A stretch of 64,000 nt of DNA from Alphaproteobacteria bacterium (GCA_965216755.1 CBDCGL010000011.1:3584001-3648000), one strand, 5' to 3'; shown: positions 1 through 64,000, counted from the first letter of the stretch. Numbers and translations: made by a program. Notes: generated by a model not told the origin, from the sequence alone.

Positions 1-1
1 T

Positions 2-520
2 GTCGCCGACGGTTTCGATATCACCATGAATGTCCGCTCCGACGGGCTATTGTTGCAAGTCGCCCAGGCGATTCAGGCAACGATGGCTGCCGCCGGCGTG
101 CGCATCGAATTGTTGGCCGGCGACGCCAAGCAGACGCTGACGCGCTATCGTGCCCGTCACCACGATATCTATATTGGCCAATGGGGCCCGGATTATCTGG
201 ACCCTCACACGAACGCGGCGGCGTTTGCGCGCAATATCGACAATGGTGAGTCCAGTGTCGAACGAACGCTTGCTTGGCGAAATGGCTGGGTAATCCCCGA
301 ATTGACGGCGATGACCGATGCCGCCACCTTGATCTCCGACCCGCAACAACGCGCGGCCGCCTATGGCGCGTTGCAGCGCCGGGTGATGGCGGACTCACCG
401 TTTATCGTCATGTTTCAGGAAGACGTGCTCTATGCGGCGCGCGCCAATGTCCACGGCTATCAGTCCGGCCTGATGTCCGATCAAACGCGGTATCGCGCGG
501 TGTATAAGGGCCCGGAATGA
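2..520 (+). CDS. Peptide/nickel ABC transporter substrate-binding protein (family 5), C-terminal part, truncated by the window edge
   Basis: Frame is open from position 2. WGPDYLDPHTN motif and typical SBP_bac_5 C-terminus; lies directly before DppB/C/D/F-like genes. Confidence 0.88.
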   Translation, partial: VADGFDITMNVRSDGLLLQVAQAIQATMAAAGVRIELLAGDAKQTLTRYRARHHDIYIGQWGPDYLDPHTNAAAFARNIDNGESSVERTLAWRNGWVIPELTAMTDAATLISDPQQRAAAYGALQRRVMADSPFIVMFQEDVLYAARANVHGYQSGLMSDQTRYRAVYKGPE

Positions 521-1578
521 CGGCGCCGCCGGTCACGCCGATCACGCGGCCGCTGTGGCGGCTAGGGGCGGCGCGGGGCCGCGACGTGGCGCGCACCATC
601 GCGGCCGCCATCGTCACGGTGTTTGGGTTGCTTCTGGTCACTTTTGTGATCGGTCGGGTGATCCCGATCGATCCGGTGCTCGCCGTGGTTGGCGATCAGG
701 CCAGTGCCGAGACATATCAGGCAGCACGTCGGGAGATGGGCTTGGACTTGCCGCTCCCTGTACAGTTTTGGCTCTATCTGCGCGATCTGGCGAGCGGCGA
801 CCTGGGGCAAAGTGCCGTAACCGCGCGCCCGGTCATCACCGACATCGGGCGTTTTTTCCCGGCGACACTTGAGCTGGCGACCTTGGCGACCTTGATTGGG
901 GTCATGCTGGGCGTGCCGGCCGGCGTCGTCGCCGCTGTGGCGCGCGGCCGCTGGCCCGATGGCGTTGTCCGGTTCATTTCATTGGTTGGCTATTCGGCGC
1001 CGACGTTTTGGCTGGGCATGATCGGACTGCTGGTGTTTTACGCCAAGCTCGGTTGGTTGCCCGGTCCCGGACGCTTGGACATCATCTATGAAGGTCTGGT
1101 TCCGACCGTGACCGGGGTGCTGGTCCTTGACGCGCTGCTTGCCGGCGACGGCGAAGTGTTGGCCGATGCGTTGGGGCGCTTGGTGCTGCCGTCCGCCACA
1201 TTGGGCTATTTCTCCATGGCGTATATCGCGCGCATGACCAGAAGCTTCATGATCGAACAATTGGCGCAGGAATATGTCGTCGCCGCGCGCGCCAAGGGAC
1301 TGAGCGAAGCTAGGGTGATCTGGGGCCACGCGTTGCGCAACGCGGCGGTACCCCTGATCACTGTTGTGGCGTTGTCGTACGGCAGCTTGCTGGAAGGTTC
1401 GGTACTGACCGAGACAGTGTTCGCGTGGCCAGGGCTGGGTGCCTATCTCACCGCCTCGCTGTTGAATGCGGACATGAATGCGGTTCTCGGCGCAACCTTG
1501 GTCGTTGGCTTGGTGTTCGTGTCCCTAAATCTGCTGTCGGACATCGCATATCGCTTTGCCGATCCGCGGACTCGATAG
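517..1578 (+). CDS. dppB: Dipeptide/oligopeptide ABC permease (DppB-like)
   Basis: GDLGQS and PATLELA motifs, EAA loop (YVVAARAKGLSE), ETVFAWPGLG, C-terminal DPR. Confidence 0.9.
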   Translation: MTAPPVTPITRPLWRLGAARGRDVARTIAAAIVTVFGLLLVTFVIGRVIPIDPVLAVVGDQASAETYQAARREMGLDLPLPVQFWLYLRDLASGDLGQSAVTARPVITDIGRFFPATLELATLATLIGVMLGVPAGVVAAVARGRWPDGVVRFISLVGYSAPTFWLGMIGLLVFYAKLGWLPGPGRLDIIYEGLVPTVTGVLVLDALLAGDGEVLADALGRLVLPSATLGYFSMAYIARMTRSFMIEQLAQEYVVAARAKGLSEARVIWGHALRNAAVPLITVVALSYGSLLEGSVLTETVFAWPGLGAYLTASLLNADMNAVLGATLVVGLVFVSLNLLSDIAYRFADPRTR

Positions 1579-1580
1579 CG

Positions 1581-2528
1581 ATGCCTGGTTGTGCCGCCCC
1601 GCAATTGCACCGCGACGCGCCCGGGGATGTGGCCAGAATCAGTTGGCGGGCTTGGCTGGCCAGTCCAACGCCGACGTCACGACGTCAAGCTCGTTGGGGC
1701 CGGGCCTATGGATTCGCGCGGCAGTTTGTCCGCCATCCGCTGGCCATGGTTGGAATGGCGATCGTGGTCCTGTTGCTGTTGGTGGCGATTTTTGCGCCAT
1801 ATGTTGCTGGTGTCCCGCCCAATGCCCAAGACCTTAGCCAGCGCCTGTTGCCGCCGAGCGCCGCACATTGGTTCGGCACCGATCAGTTGGGTCGCGATAT
1901 TTTTGCGCGCCTGGTGCACGGCGCACGGATCACATTGATGATCGTCATTTTGGTCGCGGTCATCGCGGCGCCGATCGGCCTTGTGGTGGGATGCGTCGCC
2001 GGAACGCTCGGTGGGTGGGCCGATGTCCTGATGATGCGCATCACAGATGTTTTCTTAGCGTTTCCAAGGTTGATTTTGGCTTTGGCGCTGGTTGCCGCAC
2101 TCGGGCCCGGAATCGAAAATGCGGTCATTGCCATCGCGCTGACCTCGTGGCCGGTCTATGCCCGTGTCGCCCGCGCCGAAGCGCTGACGGTGCGGGGCCG
2201 AGACTTTGTTGCCGCCGCCCGTCAACAGGGCGCGTCGACCTGGTGGATCGTGCGCCGGCAAATCATGCCCATGTGCCTAAACTCGCTGATCGTGCGTGTG
2301 TCGTTCGATATGGCCGGCATCATATTGACCGCCGCCGGTTTGGGTTTTTTGGGGCTCGGCGCGCAACCGCCGACGCCGGAATGGGGGGCGATGATTGCCA
2401 GCGGGCGGGCCTATCTGTTCGACCAGTGGTGGGTCGCCACCGTCCCCGGGTTGGCGATCTTGACCGTCAGCATGGGCTTTAATCTGCTGGGTGACGGCTT
2501 GCGCGACGTTTTGGACCCACGCACATGA
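1581..2528 (+). CDS. dppC: Dipeptide/oligopeptide ABC permease (DppC-like); start uncertain
   Basis: HWFGTDQLGRD, LGFLGLGAQPPTPEWG, FNLLGDGLRDVLDP. Start placed at ATG 1581, just after the dppB stop. Confidence 0.9.
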   Translation: MPGCAAPQLHRDAPGDVARISWRAWLASPTPTSRRQARWGRAYGFARQFVRHPLAMVGMAIVVLLLLVAIFAPYVAGVPPNAQDLSQRLLPPSAAHWFGTDQLGRDIFARLVHGARITLMIVILVAVIAAPIGLVVGCVAGTLGGWADVLMMRITDVFLAFPRLILALALVAALGPGIENAVIAIALTSWPVYARVARAEALTVRGRDFVAAARQQGASTWWIVRRQIMPMCLNSLIVRVSFDMAGIILTAAGLGFLGLGAQPPTPEWGAMIASGRAYLFDQWWVATVPGLAILTVSMGFNLLGDGLRDVLDPRT

Positions 2529-3352
2529 CCGGCACGCCGCTGCTCGATGTGGCCGCGTTGCGGGTCGACTACATGACCGCGCGCGGGATGGTGCGGGCCG
2601 TGGATGACATCGATCTTGCGGTCGGCCACGAAAAAGTTGGCTTGTTGGGGCAATCGGGTTCCGGCAAATCGACCATCGGCCGTGCCCTGATGGGCCTGTT
2701 GCCCGAATCCGCTCAGGTCGGCGCCCAGAGGGTGACCTTGGAAGGTGTGCCTTTGCCGATCGGGTCGGCCGCCGCCATGCGGCGCCATCGCGGTCGCGAC
2801 ATTGCTATGATTCTTCAGGACCCGCACCATGCGTTGAATCCGGTGACGCGGGTCGGCGCACAGATTGTCGAAGCGCTACGGGTCGGCGTCGGCGGGATGT
2901 CTCGCGGCGACGCACGACGTCGCGGACTCGACATGCTTGCGACTGTTCAAATGGCCGATCCGGAGGGGACGTGGCGCGCCTATCCCCACGAATTGTCGGG
3001 CGGTATGGCGCAACGCGTCATGTTGGCGATGATGCTGGCGCCCGGACCGCGCTTGTTGGTTGCCGACGAACCGACGTCGGCGCTTGATGTCTTGGCGCGG
3101 CAAGCGGTGCTTGAGGTGCTCGACGCGCAGATTGCCGCGCGCCACATGGGATTGCTGTTCATTTCTCACGACTTGACATTGTTGGCATCTTTTTGCGATC
3201 GCGTCTTGGTGCTTCGCGCCGGTCAAATCGTTGAGCGGCTGCCAGCGGCAGAATTGGAGTCCGCCCGCGCGGACTACACGCGCGCCCTGTTGGCGGCCCG
3301 CCCAGCGCTGGAGAAACGCTGGCGCGCCGGGCGCGGCCAGATTTCTGTGTGA
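2525..3352 (+). CDS. dppD: Peptide ABC transporter ATP-binding protein (DppD-like)
   Basis: Walker A GQSGSGKS, YPHELSGGMAQR, ADEPTSALD. Confidence 0.88.
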   Translation: MTGTPLLDVAALRVDYMTARGMVRAVDDIDLAVGHEKVGLLGQSGSGKSTIGRALMGLLPESAQVGAQRVTLEGVPLPIGSAAAMRRHRGRDIAMILQDPHHALNPVTRVGAQIVEALRVGVGGMSRGDARRRGLDMLATVQMADPEGTWRAYPHELSGGMAQRVMLAMMLAPGPRLLVADEPTSALDVLARQAVLEVLDAQIAARHMGLLFISHDLTLLASFCDRVLVLRAGQIVERLPAAELESARADYTRALLAARPALEKRWRAGRGQISV

Positions 3353-4122
3353 ACATGTTCACTGTCCGTGATCTGAATATCCGCTATCACACCGGCTCGT
3401 CCGTCAGGCACGTCGTGCGCGGTGTCTCTTTCGCGTTCGGCAGTGGTGTTGCCTTTGGCCTGGTCGGCCGATCCGGTTGCGGCAAGTCGACCCTGCTTCG
3501 GGCGTTGGCCGGTTTGAATGCCGACTGGGACGGTGAGATTGTGATTGACGGCGCCGTTCAAGCCAAGCGGCGGCCGAGGTCGTTTTACCGCAAGGTACAA
3601 ATGGTGTTCCAAGACCCATACGGATCGCTGCATCCGCGCAAGACCGTTGACGATAGTTTGGCGGCGCCGTTGTCGATTCATGGCTTTGACGATATTGATC
3701 GCAGAATAAGCGCCGCGCTTGACGACGTCGGTCTCGACCAAGGCTTGCGGTTTCGCTATCCGCACCAGCTGTCCGGCGGTCAAAGGCAGCGCGTGGCGTT
3801 GGCCCGGGCGCTTGTTCTCGAACCCAAAGCGCTGTTGCTCGACGAGCCGACGGCATCGCTCGATGCCCAAACTCAGTCTGAAATTCTACGTCTTCTCAAA
3901 GCGTTACGACAAAGGTTGGGATTGACCATGCTGTTGGTCAGCCACAATATTGCAGTCGTCGCCGAGCTTTGCGATTGGTTCGCAGTCCTCGACGCGGGGC
4001 GGCTGGTTGAGATTGTCAAATGCGACCACGCCAGCGGGCCGCGGCCGACCGCCGCCATATCTCGCGCCTTGTTGACCGCGGCGGCGGGCTATCGCCCGAC
4101 CACGTCTCCACAATCTATTTGA
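3349..4122 (+). CDS. dppF: Peptide ABC transporter ATP-binding protein (DppF-like)
   Basis: GRSGCGKST, QMVFQDPYGSLHP, YPHQLSGGQRQR, LLLDEPT. Confidence 0.88.
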   Translation: MNMFTVRDLNIRYHTGSSVRHVVRGVSFAFGSGVAFGLVGRSGCGKSTLLRALAGLNADWDGEIVIDGAVQAKRRPRSFYRKVQMVFQDPYGSLHPRKTVDDSLAAPLSIHGFDDIDRRISAALDDVGLDQGLRFRYPHQLSGGQRQRVALARALVLEPKALLLDEPTASLDAQTQSEILRLLKALRQRLGLTMLLVSHNIAVVAELCDWFAVLDAGRLVEIVKCDHASGPRPTAAISRALLTAAAGYRPTTSPQSI

Positions 4123-4128
4123 AGGCAC

Positions 4129-5436
4129 GTGGCAGCGGGCCCATTTGACACTTCGGACCCGCAATTTGGACATCATCGAATATCGGCGCTTATTGTGCGA
4201 CGTACATCCCGTTTCTGGCTTCCCATCCTGGTTTTGGCGCTCAGTGTTGGCGTCATGGTTGGGCTGAAGGCGACCAAGCCCGAAGCACCAACCAGTCCTC
4301 CGGAAGAGCGCACTTGGTTGGTGGAAACCGCGCGCGTCGCCGTCGCGGATGTCCAACCGATTTTGCAGCTTTACGGCACCGTCGCATCTGGCCGTTCGGT
4401 CGATCTGCGGGCCCTTGTCGGCGGCACGGTCGAAACCGTTGGGGCCGCATATGTCGAAGGCGGTATCGTCAATAAGGGCGAACTGTTGGTCGCCATTGAC
4501 CCGTTTGTTTTCCGCCAGACGCTTGTTGAACAAAATGCATTGGCGCGTGAGGCGCGCGCCCGTCTGCGCGAGCTGGAGGCGCGGCAGCGCACCGAGGCAG
4601 CGATGCTGGCGGAAGATCAACAGCAAGTGGCGTTGAGCGCCCGTGACTTGGCGCGACGCGAGAAATTGGTCGGCGATGCCGTGTCCGAGAAATCACTCGA
4701 CGACGCGCGCGCGGCATTGAGCCGGGCAAAAATAGAAGCCTTGCGGGCCGAGCAAGGGACGGAAGCACTGGACGCCCAAATCCAACAGCAACAAGCGGTC
4801 ATCGAGCGCCTCGGCGCGGTGATTGCGCGCGCGGAACGTGATATGGCCGATACACGCCTGAGCGCCCCTTTCGACGGCTACGTCGCGACCCCGCAAGCGG
4901 AGATCGGCCAGCGCCTCAATCCGGGCGATCCGGTCGCGCGGTTGATCGATTCAAACCGGCTAGAAGCCCGTGTTTTTGTCAGCAACGCGCAATTGGGGCG
5001 CCTGGTCGCTGCATCGCAGACCGATCCGGGCACCCCCGTCACCGTGCTGTGGCGCACCGGCGATCGCGTCCACGCGCTGGACGGCGCGATCGCCCGTATT
5101 GGCAGCGAAATCGATGCCACGTCGGGCGGCGCGTATCTTTATGCGCATCTGCGCGATGTGCCGGCGACTTTGCCGCTGCGGCCGGGTGCCTTTGTCGAGG
5201 TGCGGCTGCAGGACCAAGTCTACCCGAATGTGACACGGTTGCCGCAGACCGCCGTGCACGGTACCGGCACGGTGTACGCGGTCATGGAACAGCGCTTGGA
5301 ACCGCGTTCGGTCGAGGTGGTGGCGCGCGAGGATGACATGGTCATCGTACGCGGGGCGCTGGCCGAGGGCGACGAGGTCGTAGTGACGCGATTTGCTGAA
5401 ATCGGCCCGGGCGTGAAGGTCGCGACCGCGCAATGA
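4129..5436 (+). CDS. RND efflux periplasmic adaptor (membrane fusion protein)
   Basis: N-terminal TM anchor, lipoyl halves (V.KGELLV.ID and APFDG.V), long helical hairpin, LRPGAFVEV; overlaps the RND permease start. Start codon uncertain. Confidence 0.85.
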   Translation: MAAGPFDTSDPQFGHHRISALIVRRTSRFWLPILVLALSVGVMVGLKATKPEAPTSPPEERTWLVETARVAVADVQPILQLYGTVASGRSVDLRALVGGTVETVGAAYVEGGIVNKGELLVAIDPFVFRQTLVEQNALAREARARLRELEARQRTEAAMLAEDQQQVALSARDLARREKLVGDAVSEKSLDDARAALSRAKIEALRAEQGTEALDAQIQQQQAVIERLGAVIARAERDMADTRLSAPFDGYVATPQAEIGQRLNPGDPVARLIDSNRLEARVFVSNAQLGRLVAASQTDPGTPVTVLWRTGDRVHALDGAIARIGSEIDATSGGAYLYAHLRDVPATLPLRPGAFVEVRLQDQVYPNVTRLPQTAVHGTGTVYAVMEQRLEPRSVEVVAREDDMVIVRGALAEGDEVVVTRFAEIGPGVKVATAQ

Positions 5437-8400
5437 GGCAGACCGGTCGCGGATTGATTGCCCTATTCGCGCGTCATCGCACGGCCGCGAACCTGTTGAT
5501 GGTCCTAATGATCGCCGCCGGTCTGATCGCCGCGGGTCGCCTCAACACCCAGTTCTTTCCGGACTTCGGTATCGACGTGATCACCATTTCCGTCGCCTGG
5601 CCCGGCGCCAGCGCGGACGATGTCGAAAACACCATCCTGCAGGCGCTGGAACCCGAAGTCCGCTTCATCGACGACGTCAAGCGCGTTCGTGGATCGGCGC
5701 GCGAAGGGGCCGGCAGCTTGGCCATAGAGTTTCATCCGGGTGCCGACATGCAAGCCGGCTTGTCGGCTGTCGAAAGCGCCGTCGCCCAGGTCACAACATT
5801 GCCCGAAGACGCCGAAGAGCCGATTGTGTCGCGGATTGTGCGCTATGACACGATTAGCCGGCTGCTGATATCGGGACCTTATTCAGAACTGGCGCTGAAA
5901 CATATCGCCAAGCGGGTGCGCGAAGACCTGCTGGCGCGCGGTATCGACAAGGTGACGCTGTTCGGCGCGCGCGACGAGGAATTGTGGGTCGAGGTGGCGC
6001 CGGAGACGTTGCTGCGTCTGGATTTGACTTTGGCGGATATCGCCGCGCGCATCCGCGAGACCAGTTTGGACATGCCGGCCGGCGACACAAGGGGGGCGGG
6101 TGCCCTGCAAATCCGCAGCTTGGGTCTTCGGCGCGATGCGCGCACCCTGCGTACGGTTGAAGTGCTGGCGCGCGATAGCGGTGAGAAGATTCTGCTCGGC
6201 GACATTGCGACGATAACCGACACTTTCGATGACGACGGCGCCAACGGTCGCTATCAAGGTCAGACGGCCATACAGTTGCATGTCCAGCGCGCCGTCGGCG
6301 CCGACGCCTTGCAACTTGCCGAAGTCGTCAACGACTATTTGGAAATATTGCGGCCGACATTGCCAGCGTCGCTGAACATTGTGCAATTCGACGTCGCTGC
6401 CAGTCTGGTGCGCGACCGCATCAATCTGCTGTTGCGCAACGGCGCCGGCGGCCTGGTGTTGGTTTTGGCGGTATTGTTCCTGTTTCTCAGCAGCCGGGTG
6501 GCGCTGTGGGTGGCGGTTGGGATTCCGACCGCGGTGATGGCTTCACTGGCGGTGATGCTGGCGACCGGTCAGTCGATCAATATGGTCAGCCTGTTCGCGT
6601 TGATCATGATGCTGGGTATCATCGTCGACGATGCCATCGTTGTTGGCGAGCATGCCATGGCGCGGCGCCATGCCGGCATGGACGCGCAAGATGCGGTGGA
6701 AACCGGGGCGCGGCGCATGGTGCCGCCGGTGTTCAGTGCAACTTTGACGACGATCGCCGCGTTTTTGCCAATTGTCATGGTGACCGGCATCATCGGTGAA
6801 ATCCTGTTTGCGATTCCGAGCGTGGTCGTGGCGGTGCTGATTGCCAGTCTGGTCGAGTGTTTCTTGGTGCTGCCCGGGCATTTGCGCCACGCGATGACCG
6901 CCGATCCGTCGGCAGTCTCACGATTTCGGCACCGGTTCAATGAAAGATTCGACCGCTTTCGCGATACTCGCTTTCGGCGTTTGACCGTGTTGGCGGTACG
7001 TTGGCGTTATACCGTACTCGCGCTTGCGTTCGGCAGTTTGATTGCCGCGGTTGGGCTGTTGGTTGGCGGCCGCGTTCAGTTTGTCTTTTTCCCGTCGCCC
7101 GAAAGCGATGTCATTCTGGCCAACTTCGCCTTTTCGCCCGGCACGCCGCGCACCCGCACCGCGGCCATGCTGGACGAATTGGAACGCGCGCTCGCCGAAG
7201 TGGACCGGCAGTTGGCCGGCGAAAACGACAGTGCCGTCAAGGTGACCTTCGGCACGCTTGGGGAAACGATCATCAGCGATGTTGCCGGCGGTGCCAGAGG
7301 CGAACATGTCGGTGGCTTGTTTGTTGAGCTGCAACCGTCCGAACAGCGCAGTGTGCGTACCCAAGCGCTGGTCACCGCGTGGCGCGCGGCCATACGGCCT
7401 TTGGCCGGTATCGATGAAATGTCGATCCGCGAACCGCAAGGGGGGCCGCCCGGTCGTGATTTGGACGTGCGCCTGTCGGGCGCCGACGCGGCGACGCTCA
7501 AGAAAGCAGCGCTCGATCTGCGCACCACCTTGGGACGTTTTCCTGGCATTAGCGACGATGCCGACAATCTGCCGTGGGGCAAGCCGGAACTGATCCTCAA
7601 CGTGTCGCCGCGAGGCCGCGCATTGGGTTTCACCACGGACGCCGTCGGCCGCCAAGTGCGTGATGCGTTCGAGGGCGCGATCGCCCACCGTTTCGCGCGT
7701 GACGATGAAGAAGTGACCGTGCGGGTACGCTTGCCGGAAGGCACGCTGACCGAATCGCGCCTGCGTAGCCTTTATTTGCGCAGCCCCGGCGGCGCCGAAG
7801 TGCCACTGTCTGAGGTTGTCACCCTGTCCAGCGATCGTGGCTTTTCGGTTATCCAACGCGAAGACGGCGTGCGCGAAGTCAGCGTGACGGCAGAGGTCGA
7901 TGAGGCGGTCGCCAATCCGACCGAATTGGTGGCAACCTTGGCTGCCGGCCCAATTGTTGAATTGCGGCAGACATATGGTGTGCAGGCGCGGTTCGCCGGT
8001 AAGGCCGAGGAGCAAGGCGAGACCCTAGCCGACATGCGCTTGGGCACGATGGCTGGTCTGACCACGATCTACATCATCTTGGCCTGGGTCTTCGCCAGTT
8101 ACACGCGCCCGGTGGTGGTCATGTCCATCATTCCCTTGGCAGCCGTTGGCGCCATCGTCGGCCATTGGTTGACCGGTTACGACTTGACCTTGCTCAGCTT
8201 GATCGGGCTGCTGGGTTTGTCCGGTATCGTGGTCAACGATTCGATCATATTGGTCAGCACCATCGACGAGCGGCTGAAGGGCGGCCAGCCACCCGCGGCG
8301 GCCATCGTTCATGGCACACGCGATCGTCTCCGCGCGGTGATCTTGACGTCGCTGACGACAATCGGCGGTCTGTTGCCGCTGATGTTTGAAACCAGCCTGC

Positions 8401-8600
8401 AAGCCCAGTTTCTGAAACCGATGGCTCTGACCCTGGTGTTCGGCCTGATCACTACGACATTGCTGGTGTTGTTTGTTATCCCCGCCATGATGGCGATACA
8501 GAACGATGTCGGCCGTTGGCGTCCGCGTCCGCGGTCAGGCGCGCCAGAACCCTGGCATAAACAGGATCATTACCGTGAACAGCTCGAGGCGGCCGAGTAG
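5433..8600 (+). CDS. RND efflux transporter permease (AcrB/AcrD/AcrF family)
   Basis: 1055 aa. WPGASADDVE, GIIVDDAIVVGE (TM4), GIVVNDSIIL, RLRAVILTSLTT. Confidence 0.93.
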   Translation: MRQTGRGLIALFARHRTAANLLMVLMIAAGLIAAGRLNTQFFPDFGIDVITISVAWPGASADDVENTILQALEPEVRFIDDVKRVRGSAREGAGSLAIEFHPGADMQAGLSAVESAVAQVTTLPEDAEEPIVSRIVRYDTISRLLISGPYSELALKHIAKRVREDLLARGIDKVTLFGARDEELWVEVAPETLLRLDLTLADIAARIRETSLDMPAGDTRGAGALQIRSLGLRRDARTLRTVEVLARDSGEKILLGDIATITDTFDDDGANGRYQGQTAIQLHVQRAVGADALQLAEVVNDYLEILRPTLPASLNIVQFDVAASLVRDRINLLLRNGAGGLVLVLAVLFLFLSSRVALWVAVGIPTAVMASLAVMLATGQSINMVSLFALIMMLGIIVDDAIVVGEHAMARRHAGMDAQDAVETGARRMVPPVFSATLTTIAAFLPIVMVTGIIGEILFAIPSVVVAVLIASLVECFLVLPGHLRHAMTADPSAVSRFRHRFNERFDRFRDTRFRRLTVLAVRWRYTVLALAFGSLIAAVGLLVGGRVQFVFFPSPESDVILANFAFSPGTPRTRTAAMLDELERALAEVDRQLAGENDSAVKVTFGTLGETIISDVAGGARGEHVGGLFVELQPSEQRSVRTQALVTAWRAAIRPLAGIDEMSIREPQGGPPGRDLDVRLSGADAATLKKAALDLRTTLGRFPGISDDADNLPWGKPELILNVSPRGRALGFTTDAVGRQVRDAFEGAIAHRFARDDEEVTVRVRLPEGTLTESRLRSLYLRSPGGAEVPLSEVVTLSSDRGFSVIQREDGVREVSVTAEVDEAVANPTELVATLAAGPIVELRQTYGVQARFAGKAEEQGETLADMRLGTMAGLTTIYIILAWVFASYTRPVVVMSIIPLAAVGAIVGHWLTGYDLTLLSLIGLLGLSGIVVNDSIILVSTIDERLKGGQPPAAAIVHGTRDRLRAVILTSLTTIGGLLPLMFETSLQAQFLKPMALTLVFGLITTTLLVLFVIPAMMAIQNDVGRWRPRPRSGAPEPWHKQDHYREQLEAAE

Positions 8601-9986
8601 CATCGCCGCGGACAGCAGCCATTTGGCACTGTCGTCGAGCGACGCGAAGGTGCCGGCCGGGCCGATAATCGGCCCCAATGCCGGCCCAACATTGGCCACC
8701 GCTGTCGCCGCGCCGCTGATGCTCGTGACGAAGTCATAGCCGTGCAGGGCGAGGCCAAGGGCCGTCACGGCAAACACGGCAAAAAACATGAAAAAGAAAC
8801 CGAGCACCGAACTGACCACGTGGTTTGGCACGGGACGGCCGTCGAAATGCGGAACAAACACCGCATGTGGCCTGAGCAGGTGGACAAATTGCACACGCAC
8901 TGCGGAAAACAACACTTGATAGCGGAACACTTTGATACCGCCGGTGGTACCGCCGGTACAGCCGCCGACAAACATCAGAAAGAACATGACCGTGACAGCC
9001 AGCGCGCCCCAATGGGCATAATCATCGGTGGCGTAGCCGGTGCCGGTCATCACCGACACGACATTGAAGGCGCCATAGCGCAGGGCGTCGAACAGGCTCC
9101 GATCCTCGAATGTGAACCACTGCCATAGAATGAGGACGATGATCATCACCGCCAGGGTGCCGAAGAACCACTGCACCTGACTGTCGCGCCACAACGCCGG
9201 AGCATCGCCGCGCAGGGCCTTGAGATAAAGGACGAACGGGAGGCTGCCAACCACCATGCCGACAATCACCACGCAGTCGACGGCGACACTATTGAAATAG
9301 CGAATCGATTGGTCGGACGTCGAAAAGCCGCCGGTCGCGATCGTGGTCATGCCGTGACAGATAGCGTCGAATCCACTCATGCCGGCGACATACAGCGCAA
9401 CAATCCAAATCGCCGTCAGGGCCACGTACAAAATTACGATCGAGGCGGCGAGTTTTGCGGCGCGCGGCAAGCCGCCTTCCGATTGGCTCGACGATTCGGT
9501 ACGGAATAACTGCATGCCGCCGACCCGCAAGATCGGCAGAATCGCGACCGCCATGGCGACAATGCCGATGCCGCCAAGCCACTGCAACAGCGAACGCCAC
9601 AGCAAAATCCCGGGTGGCTGATTGTCCAGGCCTTCGATGACCGTCGAACCCGTGGTCGTCAACCCCGACATGGCTTCGAAATACGCATCGGCCGGCGACA
9701 TGCCTAGGGTCGAGAACACAAACGGCAAACTGGCGAACGCACACACCAGCACCCAGCTGGCGGTGGTCATCAAAAAGGTCTCTTTGATTGTCAGTCGAAA
9801 TCGGCGCAACCGAAAAGACAGCGCCAACATGGCGCCGACGAAAAACGTTACCAGCGACGAAACCAGGAAAACACGCCAATCTGGATTGTCTGCCGCAACG
9901 TCGGCCAGCGCCGGCAATGTCATTGCCAACGCGATTGTGATCAACAAAAGGCCGACGACGAATAACGTCGGCCGCAGATCAATCAA
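8535..9986 (-). CDS. trkH: Trk potassium uptake membrane protein TrkH
   Basis: FEAMSGLTTTGST, WRSLLQWLGGIGI, GGCTGGTTGGIK, NVGP, MLLGRLE. Confidence 0.95.
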   Translation of the reverse strand: MIDLRPTLFVVGLLLITIALAMTLPALADVAADNPDWRVFLVSSLVTFFVGAMLALSFRLRRFRLTIKETFLMTTASWVLVCAFASLPFVFSTLGMSPADAYFEAMSGLTTTGSTVIEGLDNQPPGILLWRSLLQWLGGIGIVAMAVAILPILRVGGMQLFRTESSSQSEGGLPRAAKLAASIVILYVALTAIWIVALYVAGMSGFDAICHGMTTIATGGFSTSDQSIRYFNSVAVDCVVIVGMVVGSLPFVLYLKALRGDAPALWRDSQVQWFFGTLAVMIIVLILWQWFTFEDRSLFDALRYGAFNVVSVMTGTGYATDDYAHWGALAVTVMFFLMFVGGCTGGTTGGIKVFRYQVLFSAVRVQFVHLLRPHAVFVPHFDGRPVPNHVVSSVLGFFFMFFAVFAVTALGLALHGYDFVTSISGAATAVANVGPALGPIIGPAGTFASLDDSAKWLLSAAMLLGRLELFTVMILFMPGFWRA

Positions 9987-10049
9987 CAGCGCTCATCCCG
10001 AATGTGTTGCCCCCGTTTGCGGCCGGTCGGGTCGGATACCGCTCTATCC

Positions 10050-10703
10050 TCAGCGATGATTGGTGGCATCGCTGACGATGCCCAAAAATTCGCGCCGCGT
10101 GCTGGGGTCGTCACGAAACGCACCGATCATGCGGCTGGTTTTCATGGTCACGCCGCGTTTGCGCACGCCGCGCGTGGTCATGCATTGATGGGTCGCTTCG
10201 ATCATCACGGCGACCCCCTTCGGCTTGAGTACCGTGTCGATTGTGTCGGCAATTTGCACGGTCATGCGCTCTTGAATTTGCAAGCGGCGCGCATAAAGGT
10301 CGACAACGCGTGCCAATTTACTGATGCCCACCACGCGGTGGTCGGGCAAATAGGCGACATGGGCTTCGCCAATGACCGGCAGCATGTGATGTTCGCAGTA
10401 GGACACGAACTCAATACCAGTTAACACGATCATTTCATCGTAGCCGTCGACTTCCTCAAAGGTGCGTTCGAGGACAGAGATCGGGTCGCCGCCATAGCCC
10501 GAAAACAATTCCTCAAAGGCGCGTCGTACACGAAGTGGCGTCCCCAACAAGCCTTCGCGTTCGGGATCATCGCCGGCCCACCGAATTAACGTGCGAACGG
10601 CCCGTTCAACCTCTTCGACTGCTGGTTTGCCGTCGCCGACCGGCTTTGGCGCCGTTGGCGTCGTCGCGGTTTGGGTGGCGTTTTCCTGGTCGATCTTATT
10701 CAT
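10050..10703 (-). CDS. folE: GTP cyclohydrolase I FolE
   Basis: [43 protein letters not shown]. Start taken at ATG 10703. Confidence 0.95.
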
Positions 10704-10779
10704 GAGGCGTTCCGAAACTGTGGACCTGCCGCGCAACCGGTCCGGCGCATTTGCGCGCCAGGCGCCGCCCAACGGGGCG

Positions 10780-11172
10780 TCAGTTTAAGCGTTTTTCGGT
10801 AAACGGACTGTCCAGCGAAAAAGCGGGGATGGCCACATCAAAACGCTCACCGGACGATGTCACCATTTCATAGGTGCCGACCATGATTCCGGACGGCGTC
10901 GAAAGCGGCGTGCCACTGGTGTATTCAAAGGTTTCGCCGGGGCTCAAAACCGGCTGCTCACCCACCACACCAGCTCCGTGAACTTCTTGGGTGCGGCCGT
11001 GATCGTCAGTGATTTGCCAATACCGGTTGCGTAATTGAACAGTCTCGCCACCTTGGTTCTCGATCCGTACCTGATAAGCGAACACGAAATGGTCGTCCTC
11101 GGGGGACGATTGATCGTCCAGGTAAAAGGGCTTGACCGTAATTCTTATTTTACGAGTGACTTGCTCGTACAT
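10780..11172 (-). CDS. apaG: ApaG protein
   Basis: [48 protein letters not shown]. Confidence 0.95.
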
Positions 11173-11314
11173 TTTGTGCCCCGGTCTAACGTCGCGGCGG
11201 ACGCGCCATCAACCGCCCAGCCGGCCGCGATCCGTCTACCTAACTTAGGGGGAAGTCGTCATCCTTGTCTAGGCCACCCAAGGACCGTCGTCGCCGAGGC
11301 GCGGCCTCGGGCGC

Positions 11315-12274
11315 TTACGCCACACTGCAGGAGCCGCCACCCAAAACACAAAAGCGCGCACAATGCGGGTGATTCAGCCGAACGGCCGCGGCGCCATCAG
11401 CAAGTGTCGGGCCAAGGACGAAGCGGTGATCATACGGGAGCAGGGTACACGGCATGACAACCGGCGTGGCCGCCCCTTTGTGTTTCACGATCATGCGCGA
11501 CGTCGCGCACATCAATGTGTCGGGGTGTACATCCAGTATGTCCCAACAGGACTCGGTAATCTCTGGCACATCGGCGTCTTCGTCCATTTCTGGGAACAAA
11601 ACCAGGGCGGTGCAGTTGGCGGCATCGATTGGCACGTCCAACGCCGCGAACAAACGCCGATAGCCGTTGCGCATCGCGGCTTCGTTTTCGCCCCATTTCA
11701 AGCGGCCCGCGATATTGATCCTAAAGCCGTTTTTGCTCAACCACTTAATGCCTTTGATTGTCGGTTCCCAAGAGCGTGCGCCACGTTCGGTTTCATGCAG
11801 AGCCCGCGCGTAGTGATCCAACGACACCCGGATCGTCAGGCGGTCGCGGTCAGCGGGCGCAATCGCCAACAAATCGTCGGCGCTCTTCATCATTGGTCGC
11901 ATCGCATTGGTCAAGACCAAGACCCGAAAGCCCCGGGTCAGGCACAACCGGATCATGGGCAACAAGTCGGGGTTCATAAAAGGCTCGCCACCGGTGAAAC
12001 CGATTTCTTGCGTAGACAGGCCGTTGGCGGCGATTTCATCCAAATAAGCCTGTACGTCGTCACGTGACAAATAGGCCAGCCGATCGTTGGTCGGACTGGA
12101 TTCGATATAACAGTTGGCGCAGGTCAAATTGCACAAAGTGCCGGTATTGAACCACAGCGTCTGAAGCGCTGTTGGCCGCACGCTGGCGCGGACCTCTCCC
12201 GTGGCCGTCAGCTCAGGGTCTTTGAACTTACGGAGGTCTAGTTGGTCCACTTTTGCCGCGGCTGCTGATGACAT
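11315..12274 (-). CDS. Radical SAM protein of unknown function with Cys-rich C-terminus
   Basis: CxxxCxxC (CNLTCANC), FTGGEP, LTN; C-terminal HPHCARFCVLGGGSCS. Confidence 0.88.
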   Translation of the reverse strand: MSSAAAAKVDQLDLRKFKDPELTATGEVRASVRPTALQTLWFNTGTLCNLTCANCYIESSPTNDRLAYLSRDDVQAYLDEIAANGLSTQEIGFTGGEPFMNPDLLPMIRLCLTRGFRVLVLTNAMRPMMKSADDLLAIAPADRDRLTIRVSLDHYARALHETERGARSWEPTIKGIKWLSKNGFRINIAGRLKWGENEAAMRNGYRRLFAALDVPIDAANCTALVLFPEMDEDADVPEITESCWDILDVHPDTLMCATSRMIVKHKGAATPVVMPCTLLPYDHRFVLGPTLADGAAAVRLNHPHCARFCVLGGGSCSVA

Positions 12275-12516
12275 AGCTTGTCCTTAAAACGTTGATTCCA
12301 ATCGCATCTTTATGGATTGCATGGTCGGAATGCGATTCCGCACATGAGCGCCGGTCTTGTCCTGGCCGCCGGCGGCGCCGCAGACCCTATGGCCGGGGCG
12401 CGTTTTGTCAATGTTCGCGACGCCAGTTCATCAAATTGTCAAGAGCCCGCCACAATATCGGCCGGCCAAATTTGATTGCGCCCTGGTCGCGGACGGCACA
12501 ATATGTCGCCCTCCTT

Positions 12517-12591
12517 GCGGGTGTAGTTCAGTGGTAGAACGACAGCTTCCCAAGCTGTATGTCGTCGGTTCGATTCCGATCACCCGCTCCA
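12517..12591 (+). tRNA. tRNA-Gly (anticodon CCC)
   Basis: Cloverleaf: acceptor GCGGGTG/CACCCGC, D-arm GTTC/GAAC, anticodon arm ACAGC-TTCCCAA-GCTGT, T-arm GTCGG-TTCGATT-CCGAT, discriminator T and encoded CCA. Confidence 0.97.
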
Positions 12592-12619
12592 CGATCACCC
12601 GGCAAGATTTGGCCGGATA

Positions 12620-13444
12620 TCAGCCCCTGACGGCGCCGGCGGTCAATCCGGCGACGATGCGGCGCTGAAACAGCATGACCAAAAGGATGAGTGGCACCGT
12701 CACGATCACCGACGCCGCCATCAGCTGACCCCACGGCAGTTCGTGACTGCTGGCGCCCGACATCAGCGCGATGGCCACGGGTACCGTGCGCTGGTCGTTG
12801 GTCAGCGTAAAGGTGAGGGCAAACAGAAACTCGTTCCAAGCCGCAATGAACGCCAATAGGCCGGTCGATACCATGGCGGGTGCCATCAGCGGCAATAGTA
12901 TGCGGATCAGTAATGTCGCCGGCCCGGCGCCGTCGATCTTGGCGGCGTCCTCGATTTCCACCGGGACTGCGCGGACAAATGTGGTCAGCACCCAAACCGT
13001 GAAAGGCAGGGTCAATATTAGGTAAGATAACATTAGGCTCGCCAGGCTGTTGTAGAGACCCAGCCCGCGGATCAGCGCGAACATACCTGACAAAACCGCG
13101 ATTTGTGGAAACATCGATACCGCCAGCAGTGTCATCATGACGGTCGCGCGACCGCGAAATGCATGCCGCGCCAGGCCATAGGCGGTTGATAGGCCCAGTG
13201 CTACCGACAAGCCAACCACGACGGTCGCGACCAATATTGAGTTCAGCAGACTGGTCGCGAAGGCCTGTTCACCAAAGACCGCGCGGTAATTCTGACCGGA
13301 CGGGGCCGCGGGCCACAGGCTCGGATCGAACAGCGCGCTGCCGGACTTCAGCGACGAGCTAATCGCATAGACAAACGGTAGCAGCGCATAGGCGGCGATA
13401 AACAGCACCGCGAGCGCAAACCCGACGCGGGCCAAGGCGTTCAT
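12620..13444 (-). CDS. Carbohydrate ABC permease (MalG/ThuG-like)
   Basis: EAA loop EIEDAAKIDGA, FIAAWNEFLFAL, FQRRIVAGLTAGAVRG. Confidence 0.9.
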   Translation of the reverse strand: MNALARVGFALAVLFIAAYALLPFVYAISSSLKSGSALFDPSLWPAAPSGQNYRAVFGEQAFATSLLNSILVATVVVGLSVALGLSTAYGLARHAFRGRATVMMTLLAVSMFPQIAVLSGMFALIRGLGLYNSLASLMLSYLILTLPFTVWVLTTFVRAVPVEIEDAAKIDGAGPATLLIRILLPLMAPAMVSTGLLAFIAAWNEFLFALTFTLTNDQRTVPVAIALMSGASSHELPWGQLMAASVIVTVPLILLVMLFQRRIVAGLTAGAVRG

Positions 13445-14382
13445 GGCGTCGACACCGCGTCCCCGGCGCGGGTGGCGACGAGATACAGAGCAATGACGCC
13501 GCCAATGATGAAAAAGGTCGCGGTGGCGGCGGCCGCGCCATAGCCAGCTAAACCGAAATCGACCAGTTGCTGGCGCGTGTATATAGACATGCTCATGGTT
13601 TCACGGCTATTCGCGGCCAAGACGTAGATCACATCGAACACGCGCAAGGCGTCGAGCAGGCGGAAGATCACCGCGACCACCAGCGCCGGCATGATCAAAG
13701 GCAAGGTGATGAACCAGAATACGGCCAGCGCCGGAACACCATCGACTTTGGCCGCTTCATAGCAATCCCCGGGCACCAGTTGCAGCGCGGCCAGCACCAG
13801 CAACGTCACGAACGGCGTTGTCTTCCACACATCGACCGCGATCACGCTGGCCATGGTGAGGGCAGGATCGGCGGTCCAGGCGAGCGGCTGGCCGATCAGG
13901 CCGAGGGTCAACAGCGCCGCGTTGACCAGGCCATATTGGTCATGGAGCATCCACGCCCATATTTTCGCCGACACCACCGTTGGTACTGCCCAGGGTACCA
14001 ATACCAATGCGCGGATCAACGCGCGGCCCGGAAAGGACATATTCAGCACCACGGCGATCGCCACGCCAAGGACGGTTTCCAGCGATACCGAGACCAACGC
14101 AAAAACAACGGTGTTGCGGACCGCCCGCCACCAATCCGGGTCGGCAAGCAAGCCATAGGCGCTGCCGTCCTCGACCACCCAATAATTCTCGAAACCGATC
14201 CAGCTGCCACCGCCGCCGAGCGTCGTGTCAGTGAAACCAAGCCAGAAATTGTGGACCAACGGCCAACCGGCGACCAATACCAGCACCGCGAGCGTTGGCG
14301 TCATCAAAAGCCAGGCCGCGCGCCGTTGTCGTTGCGTCAGGTTCCCATCGACCGGTCGGCGCGTCACGCCGCTACCAGCCAC
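13441..14382 (-). CDS. Carbohydrate ABC permease (MalF/ThuF-like)
   Basis: WIGFENY, PWAVPTVV, DVWKTTPF, YEAAKVDG, RLLDALRVFD. Confidence 0.9.
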   Translation of the reverse strand: MAGSGVTRRPVDGNLTQRQRRAAWLLMTPTLAVLVLVAGWPLVHNFWLGFTDTTLGGGGSWIGFENYWVVEDGSAYGLLADPDWWRAVRNTVVFALVSVSLETVLGVAIAVVLNMSFPGRALIRALVLVPWAVPTVVSAKIWAWMLHDQYGLVNAALLTLGLIGQPLAWTADPALTMASVIAVDVWKTTPFVTLLVLAALQLVPGDCYEAAKVDGVPALAVFWFITLPLIMPALVVAVIFRLLDALRVFDVIYVLAANSRETMSMSIYTRQQLVDFGLAGYGAAAATATFFIIGGVIALYLVATRAGDAVSTP

Positions 14383-15643
14383 CGCGGCGTCGCAGGCGGG
14401 TCAGTGTTCGTTCCAAGGCGGCGACGCTTTCGGCACCCGATCGGCGGCCGGCAAGCACGTCGTGGACCGCGTTGGCGAACGCGACCGACACTTGATTGTA
14501 GCTTTCACCGGTCGTTTGAGATGGCCGCGCGACCGCATCGGCCATGGCATCCCGCAAGAGGACGAGATAGGGATTGGCGGCGCGCACATCCGCATCGTCG
14601 TAGAGTGCGGCAATGGTCGGATTGAAGCCGCCCGCCAAGGCGCGGCGCTTTTGCTCGTCAGGCCCGGTCAAATAACGAACCAGATCGATGGCAATCTCGG
14701 CATGGGCGCTGTAACGCGACACCGCCAGCTGCCAGCCGCCGAGCGTGGCGGCGCGCTCGCCACCGCTGCCGGCGGGCAGGGCCGCGACCCCGACATGGCC
14801 TTTGACTGGGCTATCGGCGGCATTCGCCAACGTCCAGGCATAGGGCCAATTGCGCATGAACACCGCATCGCCGGCCTGAAACACGGCACGCGCTTCCTCC
14901 TCGCCGTAGCCTAGGACACCGGGCGGCGATATCGAGCCGACCCAGCCCGCTGCGCGGTCCAGTGCGATCGCCGCGGCGGAGTTATCGGCCGTGATCGCGC
15001 CGTCGGCGTCGACAATCGTGCCGCCGCCCTCGCTGACCAGCCATTCCAGGGCGTTGCAGGTGAGCCCCTCATAGGCTTTGCCCTGCCAGACATAGCCCCA
15101 CAGATTGGTATTGCCGACAGCCCGCTCCGCGCCTTGGATGGCGGCGGCGGTGGCGGCCAGCGCCTGCCAGGTTTCGGGTACCGAAAAGCCATGGGCGTCG
15201 AGCAGGTCACGCCGGTAGTAAAGCAGGCCGGCGTCGGTGAACCACGGCATGGCGACCAGGCGGCCATCGACCGTGTTGTTGGCGATCAGCGCCGGCACAT
15301 GTTGCGCGGTGGTGTCGCCGACATAGGGGCCGAGGTCAATCAGGTGTGGGGCCAACAAGCCGGGCCAGATGACATCGATTTGGAAGACGTCAATATCGTC
15401 GGCACCGGCGGCAAACAGTTGTTGATAGAGCGCCAGCCGCTCGGTCGCCGAATTGGGTGTCGACACCACGCGCACCGTATGGCCCGATCGCGCCGCCCAG
15501 GCGTCCGCGCCGTCGCGGCACAGTTCCAATTCCGCGCCCAGGGCGCTACACGATATAGCGATTTCGGCGGCCCTGGCCGCACCCGCCGCGAAACCAAAGC
15601 TGACCGACAAGATAATTCCGATGATCCGCGTGCGCTTGAGCAT
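14372..15643 (-). CDS. Carbohydrate ABC substrate-binding protein (trehalose/maltose-binding type)
   Basis: Signal peptide from ATG 15643; DVFQIDVIWPG, WQGKAYEGLTCN, FMRNWPYAW, TLGGWQLAVS. Confidence 0.88.
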   Translation of the reverse strand: MLKRTRIIGIILSVSFGFAAGAARAAEIAISCSALGAELELCRDGADAWAARSGHTVRVVSTPNSATERLALYQQLFAAGADDIDVFQIDVIWPGLLAPHLIDLGPYVGDTTAQHVPALIANNTVDGRLVAMPWFTDAGLLYYRRDLLDAHGFSVPETWQALAATAAAIQGAERAVGNTNLWGYVWQGKAYEGLTCNALEWLVSEGGGTIVDADGAITADNSAAAIALDRAAGWVGSISPPGVLGYGEEEARAVFQAGDAVFMRNWPYAWTLANAADSPVKGHVGVAALPAGSGGERAATLGGWQLAVSRYSAHAEIAIDLVRYLTGPDEQKRRALAGGFNPTIAALYDDADVRAANPYLVLLRDAMADAVARPSQTTGESYNQVSVAFANAVHDVLAGRRSGAESVAALERTLTRLRRRGGW

Positions 15644-15797
15644 GACAGGCTGATTCCTGAAGTGCGACGTGGCGTCTGTCAACGTTCCGACGGCCCCTCA
15701 CCCTTGTCGCGGCTTTGCAGAACCTGCTTGCTTGTGTAGGGTCCGGCGCGATAACCCCGTTCGCGCCGCATGCGCGAGCCCAGCAAGTGAGCCGATC

Positions 15798-17129
15798 TTG
15801 TCAAAGCAATCCTTGGCGCCGCCCTCCGGCAGCCGCGATTTCTTGCCTGAGGAAGCGCGCTTCCGCAGCCACGTTTTGGCGACAATAGAACAAACTTTTG
15901 CGATGCACGGATTTGAACCGATGCAGACGCCGGCCTTCGAACGCATCGAGACCCTTTCGGGTAAATATGGCGATGAAGGCGAAAAGCTGATCTTCAAGAT
16001 TCTCAAACGTGGCGAAAAGGCGGCCAGCGGCGAAGCGGATCTGGCGTTGCGGTATGATCTAACCGTGCCAGCCATGCGGGTTTACGCGCATCGCCGCAAT
16101 GAATTGCCGACCCTGTTCAAGCGTTCGCAAATTGGTCCCGTGTGGCGCGCGGACCGGCCGGGACGCGGGCGCTTTCGGGAGTTCTATCAATGCGACGTGG
16201 ACATCATCGGCAGCGCTTCGCGGCTCGCCGATGTCGCCGTAATTCAGGCCTTGGCCGACGCCCTTGATGCGGTTGGGTTGGATGATTTCCACATCCGTTT
16301 GAATTCGCGTCATGTCCTGAAGGGAATGATGGATTGCTACGGGGTTCCCGAACCCGCGCAGGCGGCGGCGATTACGGTTCTGGACAAGATCGACAAGATC
16401 GGGGTCGAGGGCATCACCGAAGAAATGGCGGCTTTGACGGCCGACGGCGTCTCATTGTTTGCGCCGCTGCTGGCAGATTTGGCTGCCGATGATTTCGAAC
16501 AGCGCTTGCGTGGGCGGCTGGTGGAGTCCGATGTCGGGCAGATGGGTTTGTCGGAAAGCGACGAGATCGTCGCGCGCTTGACCGATCTCATGCCGCCCGG
16601 TCGCATCGCCTTTGATCCGATTTTGGCGCGTGGGCTCGACTATTATACGGGGCCGATCTTCGAATTCGTTGCCCATGGCGGCGCCGGGTCGATTGCCGGC
16701 GGTGGCCGCTACGACAATCTGGCCGGCCTATTTCTAAAGACGTCGGTGCCGGTGTGCGGTGGGTCGCTGGGCATTGAACGCATTTTGCTGTTGCTCAAGG
16801 CGCGGCAATCATCGGCGCAGCTGGCGGACGGTCCGGTGTATGTCACCGTGTGGGATGAGACCTTGGCCAGTGCATCATTGGCGTTGGCGGCTGAATTGCG
16901 CGCTGCCGGAATGGCCGCTGAAATCAGTGTCGTCGACGGTAAGCTCGGCAAGCAACTCCGCACCGCCGACAATCGCGCTTGCCGCGTTGCCGTTGTGCTG
17001 GGCCCCGACGAACATGACGCCGGTACGGTCGTGGTTAAGAACATGGTCGCCGGAAGCCAAGAGACCGTGGCGCGCGCCGCCCTTATCGACGCCGTGAAGC
17101 GGGCGCTCAACGCCGCCGAATCGCGATAA
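15798..17129 (+). CDS. hisS: Histidine--tRNA ligase
   Basis: GSRDFLP, LRYDLTVP, WRADRPGRGRFREFYQCDVD, RGLDYYTG, GGGRYD, GIERI, plus a C-terminal anticodon-binding domain (so not HisZ). TTG start inferred. Confidence 0.93.
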   Translation: MSKQSLAPPSGSRDFLPEEARFRSHVLATIEQTFAMHGFEPMQTPAFERIETLSGKYGDEGEKLIFKILKRGEKAASGEADLALRYDLTVPAMRVYAHRRNELPTLFKRSQIGPVWRADRPGRGRFREFYQCDVDIIGSASRLADVAVIQALADALDAVGLDDFHIRLNSRHVLKGMMDCYGVPEPAQAAAITVLDKIDKIGVEGITEEMAALTADGVSLFAPLLADLAADDFEQRLRGRLVESDVGQMGLSESDEIVARLTDLMPPGRIAFDPILARGLDYYTGPIFEFVAHGGAGSIAGGGRYDNLAGLFLKTSVPVCGGSLGIERILLLLKARQSSAQLADGPVYVTVWDETLASASLALAAELRAAGMAAEISVVDGKLGKQLRTADNRACRVAVVLGPDEHDAGTVVVKNMVAGSQETVARAALIDAVKRALNAAESR

Positions 17130-17934
17130 AGCGACCGCCACCGAGCGACCCATGGTCGATCAGGGCGATGAATTGGCGATAGGCTTCAACATAGGCCTCA
17201 TGGCGGTCGCGACCGAAAAGCCGCACGGTATCGTCTTCCATGTTGCGGAACATCTCGTAACGAGCATGCAAGATATCGCGCCACGCCGCCGACGTGTCTT
17301 CGCTGGCGATGTCGGTAAAGCCGGCGGCGCCAAGTAGCCTTTCATATTCGGCGACGCTGTTGATGGTGCCGATCGGCATGCCGGTCTTTAACGCCGCGAA
17401 AGTTTCGGCATCAAACGCACCGCGCCGCACCCAGTCGGTGAAGCCAAGTCCGCCGCCGCCGTTGAGGGAACGAAAACAGCCGCCCAGCAGGGCCGGCTTA
17501 TCCGCGATATGCAAAAACGCTTCTTGCCCAATGGCGGCGTCGAAGCTGCCGGCGGCCACCGGCAGGCGGGTCGCGTCGCCGCGCACATAGTGGACCTGTT
17601 GCGCCAAGCCCACCCGCGCGGTCAAGCGCGCCGCGCCGATTACCCGCCGCCAATTGAAATCGACACCGACCACCTGGCAGCCATAGCGATGGGCCAAATA
17701 ACGCGCGCTGCCACCGAGTCCGGAGCATACATCCATGACCCGTGAGCCGGGACCGACATGAAGCGCGGCCGCCAGCACGTCGGTCGCCGCCAAGCCGCCA
17801 TAGTGATCCTGATCGTGCGGCGACAGATCTTCGGGCGTCAGGTGATCAAGGGCCTTGCCGTCGCGTTGCACGGCAGCCTCGATTTGCGCCTCGTTGATCG
17901 GGTGTTCGTCATAGAACGTCGTCAGGTCGACCAT
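17107..17934 (-). CDS. Class I SAM-dependent methyltransferase
   Basis: Motif I VMDVCSGLGG, GDATRLP, SFDAA; DQDHYGG upstream. Confidence 0.85.
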   Translation of the reverse strand: MVDLTTFYDEHPINEAQIEAAVQRDGKALDHLTPEDLSPHDQDHYGGLAATDVLAAALHVGPGSRVMDVCSGLGGSARYLAHRYGCQVVGVDFNWRRVIGAARLTARVGLAQQVHYVRGDATRLPVAAGSFDAAIGQEAFLHIADKPALLGGCFRSLNGGGGLGFTDWVRRGAFDAETFAALKTGMPIGTINSVAEYERLLGAAGFTDIASEDTSAAWRDILHARYEMFRNMEDDTVRLFGRDRHEAYVEAYRQFIALIDHGSLGGGRFIAIRRR

Positions 17935-17978
17935 GACCGCACAGTAACGGGCATGGCGGCGGCCTGTACAGATCCGCG

Positions 17979-18299
17979 TCAAGCGGCCGCGATCGGATCC
18001 TTCTCCGCGGACGTCACGACCAACGATACCGGCTTTGCTGCCGGCCCCTCAATACAACGTTCTTTCAAGCCCTCGGCAAAGGGTTTGAAATAGGGTCGCG
18101 CCTGAAACCTTTGCAGCGCCTCTTCGTCCGCCATCCAGGCATGGTGGGTGAACGAGACCCCGTCATTGTCGACATAGACCGAATATTGAACGCTCGGATC
18201 GTTTTCGGCGCGGATTGCGGCGACGAAGTCGCGCACCGCGACATCCTGCGCGTCGCGGGCATCGTCGCGAATGCGATAGCGGATCATGAATGTCGGCAT
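17979..18299 (-). CDS. Small ABM-like (dimeric alpha+beta barrel) protein
   Basis: 106 aa with ABM-like pattern; in operon with SRPBCC and ArsR genes. Confidence 0.6.
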   Translation of the reverse strand: MPTFMIRYRIRDDARDAQDVAVRDFVAAIRAENDPSVQYSVYVDNDGVSFTHHAWMADEEALQRFQARPYFKPFAEGLKERCIEGPAAKPVSLVVTSAEKDPIAAA

Positions 18300-18302
18300 G
18301 AT

Positions 18303-18767
18303 CTAAGCAGCTCCTGCGTCTTGCGGCTTGGTCCACGGATCGACGCCGGCGCTGCCGCCAGCCGCGGCAACTTCGAGCCGGGCGATATAGTGATCCCAAC
18401 CCTCGCCATGGCGTTGCAGCCATTCGCCACTGAGGCCGGAATGGACAAGCCGTACCAAGGTGCCCGAATCTTGCGGGGTCAAGGTAATTTCCACTTGGCT
18501 GGCGCCGGGCGGTACGGCCTCGCCACCTTCCCAGCCCCAGGTAAAGACCACGCGCTGATTGGGCGTGACTTCCACGAATGCGCCCTTGGCCACATTGTCC
18601 CCGGTCACATTGACCCGATAGATGCCGCCGGGGCGCGGGTCTGAATCTGCTTCCGTGCCGATCCACTGCGTGATCTTGTCCGGGTCGGTCAGAAACGGAA
18701 ACACTGTTTCCGGTGGCGCCTTGATGAACACTTCACACTCCAGGCGGTCATCATGAATGGTCGCCAT
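18303..18767 (-). CDS. SRPBCC/AHSA1-domain ligand-binding protein
   Basis: IKAPPETVF.FLTDPD.ITQW, DPRPGGIYR, FTWGWEG, HGEGWDHYIARL. Confidence 0.9.
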   Translation of the reverse strand: MATIHDDRLECEVFIKAPPETVFPFLTDPDKITQWIGTEADSDPRPGGIYRVNVTGDNVAKGAFVEVTPNQRVVFTWGWEGGEAVPPGASQVEITLTPQDSGTLVRLVHSGLSGEWLQRHGEGWDHYIARLEVAAAGGSAGVDPWTKPQDAGAA

Positions 18768-19080
18768 CGTCCTCGCCTCTCTGTTGAAATTCGGCCTCGG
18801 CGGCGGATTTCAAGCGGCTCAAATTGTCCCGCCAGAAATCATCCAGATAGGCCTTGAGCTCCGCCAAGCGGTCCGCCCGCGTGCGATAGTAGCGGTGGGT
18901 GCCCGATTTGCGCACGATCACTAGGCCAACATCTTCCAACACGCGCAGATGTTGGGATATGGCCGGGCGGGTGACGTCAAACCGTGCCGCAATCGCCCCC
19001 GCGGACATTTCATGCGCCGAGATCATGCGCAAAATCGCCCGACGATTGGGCTCGGCTATGGCGCGTAATGCTTCATCCAT
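18751..19080 (-). CDS. ArsR/SmtB-family transcriptional regulator
   Basis: ALRAIAEPNRRAIL, AISQHLRVLEDVGLV; no Cys in the protein. Confidence 0.92.
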   Translation of the reverse strand: MDEALRAIAEPNRRAILRMISAHEMSAGAIAARFDVTRPAISQHLRVLEDVGLVIVRKSGTHRYYRTRADRLAELKAYLDDFWRDNLSRLKSAAEAEFQQRGEDDGDHS

Positions 19081-19104
19081 GACGATAACAAAACCGAAAA
19101 ATTT

Positions 19105-19120
19105 GTAAGTGTCAACTTAC
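19105..19120. promoter_or_regulatory. Palindromic operator GTAAGT-GTCA-ACTTAC overlapping a minus-strand TTGACA -35 box
   Basis: Perfect 6-4-6 inverted repeat 25 nt upstream of the ArsR ATG. Minus-strand TTGACA at 19115-19110. Confidence 0.7.
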
Positions 19121-19140
19121 GAATGGAGGCGGACGTGCTT

Positions 19141-20565
19141 TCAGCCGCCGGTTTTCATGCGCTCAATACGCTCCGACAGGGCCCGATGTTCCTCGCTTTC
19201 CGGGGGCAGGCGCGCGAGCAGCCGTTGCCAATAGGCCAAACCGTCATCGGGTCGATCGTTTTGTAGAGCGGCCAAGCCCAGAAACCATAGCGCCGCCGGA
19301 TCTCCGCTATCGACAGCCAAGATTTTCTCAAATGTTGTCACGGCTTCGGCGGGGACCTGATGGTTCGGATCGACGCCCGCCATTTGGGTTTCGGCCAATC
19401 CGTTCAAACTCTCCAGATCCTCAGGCGCCAGCGCGACGGCTTTGGCGTAGGCCGCTTGCGCGGCCTCGGCGTCGCCGAGGACCTGTTTGGCGCGCCCCAA
19501 GCGCTTCCAACCGTCAACATCGTCAGGTGTTTCGGCGAGGCGCGACTCGAGACGGGCGACCATGCTGAGCACCATTTCTTGGCGTTCATCCGCCGTCATG
19601 TCTTCGGCCGCGGCGCGGTCGGCGGCGCTTGGTCCGCTTGTTTGCGGTGCCGGCGCCAGGGCGACTTCCGGCACCGGCACGCCGACCTGCTCGGCCAACG
19701 AAATCACTTGCTGGCGCAACGCATCAAGCCAGGGTTCACCCGGCGACGCGTCGTGAAGTATCGCCGTCCACATCTGCAGCGCCGTCGACTCATCACCGGC
19801 CTGGGCACGCCCTAGGCCGACATAATAACGGGCGATGACATTGTCCGGCGCACGCGCCAGCACGGCATCAAATTGGGCTTGCGCCGCCGGCGTCACTGCC
19901 CCCGCGGCGGCTTGAACGATGCTTTCGGCAAGCGCGACCGCGGCATCAAGATCGTCGGGATCCAACGCGTTTGCTTTGCGATAGGCGTCGATCGCTTCGT
20001 CGAAGCGGCCCATGACGGTAAGCGAACGGCCGAGCAGCTTCCAACCGGCCGGATCGTCGGGGTCGTCTTGCAAACGCGATCGTAGGCTGGCGATCGCTTG
20101 ATCCAGATCGACCGGCATACCGGCCACGTCGTTGGCCGGTTGGTCTCGGCTCGCCAGGGGTTGATCGGGCAGGCGCGGACTGCCCAATTGGCCATAAATC
20201 AGCGCGGCCATGCCGCAGACAAACAGCGCCACCCCCGTCTGGACACGCCAACGGCGCGCGCCGCCCGTGGTTTGCGCTGGTTGCCGATCGACGTCCGGCG
20301 CGGGGGCCGCGGTCGCCAGAATGCGGCGTTCGATTTCCAAACGCGCCGCGTCCGCTTCCGCCGCGCTGATCACGCCGCGTTGCTGCTCTGCGTCGAGTTC
20401 GCGCAATTGGTCGCGAAATACTTGGCGATCGAACGTGGCGCGATCTAACGTAGCGCGATCGACGGCCGCGCGATCGCCGCTCGGCCGACCCCGCCGCCAC
20501 AACGGCAGCAGCACCGCGGCGCTGGCTACCACGGCCAAAATCGCGAGCATCAGGGTGAGCACCAT
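19141..20565 (-). CDS. ccmI: Cytochrome c maturation protein CcmI (CycH), TPR-containing
   Basis: FRDQLRELD..RGVI...EAD.ARLEIERR, YGQLGSP.LPDQP, two TPR blocks; last gene of the ccm operon. Confidence 0.9.
   Translation of the reverse strand: MVLTLMLAILAVVASAAVLLPLWRRGRPSGDRAAVDRATLDRATFDRQVFRDQLRELDAEQQRGVISAAEADAARLEIERRILATAAPAPDVDRQPAQTTGGARRWRVQTGVALFVCGMAALIYGQLGSPRLPDQPLASRDQPANDVAGMPVDLDQAIASLRSRLQDDPDDPAGWKLLGRSLTVMGRFDEAIDAYRKANALDPDDLDAAVALAESIVQAAAGAVTPAAQAQFDAVLARAPDNVIARYYVGLGRAQAGDESTALQMWTAILHDASPGEPWLDALRQQVISLAEQVGVPVPEVALAPAPQTSGPSAADRAAAEDMTADERQEMVLSMVARLESRLAETPDDVDGWKRLGRAKQVLGDAEAAQAAYAKAVALAPEDLESLNGLAETQMAGVDPNHQVPAEAVTTFEKILAVDSGDPAALWFLGLAALQNDRPDDGLAYWQRLLARLPPESEEHRALSERIERMKTGG
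20425..20475. repeat. Degenerate 15-bp in-frame tandem repeat within ccmI
   Basis: GCGATC recurs at 20425, 20440, 20455 and 20470; encodes DRAAV-DRATL-DRATF-DR. Confidence 0.6.
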
Positions 20566-20585
20566 GTGCGGCGTTTCCGCGACGC

Positions 20586-21053
20586 TCAGCGGGCTGGTTC
20601 GTCGTCGAGCAAGGCGTTGAGGCGGGCACGCTCGTCCGCACTCAAGGCTTGCGCTGGCTGTGTTTGCTTGCGCAGGCGGCGCAAAAACACCCAGCCGCCG
20701 ATCAGAGCTAACAAGGCTAGGACGCCCGGGCCGAACCACAATACATAAGTGACCGGCTTGACCGGTGGTTTCAGCAACACGAAGTCCCCATAGCGGGCCA
20801 CCAAATAAGCGACAATTTCGTCGTCGCTGTCACCCGCAACCAGCCGTTCGCGCACGATGAGCCTGAGATCGCGCGCCAATTCCGCGTCGGAATCGAAGAT
20901 CGACTGGTTCTGGCAGACCAAACAACGGAATTCCTTGGACAAGGCGTGCGCCCGTTGCTCCAGTGCCGGATCGTCAAGCGGTACATCATTCTCAAACGCG
21001 GCCGCGTTCGACGCGAGCAACGCCAGCATCAACAGGGCAAAAAGGCTCTTCAC
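20586..21053 (-). CDS. ccmH: Cytochrome c maturation protein CcmH
   Basis: FRCLVCQNQSI.DSDA.LA.DLR, RYGDFVLLKPP. Confidence 0.95.
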   Translation of the reverse strand: MKSLFALLMLALLASNAAAFENDVPLDDPALEQRAHALSKEFRCLVCQNQSIFDSDAELARDLRLIVRERLVAGDSDDEIVAYLVARYGDFVLLKPPVKPVTYVLWFGPGVLALLALIGGWVFLRRLRKQTQPAQALSADERARLNALLDDEPAR

Positions 21054-21577
21054 GGCTCGGCCCCTTCGAGCATGGGATAAACGATCTTTTCCATATCGCG
21101 CGCCATCAATGGGCCGACATGCTTGTAACGGATCACGCCATTGCCATCGATGATGAAAGTCTCGGGGACACCATAAACGCCAAAATCGATGCCGACTCGG
21201 CCATCGACATCGGCGCCGATGGCCTCAAAAGGATCGCCGAGTTCGTCAAGCCACGCCAGCGCATCTTCGGGTTTGTCCTTGTAATTGATGCCGACCATGC
21301 GCGCCAAGTCGCGTTCCGCCAGTTCCATCAGAAAGGGATGTTCGGCGCGGCACGGTACGCACCATGACGCGAATACATTGAGGACCGTCACCGTGCCGGT
21401 CAAATCTTCGGATGACAGGCCGGGACCACCGCCGATTCCCGGCAAGTCGAATGTTGGCACGGGCCGTCCGGCCAGCGCGTTCGGCACTTCGGAAGGGTCA
21501 AGAAACAGGCCCTTATAGAAAAATGCTGCCAGCGCCACGAACGCGACCACGGGCAGGGCGTAGAGAAATCGGCGCAT
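21050..21577 (-). CDS. ccmG: Thiol:disulfide interchange protein CcmG/DsbE
   Basis: FASWCVPCRAEHP, GVYGVPETF. Confidence 0.95.
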   Translation of the reverse strand: MRRFLYALPVVAFVALAAFFYKGLFLDPSEVPNALAGRPVPTFDLPGIGGGPGLSSEDLTGTVTVLNVFASWCVPCRAEHPFLMELAERDLARMVGINYKDKPEDALAWLDELGDPFEAIGADVDGRVGIDFGVYGVPETFIIDGNGVIRYKHVGPLMARDMEKIVYPMLEGAEP

Positions 21578-21586
21578 GCGCTTGCT

Positions 21587-23575
21587 CTAGGACGCCGCCG
21601 ATGCGGCAGCAGGTTGGGCAGGTCGGCGACGCGCTGGCGCGCCAACGCGGTAGCGGCGGTCGCTTAGCGAAACCAAGCCGCCGAAGGCCATGACCACCGC
21701 GCCGACCCAGATCCACGGCACCAACGGATTGTGATAGATGCGCATACTCCAACCGCCGCGCGTGTCCGCGTCGCCCAGCACCACATAAAGGTCGGCGAAC
21801 CAGGTGGTATGAATGGCGGCTTCGGTCGTCGGACGCCCCTGAACCGGATAAAAGCGCTTCTCCGGCCACACGGTCACAAAGGGCGCGCCCCTGCGCAGAA
21901 CGGTCACTTCGCCGCGATCAATCGTGTAGTTGGGACCGGTCGCCTTTTCGACTCGCTCAAGGCGGAAATCATAGCCGCCGACCGTGACGGTCTCACCCGG
22001 CCGCACGACCTGCAGGAACTCGTCTTGCCAGGCTGATGAGGCGGTCACACCGGCCACCATCAAGGCGACGCCCAAATGCGCCAGACTCATGCCATAGGCG
22101 GCGCGTGGCAAGCCGGCCAGCCGTCGCAGGCTATCACCGAGACCGACCCGGAACAGGCGGATGCGCGCCGCGAGTTCAACAAACACCGCCGCTGCCAACC
22201 ATGCCGCCAGGGCGATACCAATCGCGGCCAGCATGGCCTTACCCCAATAGACAAACAGCGCCGCCAGCGCGGCCAGCAACGCCGCGGCGAACGCCACCCA
22301 GAGCCGGCCGAGCACGCCAGGCATGTCGGCGCGCTTCCACGACATCAGCGGCGTGATCCCGGCCAGTATGATCAATGGCACGATCAACGGTACGAACACC
22401 GCGTTGAAATAGGGTGGCCCGACCGACACCTTGCCGGCACCCAGCGCGTCCATAAACAGCGGGTACAGGGTGCCCAAAAGCACTGTCGCGGCGGCGACGG
22501 TGAACAACAGATTGTTGAGCACCAGACTGCCCTCGCGCGACACGGGTGCAAACAGCCCGCCGGCTTTGAGCCGTGGCGCCCGGGCGGCGTACAACATCAA
22601 GGATCCGCCGACAACCACCACCAGGAACATCAGAATGAACACGCCCCGCGCCGGATCGGTGGCGAACGCGTGAACCGAGGTGAGGACCCCGGAGCGAACC
22701 AGAAAGGTGCCAAGCAAACTAAAGGAAAATGTGATGATGGCCAGCAAGATAGTCCACGATTTGAGCGCATCACGTTTTTCGCAAACGACGGCAGAGTGCA
22801 ACAGCGCGGTTCCCACCAGCCAGGGCATGAACGAGGCATTCTCGACCGGGTCCCAAAACCACCAGCCGCCCCATCCCAGTTCGTAATAGGCCCACCAGCT
22901 GCCGAGGGCGATGCCGACGGTCAGGAAACTCCATGCCGCCAACGCCCAAGGGCGCACCCAACGTGCCCAGGCGGCGTCGACACGGCCTTCGATCAAGGCG
23001 GCGATGGCAAAGGCGAACGTCACCGAAAAGCCGACATAGCCGAGATAGAGAAACGGTGGATGAAACGCGAGGCCGGGATCTTGCAACAGCGGGTTGAGAT
23101 CTTGACCATCAAACGGTGCCGGCGCCAAGCGCGCGAACGGGTTCGAAGTGAACAGCGTGAACGTCAAGAAGCCGACACCGATGGCCGCCTGCACCGCCAG
23201 CACACGGGCTTGCAAACCAGCCGGCAAGTGGCGCCCAAACAGGGCCACCGCCGCGCCGAATGTCGCCAAGATTAGCACCCAAAGCAGCAGAGACCCTTCA
23301 TGGTTGCCCCACACGCCGGTGATTTTGTACAGCATGGGTTTGGCTGAATGGGAATTGTTGGCGACGTTGGCGAGCGAAAAATCCGACGTGACATAAGCGT
23401 TGGTCAGCGCCAGGAACGAAATCGTCACGCATGCCCATTGCACCAGGGCCGCTGACTTGCCAACCGCCATCCACGCGGCATCGCCGCGCGCCGCGCCGAC
23501 CATCGGCACGGTCGCCTGAACCAAGGCGATTGCGAGCGCCAAAATCAGCGCAAAATGTCCAATCTCAACAATCAT
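21587..23575 (-). CDS. ccmF: Heme lyase CcmF
   Basis: WGNHEGS, LNPLLQD, HPPFLYLGY, WAYYELGWGGWWFWDPVENAS, SVHAFA. Confidence 0.97.
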   Translation of the reverse strand: MIVEIGHFALILALAIALVQATVPMVGAARGDAAWMAVGKSAALVQWACVTISFLALTNAYVTSDFSLANVANNSHSAKPMLYKITGVWGNHEGSLLLWVLILATFGAAVALFGRHLPAGLQARVLAVQAAIGVGFLTFTLFTSNPFARLAPAPFDGQDLNPLLQDPGLAFHPPFLYLGYVGFSVTFAFAIAALIEGRVDAAWARWVRPWALAAWSFLTVGIALGSWWAYYELGWGGWWFWDPVENASFMPWLVGTALLHSAVVCEKRDALKSWTILLAIITFSFSLLGTFLVRSGVLTSVHAFATDPARGVFILMFLVVVVGGSLMLYAARAPRLKAGGLFAPVSREGSLVLNNLLFTVAAATVLLGTLYPLFMDALGAGKVSVGPPYFNAVFVPLIVPLIILAGITPLMSWKRADMPGVLGRLWVAFAAALLAALAALFVYWGKAMLAAIGIALAAWLAAAVFVELAARIRLFRVGLGDSLRRLAGLPRAAYGMSLAHLGVALMVAGVTASSAWQDEFLQVVRPGETVTVGGYDFRLERVEKATGPNYTIDRGEVTVLRRGAPFVTVWPEKRFYPVQGRPTTEAAIHTTWFADLYVVLGDADTRGGWSMRIYHNPLVPWIWVGAVVMAFGGLVSLSDRRYRVGAPARRRPAQPAAASAAS

Positions 23576-24024
23576 TCGGCATCACCGTCGCTACCCCGCC
23601 AATGTTCGGCATCTTTAATCGCGTCGGCGACCTCCGGCGGCATGTAGTTCTCATCGTGTTTGGCGAGCACGTTGGCGGCTTCAAATTTGCCGTCCGTGGT
23701 CATGGCGCCCTCGACGACCACGCCCTGGCCTTCACGAAACAGGTCGGGTAGCACGCCCGCGTACGACACCTCCACAGTCGATGCCGTGTCGGTGACCTGA
23801 AACAGCACGGTGACGCCATCGTCGAGGCGCCGCACGCTGTTTTCGGCGACCAAGCCGCCAACCCGGACCCGCTGGCCGGGCGCCGGCGCGTCGGCCGCCA
23901 AGTCGGATGGACTGAAGAAAAATACCAGATTGTCCTCGAACGCGTTGAGCACCAGCGCGGCCGCGATAGCCAATGTGGCCATGCCGAGCACGATCACATA
24001 AAGGCGGCGTTTTTTGCGGGTCAT
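23572..24024 (-). CDS. ccmE: Heme chaperone CcmE
   Basis: LPDLFREGQGVV, VLAKHDENYMPPEV. Confidence 0.97.
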   Translation of the reverse strand: MTRKKRRLYVIVLGMATLAIAAALVLNAFEDNLVFFFSPSDLAADAPAPGQRVRVGGLVAENSVRRLDDGVTVLFQVTDTASTVEVSYAGVLPDLFREGQGVVVEGAMTTDGKFEAANVLAKHDENYMPPEVADAIKDAEHWRGSDGDAE

Positions 24025-24203
24025 TTATGGCCTTTCTCGGCGGCGTCGGCCGCTTCGATGGCGCGTAGTTCGGCCGTACGGCGACGATAGCCACGCACCG
24101 CCGCGGCGGCCAAGCCGATCAACACGATTGCGGCCACCGCGTAGGCCGGCCAAACAAAGCCGCCATAGCCGCCCATCTCCAGAAACCGATCAATGCCGGA
24201 CAT
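24021..24203 (-). CDS. ccmD: Heme exporter protein CcmD
   Basis: MGGYGGFVWPAY, single TM followed by a basic tail; between ccmC and ccmE. Confidence 0.9.
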   Translation of the reverse strand: MSGIDRFLEMGGYGGFVWPAYAVAAIVLIGLAAAAVRGYRRRTAELRAIEAADAAEKGHK

Positions 24204-24251
24204 CGCTTACCGTCGGCGTAAATCACATGTGCCCGTCATATGGGGAGCCCG

Positions 24252-25022
24252 CTAGGCACCATCCAGCGCCATGCCGTCGCGCCCCACCGCGCTGCCTTGG
24301 ATACGCGCCAATTGCCGGGTTCGCAGCTTGGCGCCGACAATATCGCCGCGCATGCGCACCAACAAGACCGTCACGAAATAGGCATTAAAGGCAACTGCCA
24401 TAATCAACAGCGGCCACAACATCGAAGGATCGATCGACGGCGCTGCCAGCTTGGTGACACTGGCCGGTTGATGCAACGTGTTCCACCAATCGACCGAGAA
24501 TTTGATAATCGGCACATTGACGAAGCCGACCAGCGCCAGGATCGCCGCGGCACGTGCCCCCTTGCTGCGATCATCGAAGGCGTCAAACAGCGCCATGTGG
24601 CCGATATACAGAAAAAACAAAATCAAAACAGAGGTCAGGCGTGCATCCCACACCCACCAGGTGCCCCACATCGGCTTACCCCACAAAGATCCGGTGACCA
24701 AGGCAATGAATGTGAAGCCGGCACCCAGGGGCGACGCCGCGCGCGCGGCGACATCGGCCAGCGGATGCCGCCAGATCAGCGCGACGGCGCTGGCCAAGGC
24801 GATAAAGCTGTAGGTGAACAGCGCCATCCACGCCGCCGGCACGTGGATATACATGATGCGCACGGTGTCGCCTTGCTGATAGTCCGCCGGCGAGGCGAAC
24901 AGAGCCAGATAAAGCCCGACAACAAACGTGACGACTGTTACCGCCAGCACCCAAGGCAGGATCGCCGCGGACAAGCGCATAAACCGCGCCGGATTCGCGA
25001 ATTTGTGCAATCGAGAGGCCAT
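24252..25022 (-). CDS. ccmC: Heme exporter protein CcmC
   Basis: IMYIHVP, WWD motif WGKPMWGTWWVWDARLTS, WWNTLHQ. Confidence 0.97.
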   Translation of the reverse strand: MASRLHKFANPARFMRLSAAILPWVLAVTVVTFVVGLYLALFASPADYQQGDTVRIMYIHVPAAWMALFTYSFIALASAVALIWRHPLADVAARAASPLGAGFTFIALVTGSLWGKPMWGTWWVWDARLTSVLILFFLYIGHMALFDAFDDRSKGARAAAILALVGFVNVPIIKFSVDWWNTLHQPASVTKLAAPSIDPSMLWPLLIMAVAFNAYFVTVLLVRMRGDIVGAKLRTRQLARIQGSAVGRDGMALDGA

Positions 25023-25039
25023 AATGGCGTGACCTAAAC

Positions 25040-25717
25040 CTATTCCAGCGCCAGGCGCAAGCCGGCCGCCGCCGCCCAGGGCGATAAAACCATGCTGCCC
25101 AGCAGCAGACCGCCCAAAATCATCAAATGTGGCCGGGCTGGTTGGCCGGTCACCGCCGCCTCGATCGCGCTGACGCCAAAAATCAAGACTGGGATCACCA
25201 GCGGGATTACCAAAATCGACAGCAGCACGCCGGCGCGCCGGGCGCCAACCGTTAAGGCCGCGCCGATGGCACCGATCAAACTGAGGATGGGCGTTCCCAA
25301 CGTTAAGGACAGGATCAACACAAAAAAGCCGTCCGTTGGCAGATTCATCAAAAGCGCCAGGACAGGTGCCGCAATGATCAACGGCACGCCAGTGGTCAGC
25401 CAGTGGGCCAAGGTTTTTGCCAGCACGACGAGCTCCAATGGCGCCGGCGTCAGGGCCAACAGATCAAAACTGCCGTCGTTCACGTCATCTTGAAATAACC
25501 GATCGAAAGACAGCATCGCCGCCAACAAGGCCGCCACCCACAAGGTGCCGCCGCTAATCCGCGCCAAGATCGAAAGTTCGGGCCCGACGCCGAGTGGAAA
25601 CAAGGCGATGGCGATGACAAAAAACAGCACCACGCCGACTGTGTCATGGATCCGGCTCAGCGCCAGTTGCACGTCGCGACGGACAATATGACCGGCAATT
25701 GCCAACATGATGGTCAC
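25040..25717 (-). CDS. ccmB: Heme exporter protein CcmB
   Basis: LFPLGVGPE, LFQDDVNDGSFD, IPLVIPVLIFG. Confidence 0.95.
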   Translation of the reverse strand: MTIMLAIAGHIVRRDVQLALSRIHDTVGVVLFFVIAIALFPLGVGPELSILARISGGTLWVAALLAAMLSFDRLFQDDVNDGSFDLLALTPAPLELVVLAKTLAHWLTTGVPLIIAAPVLALLMNLPTDGFFVLILSLTLGTPILSLIGAIGAALTVGARRAGVLLSILVIPLVIPVLIFGVSAIEAAVTGQPARPHLMILGGLLLGSMVLSPWAAAAGLRLALE

Positions 25718-26370
25718 GCCGCCCCTGTGGCGCCGAGTTCGAGTTGGCGCGCGCGGTCGAGGGTGAAGCCGCCGTGACTGGAGGCGACGACGATGCCGCC
25801 AGCCGCGCGATGGCGCGCGACCATGGCTTCGAAGCGACCGGTTGAGTCGCGATCAAGGGCGACCGTTGGCTCGTCGAGCAGCCACAGGCCGCCCTGCTCG
25901 GCCAGGGCCAATCGCGCCAGGCCCAAGCGGCGCCGCTGGCCGGCAGAAAGCAGGCGCGCCGAAAACGTGGCCAGCGAATCAAGACCGACCGCCGCCAGCG
26001 CCGAGTTGACACGCGCGGTGATCGATGTGGCGCTCGGTCGCAGCCGCGCCCAAAATGCCAGATTGTCGGCGACCGATAGGGTTGGTTTGATTGCGTCCAG
26101 ATGACCGGCAAATGTGAGCGCGGCGTGATAAGCCTCTGCGTCGTCGCCAATCGGCTGGCCACGCCATAATACGGCACCGGCGGTGGGCGCGATCAATCCG
26201 GCGATTAAACGCAGCAAGGTGGTTTTGCCGCTGCCATTCGGCCCCAGCAAGAGCAAGGCGCCGCCGGCGTCGACGGAAAAGGACACATCGGCAAAAACGA
26301 ACCGGTCGCCGCGCACGCACGCCAGGTCTTGCCCGACCAAGCGGGCGCCATCAGGTGCGGTGGCCTTCAT
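25714..26370 (-). CDS. ccmA: Heme ABC exporter ATPase CcmA
   Basis: LACVRGDR, GPNGSGKTT, GHLDAIK, LSAGQRRR, WLLDEP. Confidence 0.95.
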   Translation of the reverse strand: MKATAPDGARLVGQDLACVRGDRFVFADVSFSVDAGGALLLLGPNGSGKTTLLRLIAGLIAPTAGAVLWRGQPIGDDAEAYHAALTFAGHLDAIKPTLSVADNLAFWARLRPSATSITARVNSALAAVGLDSLATFSARLLSAGQRRRLGLARLALAEQGGLWLLDEPTVALDRDSTGRFEAMVARHRAAGGIVVASSHGGFTLDRARQLELGATGAA

Positions 26371-26417
26371 GCCGTGTTATTGACCGTCGGGTATCGAGCC
26401 ATGGCGGAGGGATAGAG

Positions 26418-26624
26418 ATGAACGACGAAACCTTCAACATGAGTGTGCGCAAGTTTCTCAAAACCGTCGGTGTCACCGCCCAACGCGAGATCGAACGCGC
26501 GGTATTGGACGCCATCAAGTCCGGTCGTCTGGCGGGGTCTGAGACCATGCAGGCGGAAGCCAAGATCGTGTTGCCCGGCGCCGGCTTGGAAGTGGTCGTC
26601 GAAGGCAAGATCGCCCTTGAATAG
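26418..26624 (+). CDS. Small conserved hypothetical protein (DUF6494-like)
   Basis: MNDETFNMSVRKFLKTVGVTAQREIE; GGAGG RBS upstream of ATG 26418. Confidence 0.75.
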   Translation: MNDETFNMSVRKFLKTVGVTAQREIERAVLDAIKSGRLAGSETMQAEAKIVLPGAGLEVVVEGKIALE

Positions 26625-26643
26625 CTCTTCGACGCGGCAGAAC

Positions 26644-27414
26644 CTAGCCTTCGCGCAGTGCGTCGATGCCGGCGCGAAGGCCTTCCATCAGCAGCCAAAT
26701 GTCGCCCGAATAGGCAATCGCGTTGGCGCCCTTGGCCATCCAATCGCGGCCCCATTCTACGGTCGGCGCCAAGACGCCCATGGCTTTGCCGTGTTGCTTG
26801 CAGGCAGCGAATACGCGTTCAACGGCGGCGATGAAATCCGGGTTGGTGAACTCGCCGGGAATGCCCATGGTCAACGACAGGTCGAAATGGCCGATCCAGG
26901 CGGCATCGACGCCGTCGACCGCCATGATCGCGTCAACGTTCTCAATGCCGCGTACGGTTTCGATCAGGGCAATGTTCATGGTGCGCGCGTCGGCCGCCGC
27001 CATCTTCGGCGGTACCGGGCTCATGTCATAATCATCGTGGGCGCCGCTGAACATGGCGCCACGCACGCCGGTGGGAGGATAGCGCGTCCACGATACGATT
27101 TCTTCGGCCTCTTCGGGCGTTTCGAGCATCTGATACATCAAACCCATCACGCCGAGATCAAGCAGCCGCGCGACGATGTGATATTGCTTTCCCGGCGGCC
27201 GCACCATGGGCACGATATCGAGACCACGGCAAAGGGCCGCCTGCTGTTTGATATCGGCCGTCGACAGGCCGCTGTGCTCCATGTCGTAGAGCACGAATTC
27301 GGCGCCAGCGTTTTTCAGAATGGCCGGCAGACCCGGGCTGACACATTCGAATATCATGGTGCCGAACGCGTTCTCGCCCCGCAGCAGTTTGTCTTTGACC
27401 GGATTTGGACGCAT
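26644..27414 (-). CDS. HpcH/HpaI-family class II aldolase
   Basis: DMEHS, RLLDLG, RYPPTGVRG, IETVRGIENVDAI, WIGHFDLS. Confidence 0.9.
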   Translation of the reverse strand: MRPNPVKDKLLRGENAFGTMIFECVSPGLPAILKNAGAEFVLYDMEHSGLSTADIKQQAALCRGLDIVPMVRPPGKQYHIVARLLDLGVMGLMYQMLETPEEAEEIVSWTRYPPTGVRGAMFSGAHDDYDMSPVPPKMAAADARTMNIALIETVRGIENVDAIMAVDGVDAAWIGHFDLSLTMGIPGEFTNPDFIAAVERVFAACKQHGKAMGVLAPTVEWGRDWMAKGANAIAYSGDIWLLMEGLRAGIDALREG

Positions 27415-27526
27415 CGTTGCCTCCCATTTTGCCCGTGCCGACCCAGTTTAGTTGACCCGATCGGCGTTGGCACGCTTGCATCTGAAGGGCAAGATCGCAA
27501 GAATCCGTGGCGGGGAGACGATTACC

Positions 27527-28537
27527 ATGCTCATTCGGGTGAATTACGGTCGCAGGCAACGTTTCCGCGCCCGCACGCGTGATCTGACCCTGCAGGGTCG
27601 TGTGAGCGATGCGGTCATGCCGTTGCGCCGCGCCGCGTGGCAGCTCAATGACGCGGCGCCGACGACGTTCTATGTTGAACCGATCGCCGATCCCGGCATT
27701 GATTGGGTCACCCAATACAAGGACTCGCCGGCCGAATTACGGTGTCGCGATCTCGGCGACTTCACCATTGAAATTCCCATTGACCATCCGGCCCTGAGGA
27801 CGCGCGACAATCGCCTGAACATAGATCTGACCGATGCCGAGGGCGCCAATATTGTTGAGTCGGTTCAGTTCGATTTCGATCCGACTCCTGTGCCCCTGCC
27901 GCTTGATCTGACCGATCTAAGTACGGTCTACGATATTCAAGAGATTGGCCAAACCGTGGTCGGTGCCTTCGATGTTGATCGTGCGCAAAACGTCATTCGG
28001 TCGCGGGCGCCGGTGTACCCGGACTCGCTTTTGGTGTTGGGCGCGCCGCACGCCGATCAGGAGGCGACATACAATGTGCGGTTTTTGGATTTCCGTGGCG
28101 TTAAATGGCTCGGCCCAAGTGATTTCTACGTCGGTTTTGAGGACAAGTCACCGCCGATCGGCATCAAGACAGGGTGGTCAAGCGCCGGCATGATGGCACT
28201 CAATCCGGCCGGTGAAGCGCGTTGCTTTATCGCGTGGGGGGATCATTCGGAAACCGACCGTGAATGGGTGGTGGTCACCGACCCGCCCGAGCCGATCAGG
28301 CTCGCCAAAGATGTGTTGTATGCGGTGCGCCACCAAGTCACATTCCGCGACGGCGTCAATCGCTGCCGATTTCGCATTTGGCCCGCTGCTGGGGCTGAGC
28401 CGTCGACATGGTTGTGCACCGAAACCGATGCCGCCGTTGACCGTGCTTTGGTCCATCATTGTCGCGCCTCTTTCGGGTTGTTTCAGCATTCCGGCATGCC
28501 AATCGAGTGGTCCCATATTCGGGTGGAGGCACTGTGA
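27527..28537 (+). CDS. Hypothetical protein, predicted beta-rich, no signal peptide
   Basis: GGGGAG RBS before ATG 27527; long ORF ending 1 nt before the next start; family not recognised. Confidence 0.7.
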   Translation: MLIRVNYGRRQRFRARTRDLTLQGRVSDAVMPLRRAAWQLNDAAPTTFYVEPIADPGIDWVTQYKDSPAELRCRDLGDFTIEIPIDHPALRTRDNRLNIDLTDAEGANIVESVQFDFDPTPVPLPLDLTDLSTVYDIQEIGQTVVGAFDVDRAQNVIRSRAPVYPDSLLVLGAPHADQEATYNVRFLDFRGVKWLGPSDFYVGFEDKSPPIGIKTGWSSAGMMALNPAGEARCFIAWGDHSETDREWVVVTDPPEPIRLAKDVLYAVRHQVTFRDGVNRCRFRIWPAAGAEPSTWLCTETDAAVDRALVHHCRASFGLFQHSGMPIEWSHIRVEAL

Positions 28538-28538
28538 G

Positions 28539-29645
28539 ATGACAAACAATCGTCGTGGCGCGGCCCTGGGTTATCCGGCAGGCGAAGACGATCGGCGCGT
28601 CGACGGCGATATATTAGTGTCTACGATGGCCGCCATATTTGGCGCATGCGGCATGCGCGACCACGATGCCAATGCTTTGGCGCGATCGCTTGTCGCGGCG
28701 GATTTGCGCGGAATCCACAGCCATGGTGTGATGCGTGTCCCGGATTACGTCAAACGCTTGACCAGCGGTGGCGTCGATCCGCGCGGCACGCCACGTATCG
28801 CCAGCGATCGCGGCGGCGCCCTGGTTGTTGATGGCGGCAATAGCATGGGTCAGATCGCGGCATCGTTCGCCATGGCCCAAGCCATTATGCGCGCGAAGTC
28901 CGCAAATGTCGCCGTGGCCGTTGTTGGGAATAGCAACCATTGTGGTGCTATGGATCAATATGCCCTGATGGCCAGCCGGGTGAATATGATTGGTTTGGCG
29001 ACCACCAATGCCTTGCCGACCATGGCGCCTTGGGGCGGTATCGACCGTATTCTCGGGATCAACCCCTTGGCAATTGCCCTGCCGGCAGGTGAGCATCATG
29101 ACTTGGTGATCGATAGCGCGTTCAGCCCGTCGGCGCGCGGCAAGATCGAAGTGTATGGTCAAAAGGGCTTGGCGTTGCCCGACAATTGGGCCACCGATGG
29201 CGACGGTCTTCCGACCACCGATCCGGCGGCTGCCTTGGCCGGGCTGATGCGCCCGATCGGTGATTACAAAGGATCCGGTCTGGCGCTCATGATGGGGTTG
29301 TTGTCGACCATGCTTTCCGGTGCCCAGTATGGCACGGCGCTCGGCAGCTTAGAGGACGGCGCCAAGGCCGGCGCCGATGGCCATTTCTTTGCCGCCCTGA
29401 ACATTGCCGGTTTCTGCGACATTGGGCTGTTCAAGCGCCGGGTCGACGATGTTGTGCGCGAGATCCATGGCGGCCGGCGTGCCCCCGGCGCCGATCGCAT
29501 CTTTGTCCCTGGCGAACGCGAAGCCGAACTGGAGGCGCTTTACGGCACCGGCGGCATCCCCCTTAACGCGGCGACGCTTGACGGTATCAGCGAAGCCGCC
29601 GGCCAGTTCGGTGTCGACGTCGAGGCTCTGAACCTGAGCGCGTGA
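28539..29645 (+). CDS. Ldh_2 family (type 2 malate/L-lactate/sulfolactate dehydrogenase-like) oxidoreductase
   Basis: ADLRGIHSHG, NSNHCGA, APWGG..LGINP, GDYKGSGLA, PGERE. Confidence 0.9.
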   Translation: MTNNRRGAALGYPAGEDDRRVDGDILVSTMAAIFGACGMRDHDANALARSLVAADLRGIHSHGVMRVPDYVKRLTSGGVDPRGTPRIASDRGGALVVDGGNSMGQIAASFAMAQAIMRAKSANVAVAVVGNSNHCGAMDQYALMASRVNMIGLATTNALPTMAPWGGIDRILGINPLAIALPAGEHHDLVIDSAFSPSARGKIEVYGQKGLALPDNWATDGDGLPTTDPAAALAGLMRPIGDYKGSGLALMMGLLSTMLSGAQYGTALGSLEDGAKAGADGHFFAALNIAGFCDIGLFKRRVDDVVREIHGGRRAPGADRIFVPGEREAELEALYGTGGIPLNAATLDGISEAAGQFGVDVEALNLSA

Positions 29646-29730
29646 TAGCGTCGTTCGCGCCGGGGCCTTCACTGTTGGCCTGTCGGGCGATTTGGCCGAA
29701 TTGCATAGACGGTCACTAAGTCTTTGATGC

Positions 29731-29764
29731 TAGACACAACGCATCGCGACGCAATAGTGTAACA
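29731..29764 (+). promoter_or_regulatory. Candidate sigma70 promoter with an overlapping Zur-like box
   Basis: TAGACA(29731)-18 nt-TAGTGT(29755). CGCAATA-G-TGTAACA (29750-29764) matches 10/14 positions of TGTTATA-n-TATAACA. Upstream of a Zn-type ABC operon. Confidence 0.5.
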
Positions 29765-29823
29765 AATTGGCCGCGACCACCCGTTTAAGACTCCGAATGG
29801 CGTTCACAGGAAAAGGCACCGAT

Positions 29824-30276
29824 TTGATTCGTCTCCGACGCACGCGCTGGTTGGCGTGGTTGGGAATCGTCTGCCTGGTCCACGGGTGGACGCATATCGC
29901 CTTGCATGCGCTCGGCGGCGAGGGGACGGGCCACTTTGCGTGGGGCCCCGGCCATGCCGAAACGTTCGCCCACATCTCTGATGCCGCGGTCGCTCACGAT
30001 CACCATGGTTTCGCGGCCTTTGGGCATGCCGATCACCCATGCGATGGCGTCCATGCGTCAGAGCACAGCGACCATCGGCCGCAAACGCCTAGCGATCCCC
30101 ATGCCGGCGACGGCGACCAGTGTTTCTTGGCCAAACATCCGCCGACAACGCTGTGTCCTTTGCCGTCGAGCGCCGGACAGCAAGTTGCGGCGCAGGCCAC
30201 ACAGCCGGTCCCGAATGTCGTTCGGGGCGATCATCATTCGTTTGTATTCCCGATCCGCGCACCGCCAATCGCCTGA
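29824..30276 (+). CDS. His-rich DUF2946-like leader protein with C-terminal RAPP ribosome-arrest motif
   Basis: AGGAAAAGG RBS before TTG 29824 (alternative ATG 29797); basic and hydrophobic N-terminus; 18 His in 150 aa; ends FPIRAPPIA-stop. Confidence 0.75.
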   Translation: MIRLRRTRWLAWLGIVCLVHGWTHIALHALGGEGTGHFAWGPGHAETFAHISDAAVAHDHHGFAAFGHADHPCDGVHASEHSDHRPQTPSDPHAGDGDQCFLAKHPPTTLCPLPSSAGQQVAAQATQPVPNVVRGDHHSFVFPIRAPPIA

Positions 30277-30363
30277 TCAACGCAAACGGCGCGACGGCTG
30301 AACGCCGCCATGACGGCGCTGTCACCCGCACCGCGCCTTCTATAAACATGATCAGCGAAAGGA
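30269..30363 (+). promoter_or_regulatory. Predicted mRNA stem-loop linking the RAPP-ORF stop codon to the RBS region of the next gene
   Basis: TCGC(C)TGATCA 30269-30279 pairs with TGATCAGCGA 30349-30358. Nested helices GGCGCG/CGCGCC and CGCCG/CGGCG. SD AAAGGA at 30358-30363. Confidence 0.55.
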
Positions 30364-30370
30364 CCAACAC

Positions 30371-31822
30371 ATGGCACATGCCACGTGCTGGCGCGCCGGC
30401 ATATTGCTGGCGGCGACCATGGTGTTTGGGCACGAAGTTCATATTGCCCAAGCCCAAGACGATGCAGCGGCGCTCAAGGCCGAGGTGGAGCAAATCCGCG
30501 AAGAAATGCGGACCAGTCAAGAGGCCTATCAGTCGCAAATCGGCGACCTGATGTCGCGCATTCAACAACTCGAAGCGCAAAATGCCGCTTCTTCGCAGGC
30601 GTCAAGCACGACGCCAGGAACCTTTCAATTCGACTCGCGGGGCAGCGATGCCAGCTTCGGGATCGGTTTCAATATCGATGGTGTGGCCGGCGGCTCTTCG
30701 GCCGGCGACGAGATCCTGAAGGCGGGCGAGGTTGGGCTGCAAGGCGGCGCGCACGACCCAAACCGCAATGGTTTCACATTGCAAGCGGCCGAGCTTTCCC
30801 TTGTGGGCGTGGTGGATCCCTATTTTGACGCGCGCGCGACGGTGTTATTTCAAATCGACCAGAGCGGCGAAACAGTTCTCGAACTTGAAGAGGCGTTCGC
30901 CAAAACTCGTTTTCTGCCCGGCGGATTGCAGCTCACGGCCGGACAGTTCTATTCGCCATTCGGGCGCAAGAATTCGGTCCACGTGCACGCTCAGGATTTC
31001 GTCGACCAGCCCTTTATCATCACACGCATGTTCGGTGGTGACGGTCAGCGCCAAGTTGGCGCCAACCTGTCTTGGCTGACCCCTTTGCCGTGGTACTCCG
31101 AATTGTCCTTGGCAGTACAGAATTCGAACGGAGAAACAATGCCGAGTTTCGGTGGCGAAGACGAGGGCATTGCCGAGTTCGAGAACGTGATCGGCCAACA
31201 GCGAAATTTTTCCGACTTGGTCTACACCGGGCGTTGGTTGAACGGGTTTGACCTTTCCGACACGATCAGCGTCAACGTCGGTGCTTCGATATCGACCGGA
31301 CCAAACCGCACGGGGCCCGACAACAGAACGACCATTTTTGGTGGTGATGTGTACGCCAAATGGGTCGCGCCGAATGCGGTGCGTGGCTTCCCCTTTGTTT
31401 CGTTCGAGAGTGAAGTGATCGCGCGGCACTATGAGGCCGGCGATATCAACGACACGGGTCGCATTGATCTCGACGATTGGGGTTTTTACGCCCAAGCGCT
31501 GTACGGCTTTCAAGCCGGTTGGGTCGCGGGCCTACGCTTTGGCTACGCCGACGGCGATTCCGGCTCGGATAACTCGATCGACAACGCCACCGACCTGAAC
31601 CGTTCGTCACGTTACCGAATCTCGCCAAATATCACGTGGTACCCGACGGAGTGGAGCAAGATCCGGCTCCAGTACAACCATGATTGGTCGGAAGCTCTGC
31701 CCAGCTCAGGTCTGTCGGACGACGCCGACCCGATCACCGGCACCTATGATCGCCATACGGCCGATTCGATCTGGCTCCAACTCGGTATCGCGCTGGGCGC
31801 GCACGGTGCCCACGAATTTTGA
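30371..31822 (+). CDS. Outer-membrane beta-barrel of the zinc-uptake-associated type
   Basis: Signal peptide, coiled coil, amphipathic strands, HVH motif (NSVHVHAQDFVDQP), C-terminal GAHGAHEF with terminal Phe. Confidence 0.8.
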   Translation: MAHATCWRAGILLAATMVFGHEVHIAQAQDDAAALKAEVEQIREEMRTSQEAYQSQIGDLMSRIQQLEAQNAASSQASSTTPGTFQFDSRGSDASFGIGFNIDGVAGGSSAGDEILKAGEVGLQGGAHDPNRNGFTLQAAELSLVGVVDPYFDARATVLFQIDQSGETVLELEEAFAKTRFLPGGLQLTAGQFYSPFGRKNSVHVHAQDFVDQPFIITRMFGGDGQRQVGANLSWLTPLPWYSELSLAVQNSNGETMPSFGGEDEGIAEFENVIGQQRNFSDLVYTGRWLNGFDLSDTISVNVGASISTGPNRTGPDNRTTIFGGDVYAKWVAPNAVRGFPFVSFESEVIARHYEAGDINDTGRIDLDDWGFYAQALYGFQAGWVAGLRFGYADGDSGSDNSIDNATDLNRSSRYRISPNITWYPTEWSKIRLQYNHDWSEALPSSGLSDDADPITGTYDRHTADSIWLQLGIALGAHGAHEF

Positions 31823-31831
31823 GGTCGTTGA

Positions 31832-32755
31832 ATGAAACCAACATTTGTGAGATGGGTGGGAGGGCTATTGGCCCTCCCCTTCTTTGCCCTGCAAACACCG
31901 GCGTATGCCGAATTTTTCATTGTGACCACGACCACCGATCTGGCGGCGATTGCCACTGAGGTTGGCGGCGATTTGGTATCGGTCAAAAGCTTGGCGCCCG
32001 GAACCCGCGATTTTCATTATTTGGCTGCCAAGCCAAGCATGAAGCGCGTCGTACGCGACGCCGATCTCGTGCTCGCCGTGGGCGCCGACCTGGAGGTTGG
32101 CTGGCTGCCGCTGGTTCTGGAAGGTTCGCGCAATCCCGGGATTCTGCCAGGTGCGCCGGGCTATTTGGACCTATCGTCCACGGTCACGTTACTTGGCGTC
32201 GTCAGCGGCCCGGTCAATCGGGCAATGGGTGACATCCATCCAGACGGCAATCCACATTATTGGCTCGATCCACGCAACGGTATGGCCATTGGACACGCGA
32301 TTGCCGATAGGCTGGGTACACTCGATCCCGACAATGCCACGCGCTATCAGGCCCAGGCCGAGGCCTTTGCCAAACGGCTTGGCGAAAGCTTTGCCGCATG
32401 GCAAGACCAGGTCGCGTTCCTGCGCGGTCGGAAGTTGATCTCCTACCACCGCTCCTTCACTTACTTGGCGGCCGCCTTCGGATTTGAAATTGTCGGCGAG
32501 ATCGAACCGATACCAGGCGTGGATCCGACCGCCAATCATTTGCGAGACCTGGTCGACCGAATCGAACAAGAAGACATCGCCATGATCATTATGGAACCAT
32601 ATTACGAGCAGGATACTGCGGCCTTTCTCAAACGGTCCACGGGGATCGCCACGGCGACGATTCCCAGCTCGGTTGGCGGGATGCCCGACGTCGAGACGTA
32701 CACCGAATTGTTTGAGTACATCGTCGCGGCGTTGCGTCAGGCCAACGCCGGCTAA
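31832..32755 (+). CDS. Metal ABC transporter substrate-binding protein (cluster A-I, ZnuA-like)
   Basis: DFHY, GDIHPDGNPHYWLDP, SYHRSFTY, IEPIPGVDPT. Confidence 0.9.
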   Translation: MKPTFVRWVGGLLALPFFALQTPAYAEFFIVTTTTDLAAIATEVGGDLVSVKSLAPGTRDFHYLAAKPSMKRVVRDADLVLAVGADLEVGWLPLVLEGSRNPGILPGAPGYLDLSSTVTLLGVVSGPVNRAMGDIHPDGNPHYWLDPRNGMAIGHAIADRLGTLDPDNATRYQAQAEAFAKRLGESFAAWQDQVAFLRGRKLISYHRSFTYLAAAFGFEIVGEIEPIPGVDPTANHLRDLVDRIEQEDIAMIIMEPYYEQDTAAFLKRSTGIATATIPSSVGGMPDVETYTELFEYIVAALRQANAG

Positions 32756-32771
32756 ATCCGTGCCGGGGCCA

Positions 32772-33350
32772 ATGGTGGACCGCACCAGCGATCTGTTGAT
32801 CGAAATTGCGGACCTTTGCGCCGGCTATGCGCGGCCGGTTGTTGGCCCCGTCTCATTCACCGTGCGCGCGGGCGACGTTGTCGCAATATCCGGCCCCAAC
32901 GGCGCCGGCAAATCGACTATGTTGCGGGCGCTGATCGGCGAAGCCACCATATTTTCGGGTGCCATCCGACGCCGCGCATCGCTTCACATTTCCTATCAGG
33001 CACAACGTTTTCCCGAATTCGGCGAATCGCCGCTCACCGGCGGCGACGTGCTCGCCGCCGCGGGTGCCAACCGCGATGCCGTGGGCGAGCCGGTGCGGTC
33101 ATGGCTAAAGTTGCGTCTTGACCGGATGAGCAGCGGTCAACGGCAACAGGTCTTTGTTTGGTCGGTGTTGGCTGCGCCGGCGGACCTCGTGTTGCTCGAC
33201 GAGCCCACGAACAATCTTGATCCTGAAGCCGAAGCTCGTCTCGAGACCATGATTGACGCGGCAGGTCGCGACCGTGCCGTGATCCTGATTAGCCACAACT
33301 CCCAGTTTGCCAAACGTATCTGTGGTCGGATCGTCCGGCTCGCGCCATGA
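32772..33350 (+). CDS. Metal ABC transporter ATP-binding protein (ZnuC-like, short)
   Basis: GPNGAGKST, variant signature MSSGQRQ, LLDEPTNNLD, ISH. Confidence 0.85.
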   Translation: MVDRTSDLLIEIADLCAGYARPVVGPVSFTVRAGDVVAISGPNGAGKSTMLRALIGEATIFSGAIRRRASLHISYQAQRFPEFGESPLTGGDVLAAAGANRDAVGEPVRSWLKLRLDRMSSGQRQQVFVWSVLAAPADLVLLDEPTNNLDPEAEARLETMIDAAGRDRAVILISHNSQFAKRICGRIVRLAP

Positions 33351-34150
33351 GCGATATCATTCCGATTGATCCGTTGTTCCGGGTTCCGTTTGCAACCGGC
33401 TTGCTGATCGCAGGGGCAGTGTCTTTGCTCGGGCCCATGGTTCGCTTGCGCGGGGAATGGCTGGGCGCGTTGAGCTATACCCAGGCGGCCGCAGCCGGCG
33501 CCGTGATCGGCACCATCGCCGGACTACCGCCCATGGCCGCTGCCGCTGCCACGGGCGCCTTTGCCGCTATTCTAAAAGCAATTTTGCACCAACACGGCAA
33601 CGACTATCACGGGCTGGTCATCGTGGTTGGTTGGACAATCATGATTCTGGCGATGGCGAATAGTGTCCACGCTAGCTTTATCGGGCAAGCGCTCATCGAC
33701 GGACAGCTTTACTTTGCGGACCTTTGGCGATTTGGCGGCGCCTTGATCGTCGCGGTTGGGCTCATGATTCTGAACCTCACCTTGGCACGCAAAATGCTGA
33801 CCTACAGTGTGTTCGCCGAAACAGCGCGCGCCAACAACGCGCCGGTGCGGCGTCACGTGCTGACCTTCGATGTCGCCGTGGCCATTGCGTTGGGCGTCGC
33901 CGCGTCGACCATGGGCATCATGGCGGCGTTCGCATTGGCTTTGTTGCCCGCCTGGATCACCTTCGCGGTGGCGGCGTCTTGGCGCCAAGCTGTCTGGCTC
34001 AGCGTAGGGCTGTCGCTTGCGGCATATATGGCCGCGTTTTACGTGGCGCTGGTGTTAGACCAGCCGTTCGGTCCGGTCTTTGTCGCCACGCTTGTCCTCT
34101 TGTTGCCAATACGCTGGCTCGCCAGGCGCAGCGTTCAGATTCGGGAATGA
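33347..34150 (+). CDS. Metal ABC transporter permease (ABC-3/ZnuB-like)
   Basis: Polytopic hydrophobic protein translationally coupled to the ATPase; GIMAAFALALLPA, LDQPFGP. Confidence 0.8.
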   Translation: MSDIIPIDPLFRVPFATGLLIAGAVSLLGPMVRLRGEWLGALSYTQAAAAGAVIGTIAGLPPMAAAAATGAFAAILKAILHQHGNDYHGLVIVVGWTIMILAMANSVHASFIGQALIDGQLYFADLWRFGGALIVAVGLMILNLTLARKMLTYSVFAETARANNAPVRRHVLTFDVAVAIALGVAASTMGIMAAFALALLPAWITFAVAASWRQAVWLSVGLSLAAYMAAFYVALVLDQPFGPVFVATLVLLLPIRWLARRSVQIRE

Positions 34151-34189
34151 TCGGCCGGGCCGAAGGTCTTGTTGTCGAATTTGCTCGGA

Positions 34190-35449
34190 TCAATCGTAAG
34201 TGCGCACGTCGTCGATGACCTTACCGTCGTTGGCAAGGCTGCCTGGTGCGACCAGTGTCACCGTGCCGCGCAGTTTGCACACCGCCTGTAGGGTCGCGGC
34301 AATTTGCGCTTCCAGATCGGCGCTGCCGGCGTCGGTTTCGCAATGCAGGGTCATGACATCGACATGGTCGACGCTGTCGACCACCAAACGCGCTTTGCCG
34401 ATTTCATCATGGCGCGCCACGACTTGCGCGATTTGCCCGGGATGGACAAACATGCCCTTCACCTTTGTGGTTTGATCCGCGCGTCCCATCCACCCCTTGA
34501 TACGCATATTGGTGCGTCCACATGGTGACGCGCCGGCCATCACCGCCGACATGTCGCCGGTGGCGAAGCGGATTAACGGGTAGACCGGGTTCAGCGCGGT
34601 TACCACCACTTCGCCGACCTCGCCGTCGGGTACCGGATCGCCGGTGCCCGGGCGGACGATTTCGACGATCACGCCTTCGTCGACAACCATGCCTTCGCGC
34701 GCCGGTGTTTCATAGGCGACCAAGCCCAGATCGGCGGTGCCATAGGATTGCAGAACGGTCACGCTGCGGCTGGCGAAATCGGCGCGCAGGCTTTCCGGCA
34801 AGGCCTCGCCGCCGACCGCCGCATGGGTCAGGCTGCCGGCATCGATCCCAAGCTCGCCCGCTTTCTCCAACAGAATACGCAGGAATGAAGGTGTGCCGAC
34901 ATAACGATTGGGACGGACGGCGCCAATCACCTGCACTTGCTGTTCGGTATTGCCGACACCACCCGGGATGACAGCGCAGCCACAGGCATGGGCGCCCGTC
35001 TCCATCATGTGGCCGGCCGGTGTCAGGTGATAGGCGAAGCAGTTGAGTGCCACGTCGCCGGGGCGAAAGCCGGCCGCGAACAGGGCGCGGCCCATGCGCC
35101 AGAAATCGCCCGCGCGCATGCCGGGTTCATAGATCGGCCCGGGCGACGAAAAAATCCAGCTGACATCGCCGGTGGCCTTGGTGGTCAAACCGCCAAACGG
35201 TCGCGTCGCCGCCTGGCGTTCGCCCAACGAGGATTTGCGTGTCACCGGCAGTTGGGCCAACGCGGCGCGGTCGGTGATATCGCCGGGGGCCACGCCATGC
35301 AGTATTTCCGCCCATCCCGGCGCGTCGGCTTGCGCCGTGGTGATTTGTTCCTGCAAGGCATCAAACTGGGCGCGTTCGCGCATGTCGGGATCGCGGGTCT
35401 CCAAGGCGTCGAAAAAGGCACCGTTAGCTACGGCCGCATCATTGCTCAT
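34190..35449 (-). CDS. Phenylacetate--CoA ligase-like AMP-binding enzyme
   Basis: LPVTRKS, SPGPIYEP, YGTADLG, IRFATGD, GRADQTTKVKGMFVHP. Confidence 0.85.
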   Translation of the reverse strand: MSNDAAVANGAFFDALETRDPDMRERAQFDALQEQITTAQADAPGWAEILHGVAPGDITDRAALAQLPVTRKSSLGERQAATRPFGGLTTKATGDVSWIFSSPGPIYEPGMRAGDFWRMGRALFAAGFRPGDVALNCFAYHLTPAGHMMETGAHACGCAVIPGGVGNTEQQVQVIGAVRPNRYVGTPSFLRILLEKAGELGIDAGSLTHAAVGGEALPESLRADFASRSVTVLQSYGTADLGLVAYETPAREGMVVDEGVIVEIVRPGTGDPVPDGEVGEVVVTALNPVYPLIRFATGDMSAVMAGASPCGRTNMRIKGWMGRADQTTKVKGMFVHPGQIAQVVARHDEIGKARLVVDSVDHVDVMTLHCETDAGSADLEAQIAATLQAVCKLRGTVTLVAPGSLANDGKVIDDVRTYD

Positions 35450-35481
35450 GTTCGTCTCCGCTGGCGACGTTCCGGCCCCGG

Positions 35482-36336
35482 TCACAGCCAACGCTTGCGT
35501 CGCTTAAAGGACTTCAGGTTCTTGAACGATTTGCGGGCGTCGTCGCCGTCGGCGCCTTTGCCCAGATAAAATTCTTTGACGTCTTCGTTGTTTTGCAGCT
35601 CGTCGGACGAGCCGTCCAACACGATTTTGCCGCTCTCCATGATGTAGCCGAAGCCGGCCGCCTGCAACGCCAGGCGGGCATTCTGTTCGACCAACAAAAT
35701 CGTGATGCCTTGGTCACGGTTGATGCGCCGAATGATTGAGAACACTTCCTTGACCAACAGCGGCGACAGTCCCATGGACGGTTCGTCCATCAAGATCAGT
35801 TCGGGCTTTGCCATCAAGGCGCGGCCAATCGCCAACATCTGTTGCTCGCCGCCCGACAGATAGCCGGCTAATCCAGACCGTTCCTTGAGCCGTGGGAAAT
35901 AGCCGAAGACCATGTCGATGTCATCGGAGATATCGCCTTTGGGGCGTGTGTAGGCGCCAAGTCGTAGATTCTCCAGCACGGTCATGTCGGCGACGATGCG
36001 CCGTCCTTCCATAACCTGGAACACGCCCTTGCGGACGATTTGCTCGGGATCGATGCCGTCGATGCGCTTACCGGCGAAGCGAATATCGCCGCGCGTGACC
36101 TCTCCGTCCTCGGTTTTCAAGAGTCCCGATATGGCCTTCAGCGCGGTTGATTTGCCGGCGCCGTTGGCACCAAGCAGGGCGACAATCTCCCCCTTCGGCA
36201 CCGCCAGGCTGACGCCACGCAGCACCAAAATAACGTCGCTATAGACAACCTCGATATTGTTGACAGACAGAAGCGGCGCCGCGGCGGTCTCCGCGGCGAC
36301 ACCGTCGGTGGCCGCGTTGGCTACAGCCCCAGCCAT
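35482..36336 (-). CDS. Branched-chain/aromatic acid ABC ATP-binding protein (LivF-like)
   Basis: GANGAGKST, LSGGEQQMLAIGRAL, DEPSMGLSP. Start approximate. Confidence 0.9.
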   Translation of the reverse strand: MAGAVANAATDGVAAETAAAPLLSVNNIEVVYSDVILVLRGVSLAVPKGEIVALLGANGAGKSTALKAISGLLKTEDGEVTRGDIRFAGKRIDGIDPEQIVRKGVFQVMEGRRIVADMTVLENLRLGAYTRPKGDISDDIDMVFGYFPRLKERSGLAGYLSGGEQQMLAIGRALMAKPELILMDEPSMGLSPLLVKEVFSIIRRINRDQGITILLVEQNARLALQAAGFGYIMESGKIVLDGSSDELQNNEDVKEFYLGKGADGDDARKSFKNLKSFKRRKRWL

Positions 36337-37562
36337 TCCGGCCGCCGCTCCAATTGGGCGATATAGATTTCTTCCATGCCGCGCACGTCGCCGGCGACCT
36401 TGCCGCGATAGACCTTGACCGTTGTGGTCCCGCGGTGATCGGTGTCGGTCCAGGTCGACGGCAGACAGACACCTTCGAGCCCGTTCGGCACCCAGTCGGC
36501 GCGACTTTCCATCGCGGCCTTGACATTGGCGCCCGTGATGCCGCCGGCGGCATCGGCCGCTTCCAGCGCCTCTTTCATGAAGAACGCCGAGCAGATACCG
36601 CGCAGGTAATGCAACCGCCGCGGTTCCGCGCCCGACGGGTCCGACATCTTGGAGATCTCGCGCACCAGCGCCATGCCCGGCACGTCGTCGCCCCACCGGG
36701 CCGCGCCGACCACCCATACCACGCCGTCCGCGGCGTCGCCCGCTGCCTCCATGGCATTTTCGTCATAGCCCCAAATGTTGGCCATGAATTGGACGTCGAC
36801 GCCAACCGTGGCGCACGATTTCATAACCGAAATGTTGGATCCGGTGGTGTTGGCGAGAAACGCGTAATTGGCGCCGGCCTCCTGCAGGGTCAGGCATTGC
36901 GCCTTAAAGTCACCCGGTTGCAACGAATACACGATCGTCGGCACAACCTCGAAACCGAGTTCGGTTGCATAGGATTCGCAAGCCTTTTTCGGCGCGTTCG
37001 GATAGGGATGGTTGTCGCCCATATGAACATAGCGGGGTGTGCCGGCCTCGCCGCGCGCATCCCAGTCCTGCCGCGCCCATTCGACCAACGCGCGGCAGCC
37101 ATCCGAATAAGACGGCCCATAGAAAAAGTTATAGGGGGCGGCTGCCTGCGTTTCCGGCCCAATCCCGGTCGGATCGGTGAGATGGCCGGAATAAGAGGCG
37201 GAGAAGTAGGGGATCTCGTCGCGTGCAACGAACTTGACCAAGGCCTCCGTGTCGGCGGTGCCCCAACCCTGGATCGCGGCGACATCGCCTTGCGAGGTCC
37301 AGCGCTTGTAGGCGGAAATGGCCTGCGGCGCCTTGTAGGAATAGTCAATCGCGTCGACGTTGAGCGGCTTGCCGTTGACGCCGCCATTGGCATTGATCCA
37401 CGCCAAGGCGTCGGTGATGCCCTGCGTATAGACCTTTCCGACGCCTGATGTCGGGCCGCTCAGGTCCATCAGCTGGCCGACAAAGATGGAATCTTGTGCG
37501 CCCGCAGCGCCAGACGCGGCCAACACCGCCGCACATGTGATGGCAATGCGCATGGTTTTCAT
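36321..37562 (-). CDS. ABC substrate-binding protein (LivJ/K-like fold)
   Basis: Signal peptide, DLSGPTS, INANGGVNG; GGAGG RBS. Confidence 0.88.
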   Translation of the reverse strand: MKTMRIAITCAAVLAASGAAGAQDSIFVGQLMDLSGPTSGVGKVYTQGITDALAWINANGGVNGKPLNVDAIDYSYKAPQAISAYKRWTSQGDVAAIQGWGTADTEALVKFVARDEIPYFSASYSGHLTDPTGIGPETQAAAPYNFFYGPSYSDGCRALVEWARQDWDARGEAGTPRYVHMGDNHPYPNAPKKACESYATELGFEVVPTIVYSLQPGDFKAQCLTLQEAGANYAFLANTTGSNISVMKSCATVGVDVQFMANIWGYDENAMEAAGDAADGVVWVVGAARWGDDVPGMALVREISKMSDPSGAEPRRLHYLRGICSAFFMKEALEAADAAGGITGANVKAAMESRADWVPNGLEGVCLPSTWTDTDHRGTTTVKVYRGKVAGDVRGMEEIYIAQLERRPEWLGL

Positions 37563-37622
37563 CGCGAATCCTCCATAGCCCGCTTTGCTTAACGGCCGAT
37601 CCTCTGCTGCTCGACGCCCGCT

Positions 37623-38687
37623 TCAATAAGAGAACGGATACAGCTTCCAATAGGCCTTTATTTGTCGCCAACGGTGGGCCAACCCGTCGGGTTCGAAAAT
37701 CAAGAATAACACGATGGCCAAGCCGATCGCAGCCTCCTTCAAATAGGCAAGGCCGCTGGTGATGGCGGGTATGTTGCCCCAGCTGGTGGCGCCGATCAGG
37801 CGCACACTGCCTTCCATCACTTCGGGCAGCGCGACGATAAACACAGTGCCCAGTAGCGTTCCCATCACGGATCCCAAGCCGCCGATGATGATCATGCCCA
37901 AGAACTGAATCGACAGTAGAATGGTGAACGCCTCGACCGAAACGAAGCCGAGATAGTGGCCATACAGTGCGCCGCCGATGCCGGCATAAAACGACGAAAC
38001 GCCGAACGCCATGATCCGATATTTGGTTAAATTGACGCCCATCATTTCGGCTGACAGGTAATGGTCGCGCAAGGCGACAAAGGCACGGCCTTCGCGCGTG
38101 CGCAGCAAATTCGCGGCGCCGAAATACATGACGATGAGATAGGCCAAGACGACGTAGAAAAAGCTTTGATCGCTGATCGCCTGCCAGCCGAAGATTGAAA
38201 ACGGTTCCGCCAGAGCGCCGGCGGCGCCACCGGAAAACCACCCAGCGCGGGCGAAAAAATCCTGCAAGATGAACTGCGCGGCGAAAGTCGCGATGGCGAG
38301 ATAGAGACCCTTGATGCGTCCGGCCGGGATGCCGACGATCAGACCCACGGCCGTGGTCCACAACGCCGCAAGCGGTATCGCGAAGAAAACCGGAATGCCG
38401 AAATTGTTGTTCAGATAGGCGGAGGCGAACGCGCCAAAACCGAAGAATGCCGCGTGGCCGATCGAGATTTGTCCGGTGAAGCCGGTCAATAGATTGAGGC
38501 CAAGCGCGGCGATGCCGAAATAGCCGATCTGGATCAGCAGGTTGAGGTAGTAGTTGTTGAGCACCATTGGCGCCAACGCCAACACCACCAAGCCGAGCCA
38601 AAGCGCGCGCCGCGACCAGGGGGTGGCGAAGATGGTCGTGTCGCCCTTGTAGGTGGTCTTGAACTCGCCGCAATTGATCATCGACAC
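37623..38687 (-). CDS. ABC permease (LivM-like)
   Basis: GLNLLTGFTGQISIGHAAF, GLYLAIAT, IIGGLGS. Confidence 0.9.
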   Translation of the reverse strand: MSMINCGEFKTTYKGDTTIFATPWSRRALWLGLVVLALAPMVLNNYYLNLLIQIGYFGIAALGLNLLTGFTGQISIGHAAFFGFGAFASAYLNNNFGIPVFFAIPLAALWTTAVGLIVGIPAGRIKGLYLAIATFAAQFILQDFFARAGWFSGGAAGALAEPFSIFGWQAISDQSFFYVVLAYLIVMYFGAANLLRTREGRAFVALRDHYLSAEMMGVNLTKYRIMAFGVSSFYAGIGGALYGHYLGFVSVEAFTILLSIQFLGMIIIGGLGSVMGTLLGTVFIVALPEVMEGSVRLIGATSWGNIPAITSGLAYLKEAAIGLAIVLFLIFEPDGLAHRWRQIKAYWKLYPFSY

Positions 38688-38705
38688 GACGCGTATGCCC
38701 CACGG

Positions 38706-39599
38706 TCAAACACGCTCGATGTCCTCGGTGCCGAACAAGCCATAGGGTTTGATCATCAAAATGATGATCAGCACGTAGAACGGCGCCACTTGCGACAGGC
38801 CGCCATAGTGCAGAAACTGGCTGTCCACCCATTCGGCCAGCGCCTCGAGCACGCCAATGATCAGGCCCCCAACAACGCCGCCGACGATCGAGTCCAGACC
38901 ACCCAAAATGACCGCCGGAAACACTTTGATGCCGAAAAACGACAATGCCGAGGAAACGCCGTTGACCATGCCGACCACGATTCCCGCCAACGCCGAAACA
39001 ACTGCGGAAATCGCCCACGATGCCGCGAACACACGTTTGATCGACACACCCAGCGACTGCGCCACTTGTTGATCGAAGGCGGTCGCGCGCATCGCCAGGC
39101 CAAGGCGCGAATACTGAAAAAAGTAGGCAAACGCTGCCATAATGGCGAGCGCGACGACCGCGCTCATCAAATAGATGGTTTGCACCTGGAGACCCAACAC
39201 GGAAACCGACTCGGCCGCGAAGACCTGCGGAAACGGTTTCACGAACACGCCGAACATCCACTTCATGATCGCCTGGAAGAAAATCGACAATCCGATGGTG
39301 ACCATGATCACCGAGATGATCGGTTCGCCGATCATCGGCCGCAGCACGACCACCTGCAGCACGATGCCAAACAGCGTCATGAAAGCGAACGTCAGCAGGC
39401 AGGCCCAAAAGAACGGCACCTGCAGATCGACCATGACCCACCATGCCACCCAGGCGCCGACCAGCAAAAACTCACCTTGGGCGAAATTGACGATCTGCGA
39501 GGCCTTGTAGATCAGCACAAAGCTCATCGCGACCAGGGCATACAGCGTGCCGACGATAACGCCGTTGACCAGAAGTTGTACCAGTAGGCTACCGCTCAT
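38706..39599 (-). CDS. ABC permease (LivH-like)
   Basis: VNFAQGE, GLAMRATA, ILGGLDS, KPYGLFG. Confidence 0.9.
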   Translation of the reverse strand: MSGSLLVQLLVNGVIVGTLYALVAMSFVLIYKASQIVNFAQGEFLLVGAWVAWWVMVDLQVPFFWACLLTFAFMTLFGIVLQVVVLRPMIGEPIISVIMVTIGLSIFFQAIMKWMFGVFVKPFPQVFAAESVSVLGLQVQTIYLMSAVVALAIMAAFAYFFQYSRLGLAMRATAFDQQVAQSLGVSIKRVFAASWAISAVVSALAGIVVGMVNGVSSALSFFGIKVFPAVILGGLDSIVGGVVGGLIIGVLEALAEWVDSQFLHYGGLSQVAPFYVLIIILMIKPYGLFGTEDIERV

Positions 39600-39601
39600 G
39601 A

Positions 39602-41527
39602 CTAAGCCGCCTTTGACCGCGCCGGCCCTGAGACCAGGTCGACGATGGCCAGATCGGTGCGAATGCGCTGCTTGGTGCCGTCCTGATAGGTGATCTCGGT
39701 ATCAACATGAACTGACTCGGCGCCGCCATACAAGGCGTCGATCAGCCCGGCATAGCGGTCATTGATGACATCGCGGCGGACCTTGCGGGTGCGGGTCAGT
39801 TCGCCGTCATCGGCGTCCAATTCTTTGTACAGCAGCAGAAAGCGCTGGACCTGTTGCGTTTCGGGCAGTGTCGCGTTGACTCGTTCCATCTCGCCGCGCA
39901 CCAGGTCATAAACCTCCGGTCGGCTCGACAGATCCGTATAGGTGGTAAAGCTGATCCGCCGCTTCTCCGCCCATTTGGACACGATGGCGTAGCGGATGCA
40001 GATGATCGCGGTCAAGAACGGGCGTTGATGGCCGAGCACGACCGCCTCGCCGACAAAGGTCGAGAACTTGATCTTGTTCTCGATATATTGCGGGGAAAAC
40101 CGCGTGCCGGCACCGGTCGTGGCCAGGTCGCGCACGCGGTCGATCACCACTAGATGATTCTTGTCGTTGAAATAGCCGGCGTCGCCGGTATGCATCCAAC
40201 GCGCGGCGTCGATCGTTTCGGCGGTCGCCGCGTCGTTCTTGTAATAGCCGACAAACATGCCTTCGTGGCGGGTAAGGATTTCACCAACGCCGTTGGCGTC
40301 CGGTTCGTCGATGCGAATTTCCGTATTGTCGAAGGCCTGTCCGACCGTATCGAAATCGACATCGTCCTTGGCATGAATGGTATAGGCACCGGCCAATTCG
40401 GTTTGGCCATAGAGTTGCCGCAGCGGCACGCCCATGGCCAAAAAGAATTTGAAGGTGTCGGGGCCCAGCGCCGCGCCACCTGTTGCCGCCGATTTCAAAA
40501 AGGTGAACCCGACGCTGTCTCTCAGTTTGCGAAACAATAATTTGTCGGCGATCCATGAACGCCGGCCGTTGTCCAGCGCCGCCATGCCGACTTTCATGCC
40601 CAGGTCGTACATGCGCTGTTTGAACCACGAGGCATCCATCATCCGCGCCCGCATGTCGGCGGCGATTTGCTCCCAGGCGCGGGGCGCGAACAGCACGAAC
40701 GATGGCCCGATCTCGCGCAGATCGGCCATCGTCGTTTCCTGCTCCTCAACGAAGTTTACCCGCAAGCGACACAACAAGGGCTGGGCGACCACGTAGACCT
40801 GTTCGATGATCCAGGGCAGCGGTAAAACCGAGACATAGTCGTCATCTGCCCCCTTTGGGTCGGCATGCAGATAGGCAGCGCTGTGCTTGAGAAATGCGCC
40901 AGCCTGCATCATCGATAATTTCGGGTGCGACGTGGTGCCCGAGGTTGTGATCAGCATCGCGACGTCGTCGCCACGGCCCGCGGCCACAAGATCATCGTAA
41001 AGACCTGATTGTTCCAGATCGAGCGCGTCACCATGGTGCTTGAGCGCTGTGAGGTTGATCAAACGCGGGTCATCATATTTGCGCATGCCACGCGGATCAT
41101 TGAACACGATATGGCGCACGCTCGGAATGCGGTCACCCAGGTTGAGCAGCTTATCGACCTGTTCCTCGTCCTCGGCGAAGATCAGCGGACATTCGGCAAA
41201 TCCGATCAAATAGGCGACTTCTTCGTCGATGGCGTCTTGGTAAATGCCCAGGCTCATGGCGCCGGCAGCGTGGGTGGCCAGCTCGGCCCACACCCAATTG
41301 GGCCTGTTCTTGCCGATGATCCCGACGACTTGGTTCTTGCCGACGCCGAAATTGTGCAGCCCGAGCGCCATGGCGCGCACCTGCTTTTGATAGTCGGCCC
41401 AACTATATTCGTTCCAGATGCCGAAATCCTTCTCGCGCATGGCGATGGCGTTGGGCCATTGGGCGGCGTTGTGGGCGAGCAATTTCGGATAGGTATCCAG
41501 CTGTTCAATATCAGGCAGGGTGATCAT
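39602..41527 (-). CDS. Long-chain acyl-CoA synthetase-like AMP-binding enzyme
   Basis: TTSGTTSHPK, YGQTE, WMHTGDAG, IDR, ELTRTRKVRR. Confidence 0.9.
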   Translation of the reverse strand: MITLPDIEQLDTYPKLLAHNAAQWPNAIAMREKDFGIWNEYSWADYQKQVRAMALGLHNFGVGKNQVVGIIGKNRPNWVWAELATHAAGAMSLGIYQDAIDEEVAYLIGFAECPLIFAEDEEQVDKLLNLGDRIPSVRHIVFNDPRGMRKYDDPRLINLTALKHHGDALDLEQSGLYDDLVAAGRGDDVAMLITTSGTTSHPKLSMMQAGAFLKHSAAYLHADPKGADDDYVSVLPLPWIIEQVYVVAQPLLCRLRVNFVEEQETTMADLREIGPSFVLFAPRAWEQIAADMRARMMDASWFKQRMYDLGMKVGMAALDNGRRSWIADKLLFRKLRDSVGFTFLKSAATGGAALGPDTFKFFLAMGVPLRQLYGQTELAGAYTIHAKDDVDFDTVGQAFDNTEIRIDEPDANGVGEILTRHEGMFVGYYKNDAATAETIDAARWMHTGDAGYFNDKNHLVVIDRVRDLATTGAGTRFSPQYIENKIKFSTFVGEAVVLGHQRPFLTAIICIRYAIVSKWAEKRRISFTTYTDLSSRPEVYDLVRGEMERVNATLPETQQVQRFLLLYKELDADDGELTRTRKVRRDVINDRYAGLIDALYGGAESVHVDTEITYQDGTKQRIRTDLAIVDLVSGPARSKAA

Positions 41528-41538
41528 GGCAGGTGCGG

Positions 41539-42366
41539 TCACGCCGCCGACAACGTATCGTCGTCGTCGACCAACAGGTCGTCTTCCTCGCCCAGATAAG
41601 CGCGTTTGACATGTTCGTTGGCCATCACTTCGTCCGGATCGCCCTCGGCAATTTTCTTGCCGAAGTCGAGCACCATAATACGGTGCGAGATATCCACGAC
41701 CACGCCCATATCGTGTTCGATCATGATCGTGGTAATGCCCCATTCCTCGTTAAGATCGACGATGAACCGGGCCATGTCTTCCTTTTCTTCCAGGTTCATG
41801 CCGGCCATCGGTTCATCAAGCAAGATCAGCTTGGGTTCAATCGCCATGGCGCGCGCCAGTTCGACACGCTTGCGCAAGCCATAGGGCAGGGTGCCGGCAA
41901 TCGATTTGCGGACATGCTGGATTTCCAGGAAGTCGATGATTTCCTCGACCCGTCGGCGATGGCGCAGCTCTTCGGCCTGGGCGCCGCCGACCCAATAGAG
42001 CATGCCGCGCAACAACCCGGATTTGAGCTGGTGGTGGCGGCCGACCATGATGTTGTCGAGCACGGTCATATGATTGAACAGAGCCAGGTTTTGAAAGGAC
42101 CGGCCGATACCTAGCTTGGCGCGGGCGTTGGGGCGCAGGCGATCGATTGACTCGCCATCGAACAGGATCGTGCCTTCGGTTGGTTTGTAGCGTCCCGAAA
42201 CACAATTGAGCATGGATGTTTTGCCGGCGCCGTTCGGCCCGATGATCGAAAACAGCGATCCGCGGTCGACCGAAAAGCTGACATCGGTCAGCGCCTTGAC
42301 GCCACCGAAACGCAGCGATACGCCGCGCGCTTCAAGCAGCGGTGTGGTGTCGGTCGGATGCTCCAT
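41539..42366 (-). CDS. ABC ATP-binding protein (LivG-like)
   Basis: FGGVKAL, GPNGAGKT, LPYGLRKRVELARA, DEPMAGMN, IEHDM. Confidence 0.9.
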   Translation of the reverse strand: MEHPTDTTPLLEARGVSLRFGGVKALTDVSFSVDRGSLFSIIGPNGAGKTSMLNCVSGRYKPTEGTILFDGESIDRLRPNARAKLGIGRSFQNLALFNHMTVLDNIMVGRHHQLKSGLLRGMLYWVGGAQAEELRHRRRVEEIIDFLEIQHVRKSIAGTLPYGLRKRVELARAMAIEPKLILLDEPMAGMNLEEKEDMARFIVDLNEEWGITTIMIEHDMGVVVDISHRIMVLDFGKKIAEGDPDEVMANEHVKRAYLGEEDDLLVDDDDTLSAA

Positions 42367-42471
42367 CGCCTCGCCCAATTCCGATCGGCCGCAGAGCGGC
42401 CTTCGGCACAAGACGTGCGAGGTAAGCGGTTCGGCCGCGCCCCGTCAAGCCCCGCGTCGCGGCAAGCAGGC

Positions 42472-42516
42472 CGGCCCTTTGACAGGGCCGCGCGGCGCGC
42501 CATAGTGTTGGCGCGC
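42472..42516 (+). promoter_or_regulatory. Candidate boxC promoter with both hexamers inside inverted repeats
   Basis: TTGACA(42479)-18 nt-TAGTGT(42503). CGGCCCT-TTGAC-AGGGCCG and GCGCGCCA-TAGTGT-TGGCGCGC. Confidence 0.5.
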
Positions 42517-42542
42517 ATTCGACCGACCCGTCAGGCACGTTA

Positions 42543-44180
42543 ATGATCGATTTCCAAACCGCTCCAGACCGCTACCGCCATTGGCGGTTGACCGTTGAGC
42601 CGCCGATCGCCTGGTTGACGATGGATGTTGCCGAAGACCAGGGCCTGCGGCCTGGTTACACGCTGAAGCTCAATTCCTACGACTTGGGGGTCGATATCGA
42701 GCTTTATGACGCGGTGCAGCGATTGCGTTTCGAGCATCCCGACGTGGGTGCCGTAATCCTAACTTCGGGCAAGGAGCGGATGTTTTGCGCCGGCGCCAAC
42801 ATCCGCATGCTCGGCCAATCGGATCACGCGCATAAGGTCAACTTCTGTAAGTTCACCAACGAAACCCGCTGCGCGATCGAAAGCGCAGGTACCGAGTCCG
42901 ACCAACACTATATCGGTGTCATCAACGGGCCGGCGTCAGGTGGCGGCTATGAGCTCGCATTGGCCTGCGACTGGGTCATTTTGGTTGATGATGGCGCCAG
43001 CGCGGTGTCGCTGCCGGAAGTGCCGTTGCTGGCAGTGCTACCAGGTACGGGTGGCCTGACGCGGCTGGTCGACAAACGCAAAGTGCGTCGTGACCGCGCC
43101 GACTTTTTCTGCACCACAGCCGAGGGCTTGCGCGGACAACGGGCGCTAGACTGGGGTCTGGTGGACGAACTGATCAAGCCGTCGGCGTTGCAAGACGGCG
43201 CCCGCGCCCGGGCGCAAACACTGGCCGGGACAACCAATTCCGGGCGCATTGGGATAACACTGGATCCGCTAGCCCGCACCGTCACTGACGACCTGTTGCG
43301 CTATCCCTTTTTGGAGGTCGCCTTGGATCGGGGCGCGGGCATTGCGACCTTTCGCATTGATGGCCCAGACCCGGCGCCGCCTGCCGATGCAGCCGGGCTG
43401 CATGCCCAAGGCGCCGACTGCTGGCCGTTGGCTTTGGCCCGGTCGCTTGACGACGCAATTCTGACCTTGCGCAGCAATCACCCGGACATCGGAACTTGGG
43501 TGATCACGACGTCCGGTGATGCCGGCCAAGTCGCCGCCTACGACGATTTCCTGCTCGGTCACGAGGGGGATTGGCTGGCGCGCGAAATTCGTGATTACTG
43601 GAAGCGGGTGCTCAAGCGCTTGGATCTATCGGCACGGAGTCTGATCGCCGTCATCGGCCCAGGGTCGTGTTTTGTCGGCACCTTGCTGGAATTGTCTTTG
43701 GCCGCCGACCGCAGTTACATGCTCGATGGGCCGATGAATGATCAATTGCCGCCAATCATCCGAATGACCGCCATGAATGCCGGTCGGTTGCCGATGGCGA
43801 CCGGCCTCAGTCGCTTGCATACCCGCTTCATCAACGATGCGGATGGGCTGGCGGCGGCGGAGGCGGTGATCGGTCAGGATTTGGACGCCGCGGCGGCGGA
43901 CGCGGCCGGCCTGGTGACCTTCACGCCCGATGACATCGACTGGGACGACGAAGTCCGACTGGCGATTGAAGAGCGCGCGAGTTTTTCGCCGGATGCGTTG
44001 ACCGGCATGGAAGCCAATTTGCGTTTTCCCGGACCTGAGACATTGGAAAGCAAGATTTTCGGTCGTTTATCGGCATGGCAAAACTGGATTTTCCAGCGCC
44101 CCAACGCCGCCGGCGACCAAGGCGCGCTGAAACTCTACGGCACGGGTCAACGCGCCAAGTTTGACAAAACGAGGACATGA
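42543..44180 (+). CDS. boxC: 2,3-epoxybenzoyl-CoA dihydrolase BoxC
   Basis: LKLNSYDLGVDIEL, KVNFCKFTNETR, GGGYELALACD, FGRLSAWQNWIFQRPNA. Confidence 0.96.
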   Translation: MIDFQTAPDRYRHWRLTVEPPIAWLTMDVAEDQGLRPGYTLKLNSYDLGVDIELYDAVQRLRFEHPDVGAVILTSGKERMFCAGANIRMLGQSDHAHKVNFCKFTNETRCAIESAGTESDQHYIGVINGPASGGGYELALACDWVILVDDGASAVSLPEVPLLAVLPGTGGLTRLVDKRKVRRDRADFFCTTAEGLRGQRALDWGLVDELIKPSALQDGARARAQTLAGTTNSGRIGITLDPLARTVTDDLLRYPFLEVALDRGAGIATFRIDGPDPAPPADAAGLHAQGADCWPLALARSLDDAILTLRSNHPDIGTWVITTSGDAGQVAAYDDFLLGHEGDWLAREIRDYWKRVLKRLDLSARSLIAVIGPGSCFVGTLLELSLAADRSYMLDGPMNDQLPPIIRMTAMNAGRLPMATGLSRLHTRFINDADGLAAAEAVIGQDLDAAAADAAGLVTFTPDDIDWDDEVRLAIEERASFSPDALTGMEANLRFPGPETLESKIFGRLSAWQNWIFQRPNAAGDQGALKLYGTGQRAKFDKTRT

Positions 44181-45601
44181 TCGCCATGGCCATCGACTAT
44201 CAAGAACGGATCCCCAACAACGTCAATTTGGCCGGCAATCGGCGCTTACAGCGGGCTCTGGAATCGTGGCAACCTCGATTTCTCGATTGGTGGGCGGAGA
44301 TGGGGCCGGCCGCTTTTCAGGCCAACGAAATTTATTTGCGCACCGCGGTCAGTGTCGAACCCGGTGGCTGGGCCAATTTCGGCCATGTCAAGATGCCTGA
44401 CTATCGATGGGGCATCTTCTTGGCCGATCCGGAACCCGACCGAAAGATCGCGTTCGGCGATCAAAAAGGCGAACCGGCCTGGCAAGACGTACCCGGCGAA
44501 CATCGCAGCGCCCTGCGCCGATTGATCGTCACCCAGGGCGACACCGAGCCCGCATCGGTGGAGCAACAACGCTTGCTGGGGCAAACCTGTCCGTCGCTGT
44601 ACGATCTGCGCAACCTGTTCCAGGTCAATGTCGAGGAAGGCCGGCATCTGTGGGCGATGGTCTATTTGCTCGATGCATATTTCGGCCGCGACGGCCGCGA
44701 GGAAGCCGAAGCCTTGATCGAACGCCGTTCGGGCGACCCCGATCGGCCGCGCATTTTGGGCGCCTTCAACGAACGCACGCCTGATTGGTTGGCGTTTTTC
44801 ATGTTTACCTATTTCACGGATCGCGACGGCAAATACCAACTGGCGTCATTGGCCGAATCGGCGTTCGATCCGTTGTCGCGCTCTTGTCGCTTCATGCTGA
44901 CCGAGGAAGCGCACCACATGTTTGTTGGCGAAACCGGGGTCGGTCGTGTCGTGCAACGCGCCTGTGAACTGATGCGCGAACATAAAACCGACGACGTGCG
45001 CGCCCATGGCGGTATCGATTTGGCGACGCTGCAACGTTACATCAATTTCCATTACAGCGTATCCGCGGATCTATTTGGCAGCGAACAATCGACCAACGCC
45101 GCGACCTATTACACGACCGGGCTCAAGGGGCGTTATCAAGAGACCAAAATCGATGACGATCATCAGCTGAACCAGGATCATTACCGCGTGCCGATCTGCG
45201 ACGACGGCGAAGTCAATGCGATCGACGCGCCGGCACTCAATGCGCTCAATGAACGCTTGCGTGACGACTATCGTGTTGATTGCCAACGCGGCGTCGACCG
45301 TTGGAACAAAATCATCGCCGATCACGGCGTTGATATGATGTTGCGCCTGCCGCATGTCGCGTTTCACCGGCGTATCGGCACGTTTGCCGGGCACCATTTC
45401 ACCCCTGATGGCCGCGCAGTCAACGCCGAGACGTGGCAGCGCGAGCAAAGCCGCTGGCTACCCTCCGACGCGGATCGCGCCTTTATTGCCAGCCTTATGA
45501 AACCCGTCACCGTGCCGGGACAAATGGCGCAATGGATCGCGCCGCCGGCACGCGGCATCAATGGCCAACCGCTGGATTTCGAGTATGTGCGCTCGACGTA
45601 A
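44177..45601 (+). CDS. boxB: Benzoyl-CoA 2,3-epoxidase subunit BoxB (di-iron)
   Basis: IPNNVNL, QGDTEPASVEQQR, VEEGRHLWAM, EEAHHM. Confidence 0.96.
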   Translation: MIAMAIDYQERIPNNVNLAGNRRLQRALESWQPRFLDWWAEMGPAAFQANEIYLRTAVSVEPGGWANFGHVKMPDYRWGIFLADPEPDRKIAFGDQKGEPAWQDVPGEHRSALRRLIVTQGDTEPASVEQQRLLGQTCPSLYDLRNLFQVNVEEGRHLWAMVYLLDAYFGRDGREEAEALIERRSGDPDRPRILGAFNERTPDWLAFFMFTYFTDRDGKYQLASLAESAFDPLSRSCRFMLTEEAHHMFVGETGVGRVVQRACELMREHKTDDVRAHGGIDLATLQRYINFHYSVSADLFGSEQSTNAATYYTTGLKGRYQETKIDDDHQLNQDHYRVPICDDGEVNAIDAPALNALNERLRDDYRVDCQRGVDRWNKIIADHGVDMMLRLPHVAFHRRIGTFAGHHFTPDGRAVNAETWQREQSRWLPSDADRAFIASLMKPVTVPGQMAQWIAPPARGINGQPLDFEYVRST

Positions 45602-45625
45602 GGTGGCGGCGCGGGAGCGGCGGTT

Positions 45626-46333
45626 ATGTCCGATCTCGGCACCGCGCTCGCCCTCGCGGTCGGCCTGATTGCGGCCGGCGACGCGGCTCTCGCCGAGATT
45701 GTCGCGCGTTCGCTGTATGTTAGCCTGACGGCGACGGTACTTGCGGCGGCCATTGCCCTGCCGCTCAGTGCGCTGATTGCGGTCTATCGGTTTCCCGGCC
45801 GGCGCGCCGTGATCGTCTTGTTCAGCGCGCTGATGGGTCTGCCGCCGGTCTTTGTCGGCCTGCTTGCTTATTTGCTGTTGTCGCGCGCCGGTCCACTCGG
45901 GTTTCTCGGACTGCTCTATACGCCGACCGCGATGATCCTGGCCCAAGCGGCCCTGGTCTTGCCGATTGTGCTAACCATCGCCCACCGTTCGCTGCGCGAC
46001 CTGTATGAAGACTATATGGAGCAACTATGTTCCTTGGGTGCGCGGCCATGGCAAATGATTGCCACCCTATTGTGGGACGGACGCGGGCGCTTGGCGACAG
46101 CCGTGATGGCGGGCTTTGGGCGCGCCACGGCGGAAGTTGGGGCGGTGCTGATCGTCGGTGGCAACATCGCCCATGTGACCCGGGTCATGACCACGACCAT
46201 CGCGCTGGAAACCAGCAAGGGCAATCTGGCTCTGGCCTTGGCGCTCGGCATCATCTTGGTGGCGATTGCCTTGGCGGTTAACGCGGCCGTCGCGCTGATG
46301 CGCGTGCCTCGACGCGCGCGTCGGCACGCCTGA
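45626..46333 (+). CDS. tupB: Tungstate ABC transporter permease TupB
   Basis: MGLPPVFVGL, SRAGPLG, GFGRATAEVGA, GGNI...TRVMTTTIALETSKG. Confidence 0.9.
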   Translation: MSDLGTALALAVGLIAAGDAALAEIVARSLYVSLTATVLAAAIALPLSALIAVYRFPGRRAVIVLFSALMGLPPVFVGLLAYLLLSRAGPLGFLGLLYTPTAMILAQAALVLPIVLTIAHRSLRDLYEDYMEQLCSLGARPWQMIATLLWDGRGRLATAVMAGFGRATAEVGAVLIVGGNIAHVTRVMTTTIALETSKGNLALALALGIILVAIALAVNAAVALMRVPRRARRHA

Positions 46334-46336
46334 AAC

Positions 46337-47050
46337 ATGGCCATTCTGCCCCTGAGCCTAGAAGCGGTGAGCTACCGCTTGGACGGCCGAACGCTGATCG
46401 ACGCGGTGACTTTAACCATCGACGCCGGCCCAAAAACCATGGTTTTGGGCCATAACGGTGCCGGCAAAAGTTTGTTGATGCGTCTCTGTCATGGATTAAT
46501 TGGCCCCAGTGCCGGGACCCTACGCTGGCAAGGCCCCGATGGCGCTGCCGCGCGGCGCCGGCAGGCCATGGTGTTCCAGCAGCCGACCATGTTGCGCCGT
46601 TCGGTCCGCGCCAATGTCGCCTACGGCATGAAACTGCGTGGATTGCCACGCGCCCAACGCGCCACGCGGACCGCCGCCGTGCTGACTCGCACCGGCTTGC
46701 TCGACCGCGCTGATCAAGCCGCCACCAGCCTGTCTGGTGGCGAACGCCAACGCCTGGCCTTGGCGCGCGTTTGGGCACTGCAGCCCGAGGTGCTGTTTCT
46801 CGACGAGCCCAGTGCCAATTTGGATCCCGGTGCGACCGCGGCGGTTGAAGCCATCATCGAGGAAATCCATCGCGCCGGCACGAAAATCATCATGACCACG
46901 CACGATGTGGGCCAAGCGCGACGATTGGCCGACGAAGTGCTTTTTTTACACAAGGGACAGATCGTTGAGCGCGCTACCGCCACAGACTTTTTCGCCGGGC
47001 CGGCATCTGAGCCGGCGCGCGCGTTTCTCGAGGGTCGATTGCTATGGTGA
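46337..47050 (+). CDS. tupC: Tungstate ABC transporter ATP-binding protein TupC
   Basis: GHNGAGKS, LSGGERQRLALAR, DEPSANLDP; between tupB and tupA. Confidence 0.87.
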   Translation: MAILPLSLEAVSYRLDGRTLIDAVTLTIDAGPKTMVLGHNGAGKSLLMRLCHGLIGPSAGTLRWQGPDGAAARRRQAMVFQQPTMLRRSVRANVAYGMKLRGLPRAQRATRTAAVLTRTGLLDRADQAATSLSGGERQRLALARVWALQPEVLFLDEPSANLDPGATAAVEAIIEEIHRAGTKIIMTTHDVGQARRLADEVLFLHKGQIVERATATDFFAGPASEPARAFLEGRLLW

Positions 47051-47883
47051 GGATGTCGGCGCGCGTTTTTGCTTGGTTGGCGCTTTTTACCATGGTTCCC
47101 ACGGTTGACGCCGGACATGCACAAGATGACTTCATCGTCGTTGCGTCAACCACATCGACCGAGAATTCCGGGTTGTTTGAGCGTATCGTGCCGATATACG
47201 TGGCTGCAACGGGCATTGACGTGCGCGTGGTCGCGGTCGGCACCGGCCAGGCGCTGCGCATCGCGCGCAATGGCGATGCCGACGTGCTGTTGGTCCACCA
47301 CACATCGTCGGAAGAACAATTCGTGGCCGACGGTTTCGGCGTCGCGCGTTATGATTTGATGTATAACGATTTCGTCATTGTTGGGCCGCGCGATGATCCG
47401 GCCGCGATTGCCGGGACTGCGGATGCGGCGGCCGCTCTGGCCAAAGTCGCCGCGGCTCAAGTCACCTTTGTCTCGCGTGGCGATGACAGCGGCACCCACA
47501 AGAAAGAACTGCGTTTGTGGCGGGCTGCGTCCGTCGATGCGGCCGCGGCCAGCGGTACATGGTACCGCGAGCTTGGCACCGGTATGGGGGCGACGCTGAA
47601 CACCGCCGCCGCCATGGCCGCCTATGCCTTGACCGACCGGGCCACTTGGACGAACTTCCAAAACCGCGACGACATGGCGATCTTGGTCGAGGGCGACCTG
47701 GCGTTGTTCAATCAATATGGCGTGATTTTGGTCAACCCGGCGCGCCACCCCCACGTCAAGGCCGAACACGGCCAGGCGTTCATCGACTGGCTGCTGTCCA
47801 CAGATGGCCAAAACGCGATCGGCGCGTTTCGTGTCGACGGTCAGCAAGTGTTTTTTCCCAACGCCGCGGTGGACCACGAGTGA
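47044..47883 (+). CDS. tupA: Tungstate-binding periplasmic protein TupA
   Basis: ASTTSTENSGL, VGTGQAL, MYNDFVIVGP, SRGDDSGTH, DRATW, LFNQYGV. Confidence 0.92.
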   Translation: MVRMSARVFAWLALFTMVPTVDAGHAQDDFIVVASTTSTENSGLFERIVPIYVAATGIDVRVVAVGTGQALRIARNGDADVLLVHHTSSEEQFVADGFGVARYDLMYNDFVIVGPRDDPAAIAGTADAAAALAKVAAAQVTFVSRGDDSGTHKKELRLWRAASVDAAAASGTWYRELGTGMGATLNTAAAMAAYALTDRATWTNFQNRDDMAILVEGDLALFNQYGVILVNPARHPHVKAEHGQAFIDWLLSTDGQNAIGAFRVDGQQVFFPNAAVDHE

Positions 47884-48677
47884 GGATCGAAACCGTCGCG
47901 GCTGGCGGCCACGATGTTGCCGTTGCGTTTCATGGCCCGAAAGCGGATGCCGCGCCAACGCTGGTCTTTTTGCACGAAGGGTTGGGCAGCATTGGCCAAT
48001 GGCGCGACGTGCCGCACAAGCTCGCGGTGTCCACCGGTTGCGGCGCCCTGGTTTATGACCGTTGGGGCTATGGCATGTCCGCGCCTTTGCCGCCGCCTTA
48101 TGCACGGCCGGCGGATTTCATGCAACGGGAGGCACGCGGCGCCTTACCCGATCTGTTGTCCCATTTCGGTGTTCGCGACGCCGTGCTGATCGGCCACAGC
48201 GACGGCGGCACCATCGCCCTGATTGCGGCCGCCGGCAGCGACGCCCGTATTGCCGGCGTGATCGCGATCGCGGCCCACAGTTTCGTCGAACCGATTTCGA
48301 TTGAAAGCATTCAGACCATTGGTGAACGTTGGCAAACAAGCGATTTGCGCGCCAAACTGGCACGTTTTCACGGCGACAGGGTCGACGGTGCCTTTCTCGG
48401 CTGGGCGCGCACCTGGTTGGATCCCGAATTTCGCGATTTTGACATCCGGCCCTTGCTCGGCAAGATCGGTTGTCCGGTATTGGCCATGCAGGGAACCGAC
48501 GATGCCTATGGCACTGCCGCCCAGATTTCAGCGATCGCCGACAATGTCTCCGGCCCGGTGCAGACGTTGATGATCGCAGATTGTGGTCATGCGCCGCACC
48601 ACGAAGCGCCAGATCAAGTACAATCGGCGATGGTCGCGTTCATCCGAATGTGCGCGAATCGGCCCCGTTCGAAGTAA
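47880..48677 (+). CDS. Alpha/beta hydrolase
   Basis: FLHEGLGS, nucleophile elbow GHSDGG, QGTDDAYG, CGHAPH; GTG start overlaps the tupA stop. Confidence 0.88.
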   Translation: MRIETVAAGGHDVAVAFHGPKADAAPTLVFLHEGLGSIGQWRDVPHKLAVSTGCGALVYDRWGYGMSAPLPPPYARPADFMQREARGALPDLLSHFGVRDAVLIGHSDGGTIALIAAAGSDARIAGVIAIAAHSFVEPISIESIQTIGERWQTSDLRAKLARFHGDRVDGAFLGWARTWLDPEFRDFDIRPLLGKIGCPVLAMQGTDDAYGTAAQISAIADNVSGPVQTLMIADCGHAPHHEAPDQVQSAMVAFIRMCANRPRSK

Positions 48678-48783
48678 CGCGATTGCGCCAGGGGGTCGAC
48701 AGACGCGGCCACGATTGGTATCAGCAAGCGCGCCCGCCGCGCCGCGATTTTCCGATTTTGTTTCTGACTAAAGGAGATGGACC

Positions 48784-51465
48784 GTGACCGCATTTGGTCG
48801 TGACAGCCTGAACCTGCGCCGCACGCTGACCGTCAACGGACGTGACTATGATTATTTCAGCATAACCGAGGCTTCCAAGGCCGGCCTGGGGGACGTGGCG
48901 CGGTTGCCCTTCTCCTTGAAGGTGTTATTGGAAAACTTGCTCCGCTATGAAGATGGTCAGTCGGTGACGCCGGACGACGCCCGGGCGGTGGCGGCATGGC
49001 TCAAGGAGCGTCGCTCCGATCGCGAGATCGCCTACCGACCGGCGCGCGTGTTGATGCAGGATTTTACCGGCGTGCCGGCCGTCGTCGACTTGGCGGCGAT
49101 GCGCGACGCGATGGTCGCGCTTGGCGGCGATCCCAAGCGGATCAATCCTTTGTCACCGGCCGACCTGGTTATCGACCATTCGGTGCAGGTAGATAGCTTT
49201 GGCTCCGCCGACGCCTTCAAATCCAATGTGGATTTGGAAATGGGCCGCAATGGCGAGCGCTATGCCTTCCTGCGTTGGGGCCAACATGCCTTCGATAATT
49301 TCCGGGTCGTGCCGCCAGGCACCGGCATATGCCACCAAGTCAATCTCGAACATCTGGCTCAGACCGTGTGGACCGCCGATGACGATGGGCGCACCGTGGC
49401 CTACCCGGACACGCTGGTCGGTACTGATAGCCACACCACCATGGTCAACGGTCTTTCGGTGTTGGGCTGGGGCGTCGGCGGCATCGAAGCGGAGGCCGCC
49501 ATGCTCGGCCAGCCGATTTCCATGCTGATTCCGGAAGTCATTGGGGTGCGCCTGACCGGCGCCGTGCCCGAAGGCACGACGGCGACGGATTTGGTGCTGA
49601 CCGTCACCGAAATGCTGCGCGCCGAGGGCGTGGTCGGCAAGTTCGTCGAGTTTTTTGGCGATGGCCTTGGTCATCTGCCGCTCGCCGATCGCGCGACAAT
49701 CGCCAATATGGCGCCCGAATATGGCGCGACTTGCGGATTCTTCCCGGTCGATGCTGAGACGATCCGTTTTCTCGAATTCACCGGCCGTGCACCGGAACGG
49801 GTCGCCCTGGTCGAAGCCTACGCCCGCGCCCAAGGCTTGTGGCGTGACGCCGATGCACCCGATCCGCTGTTTACCAAGACCTTGTCGCTTGACATGGCAA
49901 CGGTCGAGCCCAGCTTGGCGGGGCCGAAGCGGCCGCAGGATCGCATTGCGTTATCGGGTGCGGCTGACGCGTTCGGCAAACTGTTGGCGGATGGGTACGG
50001 ACGCTCAGCCGGCAAACGGGTGCCGGTCGACGGCGCGGGCCACGACTTGGGCGATGGCGACGTCGTTATTGCGGCGATCACCAGTTGTACCAACACATCG
50101 AATCCAAGTGTCATGGTCGCGGCCGGATTGGTGGCGCGCAACGCCCTGGCGCGCGGCTTGAAGGTCAGGCCGTGGGTGAAAACCTCGTTGGCGCCGGGAT
50201 CGAAAGTGGTGACCGACTACTTGGCGGCCGCCGACCTGCAAAAAGATCTCGACGCGCTCGGCTTCAATTTGGTCGGCTATGGCTGTACCACGTGTATTGG
50301 CAATTCGGGGCCGCTGCCAGGGCCGATCGGCGAAGCGATCACCAATGGCGATTTGGTCGCGGCGTCGGTGCTGTCGGGCAATCGCAACTTCGAAGGCCGT
50401 GTTCACCAGTTGGTGCGCGCCAATTATCTCGCCTCGCCGCCACTGGTCGTGGCCTATGCGCTGGCCGGATCCCTGCAGGTTGACTTACGCAAAGACCCGA
50501 TCGGCACGGGAACCGACGGCCAGGACGTTTATCTGAAGGATATCTGGCCGTCGAATGCCGATGTACAGGCGGCGCTTGGGGCGGCGGTCAAGCCGGCCAT
50601 GTTCGCCACCCAATATGCCAATGTTTCCGAAGGCGATGACGCATGGCGGGCGATTGCGGTGCCGACCGGTGATACTTATGCCTGGCCCGAGTCGACCTAT
50701 GTCCGCAACCCGCCTTATTTTGCGCAAATGAGCCGTGACATCGGCGCCGTCACCGATATCGAAGGTGCGCGCATATTGGCGTTGCTAGGCGACAGCGTGA
50801 CGACCGACCATATTTCACCTGCCGGATCGATCCCGAAAGACACCCCGGCGGGGCAATATCTGATTGCCCAAGGCGTCGCTCCGGCCGATTTCAACAGCTT
50901 CGGCGCGCGCCGTGGCAATCACGAAGTGATGATGCGCGGCACTTTCGCCAATATCCGCTTGCGCAACGAGTTGGCGCCGGGCACCGAAGGCGGTTGGACA
51001 CGCCACATGCCCGCCGGCGAACAAATGTCGATTTACGACGCGGCAATGCAATATGCCGACGAAGGTGTGCCGTTGGTGGTGATTGCCGGCAAGGAATACG
51101 GCACCGGGTCATCGCGGGACTGGGCCGCCAAGGGCACCAATCTGCTCGGCATTCGGGCGGTAATCGTGGAGAGTTTCGAGCGGATCCACCGGTCCAACTT
51201 GGTCGGCATGGGCGTCTTGCCCCTGCAGTTCGCTGCCGGCACGTCGCGCAAGACTTTGGCCCTCGACGGCACGGAAACGCTCAGCCTGACCGGCTTGTCA
51301 CGGGATCTTGAACCGCGCGCCACCTTGACCTGCCGGATCGATCGCGCCGATGGCCGCCAAGAGCTCGTACCCTTGACCTGTCGCATCGATACCGAGGACG
51401 AGTTGAGCTATTATAAGAACGGCGGAATTCTTCACTATGTCCTGCGCAACCTGGCGGCGGTATGA
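48784..51465 (+). CDS. acnA: Aconitate hydratase AcnA
   Basis: [63 protein letters not shown]. Confidence 0.98.
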
Positions 51466-51590
51466 CCGACCGGCCGCCAAGGCGGTGAACGGCGCTCTGG
51501 TCCGTTCACGCGCGCCTCAATCAGAAGTGATTGGCCGCTGCGTCTGACGATGCCTACGTTTTAGAACCGACCTGGGCGAAGTAGGCGAGC

Positions 51591-52319
51591 ATGAAACGGT
51601 ACATTTATATCGCTGCACTATCCATAGGGCTTGTCTGGCCGTTGGCGACCGCCGGCGCCGGCGACACGCCCATTTTGGTGGAGATGTTCACGTCAGAGGG
51701 TTGTTCCTCATGCCCACCAGCCGACCGGTTCGCGGGCGAGCTGCGGCAGCGCGACGACGTTGTGGTGTTGAGCTTTCACGTCAACTATTGGGACTATATC
51801 GGCTGGGCCGACCGGTTCGCGACCGATGAGACCACCAATCGCCAACACGCTTACGCGCGTGCCCTGGGGCAGACCCATGTCTATACGCCGCAGGCCGTGA
51901 TCCATGGTACGACGCACAAGGTCGGTTCGGATCACGGCGCGGTCAATGCCGCGATCCGCGCCGCCGCGCTGGGTCAAAGCCCGCAGCCCTCAATCGCCTT
52001 TGAACAAATCCATCGGTCGACGGTGCGGATCAGCATTGGTGACGCGCCCACAGACGAACCGGCGGAGGTTTTCCTGGTCGGTTTCGCGAGTGAGGGGGAA
52101 AGCGAGGTCAGACGCGGCGAAAACGCGGGCCGCACCCTGAAAACCTACAATGTGGTGCACGATATCCGCCGGCTGGGAACCTGGTCCGGCGCCGCCACGG
52201 TGTTTGATTTGGCGGCCACCGAAATCATGGCTGACGGCAGCGACAATTGCGCGGTCATTGTGCAGGCGCGCGGCAACGGTCCGGTTTTCGCGGTCGCCGC
52301 ATTCGAGATGGCCAAATAA
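51591..52319 (+). CDS. DUF1223 thioredoxin-like secreted protein
   Basis: Signal peptide, EMFTSEGCSSCPPAD, HVNYWDYIGW, YTPQ, RGENAG. Confidence 0.9.
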   Translation: MKRYIYIAALSIGLVWPLATAGAGDTPILVEMFTSEGCSSCPPADRFAGELRQRDDVVVLSFHVNYWDYIGWADRFATDETTNRQHAYARALGQTHVYTPQAVIHGTTHKVGSDHGAVNAAIRAAALGQSPQPSIAFEQIHRSTVRISIGDAPTDEPAEVFLVGFASEGESEVRRGENAGRTLKTYNVVHDIRRLGTWSGAATVFDLAATEIMADGSDNCAVIVQARGNGPVFAVAAFEMAK

Positions 52320-52341
52320 ACGGTTATTGCCGGTTGTTGCG

Positions 52342-54219
52342 TTAACCGACCGCGATTCCTTTTTCCATCATTGTTGTCATGCGTTTGGAAAACGCCGCTG
52401 GGTCGGGGATCGTGTCGCCTTCGATGATGCGCGCTTGGTCCAACAGCAACCAGGCAGCATCGTCGATAAGTGAATCCGCCGGGTGGTCCTTGGCCCGCGC
52501 CACCAATGCCCTGATCAGTCCGTTTTTCGGATTGACCTCCAGAATACGTTGCGACACGCCGTGCATTTGATCGTGTTGGCGCAACATCCGTTCAAGATGC
52601 ATATCCAGGCCGGTTTCATCCGCGACCAGACAGACGGCACTGTCGGTCAGTCGGCGCGAGACTCGGACGTCTTTGACCGCTTCGCCGAGGGCTGTCTTGA
52701 GGCGCGCGATCAACAGGCCAACATCGGCCTGCGCCGGTGATTCGCCGTCGTCTTTGGTTTCGGCCGGCCCACAGGGTGCGTCGATCTTGTCCAAGTCGAT
52801 ATCGCCGCGGGTCACCGATTTAAACGGTTTGTCGGCGAAACTGTCGACGCGTGACAGCCAAAACTCATCGACCGGATCGGTCAGCAGCAACACTTCGACT
52901 CCGCGGGCAACCAAGCCTTCGATCTGTGGCGAATTGCGCAATTGTTGCTCGGCGTCGCCCGCGACATAGTAGATCGCGTCTTGCCCGGGACGCATCCGCC
53001 CGACATAGTCGTCCAACGTAACCAGGTCGTCGCCATGGGTCGATTGGCATCGCAACAATGCCAAGAGCTGTTCGCGCGCGCCGTCTTCCTCGTACAGGCC
53101 TTCTTTGATCACCGCGCCGAAATTGTCCCAGAAGGTGGCGAACGCTTCTGGTTCCTTGTCGGCTTTCTTTTTCAATTCATTGAGCACACGTTTGACGAGT
53201 GCGGCGCGAATCTTGGCAACGATCGGATTGTGCTGCAGCATCTCGCGACTGATGTTGAGCGGCAGATCTTCGGAATCGACAATGCCGGTCACGAAGCGTA
53301 GCCAGCTCGGCATCAGGTCTTTGCAGTCGTCGGTAATAAACACCCGGCGCACGTAAAGCTTCACGCGGTGTTTGCGCTCCGGCTGGAACAGGTCGAACGG
53401 CCGCGTGGACGGTACGAACAGAAGCGACGCATATTCCAGCCGCCCTTCGGCCTTCATGTGCACGGTCAGCCACGGATCATCGAATGCGTGCGCCACGTGA
53501 TGGTAGAACTCTTTGTATTGTTCTTCGCTGATCTCGTTCTTGGGGCGCGTCCACAGGGCCGATGCGGTGTTGATGGTGTCTTCCTTGCCGTCTTCCGCCA
53601 GCAAGATCGGCAGGGCGATATGGTCGGAATAGGTCTTGACGATCTGCCGCAGTCGCGCGGTCTCCAGAAACTCGCTTTCGCCCTTGCGCAAATGCAGGAC
53701 CACTTCCGTGCCGCGACGTTCGCGTGGCACCTCGTCGATGGTGTATTCGCCCGTGCCGGCCGAGCGCCATTGCCACGCTGTATCCGCGCCGGCTTTCGCC
53801 GTGGTTACGGTCACATCATCGGCGACCATGAAAGATGAATAAAATCCAACACCGAACTGGCCAATCAGCGTCGCGTCTTTGGCCTGGTCGCCGGTCATCT
53901 GGTCGACGAATGCGGCGGTCCCCGAGCGCGCGATGGTGCCTAAATTCTCGACCAGGTCGTCGCGATTCATGCCTATGCCATTATCGGTGACGCTGATGGT
54001 GCGTTTTTTTGCGTCGACGGCGATGGTGACTTTGAGATTGGGGTCGTCAACCAGCAACTCCGGCTGTGTCAGACCGGCATAGCGCAACCGGTCGCAGGCG
54101 TCGGATGCGTTGGAAATCAGTTCACGCAGGAAAATATCTTTGTGACTGTAAAGCGCGTTGACCATGAGGTTGAGCAGCTTGCTGACCTCGGCCTCAAACG
54201 CGCGCGTTTCAGCGCCCAT
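52342..54219 (-). CDS. htpG: Molecular chaperone HtpG (Hsp90)
   Basis: FLRELISNASDA, DNGIGM, LGTIARSGT, IGQFGVGFYS, LPLNISRE. Confidence 0.97.
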   Translation of the reverse strand: MGAETRAFEAEVSKLLNLMVNALYSHKDIFLRELISNASDACDRLRYAGLTQPELLVDDPNLKVTIAVDAKKRTISVTDNGIGMNRDDLVENLGTIARSGTAAFVDQMTGDQAKDATLIGQFGVGFYSSFMVADDVTVTTAKAGADTAWQWRSAGTGEYTIDEVPRERRGTEVVLHLRKGESEFLETARLRQIVKTYSDHIALPILLAEDGKEDTINTASALWTRPKNEISEEQYKEFYHHVAHAFDDPWLTVHMKAEGRLEYASLLFVPSTRPFDLFQPERKHRVKLYVRRVFITDDCKDLMPSWLRFVTGIVDSEDLPLNISREMLQHNPIVAKIRAALVKRVLNELKKKADKEPEAFATFWDNFGAVIKEGLYEEDGAREQLLALLRCQSTHGDDLVTLDDYVGRMRPGQDAIYYVAGDAEQQLRNSPQIEGLVARGVEVLLLTDPVDEFWLSRVDSFADKPFKSVTRGDIDLDKIDAPCGPAETKDDGESPAQADVGLLIARLKTALGEAVKDVRVSRRLTDSAVCLVADETGLDMHLERMLRQHDQMHGVSQRILEVNPKNGLIRALVARAKDHPADSLIDDAAWLLLDQARIIEGDTIPDPAAFSKRMTTMMEKGIAVG

Positions 54220-54305
54220 TGTGTCCCGTCCCCTTCGTTTCATCCGATCTTCGAGCCGCGCGCGGCCCCGCACGGTGCGTGCGCGCGCGACCGTCCCCGC
54301 GCTCG

Positions 54306-54334
54306 ATATGTGGAAGCCCGCTAAACAGTTCAAG
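54306..54334 (-). promoter_or_regulatory. Sigma-32 (RpoH)-type promoter of htpG
   Basis: Minus strand CTTGAA-15 nt-CCACATAT, close to the alphaproteobacterial RpoH consensus CTTGAA-N15/16-CCTATAT. Confidence 0.75.
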
Positions 54335-54386
54335 GCGTGTGGTAATTGAGGCGCCCGCGAAAGCGACCCGCGCGTTGGCCTTAACC

Positions 54387-54414
54387 CTTGTCAGGGCGAT
54401 CTAAAATGCCCATT
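54387..54414 (+). promoter_or_regulatory. Candidate RpoH-type promoter of the helicase-Hsp15 genes
   Basis: CTTGTC-16 nt-CCCATT, ending 11 nt before ATG 54426. Confidence 0.45.
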
Positions 54415-54425
54415 CTCAAGTCCGC

Positions 54426-56939
54426 ATGCAGGTTCAGACCGCGAACGGCCGCATCACAGCCGTCCTCGGCCCGACCAATACGGGCAAGACGTATTTGGCC
54501 GTCGAGCGCATGCTCGGCCACGCCAGTGGCATGATCGGGTGCCCCTTACGCCTATTGGCGCGCGAGATTTACGATCGCGTGTGTGCGATACGGGGGACCG
54601 GGCAGACGGCCCTGATCACCGGTGAAGAGCGGATCATTCCCGCGCGGCCGCGCTATTTCATTTGCACGGTCGAATCGATGCCGATCGACCGACAGGTCGA
54701 ATTCGTCGCGATCGATGAAATTCAGCTCGCCGCCGATCCCGACCGCGGCCATGTTTTCACCGATCGCTTGCTGCATGCGCGTGGTTTGTCAGAGACCATG
54801 TTTCTGGGCGCCGAAACCATGGCGCCGATCATTCGGCAATTGGTCCCGAAGGCCCAATTCGTGTCGCGGCCGCGCTTTTCAACCTTGCGATACACGGGCG
54901 AACGGAAACTCACCCGGTTGCCGCCCCGCAGCGCCGTGGTCGCGTTTTCGGCGGCCGAAGTTTACGCTTTGGCGGAAGTCATTCGCCGCGTGCGTGGCGG
55001 TACCGCGGTGGTGTTGGGCGCCCTGAGTCCGCGCACACGCAATGCCCAAGTGGAGTTGTATCAATCGGGCGAGGTCGATTATCTGGTTGCCACGGACGCG
55101 GTCGGCATGGGTCTCAACATGAACGTCGACCATGTCGCGCTGGCGGCGACGCGGAAGTTCGACGGGCGCATGCTCAGGTCCCTGCACGCCGCCGAAATCG
55201 CCCAGATTGCTGGCCGTGCGGGCCGCCACATGCGCGACGGCACCTTTGGCACGACCGCAAATATCGGCGCTCTGGATGGTGCGGATGTGTTGGCCGTTGA
55301 GAGCCACACTTTTCCCGCCTCGGCCTCGGTGTTTTGGCGCAACACGGATTTGGATTTGTCATCGGTCGCCGGCTTGTTGGCCGACTTGGAGCGAAAGCCA
55401 CGCGCCGATTGTCTACGTCGCGCGCCCGAGGGCGAGGACCTGATCTCGCTGCGCGCGCTTGCCGCCATGCCCGCGGTCGCGGCCCGCGCCACCGATTACG
55501 ATCGTGTATCGCTGCTGTGGGACGTGTGCCGTATTCCCGATTTTCGCAAGGTCATGGTCGACGCACACTTCCGCTTGCTGGCACAGATCTATGGCCATCT
55601 CACGGGTCCCAGCGAACAGCTGCCAGACGCTTGGGTTGCGCGCTTGGTCAACCATCTTGATCGCACCGAAGGTGATATCGACACCCTGGCACAGCGGATC
55701 GCCCATATTCGCACCTGGAACTATGTTGCGCACCGGCCGGGTTGGGTGGTCGATGCCGCCGGTCTGCAGGATCGTGCTCGCGCCATTGAAGACCGTCTGT
55801 CTGATGCCTTGCACCGGGCCCTGACCAATCGCTTTGTCGATCGACGCACGGCGGCGCTGGTGCGGGGGTTGCGCGCCCGCGACACGACCTTGGCGTCGGT
55901 TGGATCGGACGGCACCGTCTGTATCGAAGGTGAGCCGGTCGGCCGCCTGACTGGCCTGTCATTCTCACCCGACAACCGCACATCTTGGCAGGCCGATCGA
56001 ACCCTGCAAGCCGCGGTGCGCAGGGTCTTGATACCGGCGGTCGAAGGTCGCGCCGCGCGGTTGATCGCGTCCCGCGATGACACTTTCGCGGTCGGACAAG
56101 ACGGCACGCTCTTGTGGCGCCAGGCGCCGGTTGGTCGGATCGTGCCCGGGCCCTCGTGGCAAGATCCAGCCGTGCGCATGGCCGGTAACGACTATCTCGA
56201 TGGGGCGCGGCGCGAACTGGTTCGCGGTCGTTTGCAGGCGTGGCTGCGCCGCTACATCGATCAAGCGTTTGCCACCTTGCGCCGTGCCCAGCAGAGTGAC
56301 ACCAGCGCTGCGGTGCGCGGTTTGATGTTTCAACTGGCCGAGGCCGGGGGATCGATGCGCCGCGCCGATGTCGATGCCCAAATCAAGCTGTTGGATCGCG
56401 CCGACCGACGGCAACTCGCGCGTCTTGGAATCCGGTTGGGGCGCGACAGCGTTTATGCGCTGGACATGATCAAACCGCACGCGATCGCGGCACGGCGGCT
56501 GTTGTGGCAGGCCCAGCACGGTGAGGCCCCCGATCTGCCACCGGCGGGGGCCACGTCGGTGCCAGACGACGGCAGCGTGACACCGGATTTCTATGAGGCC
56601 ATTGGCTATCGGGTGGTTGGCCCGCGGGCGATCCGGATCGACATTTTCGAGCGACTCACCGCTGCCTTGCGTCAGCGGGCGCGGACCGGGCCGTTTCCGG
56701 CCGATGCCGCGTTGCTGGCGCAAGCTGGTTGCCGCCGGGACGAGTTCGATAGTCTACTCAAGGCGTTGGGTTATACGGCCGTGGCCCGCGACGGTGCCGA
56801 CGGACCCCAGCTTTACGCCTTTAAACGCCGACAGACTCGCAAAAGGCGTGCGCGGTCAAAGGCCGACGGCGCGCAGCGGCGCGGGTCACCCTTTGCGGTT
56901 CTCGCGCAGTTGCGCGGCGCCACCCAGCGTTCCACATAG
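54426..56939 (+). CDS. Suv3-like SF2 RNA helicase (MgpS type)
   Basis: GPTNTGKT, PLRLLARE, DEIQ, ATDAVGMGLN, QIAGRAGR. Confidence 0.9.
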   Translation: MQVQTANGRITAVLGPTNTGKTYLAVERMLGHASGMIGCPLRLLAREIYDRVCAIRGTGQTALITGEERIIPARPRYFICTVESMPIDRQVEFVAIDEIQLAADPDRGHVFTDRLLHARGLSETMFLGAETMAPIIRQLVPKAQFVSRPRFSTLRYTGERKLTRLPPRSAVVAFSAAEVYALAEVIRRVRGGTAVVLGALSPRTRNAQVELYQSGEVDYLVATDAVGMGLNMNVDHVALAATRKFDGRMLRSLHAAEIAQIAGRAGRHMRDGTFGTTANIGALDGADVLAVESHTFPASASVFWRNTDLDLSSVAGLLADLERKPRADCLRRAPEGEDLISLRALAAMPAVAARATDYDRVSLLWDVCRIPDFRKVMVDAHFRLLAQIYGHLTGPSEQLPDAWVARLVNHLDRTEGDIDTLAQRIAHIRTWNYVAHRPGWVVDAAGLQDRARAIEDRLSDALHRALTNRFVDRRTAALVRGLRARDTTLASVGSDGTVCIEGEPVGRLTGLSFSPDNRTSWQADRTLQAAVRRVLIPAVEGRAARLIASRDDTFAVGQDGTLLWRQAPVGRIVPGPSWQDPAVRMAGNDYLDGARRELVRGRLQAWLRRYIDQAFATLRRAQQSDTSAAVRGLMFQLAEAGGSMRRADVDAQIKLLDRADRRQLARLGIRLGRDSVYALDMIKPHAIAARRLLWQAQHGEAPDLPPAGATSVPDDGSVTPDFYEAIGYRVVGPRAIRIDIFERLTAALRQRARTGPFPADAALLAQAGCRRDEFDSLLKALGYTAVARDGADGPQLYAFKRRQTRKRRARSKADGAQRRGSPFAVLAQLRGATQRST

Positions 56940-56953
56940 CCGATGAGAGCAAT

Positions 56954-57382
56954 TTGAGCGACGCACCGGATGCCGCTAACCAGGCGGTCCAAAATGGCAC
57001 TGAGAATGGTGGCGCTTTGCGGCTCGACAAATGGCTTTGGTATGCACGCTTTTTCAAATCGCGCAGCCTTGCTGCACGGCTTTGTGCCGGCCAACATGTG
57101 CGCCTCAACCGACGCCGCGTGAGCAAGCCGCACACGCCCGTTCGCGTCGGCGACACACTGACTTTTCCCCAAGGGCGAACGATCCGCGTGGTGCGCGTGG
57201 CGGCGCTCGGGGTGCGCCGCGGGCCGGCCCGCGAAGCCGCCTTGTTGTATGAGGACCTGTCGCCGGCGGCCACCGATGGTGGCGCCACGCGGCCCACGAC
57301 GGCGGCACAGCGGGCGCCGGGCGCCGGACGGCCGACCAAGGTCGAACGACGCGCGATGGAACGGCTCAAGGGTCACTCTTGA
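56954..57382 (+). CDS. S4-domain RNA-binding protein (Hsp15-like)
   Basis: RLDKWLWYARFFKSRSLA, RRGPA.EA.LLYED, GRPTK.ERR. Confidence 0.9.
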   Translation: MSDAPDAANQAVQNGTENGGALRLDKWLWYARFFKSRSLAARLCAGQHVRLNRRRVSKPHTPVRVGDTLTFPQGRTIRVVRVAALGVRRGPAREAALLYEDLSPAATDGGATRPTTAAQRAPGAGRPTKVERRAMERLKGHS

Positions 57383-57544
57383 GCCGAAGGTCCAACTTGC
57401 TCACCGACAAAGGCGTGTGATAGATGAGGCGCGGTTCGGGACCGACGATTTCAGCGGCACTATCCGGCATGGCCCGATACCCAGCGGCGTGGGTGATCCC
57501 GCGAACCGACGCAACGGCTGTAAGAACCCCAGGTTAAGGTCGTC

Positions 57545-58009
57545 ATGATTAAGAAGATCGCGGCGCTTTTTCAAGCCGAGCCAGCGGCCGTCGCGCGCAC
57601 CGCGACACACGACGATGACGACAAACGCGTCGCGGCGGCGGCCTTGTTGATCGAAGCGGCGATGATGGACAGCCAGTTCGATGATGATGAGCGCGCGACG
57701 ATCGCGGCGCTGGTGCAGCAGCGTTTCGACTTGGAACCCGACGAAAGCGAAGAATTGATCGCGCGCGCGGCGCGTGCCGTCGACGAGACCCAGCAGCTTT
57801 ATCGATTTACCCGCGTCATCAACGACACATTCGCGCCCGAGGAACGTGTCGAACTGATCGAAATGTTGTGGGCGGTGGTCTATGCCGATGGCGAACTGCA
57901 TCACTATGAGGCCAACCTGCTGCGCCGCGTCGCCGGATTGTTGTATGTCAGCGACAAGGACCGGGGCCTGGCCAAGCGGCGAGTCTTACAGCGTTTGGGC
58001 CTCAGCTAA
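57545..58009 (+). CDS. TerB-family protein
   Basis: AAAALLIEAA..D, MLWAVVYADG.LHHYE..L.RRVAGLLYV. Confidence 0.85.
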   Translation: MIKKIAALFQAEPAAVARTATHDDDDKRVAAAALLIEAAMMDSQFDDDERATIAALVQQRFDLEPDESEELIARAARAVDETQQLYRFTRVINDTFAPEERVELIEMLWAVVYADGELHHYEANLLRRVAGLLYVSDKDRGLAKRRVLQRLGLS

Positions 58010-58157
58010 CGTTCTTGCGCGCAGTGCGCGCCTGCCGAACACAAGAATTCATTGAATAAAGTGTCCGCGTGGGCCAGAAACAGGCGGTTGAGACAACGGG
58101 GCTACTGTTGGCGCTGTGCCCGGGCCGCCGATGCGCCGGTTTGAGGAGAGGGTGAGA

Positions 58158-58499
58158 ATGACCTACGTCGTGATCGATTCATGCATTCGCTGCAAATACA
58201 TGGATTGTGTTGAAGTGTGCCCGGTGGACTGCTTCTACGAAGGTGAAAACATGCTGGTCATTCATCCGGATGAATGCATCGATTGCGGCGTTTGCGAACC
58301 GGAGTGCCCGGCCGAGGCGATATTGCCCGACAGTGAGGGCGAGCTCGACAAATGGCTGAAATTGAATCGCGATTATGCCGAGAAGTGGCCGAATATTACG
58401 CGCAAGGGCGAGTCACCGCCGGACGCCGATGAATACAAGGATATGGATGGCAAGTTCGAAAAGTTTTTCAGCGACAAGCCGGGCAATACGGACGGTTAG
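58158..58499 (+). CDS. fdxA: Ferredoxin FdxA (7Fe type)
   Basis: [38 protein letters not shown]; GAGGAG upstream. Confidence 0.96.
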
Positions 58500-58639
58500 C
58501 TGGCGTACTGGCCCGGGCGCGATCGCTGGCCGGGCCGGGTGACGCGAATGATCCAATGCGAACTTTCCCTGCCGCCGCGGATCACGTCGCCCTGAGCGTG
58601 ACGGGTATGGCAGCTACGCGGGCCGTTTCTGCCAAAACA

Positions 58640-58667
58640 TTGTATTTCTGCAACAATTTGTGATACT
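58640..58667 (+). promoter_or_regulatory. Candidate carD promoter with extended -10
   Basis: TTGTAT-16 nt-GATACT with TG at the extended position, in an AT-rich patch about 230 nt before carD. Confidence 0.45.
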
Positions 58668-58898
58668 TTCTTGAAGCTGGTTAGTGGGAAGTCGTTCGTG
58701 CCCCGCCGTAACAATGGCCGGGGTGTCATCATCCGAGCACTGACGAACGAGACTGTCGCGGGCAGGCCTTAGAACGTGGGGCTGGCGCCGTGAAGGTGAC
58801 GGTTCGCCAATTTGGCCATCAACGCTATTGCCTATGCCCAGCGCCCGCGGCGACAGCCAAAGCCGCATTGAACCTAAGCGGGAAGAAAGACTTTTGAC

Positions 58899-59396
58899 AT
58901 GATGGACAAGCGGAAATTCGACGCGGGTGACTTTGTCGTCTATCCGTCGCATGGCCTGGGCCGTGTCATCGGCCTGGAACAACAGACCATAGGCGGGATG
59001 GAGCTCAATCTGTATGTGATTGATTTCGCTAAAGATAAGATGACGTTGCGGGTGCCGATCGAAAAGGCTCTGGATTCAGGTATGCGGCCCATCAGCTCCC
59101 ACGCGCAAATGGGTAAGGCGGTCAAGACTCTGAAGGGCCGCGCCCGCGTCAAGCGCACGATGTGGAGCCGGCGCGCACAGGAATATGAGGCCAAGCTCAA
59201 TTCGGGCGACCCAGTATCAATTGCCGAAGTCCTGCGCGATCTGCACCGCGCGGCGGGGCAACCCGAGCAATCCTATAGCGAGCGACAACTTTATGAAGCC
59301 GCGCTTGACAGGCTGGCGCGTGAGTTCGCCGCCGTCGAGAATATCGATACGGATGCGGCGACCAAAAAACTTGAAGAGGTCCTGGAGGCGGCCTAG
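58899..59396 (+). CDS. carD: CarD-family RNA polymerase-binding factor
   Basis: GDFVVYPSHGLG, KMTLRVP, MWSRRAQEYEAKLNSGD, QSYSERQLYE. Confidence 0.95.
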   Translation: MMDKRKFDAGDFVVYPSHGLGRVIGLEQQTIGGMELNLYVIDFAKDKMTLRVPIEKALDSGMRPISSHAQMGKAVKTLKGRARVKRTMWSRRAQEYEAKLNSGDPVSIAEVLRDLHRAAGQPEQSYSERQLYEAALDRLAREFAAVENIDTDAATKKLEEVLEAA

Positions 59397-59585
59397 CGTG
59401 GCCTGAACGTCGTCGACCGGTTATCGTTCCATCGATATCACTTGTGTTGCGTTAGCGTGCCACGCCAAGCACCGACCGCGATGGCGGTTGGTTGTCGTCG
59501 CCGCGCCAGTGGGTATGATGCACTTTGTGGCGACCTTGCCGAATTGATTGCGGCAAGTCGTCGGTGTTGAGGGCCGTCGACGCGC

Positions 59586-60392
59586 GTGGCTGGGGGGCAA
59601 CAGGGTAAATTTGCAGTGTTGGCGCATCCGCGCCGGGTTTGGGCCGTGGCAGCCGTCCACGGCGCTGCGGCACGACTGCGTGCCCTCCACGACAGTTTGG
59701 AGCGCCGGTTCGTCGCCGGCGATCGCTTGGTTTACACGGGCAATCTGTTGGGCCGCGGCGATGCCGTTCGCGAAACGGCGGACGAGGTTCTGCTGTTTCG
59801 ACGCGCCTTGTTGGCGCGCTTTCTTTTGCAAAACGAGGACATCGTCATATTGCGCGGTGGCCAGGAAGAGATGTGGCACAAGCTTCTGCAGCTGCATCTG
59901 GCGCACGCACCGGCCCAGGTCGCGGAATGGATGTTCGCCAATGGCGCCGCCGCGACCCTGGCTTCATACGGCGGTGATGCGGACGAAGCGCGCATGCGCT
60001 GTCGCGAAGGCGCGCTGGCGTTGGCGCGATGGACCGGTCAACTGCGCGAGGCGGTGCGCCGCCATTCCGGTCACGAAGAGCTGTTGTTTTCACTCCGGCG
60101 CGCGGCCGTCAGCGACAATGGCCGCTTATTGTTTGTTCATTGTGGTCTCGACATCACGCGGCCCCTGGCCGATCAGGCCGACAGCTTTTGGTGGGGCGCC
60201 AGCGATTTTCAGGCCATCAATGAACCCTACGAAGGGTTTGCGCGTATTGTGCGCGGCTACGATCCCAATCATGCCGGCGCCGACAATGGCGCCGTTGCCA
60301 TAACGATCGACGGCAACTGCGGTTTTGGCGGCGAATTGGTCGCGGTGTGTTTTGACTCCGATGGCGCGATGGTTGATCAGATCACTGTCTGA
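59586..60392 (+). CDS. Calcineurin-like metallophosphoesterase homologue with degenerate metal-binding motifs
   Basis: PPP motif spacing retained: AAVHG, GNLLGRG, RGGQEEM, FVHCG, VRGYDP, IDGNCGFGG. Confidence 0.75.
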   Translation: MAGGQQGKFAVLAHPRRVWAVAAVHGAAARLRALHDSLERRFVAGDRLVYTGNLLGRGDAVRETADEVLLFRRALLARFLLQNEDIVILRGGQEEMWHKLLQLHLAHAPAQVAEWMFANGAAATLASYGGDADEARMRCREGALALARWTGQLREAVRRHSGHEELLFSLRRAAVSDNGRLLFVHCGLDITRPLADQADSFWWGASDFQAINEPYEGFARIVRGYDPNHAGADNGAVAITIDGNCGFGGELVAVCFDSDGAMVDQITV

Positions 60393-60570
60393 GCGCTGAT
60401 CATTCGGCGGTCGCCGACCGAACGTGTTCCCCAATTTGAGCTGTATTTCCGCGGTTTCTGCGTAAGCCATTGGCCCTTAACGCTTTGGTAAGCATTGGCG
60501 GTTGTTAATACATTCACCGTCAAGAAATAGGCGGGCAATTATTCAACCAAGAATGTGGTCAGGTTCAACA

Positions 60571-61449
60571 ATGGCTGTTGCAGAAAATCCCGCCACGCAA
60601 AGTGCAAATCGGCGGTACATCAATCGGTCCATGAAGACGGCGCTGCTGACGCGTGAACGCGAGTTCGAGCTGGCGCGTCGGTGGCGCGATTCGCAGGATG
60701 AAGAGGCATTGCACGAATTGGTCAATGCCTACTCTCGGCTGGTCATCAAGATCGCGGCGCGGTTCCGCAACTACGGGCTGCCCATGAGTGACCTTGTGCA
60801 AGAAGGCAACATCGGCATCTTGCAGGCGGCGGCGCGTTTCGAGCCGGAACGCGAGATCCGCTTTTCGACCTACGCCTCTTGGTGGATTCGCTCGGCGATG
60901 CAGGACTATGTGCTGCGCAACTGGTCGATTGTCCGTACCGGAACGACCGCCGCTCAAAAAGCGTTGTTCTTTAATCTACGCCGCATGCGCGCCAAATATG
61001 CGCGCGATTTGGACGGCTGGCTGGATGAAAAAAGCACACGAAAAATCGCCGACGAGCTACGCGTCAACACCTCGGATGTTGGCGACATGGAAATGCGCTT
61101 GGCCGCCAATGACCAGTCGCTGAATGCCTCCGTCGCCGATTCTAGCGAGGACGAGTGGCAGGATTTCTTGCAAGACGACCAAGCTGGCCCGGAAGAGGTG
61201 GTCGTTGAAATGCGCGACCACGAGACCCGCTCGCGTTGGCTTGCTCAGGCGCTAGAGGAGCTGTCGCCACGTGAACGGACGATCATCAGCGAACGGCGCT
61301 TGCGCGAAAACGCGGTGACTCTGGAGGAACTTGGCAAGACCTTGGGAATCAGCAAGGAGCGCGTCCGCCAGATCGAACATAAGGCTTTGCAAAAACTGCG
61401 CACGTCGGTCACCAAGCGCGAGAATCCCGAACTCGATCAGGCGGCGTAG
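60571..61449 (+). CDS. rpoH2: RNA polymerase sigma-32 family factor (RpoH2-like)
   Basis: DLVQEGNIG, RFSTYASWWIR, RpoH box WSIVRTGTTAAQKALFFNLRR, SKERVRQIE. Confidence 0.85.
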   Translation: MAVAENPATQSANRRYINRSMKTALLTREREFELARRWRDSQDEEALHELVNAYSRLVIKIAARFRNYGLPMSDLVQEGNIGILQAAARFEPEREIRFSTYASWWIRSAMQDYVLRNWSIVRTGTTAAQKALFFNLRRMRAKYARDLDGWLDEKSTRKIADELRVNTSDVGDMEMRLAANDQSLNASVADSSEDEWQDFLQDDQAGPEEVVVEMRDHETRSRWLAQALEELSPRERTIISERRLRENAVTLEELGKTLGISKERVRQIEHKALQKLRTSVTKRENPELDQAA

Positions 61450-61494
61450 TTTCGACGCGTTGCCAATCTGATTGCGCGCGCCGGGGCCGAGTGG

Positions 61495-62301
61495 TCAGAA
61501 CAACAGCTCGATTTGTTCGGGGTGGGTCGCATCGATGACCGGGCCATTGAATTCCTCGATCCAGCCCCGCGCCCGCAAATCACGGCCGACCAGCTCCTCG
61601 AACACATAGCCCTCGGCCTCAAATAGGCGGCGGTCGCGCGGGGCGATGGATATGGTGAAGTCACTTCGCCAATCTTCGCCAAAGTTCAAATAGGCGCGGC
61701 CGCGCACCACCGCCGCCGAAACCACTGTGCCCTCGACCAACTGGAAGCTGCCAATATCATCGTCGACCTCGACCACGTCCCGGATCGCGTAAAAGGGGTG
61801 GCGCCAAATTCCCGCCGCCGCCTCGCGGGCGGCACGCTCGCGGTCAAGCAAATCGCTGACGCAAGATCGATTGTCGGCAAAAGTGTAGACGCGCGCCATC
61901 CCGGCGCTGACCATCTCACCCTGCACCCACAGCGAATCATCCAAATATAGATGAGCCAGCAATCGACCATGGCGGTCGACCTCGCGGCCGCCATGCGCCA
62001 GCTGCACGTTACGTCCCAGGACCAATTTTTCCAACGCCTGCTGGGCCTCGTCGGCGAGCGGCCAAGCCACGAAGTTGCGGCGTCCAAGTGGCAACTTCGG
62101 CGCTTGGGTGCCGACCAGGCGGACTTCTCGGCCGCTCTCAAGGACGACCGTGTCACCGTCAATCACTTCAACAACCTGTTGGCCCGGACCGACACGCTCA
62201 AGATCGCAGGCATCGGCCGGTTTGCCCCAGATCATGAGCGCCAGCGCCGGCAGCAATCCAGCAAGCAAACGACCACGGCCATGTTTTTGCCATGATGTCA
62301 T
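61495..62301 (-). CDS. Secreted thermonuclease (SNase-family) with C-terminal OB-like domain
   Basis: VIDGDT, VRLVG..AP, DRHGRLLAH, GMARVY, E..AR....GIW; YLNFGEDWRSDFT. Confidence 0.87.
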   Translation of the reverse strand: MTSWQKHGRGRLLAGLLPALALMIWGKPADACDLERVGPGQQVVEVIDGDTVVLESGREVRLVGTQAPKLPLGRRNFVAWPLADEAQQALEKLVLGRNVQLAHGGREVDRHGRLLAHLYLDDSLWVQGEMVSAGMARVYTFADNRSCVSDLLDRERAAREAAAGIWRHPFYAIRDVVEVDDDIGSFQLVEGTVVSAAVVRGRAYLNFGEDWRSDFTISIAPRDRRLFEAEGYVFEELVGRDLRARGWIEEFNGPVIDATHPEQIELLF

Positions 62302-62341
62302 CGCGTCGCTAGTATCCCCCTTCTTCACTTCACCATCGTCG

Positions 62342-63301
62342 ATGTCACAGATCAACCTTTACCCGACCATCGAGCCCTTTGCCAGCGGCCGGCTGCCGCT
62401 TGGTTCGCCGCATGTCATGTATTGGGAACAATCGGGCCATCCGGACGGCTGCCCGGTTGTCTTCTTGCATGGCGGGCCGGGCGCCGGGGCGTCACCGTCC
62501 AACCGGCGTTATTTCGATCCGACCCACTATCGCATCATCATCTATGACCAACGCGGCGCCGGCCGCTCGGCCCCTTTGGGCAGCTTGGTTGACAACACGA
62601 CGCAACATTTAATCGACGACCTTGAGCAGCTGCGGCGGTTCCTGAAAATAGAGTCATGGATCGTGTTTGGCGGTTCCTGGGGCAGCACACTTGCGTTGGC
62701 ATACGCCGAGGCGCATCCAGAGCGGTGTCAAGCGCTTGTATTACGGGGCATTTTTTTGTGCCAGCCGGAAGAGATCGAATGGTTTCTGCACGGCATGGGG
62801 CGGTTCTTTCCAGAGGCCTGGACCGAGTTTGTGGGCCATCTGCGGGCCGACGAACGCGACGACATTCTCGCCAACTATTATCGGCGCCTCATCGATTCCG
62901 ATCCGGCCGTACACGTGCCGGCAGCGCTCGCCTGGAGCCGCTATGAAGGGCGTTGCTCGACCTTGTTGCCGAGCCTCGAGACCGAACAAGCCTTTGGCAA
63001 GGAACGAATGGCCTTGGGGCTCGCCCGAATCGAAGCCCATTACTTTGTCAATCGGCTGTTCTTGCCAAGTGGCGCTTTGCTGACGGCGATCAAACGGATC
63101 CACGATATTCCCGGCTATATCGTACAGGGCCGCTACGACATGGTGTGTCCGCCCCGCACCGCCGACATGCTGCATCGCGCTTGGCCAAGGTCGCGTTTGA
63201 AAATGGTTCCCGAGGCCGGGCATTCGTCACTGGAGCCGGGCATTAGTCGCGCTTTGGTCGCCGTTATGGACACATTGCGCGACCAAGGCTCGGGCGGGTA
63301 A
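62342..63301 (+). CDS. pip: Proline iminopeptidase
   Basis: HGGPG, DQRGAGRS, FGGSWGSTL, LRGIFL, ARIEAHYF, QGRYD, AGHS. Confidence 0.95.
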   Translation: MSQINLYPTIEPFASGRLPLGSPHVMYWEQSGHPDGCPVVFLHGGPGAGASPSNRRYFDPTHYRIIIYDQRGAGRSAPLGSLVDNTTQHLIDDLEQLRRFLKIESWIVFGGSWGSTLALAYAEAHPERCQALVLRGIFLCQPEEIEWFLHGMGRFFPEAWTEFVGHLRADERDDILANYYRRLIDSDPAVHVPAALAWSRYEGRCSTLLPSLETEQAFGKERMALGLARIEAHYFVNRLFLPSGALLTAIKRIHDIPGYIVQGRYDMVCPPRTADMLHRAWPRSRLKMVPEAGHSSLEPGISRALVAVMDTLRDQGSGG

Positions 63302-63368
63302 ACAGGTCAACACTGCGCCAGTTTGGGCGCGCATTCGCAAGAACAAGCGATATCGAAAGATCTGGGGG

Positions 63369-63887
63369 GTGACGATGCGAGCGATGCGGGTGGCCGTGTT
63401 ATTGGCTGTATGGTGTGCGACATTGATAGCAGGCGCGCGCGGCGTGCGCGCCGCCGACGAACCGGATTTCCTGGTACTTGGGGTCGGCGCCTACGATGTT
63501 CTTGATGACTTCATCGCGACAGAGTTCGACGCGCAGTTTCGTTTCAATGAACGGCTTTGGTTTATTCGACCGATGGTCGGCGCGATGGCCACCACCGACA
63601 GCGCTTTTTTCGCTTATGCCGGGATATTTGCCGACATCAACCTTGGTCAGAGACTGGTCGTGACACCAAGTTTTGGCGCCGGCATCTACCACGAAGGCGA
63701 CGGCAAGGATTTGGGCGGCAATCTGCAATTCCGCTCGGCGGTAGAATTCGCCTATCGATTCGATGATCGGGCGCGATTGGGGGTTGAACTCGGCCATTTG
63801 TCGAACGGCAGTATTTTGGATACCAATCCGGGCGAGGAATTTATCATCGTCAACTATTCACTGCCGACCGATGTGTTCACACGATAA
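63369..63887 (+). CDS. Acyloxyacyl hydrolase / PagL-family lipid A deacylase-like outer-membrane protein
   Basis: Signal peptide, GKDLGG.LQFRS, HLSNG...NPGEE. Confidence 0.82.
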   Translation: MTMRAMRVAVLLAVWCATLIAGARGVRAADEPDFLVLGVGAYDVLDDFIATEFDAQFRFNERLWFIRPMVGAMATTDSAFFAYAGIFADINLGQRLVVTPSFGAGIYHEGDGKDLGGNLQFRSAVEFAYRFDDRARLGVELGHLSNGSILDTNPGEEFIIVNYSLPTDVFTR

Positions 63888-64000
63888 CCGGCGCGCAACC
63901 GTCGATATCGCAGGAAAATGATCGTCGCGAAGATCGGCGCGCCCACCGCCGCCAAGATCAAGAACGGCTGCAACCAGCCAAGCCACGCGACTGGCGCAAC
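63854..64000 (-). CDS. C-terminus of a membrane protein, possibly CDP-alcohol phosphatidyltransferase family; truncated by the window edge
   Basis: Minus-strand frame reads VAPVAWLGWLQPFLILAAVGAPIFATIIFLRYRRLR...stop at 63854. Confidence 0.5.
   Translation of the reverse strand, partial: VAPVAWLGWLQPFLILAAVGAPIFATIIFLRYRRLRAGYRVNTSVGSE

What the first reader, a model, noticed from the sequence alone, without database searches (positions are those of the whole stretch)
29731..34150. Candidate His-based RAPP arrest-peptide metal sensor controlling an outer-membrane barrel and a Zn-type ABC importer
Seen: a 150-aa ORF with a basic/hydrophobic export signal, an HxxxHxxxH stretch, 18 His, no CxxC, a low-complexity spacer of about 45 aa after C-F-L-A-K-H, and R-A-P-P (30256-30267) two residues before the stop. 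It heads an operon of barrel, SBP, ATPase and permease. Known: RAPP/RAGP motifs stall ribosomes (SecM, ApdA, ApdP). DUF2946 leaders CruR (Bordetella) and CutF (Rhodobacter) use signal peptide + CxxC + C-terminal RAPP-like motif to couple periplasmic copper to translation of the next gene. Inference: this is the same architecture rebuilt with His ligands for Zn, Ni or Co. Stalling would turn uptake on, and metal-induced folding during secretion would relieve the stall. I know of no characterised non-copper member.
Basis: partly seen in the sequence, partly recalled or inferred. Interest (0 to 1): 0.88.

Follow-up and report, generated by a model that had tools for sequence, protein, structure and literature searches.

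The report
RAPP arrest-peptide leader of zinc-uptake operon
A small membrane-anchored leader peptide ending in the ribosome-stalling motif RAPP sits in front of an outer-membrane porin and a zinc-type ABC importer, and probably switches their translation on or off according to metal supply, a copper-sensing trick here apparently re-used for zinc.

Summary
It heads porin, ZnuA-type SBP, ATPase and permease genes. A profile search found only 22 relatives among 1.84 billion representatives. All 22 keep R[AG]PP near the C-terminus, and 19 of 21 aligned end exactly two residues later. Invariant residues are H37, C109, R154, P156 and P157 (H33 in at least 90%), with Cys to Arg fixed at 45 residues. 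So it is not purely His-based. In 8 of 11 loci the leader's last codons and stop pair with the next gene's Shine-Dalgarno region, against 9 of 109 control gene pairs. A ribosome stalled on RAPP would cover that arm. A paralogue in the same genome heads zrgA/DUF3299. Vibrio-type ZrgD (DUF2607), of unknown function, has the same layout (4 of 4). Pfam DUF2946 and DUF2607 do not match this ORF. Profile comparison aligns only the tail. Non-copper CutF-like leaders were already predicted in 2023. I call it a new zinc-linked variant of the CruR/CutF kind. Stalling, the metal and the polarity are untested.

The parts
29731..29758 (+). Promoter-like site TAGACA-16 nt-AATAGT
   Evidence: 1 site found, 0.3 expected from shuffles. 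This is a consensus match only.
29797..30276 (+). Leader ORF, 159 aa from ATG (alternative TTG starts at 29824 = 150 aa and 29767 = 169 aa). It ends ...FPIRAPPIA-TGA.
   Evidence: P0001. Family of 22 representatives. Alignment A3.
29818..29925 (+). N-terminal basic stretch and single long helix (residues 8-43), a putative N-in membrane anchor or uncleaved signal
   Evidence: AF2 model: helix 8-43, with block pLDDT 93, 97, 88 for residues 11-40 and 48-74 for the rest. No signal-peptide predictor was available.
29881..29907 (+). H29-x3-H33-x3-H37 at the distal end of the helix. H37 is invariant and H33 is at least 90% conserved.
29932..30114 (+). Variable His-rich spacer (12 of the 18 His). It is present only in the barrel-linked close subgroup.
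   Evidence: read from the sequence.
30121..30138 (+). C109-F-L-A-K-H. The Cys is invariant and sits at the first position of the CxxC seen in relatives (here CxxA).
   Evidence: Cys to Arg offset is 45 in 16 of 21, and 44-46 in the other five by the Cys aligned with C109 (in P0005 this is the first Cys of CVLC, 48 from Arg in the raw sequence).
30256..30267 (+). R154-A-P-P157 arrest motif. The expected stall has Pro156 in the P site and Pro157 in the A site.
   Evidence: Invariant R, P, P. The stall position is inferred from the CruR toeprint in PMC12992588 (passage read).
30265..30279 (+). 5' arm of the closing helix (CCAAUCGCCUGAUCA). It covers the last Pro codon, I, A, the UGA stop and 3 nt more.
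   Evidence: It lies within about +3..+17 of the P-site codon, which is the expected footprint of a stalled ribosome (inference).
30288..30337 (+). Inner GC-rich hairpin of the 94-nt intergenic region
   Evidence: 118-nt fold -41.8 kcal/mol, z = -3.4, 0 of 200 shuffles as stable.
30349..30362 (+). 3' arm of the closing helix (UGAUCAGCGAAAGG). It includes the GG of the barrel gene's Shine-Dalgarno (AAAGGA 30358-30363, 7 nt before the ATG).
30371..31822 (+). Outer-membrane porin-type barrel: signal peptide, coiled coil (28-74), 16 strands, C-terminal GAHGAHEF
   Evidence: Pfam BBP2 27.4 bits against cut-off 26.2. AF2 pLDDT 83, pTM 0.75. Foldseek top hits are OmpC-type porins, OprP/OprO and DcaP.
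31832..32755 (+). ZnuA-family (cluster A-I) substrate-binding protein with invariant H62, H136, H142, H206
   Evidence: PF01297 9e-51. Best PDB hit is an ABC-type zinc-uptake binding protein, 2ov1/1pq4. Alignment A6.
32772..33350 (+). ABC transporter ATPase (ORF opens at 32673; the likely start is the ATG at 32772)
   Evidence: PF00005 2.6e-17; AztA-like below cut-off. The start is read from the translation.
33347..34150 (+). ABC-3 (ZnuB-type) permease, overlapping the ATPase stop by 4 nt. This is the end of the operon.
   Evidence: PF00950 1.2e-9. The next ORF is on the minus strand.

Best explanation
The ORF is a real, conserved cis-acting leader peptide of the RAPP arrest-peptide class.

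Shown by computation:
- It has an N-terminal membrane helix carrying H33-x3-H37.
- It has a variable His-rich linker.
- It has an invariant Cys exactly 45 residues before an invariant R-A-P-P, then two residues and the stop.
- The mRNA from the last Pro codon to just past the stop pairs with the Shine-Dalgarno region of the porin gene.

Inferred mechanism:
- The ribosome arrests with Pro156 in the P site, as shown for CruR.
- Its footprint then covers the 5' arm of the helix.
- The Shine-Dalgarno stays free, and the porin is translated. The tightly packed SBP, ATPase and permease genes probably follow.
- When the leader is finished and the ribosome leaves, the helix re-forms and translation shuts off.

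Inferred signal: zinc. The nascent chain would bind it through H33/H37 and C109, perhaps with H114 and the His-rich linker, at the moment C109 has just left the ribosome or translocon. The resulting folding or pulling force would release the arrest. Uptake would then be ON when zinc is scarce and OFF when it is sufficient, which is the CruR polarity.

My odds:
- arrest leader acting through the helix: about 0.7
- zinc as the metal: about 0.6
- metal releases rather than strengthens the arrest: about 0.55
For: Conservation of the leader:
- A profile of 5 leaders found 22 proteins at E<=1e-3 among 1.84e9 representatives. 22 of 22 have R[AG]PP near the C-terminus.
- In A3 (21 sequences; P0018 left out), 19 of 21 end exactly 2 residues after the motif. 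Cys to Arg is 45 in 16 of 21. H37, C109, R154, P156 and P157 are invariant.

Synteny:
- Leaders ending R[AG]PP lie upstream of barrel homologues in 4 of 6 genome-contig loci that have upstream DNA.
- L020 has one upstream of a 48%-identical barrel, and L019 has one ending RDPP upstream of a cut gene whose coiled-coil N-terminus looks like the barrel's.
- 7 of 9 distant barrel loci of a 400-genome phylum sample have one.
- All 9 of those barrels end in the GAHGAH-type signature and are followed by a 297-322 aa ORF. The three of these scanned (L062, L064, L065) match PF01297. A ZnuB-like permease ORF follows in 8 of the 9.

The helix:
- MFE folds pair the arm (Pro1 codon to stop+9) with -22..-1 of the next gene by at least 9 bp in 8 of 11 loci, with 12 bp in the window.
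- The same holds in 9 of 109 same-strand gene pairs of this genome.
- The arm sequences differ between loci.
- The helix is also present in 4 of 4 ZrgD loci.

Zinc:
- The SBP is best matched by zinc-binding proteins of the PDB.
- H62, H136, H142 and H206 are invariant in 9 cassette SBPs.
- The paralogue P0002 (RIRAPPHI-stop) heads ZrgA (PF10986, 6e-50) and DUF3299.
- In G004 a family member heads an ABC ATPase plus a MacB-like permease.
- DUF2607 is ZrgD, the first gene of the zinc-limitation-induced zrg operon (75- to 205-fold; PMC9817125, Table 1 passage). It ends R[AS]PP plus 2-4 residues, has Cys to Arg = 45, and precedes ZrgA in 4 of 4 loci.
- One barrel homologue is named by a source 'zinc-regulated TonB-dependent outer membrane receptor'. 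This is only a name and was not tested.
- The same genome has a separate CxxC...RGPP leader in an operon with the copper chaperone PCuAC.

Precedent, from passages I read:
- RAPP arrest in CruR, and RAPP/RGPP exclusion from proteomes (PMC9426467; PMC12992588).
- A stem-loop that hides the Shine-Dalgarno and is opened by stalling in CutF (PMC9973294; abstract of 10.1101/2025.02.05.636593).
Against: - There are no expression, translation or stalling data.
- Pfam PF11162 and PF10795 do not match this ORF at E<=1. The six-frame PF11162 search of the whole genome did not list it even at E<=10.
- 6 of 21 family members give only sub-threshold PF11162 hits, best E 0.0015.
- hhalign against DUF2946 aligns 12 tail columns (probability 59%). 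Against DUF2607 it aligns 13 (probability 4.5%).
- The arm-to-SD duplex energy is not exceptional for the window alone. 11% of 559 control SD regions pair as well. For L009, L012 and L023 the figure is 38-75%.
- Pro-Pro codons are C-rich and pair with any SD to some degree.
- L003 and L021 show no helix, though their downstream starts are uncertain.
- RNAalifold on a MAFFT alignment found no consensus helix.
- Loci are related, so the counts overstate independence.
- L014, L015 and 2 of 9 distant barrel loci show no such leader.
- Relatives carry CxxC, and DUF2946 is linked to copper, so the metal could be another one.
- CutF has the opposite polarity.
- No box like the one at this genome's znuA/znuC promoter lies upstream. 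The best match has 7 mismatches. So there is no independent zinc-regulon evidence.
Confidence: 0.6

Rival explanations
1. Same arrest leader, but the readout is CruR-like. The stalled ribosome blocks Rho loading in the intergenic region, so control is by transcription termination rather than (or in addition to) unmasking of the Shine-Dalgarno.
For: CruR, the best-studied import-linked RAPP leader, works this way (PMC9426467, abstract and discussion passages). No intrinsic terminator-like site lies in 29500-30500, which leaves room for a factor-dependent one.
Against: The 94-nt intergenic region is strongly structured (z = -3.4), which is not what a Rho loading site usually looks like (general knowledge). 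The conserved helix reaches the Shine-Dalgarno in 8 of 11 loci, which a pure Rho mechanism would not require.
Confidence: 0.15
2. Same leader and helix, but with CutF polarity or another metal. Metal binding (Cu, Ni, Co or Mn) to the exported part delays export and strengthens the stall, so the operon is induced by metal.
For: This is the CutF model (PMC9973294, discussion passage). Barrel-linked relatives carry CxxC, and one passes the PF11162 cut-off (L063, 24.0 against 23.7 bits). His-only CutF-like leaders were linked to Ni/Co genes (PMC9973294, section 11).
Against: Cluster A-I ABC systems are importers (general knowledge), so induction by plenty would be maladaptive. The SBP has a His3-type site and is best matched by zinc binders. 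The paralogue and ZrgD head zrgA operons, which are induced by zinc limitation (PMC9817125).
Confidence: 0.15
3. The ORF encodes a working small membrane protein, a ZrgD-like accessory of the transporter. RAPP and the helix give only constitutive translational coupling, and no metal is sensed by the nascent chain.
For: ZrgD has been treated as a possible accessory protein of the Zrg system (PMC9820375, discussion passage). Any ribosome reaching the stop would open the helix.
Against: RAPP/RGPP are among the most avoided tetrapeptides in bacterial proteomes and arrest robustly (PMC12992588, sections 12-13). The fixed 45-residue Cys-to-Arg distance and the 2-residue tail are hard to explain for a mature protein whose remaining sequence is poorly conserved (mean column identity 24%). 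zrgD knockouts had no growth phenotype (PMC9820375).
Confidence: 0.08
4. Chance ORF in GC-rich DNA that happens to end in RAPP.
For: 46 of 46,010 frames of 60 aa or more in this genome have R[AG]PP in the last 12 residues. Most look like non-coding frames.
Against: 22 conserved relatives share the invariant H, C, R, P, P pattern. The leader recurs upstream of orthologous barrels, and a paralogue exists in the same genome.
Confidence: 0.02

Closest known systems
CruR (Bp2923) of Bordetella pertussis, Pfam DUF2946
   Same: It is a small first gene of a metal-import operon. It has an N-terminal export or anchor segment, a Cys motif at a fixed distance from a C-terminal RAPP, and a few residues before the stop. 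The expected polarity is the same: stall means ON when metal is scarce.
   Different: CruR has CxxC, with the first Cys 49 residues before Arg, and a 3-residue tail. Here the motif is CxxA with Cys to Arg = 45, a 2-residue tail and an extra HxxxH. The PF11162 HMM does not match. CruR acts through Rho termination and responds to copper. Here a helix masking the Shine-Dalgarno is conserved and the context points to zinc.
CutF of Rhodobacter capsulatus (CutF-like proteins)
   Same: It is a co-translationally exported leader. A C-terminal proline motif stalls the ribosome, and stalling melts a stem-loop that hides the next gene's Shine-Dalgarno. The published survey already noted Cys, His and mixed motifs, and some non-copper contexts.
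   Different: CutF has CxxxC and a PPP-type motif that depends on EF-P. Copper increases its stalling, and it controls a detoxifying oxidase. Here the motif is RAPP and the operon is for uptake. At 159 aa from the ATG, this ORF is just over the survey's <150 aa filter.
ZrgD (DUF2607), first gene of the Vibrio zrg zinc-uptake operon
   Same: It is about 100 aa with a single transmembrane helix ending in His residues and a C-[QE]-L-F motif. Cys to Arg is exactly 45. It ends R[AS]PP plus 2-4 residues and is followed by zrgA, with a helix from the stop region to the Shine-Dalgarno (4 of 4 loci). The window's paralogue occupies the same position before zrgA.
   Different: There is no significant sequence or profile match (PF10795 not hit; hhalign probability 4.5%). 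Three of the four have RSPP rather than RAPP. ZrgD has not been described as an arrest peptide in the papers found. The window's own copy heads a porin-ZnuABC cassette, not zrgA.
SecM, ApdA and ApdP (Sec-monitoring arrest peptides)
   Same: They use RAPP or RAGP arrest at the peptidyl-transferase centre near the C-terminus of a small exported protein. The stall exposes the downstream gene's ribosome-binding site, and a pulling force on the nascent chain releases it.
   Different: Those peptides monitor the secretion machinery and head sec genes. Here conserved His and Cys and the metal-uptake context point to a metal as the releasing signal.

Membership tests
Pfam DUF2946 (PF11162) / CruR family | Match to the PF11162 HMM above the cut-off (23.7 bits) | tested here: not met
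   No hit at E<=1. The six-frame search of the genome at E<=10 did not hit this ORF. 6 of 21 family members give sub-threshold hits, best E 0.0015.
Pfam DUF2946 (PF11162) / CruR family | Conserved CXXC motif | tested here: not met
   The window has C-F-L-A. 17 of 21 family members lack the second Cys, and 4 have CxxC.
Pfam DUF2946 (PF11162) / CruR family | C-terminal RAPP a few residues before the stop | tested here: met
   RAPP at 30256-30267, followed by 2 residues. In 17 sequences (16 PF11162 matches of this class plus P0003) the tail is mostly 3 residues.
Pfam DUF2946 (PF11162) / CruR family | Fixed CXXC-to-RAPP spacing (45 intervening residues in CruR, conserved to within 1-2) | tested here: inconclusive
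   The spacing is fixed here too, but at a different value. Cys to Arg is 45 in 16 of 21, against 49-51 for the first Cys in 15 of the 17 sequences of that comparison set (48 in L031; L046 carries extra Cys).
Pfam DUF2946 (PF11162) / CruR family | Full-length profile homology | tested here: not met
   hhalign of A3 against A4 aligns only 12 C-terminal columns, probability 59%.
CutF-like proteins (operational definition of PMC9973294, section 10) | [quoted passage not shown] | tested here: inconclusive
   PP and the 94-nt spacing are met. The length is 159 aa from ATG, or 150 aa from TTG, so it is at or over the limit.
CutF-like proteins (operational definition of PMC9973294, section 10) | N-terminal signal peptide; reachable by their jackhmmer iterations | not testable with these tools
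   A basic N-terminus plus a confident helix 8-43 is predicted. No signal-peptide predictor was available and their lists are in closed supplements.
ZrgD / DUF2607 (PF10795) | Match to the PF10795 HMM | tested here: not met
   No hit at E<=1 for the ORF or for any of 21 family members. hhalign probability 4.5%.
ZrgD / DUF2607 (PF10795) | Single-TM small protein encoded directly upstream of zrgA | tested here: inconclusive
   Met by the paralogue P0002. The window's own copy heads a porin-ZnuABC cassette. The shared layout includes Cys to Arg = 45. The Atlas nearest named cluster is DUF2607, score 0.93, which is a lead only.
RAPP-type ribosome arrest peptides | RAPP/RGPP near the C-terminus of a small secretory or membrane protein encoded upstream of the regulated gene | tested here: met
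   These are the features listed in PMC12992588, section 13.
RAPP-type ribosome arrest peptides | Demonstrated translation arrest (peptidyl-tRNA product, toeprint) | not testable with these tools
   This needs in vitro translation. No RNA run holding the locus was listed.
Cluster A-I zinc ABC importer (ZnuABC/AztABC type) | ZnuA-family SBP with three His ligands rather than the His2-Glu-Asp site of Mn binders, plus ABC-3 permease and ATPase | tested here: met
   PF01297, PF00950 and PF00005. H62, H142 and H206 align with conserved His of the zinc SBP 2ov1/1pq4 and are invariant in 9 SBPs. That these are the ligand positions is recalled, not computed. NCBIfam equivalog cut-offs (AztC, ZnuA) are not reached.

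The most novel reading that the evidence does not exclude
This is a nascent-chain zinc sensor. An HxxxH on the membrane helix and a Cys held exactly 45 residues from the peptidyl-transferase centre act as a molecular ruler. When periplasmic (or cytoplasmic) zinc bridges them, the pull releases a RAPP arrest and shuts off translation of zinc-uptake genes. No detectable Zur box is involved.

The same device would explain ZrgD. ZrgD is the gene of unknown function that heads the Vibrio zrg zinc-uptake operon. It would also explain the leaders of a widespread GAHGAH-porin/ZnuABC cassette. That would make it the first zinc-responsive arrest peptide.
Probability: 0.4. Interest if true: 0.8.

Novelty: new variant of a known kind. 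Interest (0 to 1): 0.64.

Why it matters
Metal control by nascent leader peptides has been shown only for copper (CruR, CutF). In bacteria, zinc uptake is thought to be governed almost entirely by the transcription factor Zur.

If this leader works as proposed, three things follow:
- It adds a post-transcriptional layer of zinc control that may sense the periplasm.
- It gives a testable function to ZrgD/DUF2607.
- It links a widespread, unnamed porin family (at least 1930 homologues) to ZnuABC-type importers.

The rigid Cys-45-RAPP-2-stop geometry, together with the helix that begins inside the stalled ribosome's footprint, gives a compact system for studying how ligand binding to a nascent chain releases an arrest.

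Tried and rejected
Searches and tests that led nowhere:
- A word-indexed homology search with the leader found only itself.
- A protein search of 40 relatives' genomes hit 2. Only the profile search and the synteny surveys opened the family.
- Pfam and NCBIfam scans of the leader were empty.
- hhalign against DUF2946 and DUF2607 aligned only the tail.
- Rfam found no family in 29500-30500 at E<=1.
- RNAalifold on a MAFFT alignment of six stop-to-start regions found no consensus helix, because the 3' ends were not aligned in register. I therefore relied on per-locus folds with a genome control.
- The duplex-energy test against 559 control SD regions was not significant for the window alone (0.11).

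Zur box:
- I took the palindrome at this genome's znuA/znuC intergenic region (C11:1638679) as a model.
- Nothing within 5 mismatches lies upstream of the leader or of its paralogue. The best match has 7 mismatches.
- The model rests on one site, so this is weak evidence.

Expression: no RNA holder was listed for the locus.

Ideas rejected:
- A Sec/YidC-monitoring role, because there is no sec or yidC gene downstream.
- A TonB-dependent receptor reading of the barrel, because it has no plug domain and a 16-strand porin fold.
- A chance ORF (see rivals).

Not available:
- The supplements of PMC9973294 (File S1, Figs S5-S6) and of PMC12992588 (Appendix figures), which may already list this family or its ZnuA/porin neighbours, were closed and not seen.
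- Searches for prior description were made, plus term look-ups. 'Zinc' has 0 occurrences in the main texts of PMC9973294, PMC12992588, PMC9426467 and PMC8456105. None of the 11 papers holding 'ZrgD' or 'DUF2607' appears, by its title, abstract start or the passages I read, to connect them with arrest peptides.

Full report
**What is there.**

On the + strand an open frame runs 29767-30276. Homologue N-termini and the database gene call (P0001, 159 aa) favour ATG 29797.

The protein, numbered from that ATG, reads as follows:
- It begins with a basic stretch (K6, R12, R14, R15, R17).
- AlphaFold2, run on a 21-sequence alignment, models one confident helix at residues 8-43. Block pLDDT is 93, 97 and 88 for residues 11-40. 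The rest scores 48-74.
- The helix ends with H29-x3-H33-x3-H37.
- A His-rich spacer follows.
- Then comes C109-F-L-A-K-H, then R154-A-P-P157 (30256-30267), then I-A and TGA.
- It has 18 His and 4 Cys, and no CxxC.

The flanks are these:
- A promoter-like TAGACA-16-AATAGT lies at 29731-29758.
- No Rfam family matches 29500-30500.
- Downstream, tightly packed, lie four genes. They are a barrel (30371-31822), a ZnuA-family binding protein (31832-32755, PF01297 9e-51), an ABC ATPase (likely 32772-33350) and an ABC-3 permease (33347-34150).
- The next gene is on the other strand.

**Is it more than chance?**

The motif alone is not. In this genome, 32 of 46,010 stop-to-stop frames of at least 60 aa have RAPP in their last 12 residues, and 14 have RGPP. 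Most of them look non-coding.

Conservation decides the question.
- The word-indexed search found only the protein itself.
- A protein search of 40 related genomes found 2 relatives. One lies upstream of the orthologous barrel and ends HIRAPPAV-stop. The other ends GVRAPPLS-stop.
- A profile of five leaders, scored against 1.84 billion representatives, found 22 proteins at E<=1e-3. All 22 carry R[AG]PP near the C-terminus.
- I aligned 21 of them. P0018, a 413-aa probable gene-call fusion, was left out. The fragment P0007 was replaced by its full-length locus copy.
- In that alignment H37, C109, R154, P156 and P157 are invariant. H33, L111 and A155 are at least 90% conserved, against a mean column identity of 24%.
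- 19 of 21 end exactly two residues after the motif.
- The Cys-to-Arg distance is 45 in 16 of 21. In the other five it is 44-46, counted from the Cys that the alignment places with C109. P0005 carries CVLC with Cys at 48 and 45 from Arg in the raw sequence, and the alignment places the first of them with C109.

So the family is rare, real and defined by H-x3-H, one Cys, a fixed ruler and RAPP-xx-stop. 'His-based' is not the whole story, because the invariant Cys sits where four relatives still have CxxC.

**Synteny.**

- I used the barrel as anchor. 7 loci came back from 185,579 species genomes. Of the 6 with upstream DNA, 4 have a leader ending R[AG]PP (L009, L010, L012, L013). L014 and L015 do not. 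L011 is cut.
- A class-wide search with the leader profile hit 7 of 400 other genomes. One leader sits upstream of a 48%-identical barrel (L020). One precedes a cut gene whose coiled-coil N-terminus looks like the barrel's (L019). Two precede TonB-dependent receptors (L022, L023). Some copies end RDPP.
- In a 400-genome phylum sample, 9 genomes have distant barrel homologues (27-34% identity). All 9 barrels end in the GAHGAH-type signature and are followed by a 297-322 aa ORF. The three of those scanned match PF01297. A ZnuB-like permease ORF follows in 8 of the 9.
- 7 of those 9 loci have an upstream small ORF ending R[AS]PP plus 2-4 residues. These have His residues, and six of the seven carry CxxC.
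- One of those leaders just passes the PF11162 cut-off (24.0 against 23.7 bits). Two are sub-threshold.

**The barrel.**

- Pfam BBP2 is barely above cut-off.
- An AlphaFold2 model on 45 sequences (pLDDT 83, pTM 0.75) shows a signal helix, a coiled coil at residues 28-74 and 16 strands.
- Foldseek places it with 16-strand porins. These are OmpC-type porins, OprP/OprO, and DcaP. That DcaP also has an N-terminal coiled coil is recalled, not computed.
- H204, H206, H478 and H481 are invariant, and H128 nearly so.
- It has at least 1930 homologues at E<=1e-10. Most are unnamed. One is named by a source 'zinc-regulated TonB-dependent outer membrane receptor'. The fold has no plug domain, so I read it as a porin.

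**The RNA.**

- The 94-nt intergenic region folds stably: -41.8 kcal/mol, z = -3.4, with 0 of 200 shuffles as stable.
- Its closing helix pairs CCAAUCGCCUGAUCA (30265-30279) with UGAUCAGCGAAAGG (30349-30362). The first arm covers the last Pro codon, I, A, UGA and 3 nt more. The second arm contains the GG of the porin gene's Shine-Dalgarno.
- I made the same fold for 11 leader loci. At least 9 pairs form between the stop-proximal arm and -22..-1 of the next gene in 8 of 11, and at least 7 pairs in 9 of 11. The values are window 12, L009 9, L010 15, L012 10, paralogue 11, L020 18, L019 14, L022 13, L023 7, L003 2 and L021 0.
- Among 109 same-strand gene pairs of this genome with 60-200 nt spacers and a Shine-Dalgarno, 9 reach 9 pairs and 12 reach 7.
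- The arms differ in sequence from locus to locus. Many share C-UGA paired with UCA-G just 5' of the Shine-Dalgarno.

There are caveats:
- Loci are related.
- Pro-Pro codons are naturally anti-Shine-Dalgarno.
- The plain duplex-energy test is unremarkable for the window. 11% of 559 control SD regions pair as well.
- The downstream starts in L003 and L021 are uncertain.
- RNAalifold failed on a poorly anchored alignment.

**How it most likely works.**

- For CruR, a toeprint puts the two Pro codons of RAPP in the P and A sites (PMC12992588, passage).
- A ribosome so placed here would cover roughly up to 15-16 nt beyond the first P-site base. That figure is general knowledge. It reaches through the stop codon, so it covers almost the whole 5' arm.
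- I therefore infer that stalling keeps the helix open and the Shine-Dalgarno free, as shown for CutF and SecM. Completion of the leader would let the helix re-form.
- The exact two-codon tail and the arm position fit this reading.
- For an uptake operon the sensible polarity is that of CruR: stalled and ON without metal, released and OFF with metal.
- The fixed 45 residues would put C109 just outside the ribosome or translocon at the moment of arrest, next to the HxxxH on the membrane helix.
- Metal bridging could then supply the pulling force. This last step is inference.
- For CruR, sensing was proposed to be cytoplasmic and independent of the signal peptide (PMC9426467). The compartment is therefore open.

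**Which metal.**

- The binding protein is best matched by ABC-type zinc-uptake binding proteins in the PDB (2ov1/1pq4, 7e-19).
- H62, H142 and H206 align with their conserved His. With H136 they are invariant in nine cassette SBPs.
- That is the three-His zinc pattern, not the His2-Glu-Asp manganese pattern. The ligand assignment is recalled.
- This genome has a paralogous leader (P0002, 102 aa, RIRAPPHI-stop, same helix). It sits directly upstream of ZrgA (PF10986, 6e-50) and DUF3299.
- In G004 a family member heads an ABC ATPase plus a MacB-like permease.
- In Vibrio parahaemolyticus the zinc-limitation-induced zrg operon comprises zrgD (DUF2607), zrgA, zrgC, zrgB and zrgE (DUF3299) (PMC9817125, Table 1 passage).
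- ZrgD is a 101-aa single-helix protein of unknown function, and its knockout has no phenotype (PMC9820375, passage).
- In 4 of 4 genomes with a DUF2607 hit above cut-off, the protein ends R[AS]PP plus 2-4 residues. It has C-[QE]-L-F exactly 45 residues before the Arg. ZrgA follows it. It shows the stop-to-SD helix with 8-14 pairs.
- This genome also has a third leader, CKAC...RGPPKAV-stop (second Cys 46 residues before the Arg). It sits in an operon with the copper chaperone PCuAC. So a copper-type and two zinc-context leaders coexist in one genome.

Against a firm zinc call:
- Barrel-linked relatives keep CxxC.
- No box like the palindrome at this genome's znuA/znuC promoter lies upstream of either leader. 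The best match has 7 mismatches, and the model rests on one site.

**Comparison with what is known.**

| Family | Cys motif | First Cys to Arg | Tail after motif | HMM match to this ORF |
|---|---|---|---|---|
| This family (A3, 21 sequences) | C-x-L-A, with 4 of 21 CxxC | 45 in 16 of 21 | 2 in 19 of 21 | n/a |
| DUF2946 set (A4: 16 class matches plus P0003) | CxxC | 49-51 in 15 of 17 | mostly 3 | none |
| DUF2607 / ZrgD (4 loci above cut-off) | C-[QE]-L-F | 45 in 4 of 4 | 2-4 | none |

- 22 of 151 genomes of the class have a PF11162 match.
- 6 of 21 family members give only sub-threshold PF11162 hits.
- hhalign aligns only the last 12 columns against DUF2946 (probability 59%). It aligns 13 columns against DUF2607 (probability 4.5%).
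- The ESM Atlas nearest named clusters for the paralogue are DUF2607 (0.93) and DUF2946 (0.92). These are leads only.

I therefore do not file the ORF as a member of either Pfam family. It works like them and sits between them in layout.

**Prior art.**

- The general idea is published. CruR is in PMC9426467. CutF is in PMC9973294, PMC8456105 and the abstract of 10.1101/2025.02.05.636593.
- PMC9973294 also predicts His-only CutF-like clusters next to HupE/UreJ.
- PMC12992588 surveys RAPP/RGPP small secretory proteins upstream of TonB receptors, YcnI, PCuAC and PepSY genes.
- None of these main texts mentions zinc, ZnuA, porins or ZrgD.
- None of the 11 papers holding 'ZrgD' or 'DUF2607' appears, by its listing or the passages I read, to link them to arrest.
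- The supplements were closed and may hold relevant lists.

**Verdict.**

- It is a new, zinc-linked variant of a known kind.
- Its most interesting by-product is the prediction that ZrgD and the leaders of the GAHGAH-porin/ZnuABC cassette are arrest peptides.

Noticed in passing
G000:C11:1096495-1096815 (L016:6996-7304, minus strand): A paralogous 102-aa leader (P0002) ends RIRAPPHI-stop. It lies 94 nt upstream of a ZrgA-family gene (PF10986) followed by a DUF3299 gene. A 10-bp perfect stem joins its stop region to the sequence next to the zrgA Shine-Dalgarno.
   Followed up: yes
G000:C11:4816241-4816729 (L017:7742-8227, minus strand): A third leader-like ORF in the same genome (P0003, 161 aa) has CKAC and ends RGPPKAV-stop, with the second Cys 46 residues before the Arg. 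It lies upstream of ORFs that include a PCuAC copper chaperone. It has a copper-type DUF2946-like layout, although Pfam does not match it.
   Followed up: partly
L055-L058 (G544, G555, G507, G667): DUF2607 (ZrgD) proteins end ARAPPKLS, ARSPPAS, ARSPPVKMT and ARSPPVKNT. Their Cys lies exactly 45 residues before the Arg, and each is followed by ZrgA. ZrgD may be an arrest peptide. No paper found says so.
   Followed up: partly
G000:C11:1638679-1638697: A palindrome, AATGTTATTATATAACGTT, lies between divergent znuA-like and znuC-like genes, with a Fur-family gene about 2 kb downstream. It is probably this genome's Zur box. Nothing similar lies upstream of the two RAPP leaders.
   Followed up: partly
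window 30371-31822: The porin family has invariant His at 204, 206, 478 and 481, near-invariant H128, and several invariant Glu. It also has an N-terminal coiled coil. This may be a metal-selective channel. One database record names a homologue a TonB-dependent receptor, although the fold has no plug.
   Followed up: partly
L021, L027, L028, L029 (G266): One genome carries four leader-like copies ending RDPPIA-stop or apparently broken. They sit next to an unnamed 310-aa protein, a cupredoxin-like ORF and a CarboxypepD_reg-domain protein. RDPP may be a functional variant of the arrest motif.
   Followed up: no
L013:1723-2550: A Planctomycetota barrel locus has an upstream ORF with HHHH, CVKC and RGPP at the usual spacing, but 20 more residues follow before the stop. 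P0014 likewise has a 19-residue tail. The two-residue tail is therefore not universal.
   Followed up: no
P0018 (413 aa): One profile hit carries the leader-like sequence at residues 292-386 of a longer protein. This is probably a gene-calling read-through. It was left out of the alignment.
   Followed up: no
window 28212-29645 and 34190-39444: The flanks are unrelated metabolism genes. Upstream is an Ldh_2-family dehydrogenase. Downstream, on the opposite strand, are an AMP-binding ligase and ORFs that, read by eye from the translations and not scanned, look like a branched-chain-type ABC transporter. The leader operon therefore looks like a self-contained insert.
   Followed up: no
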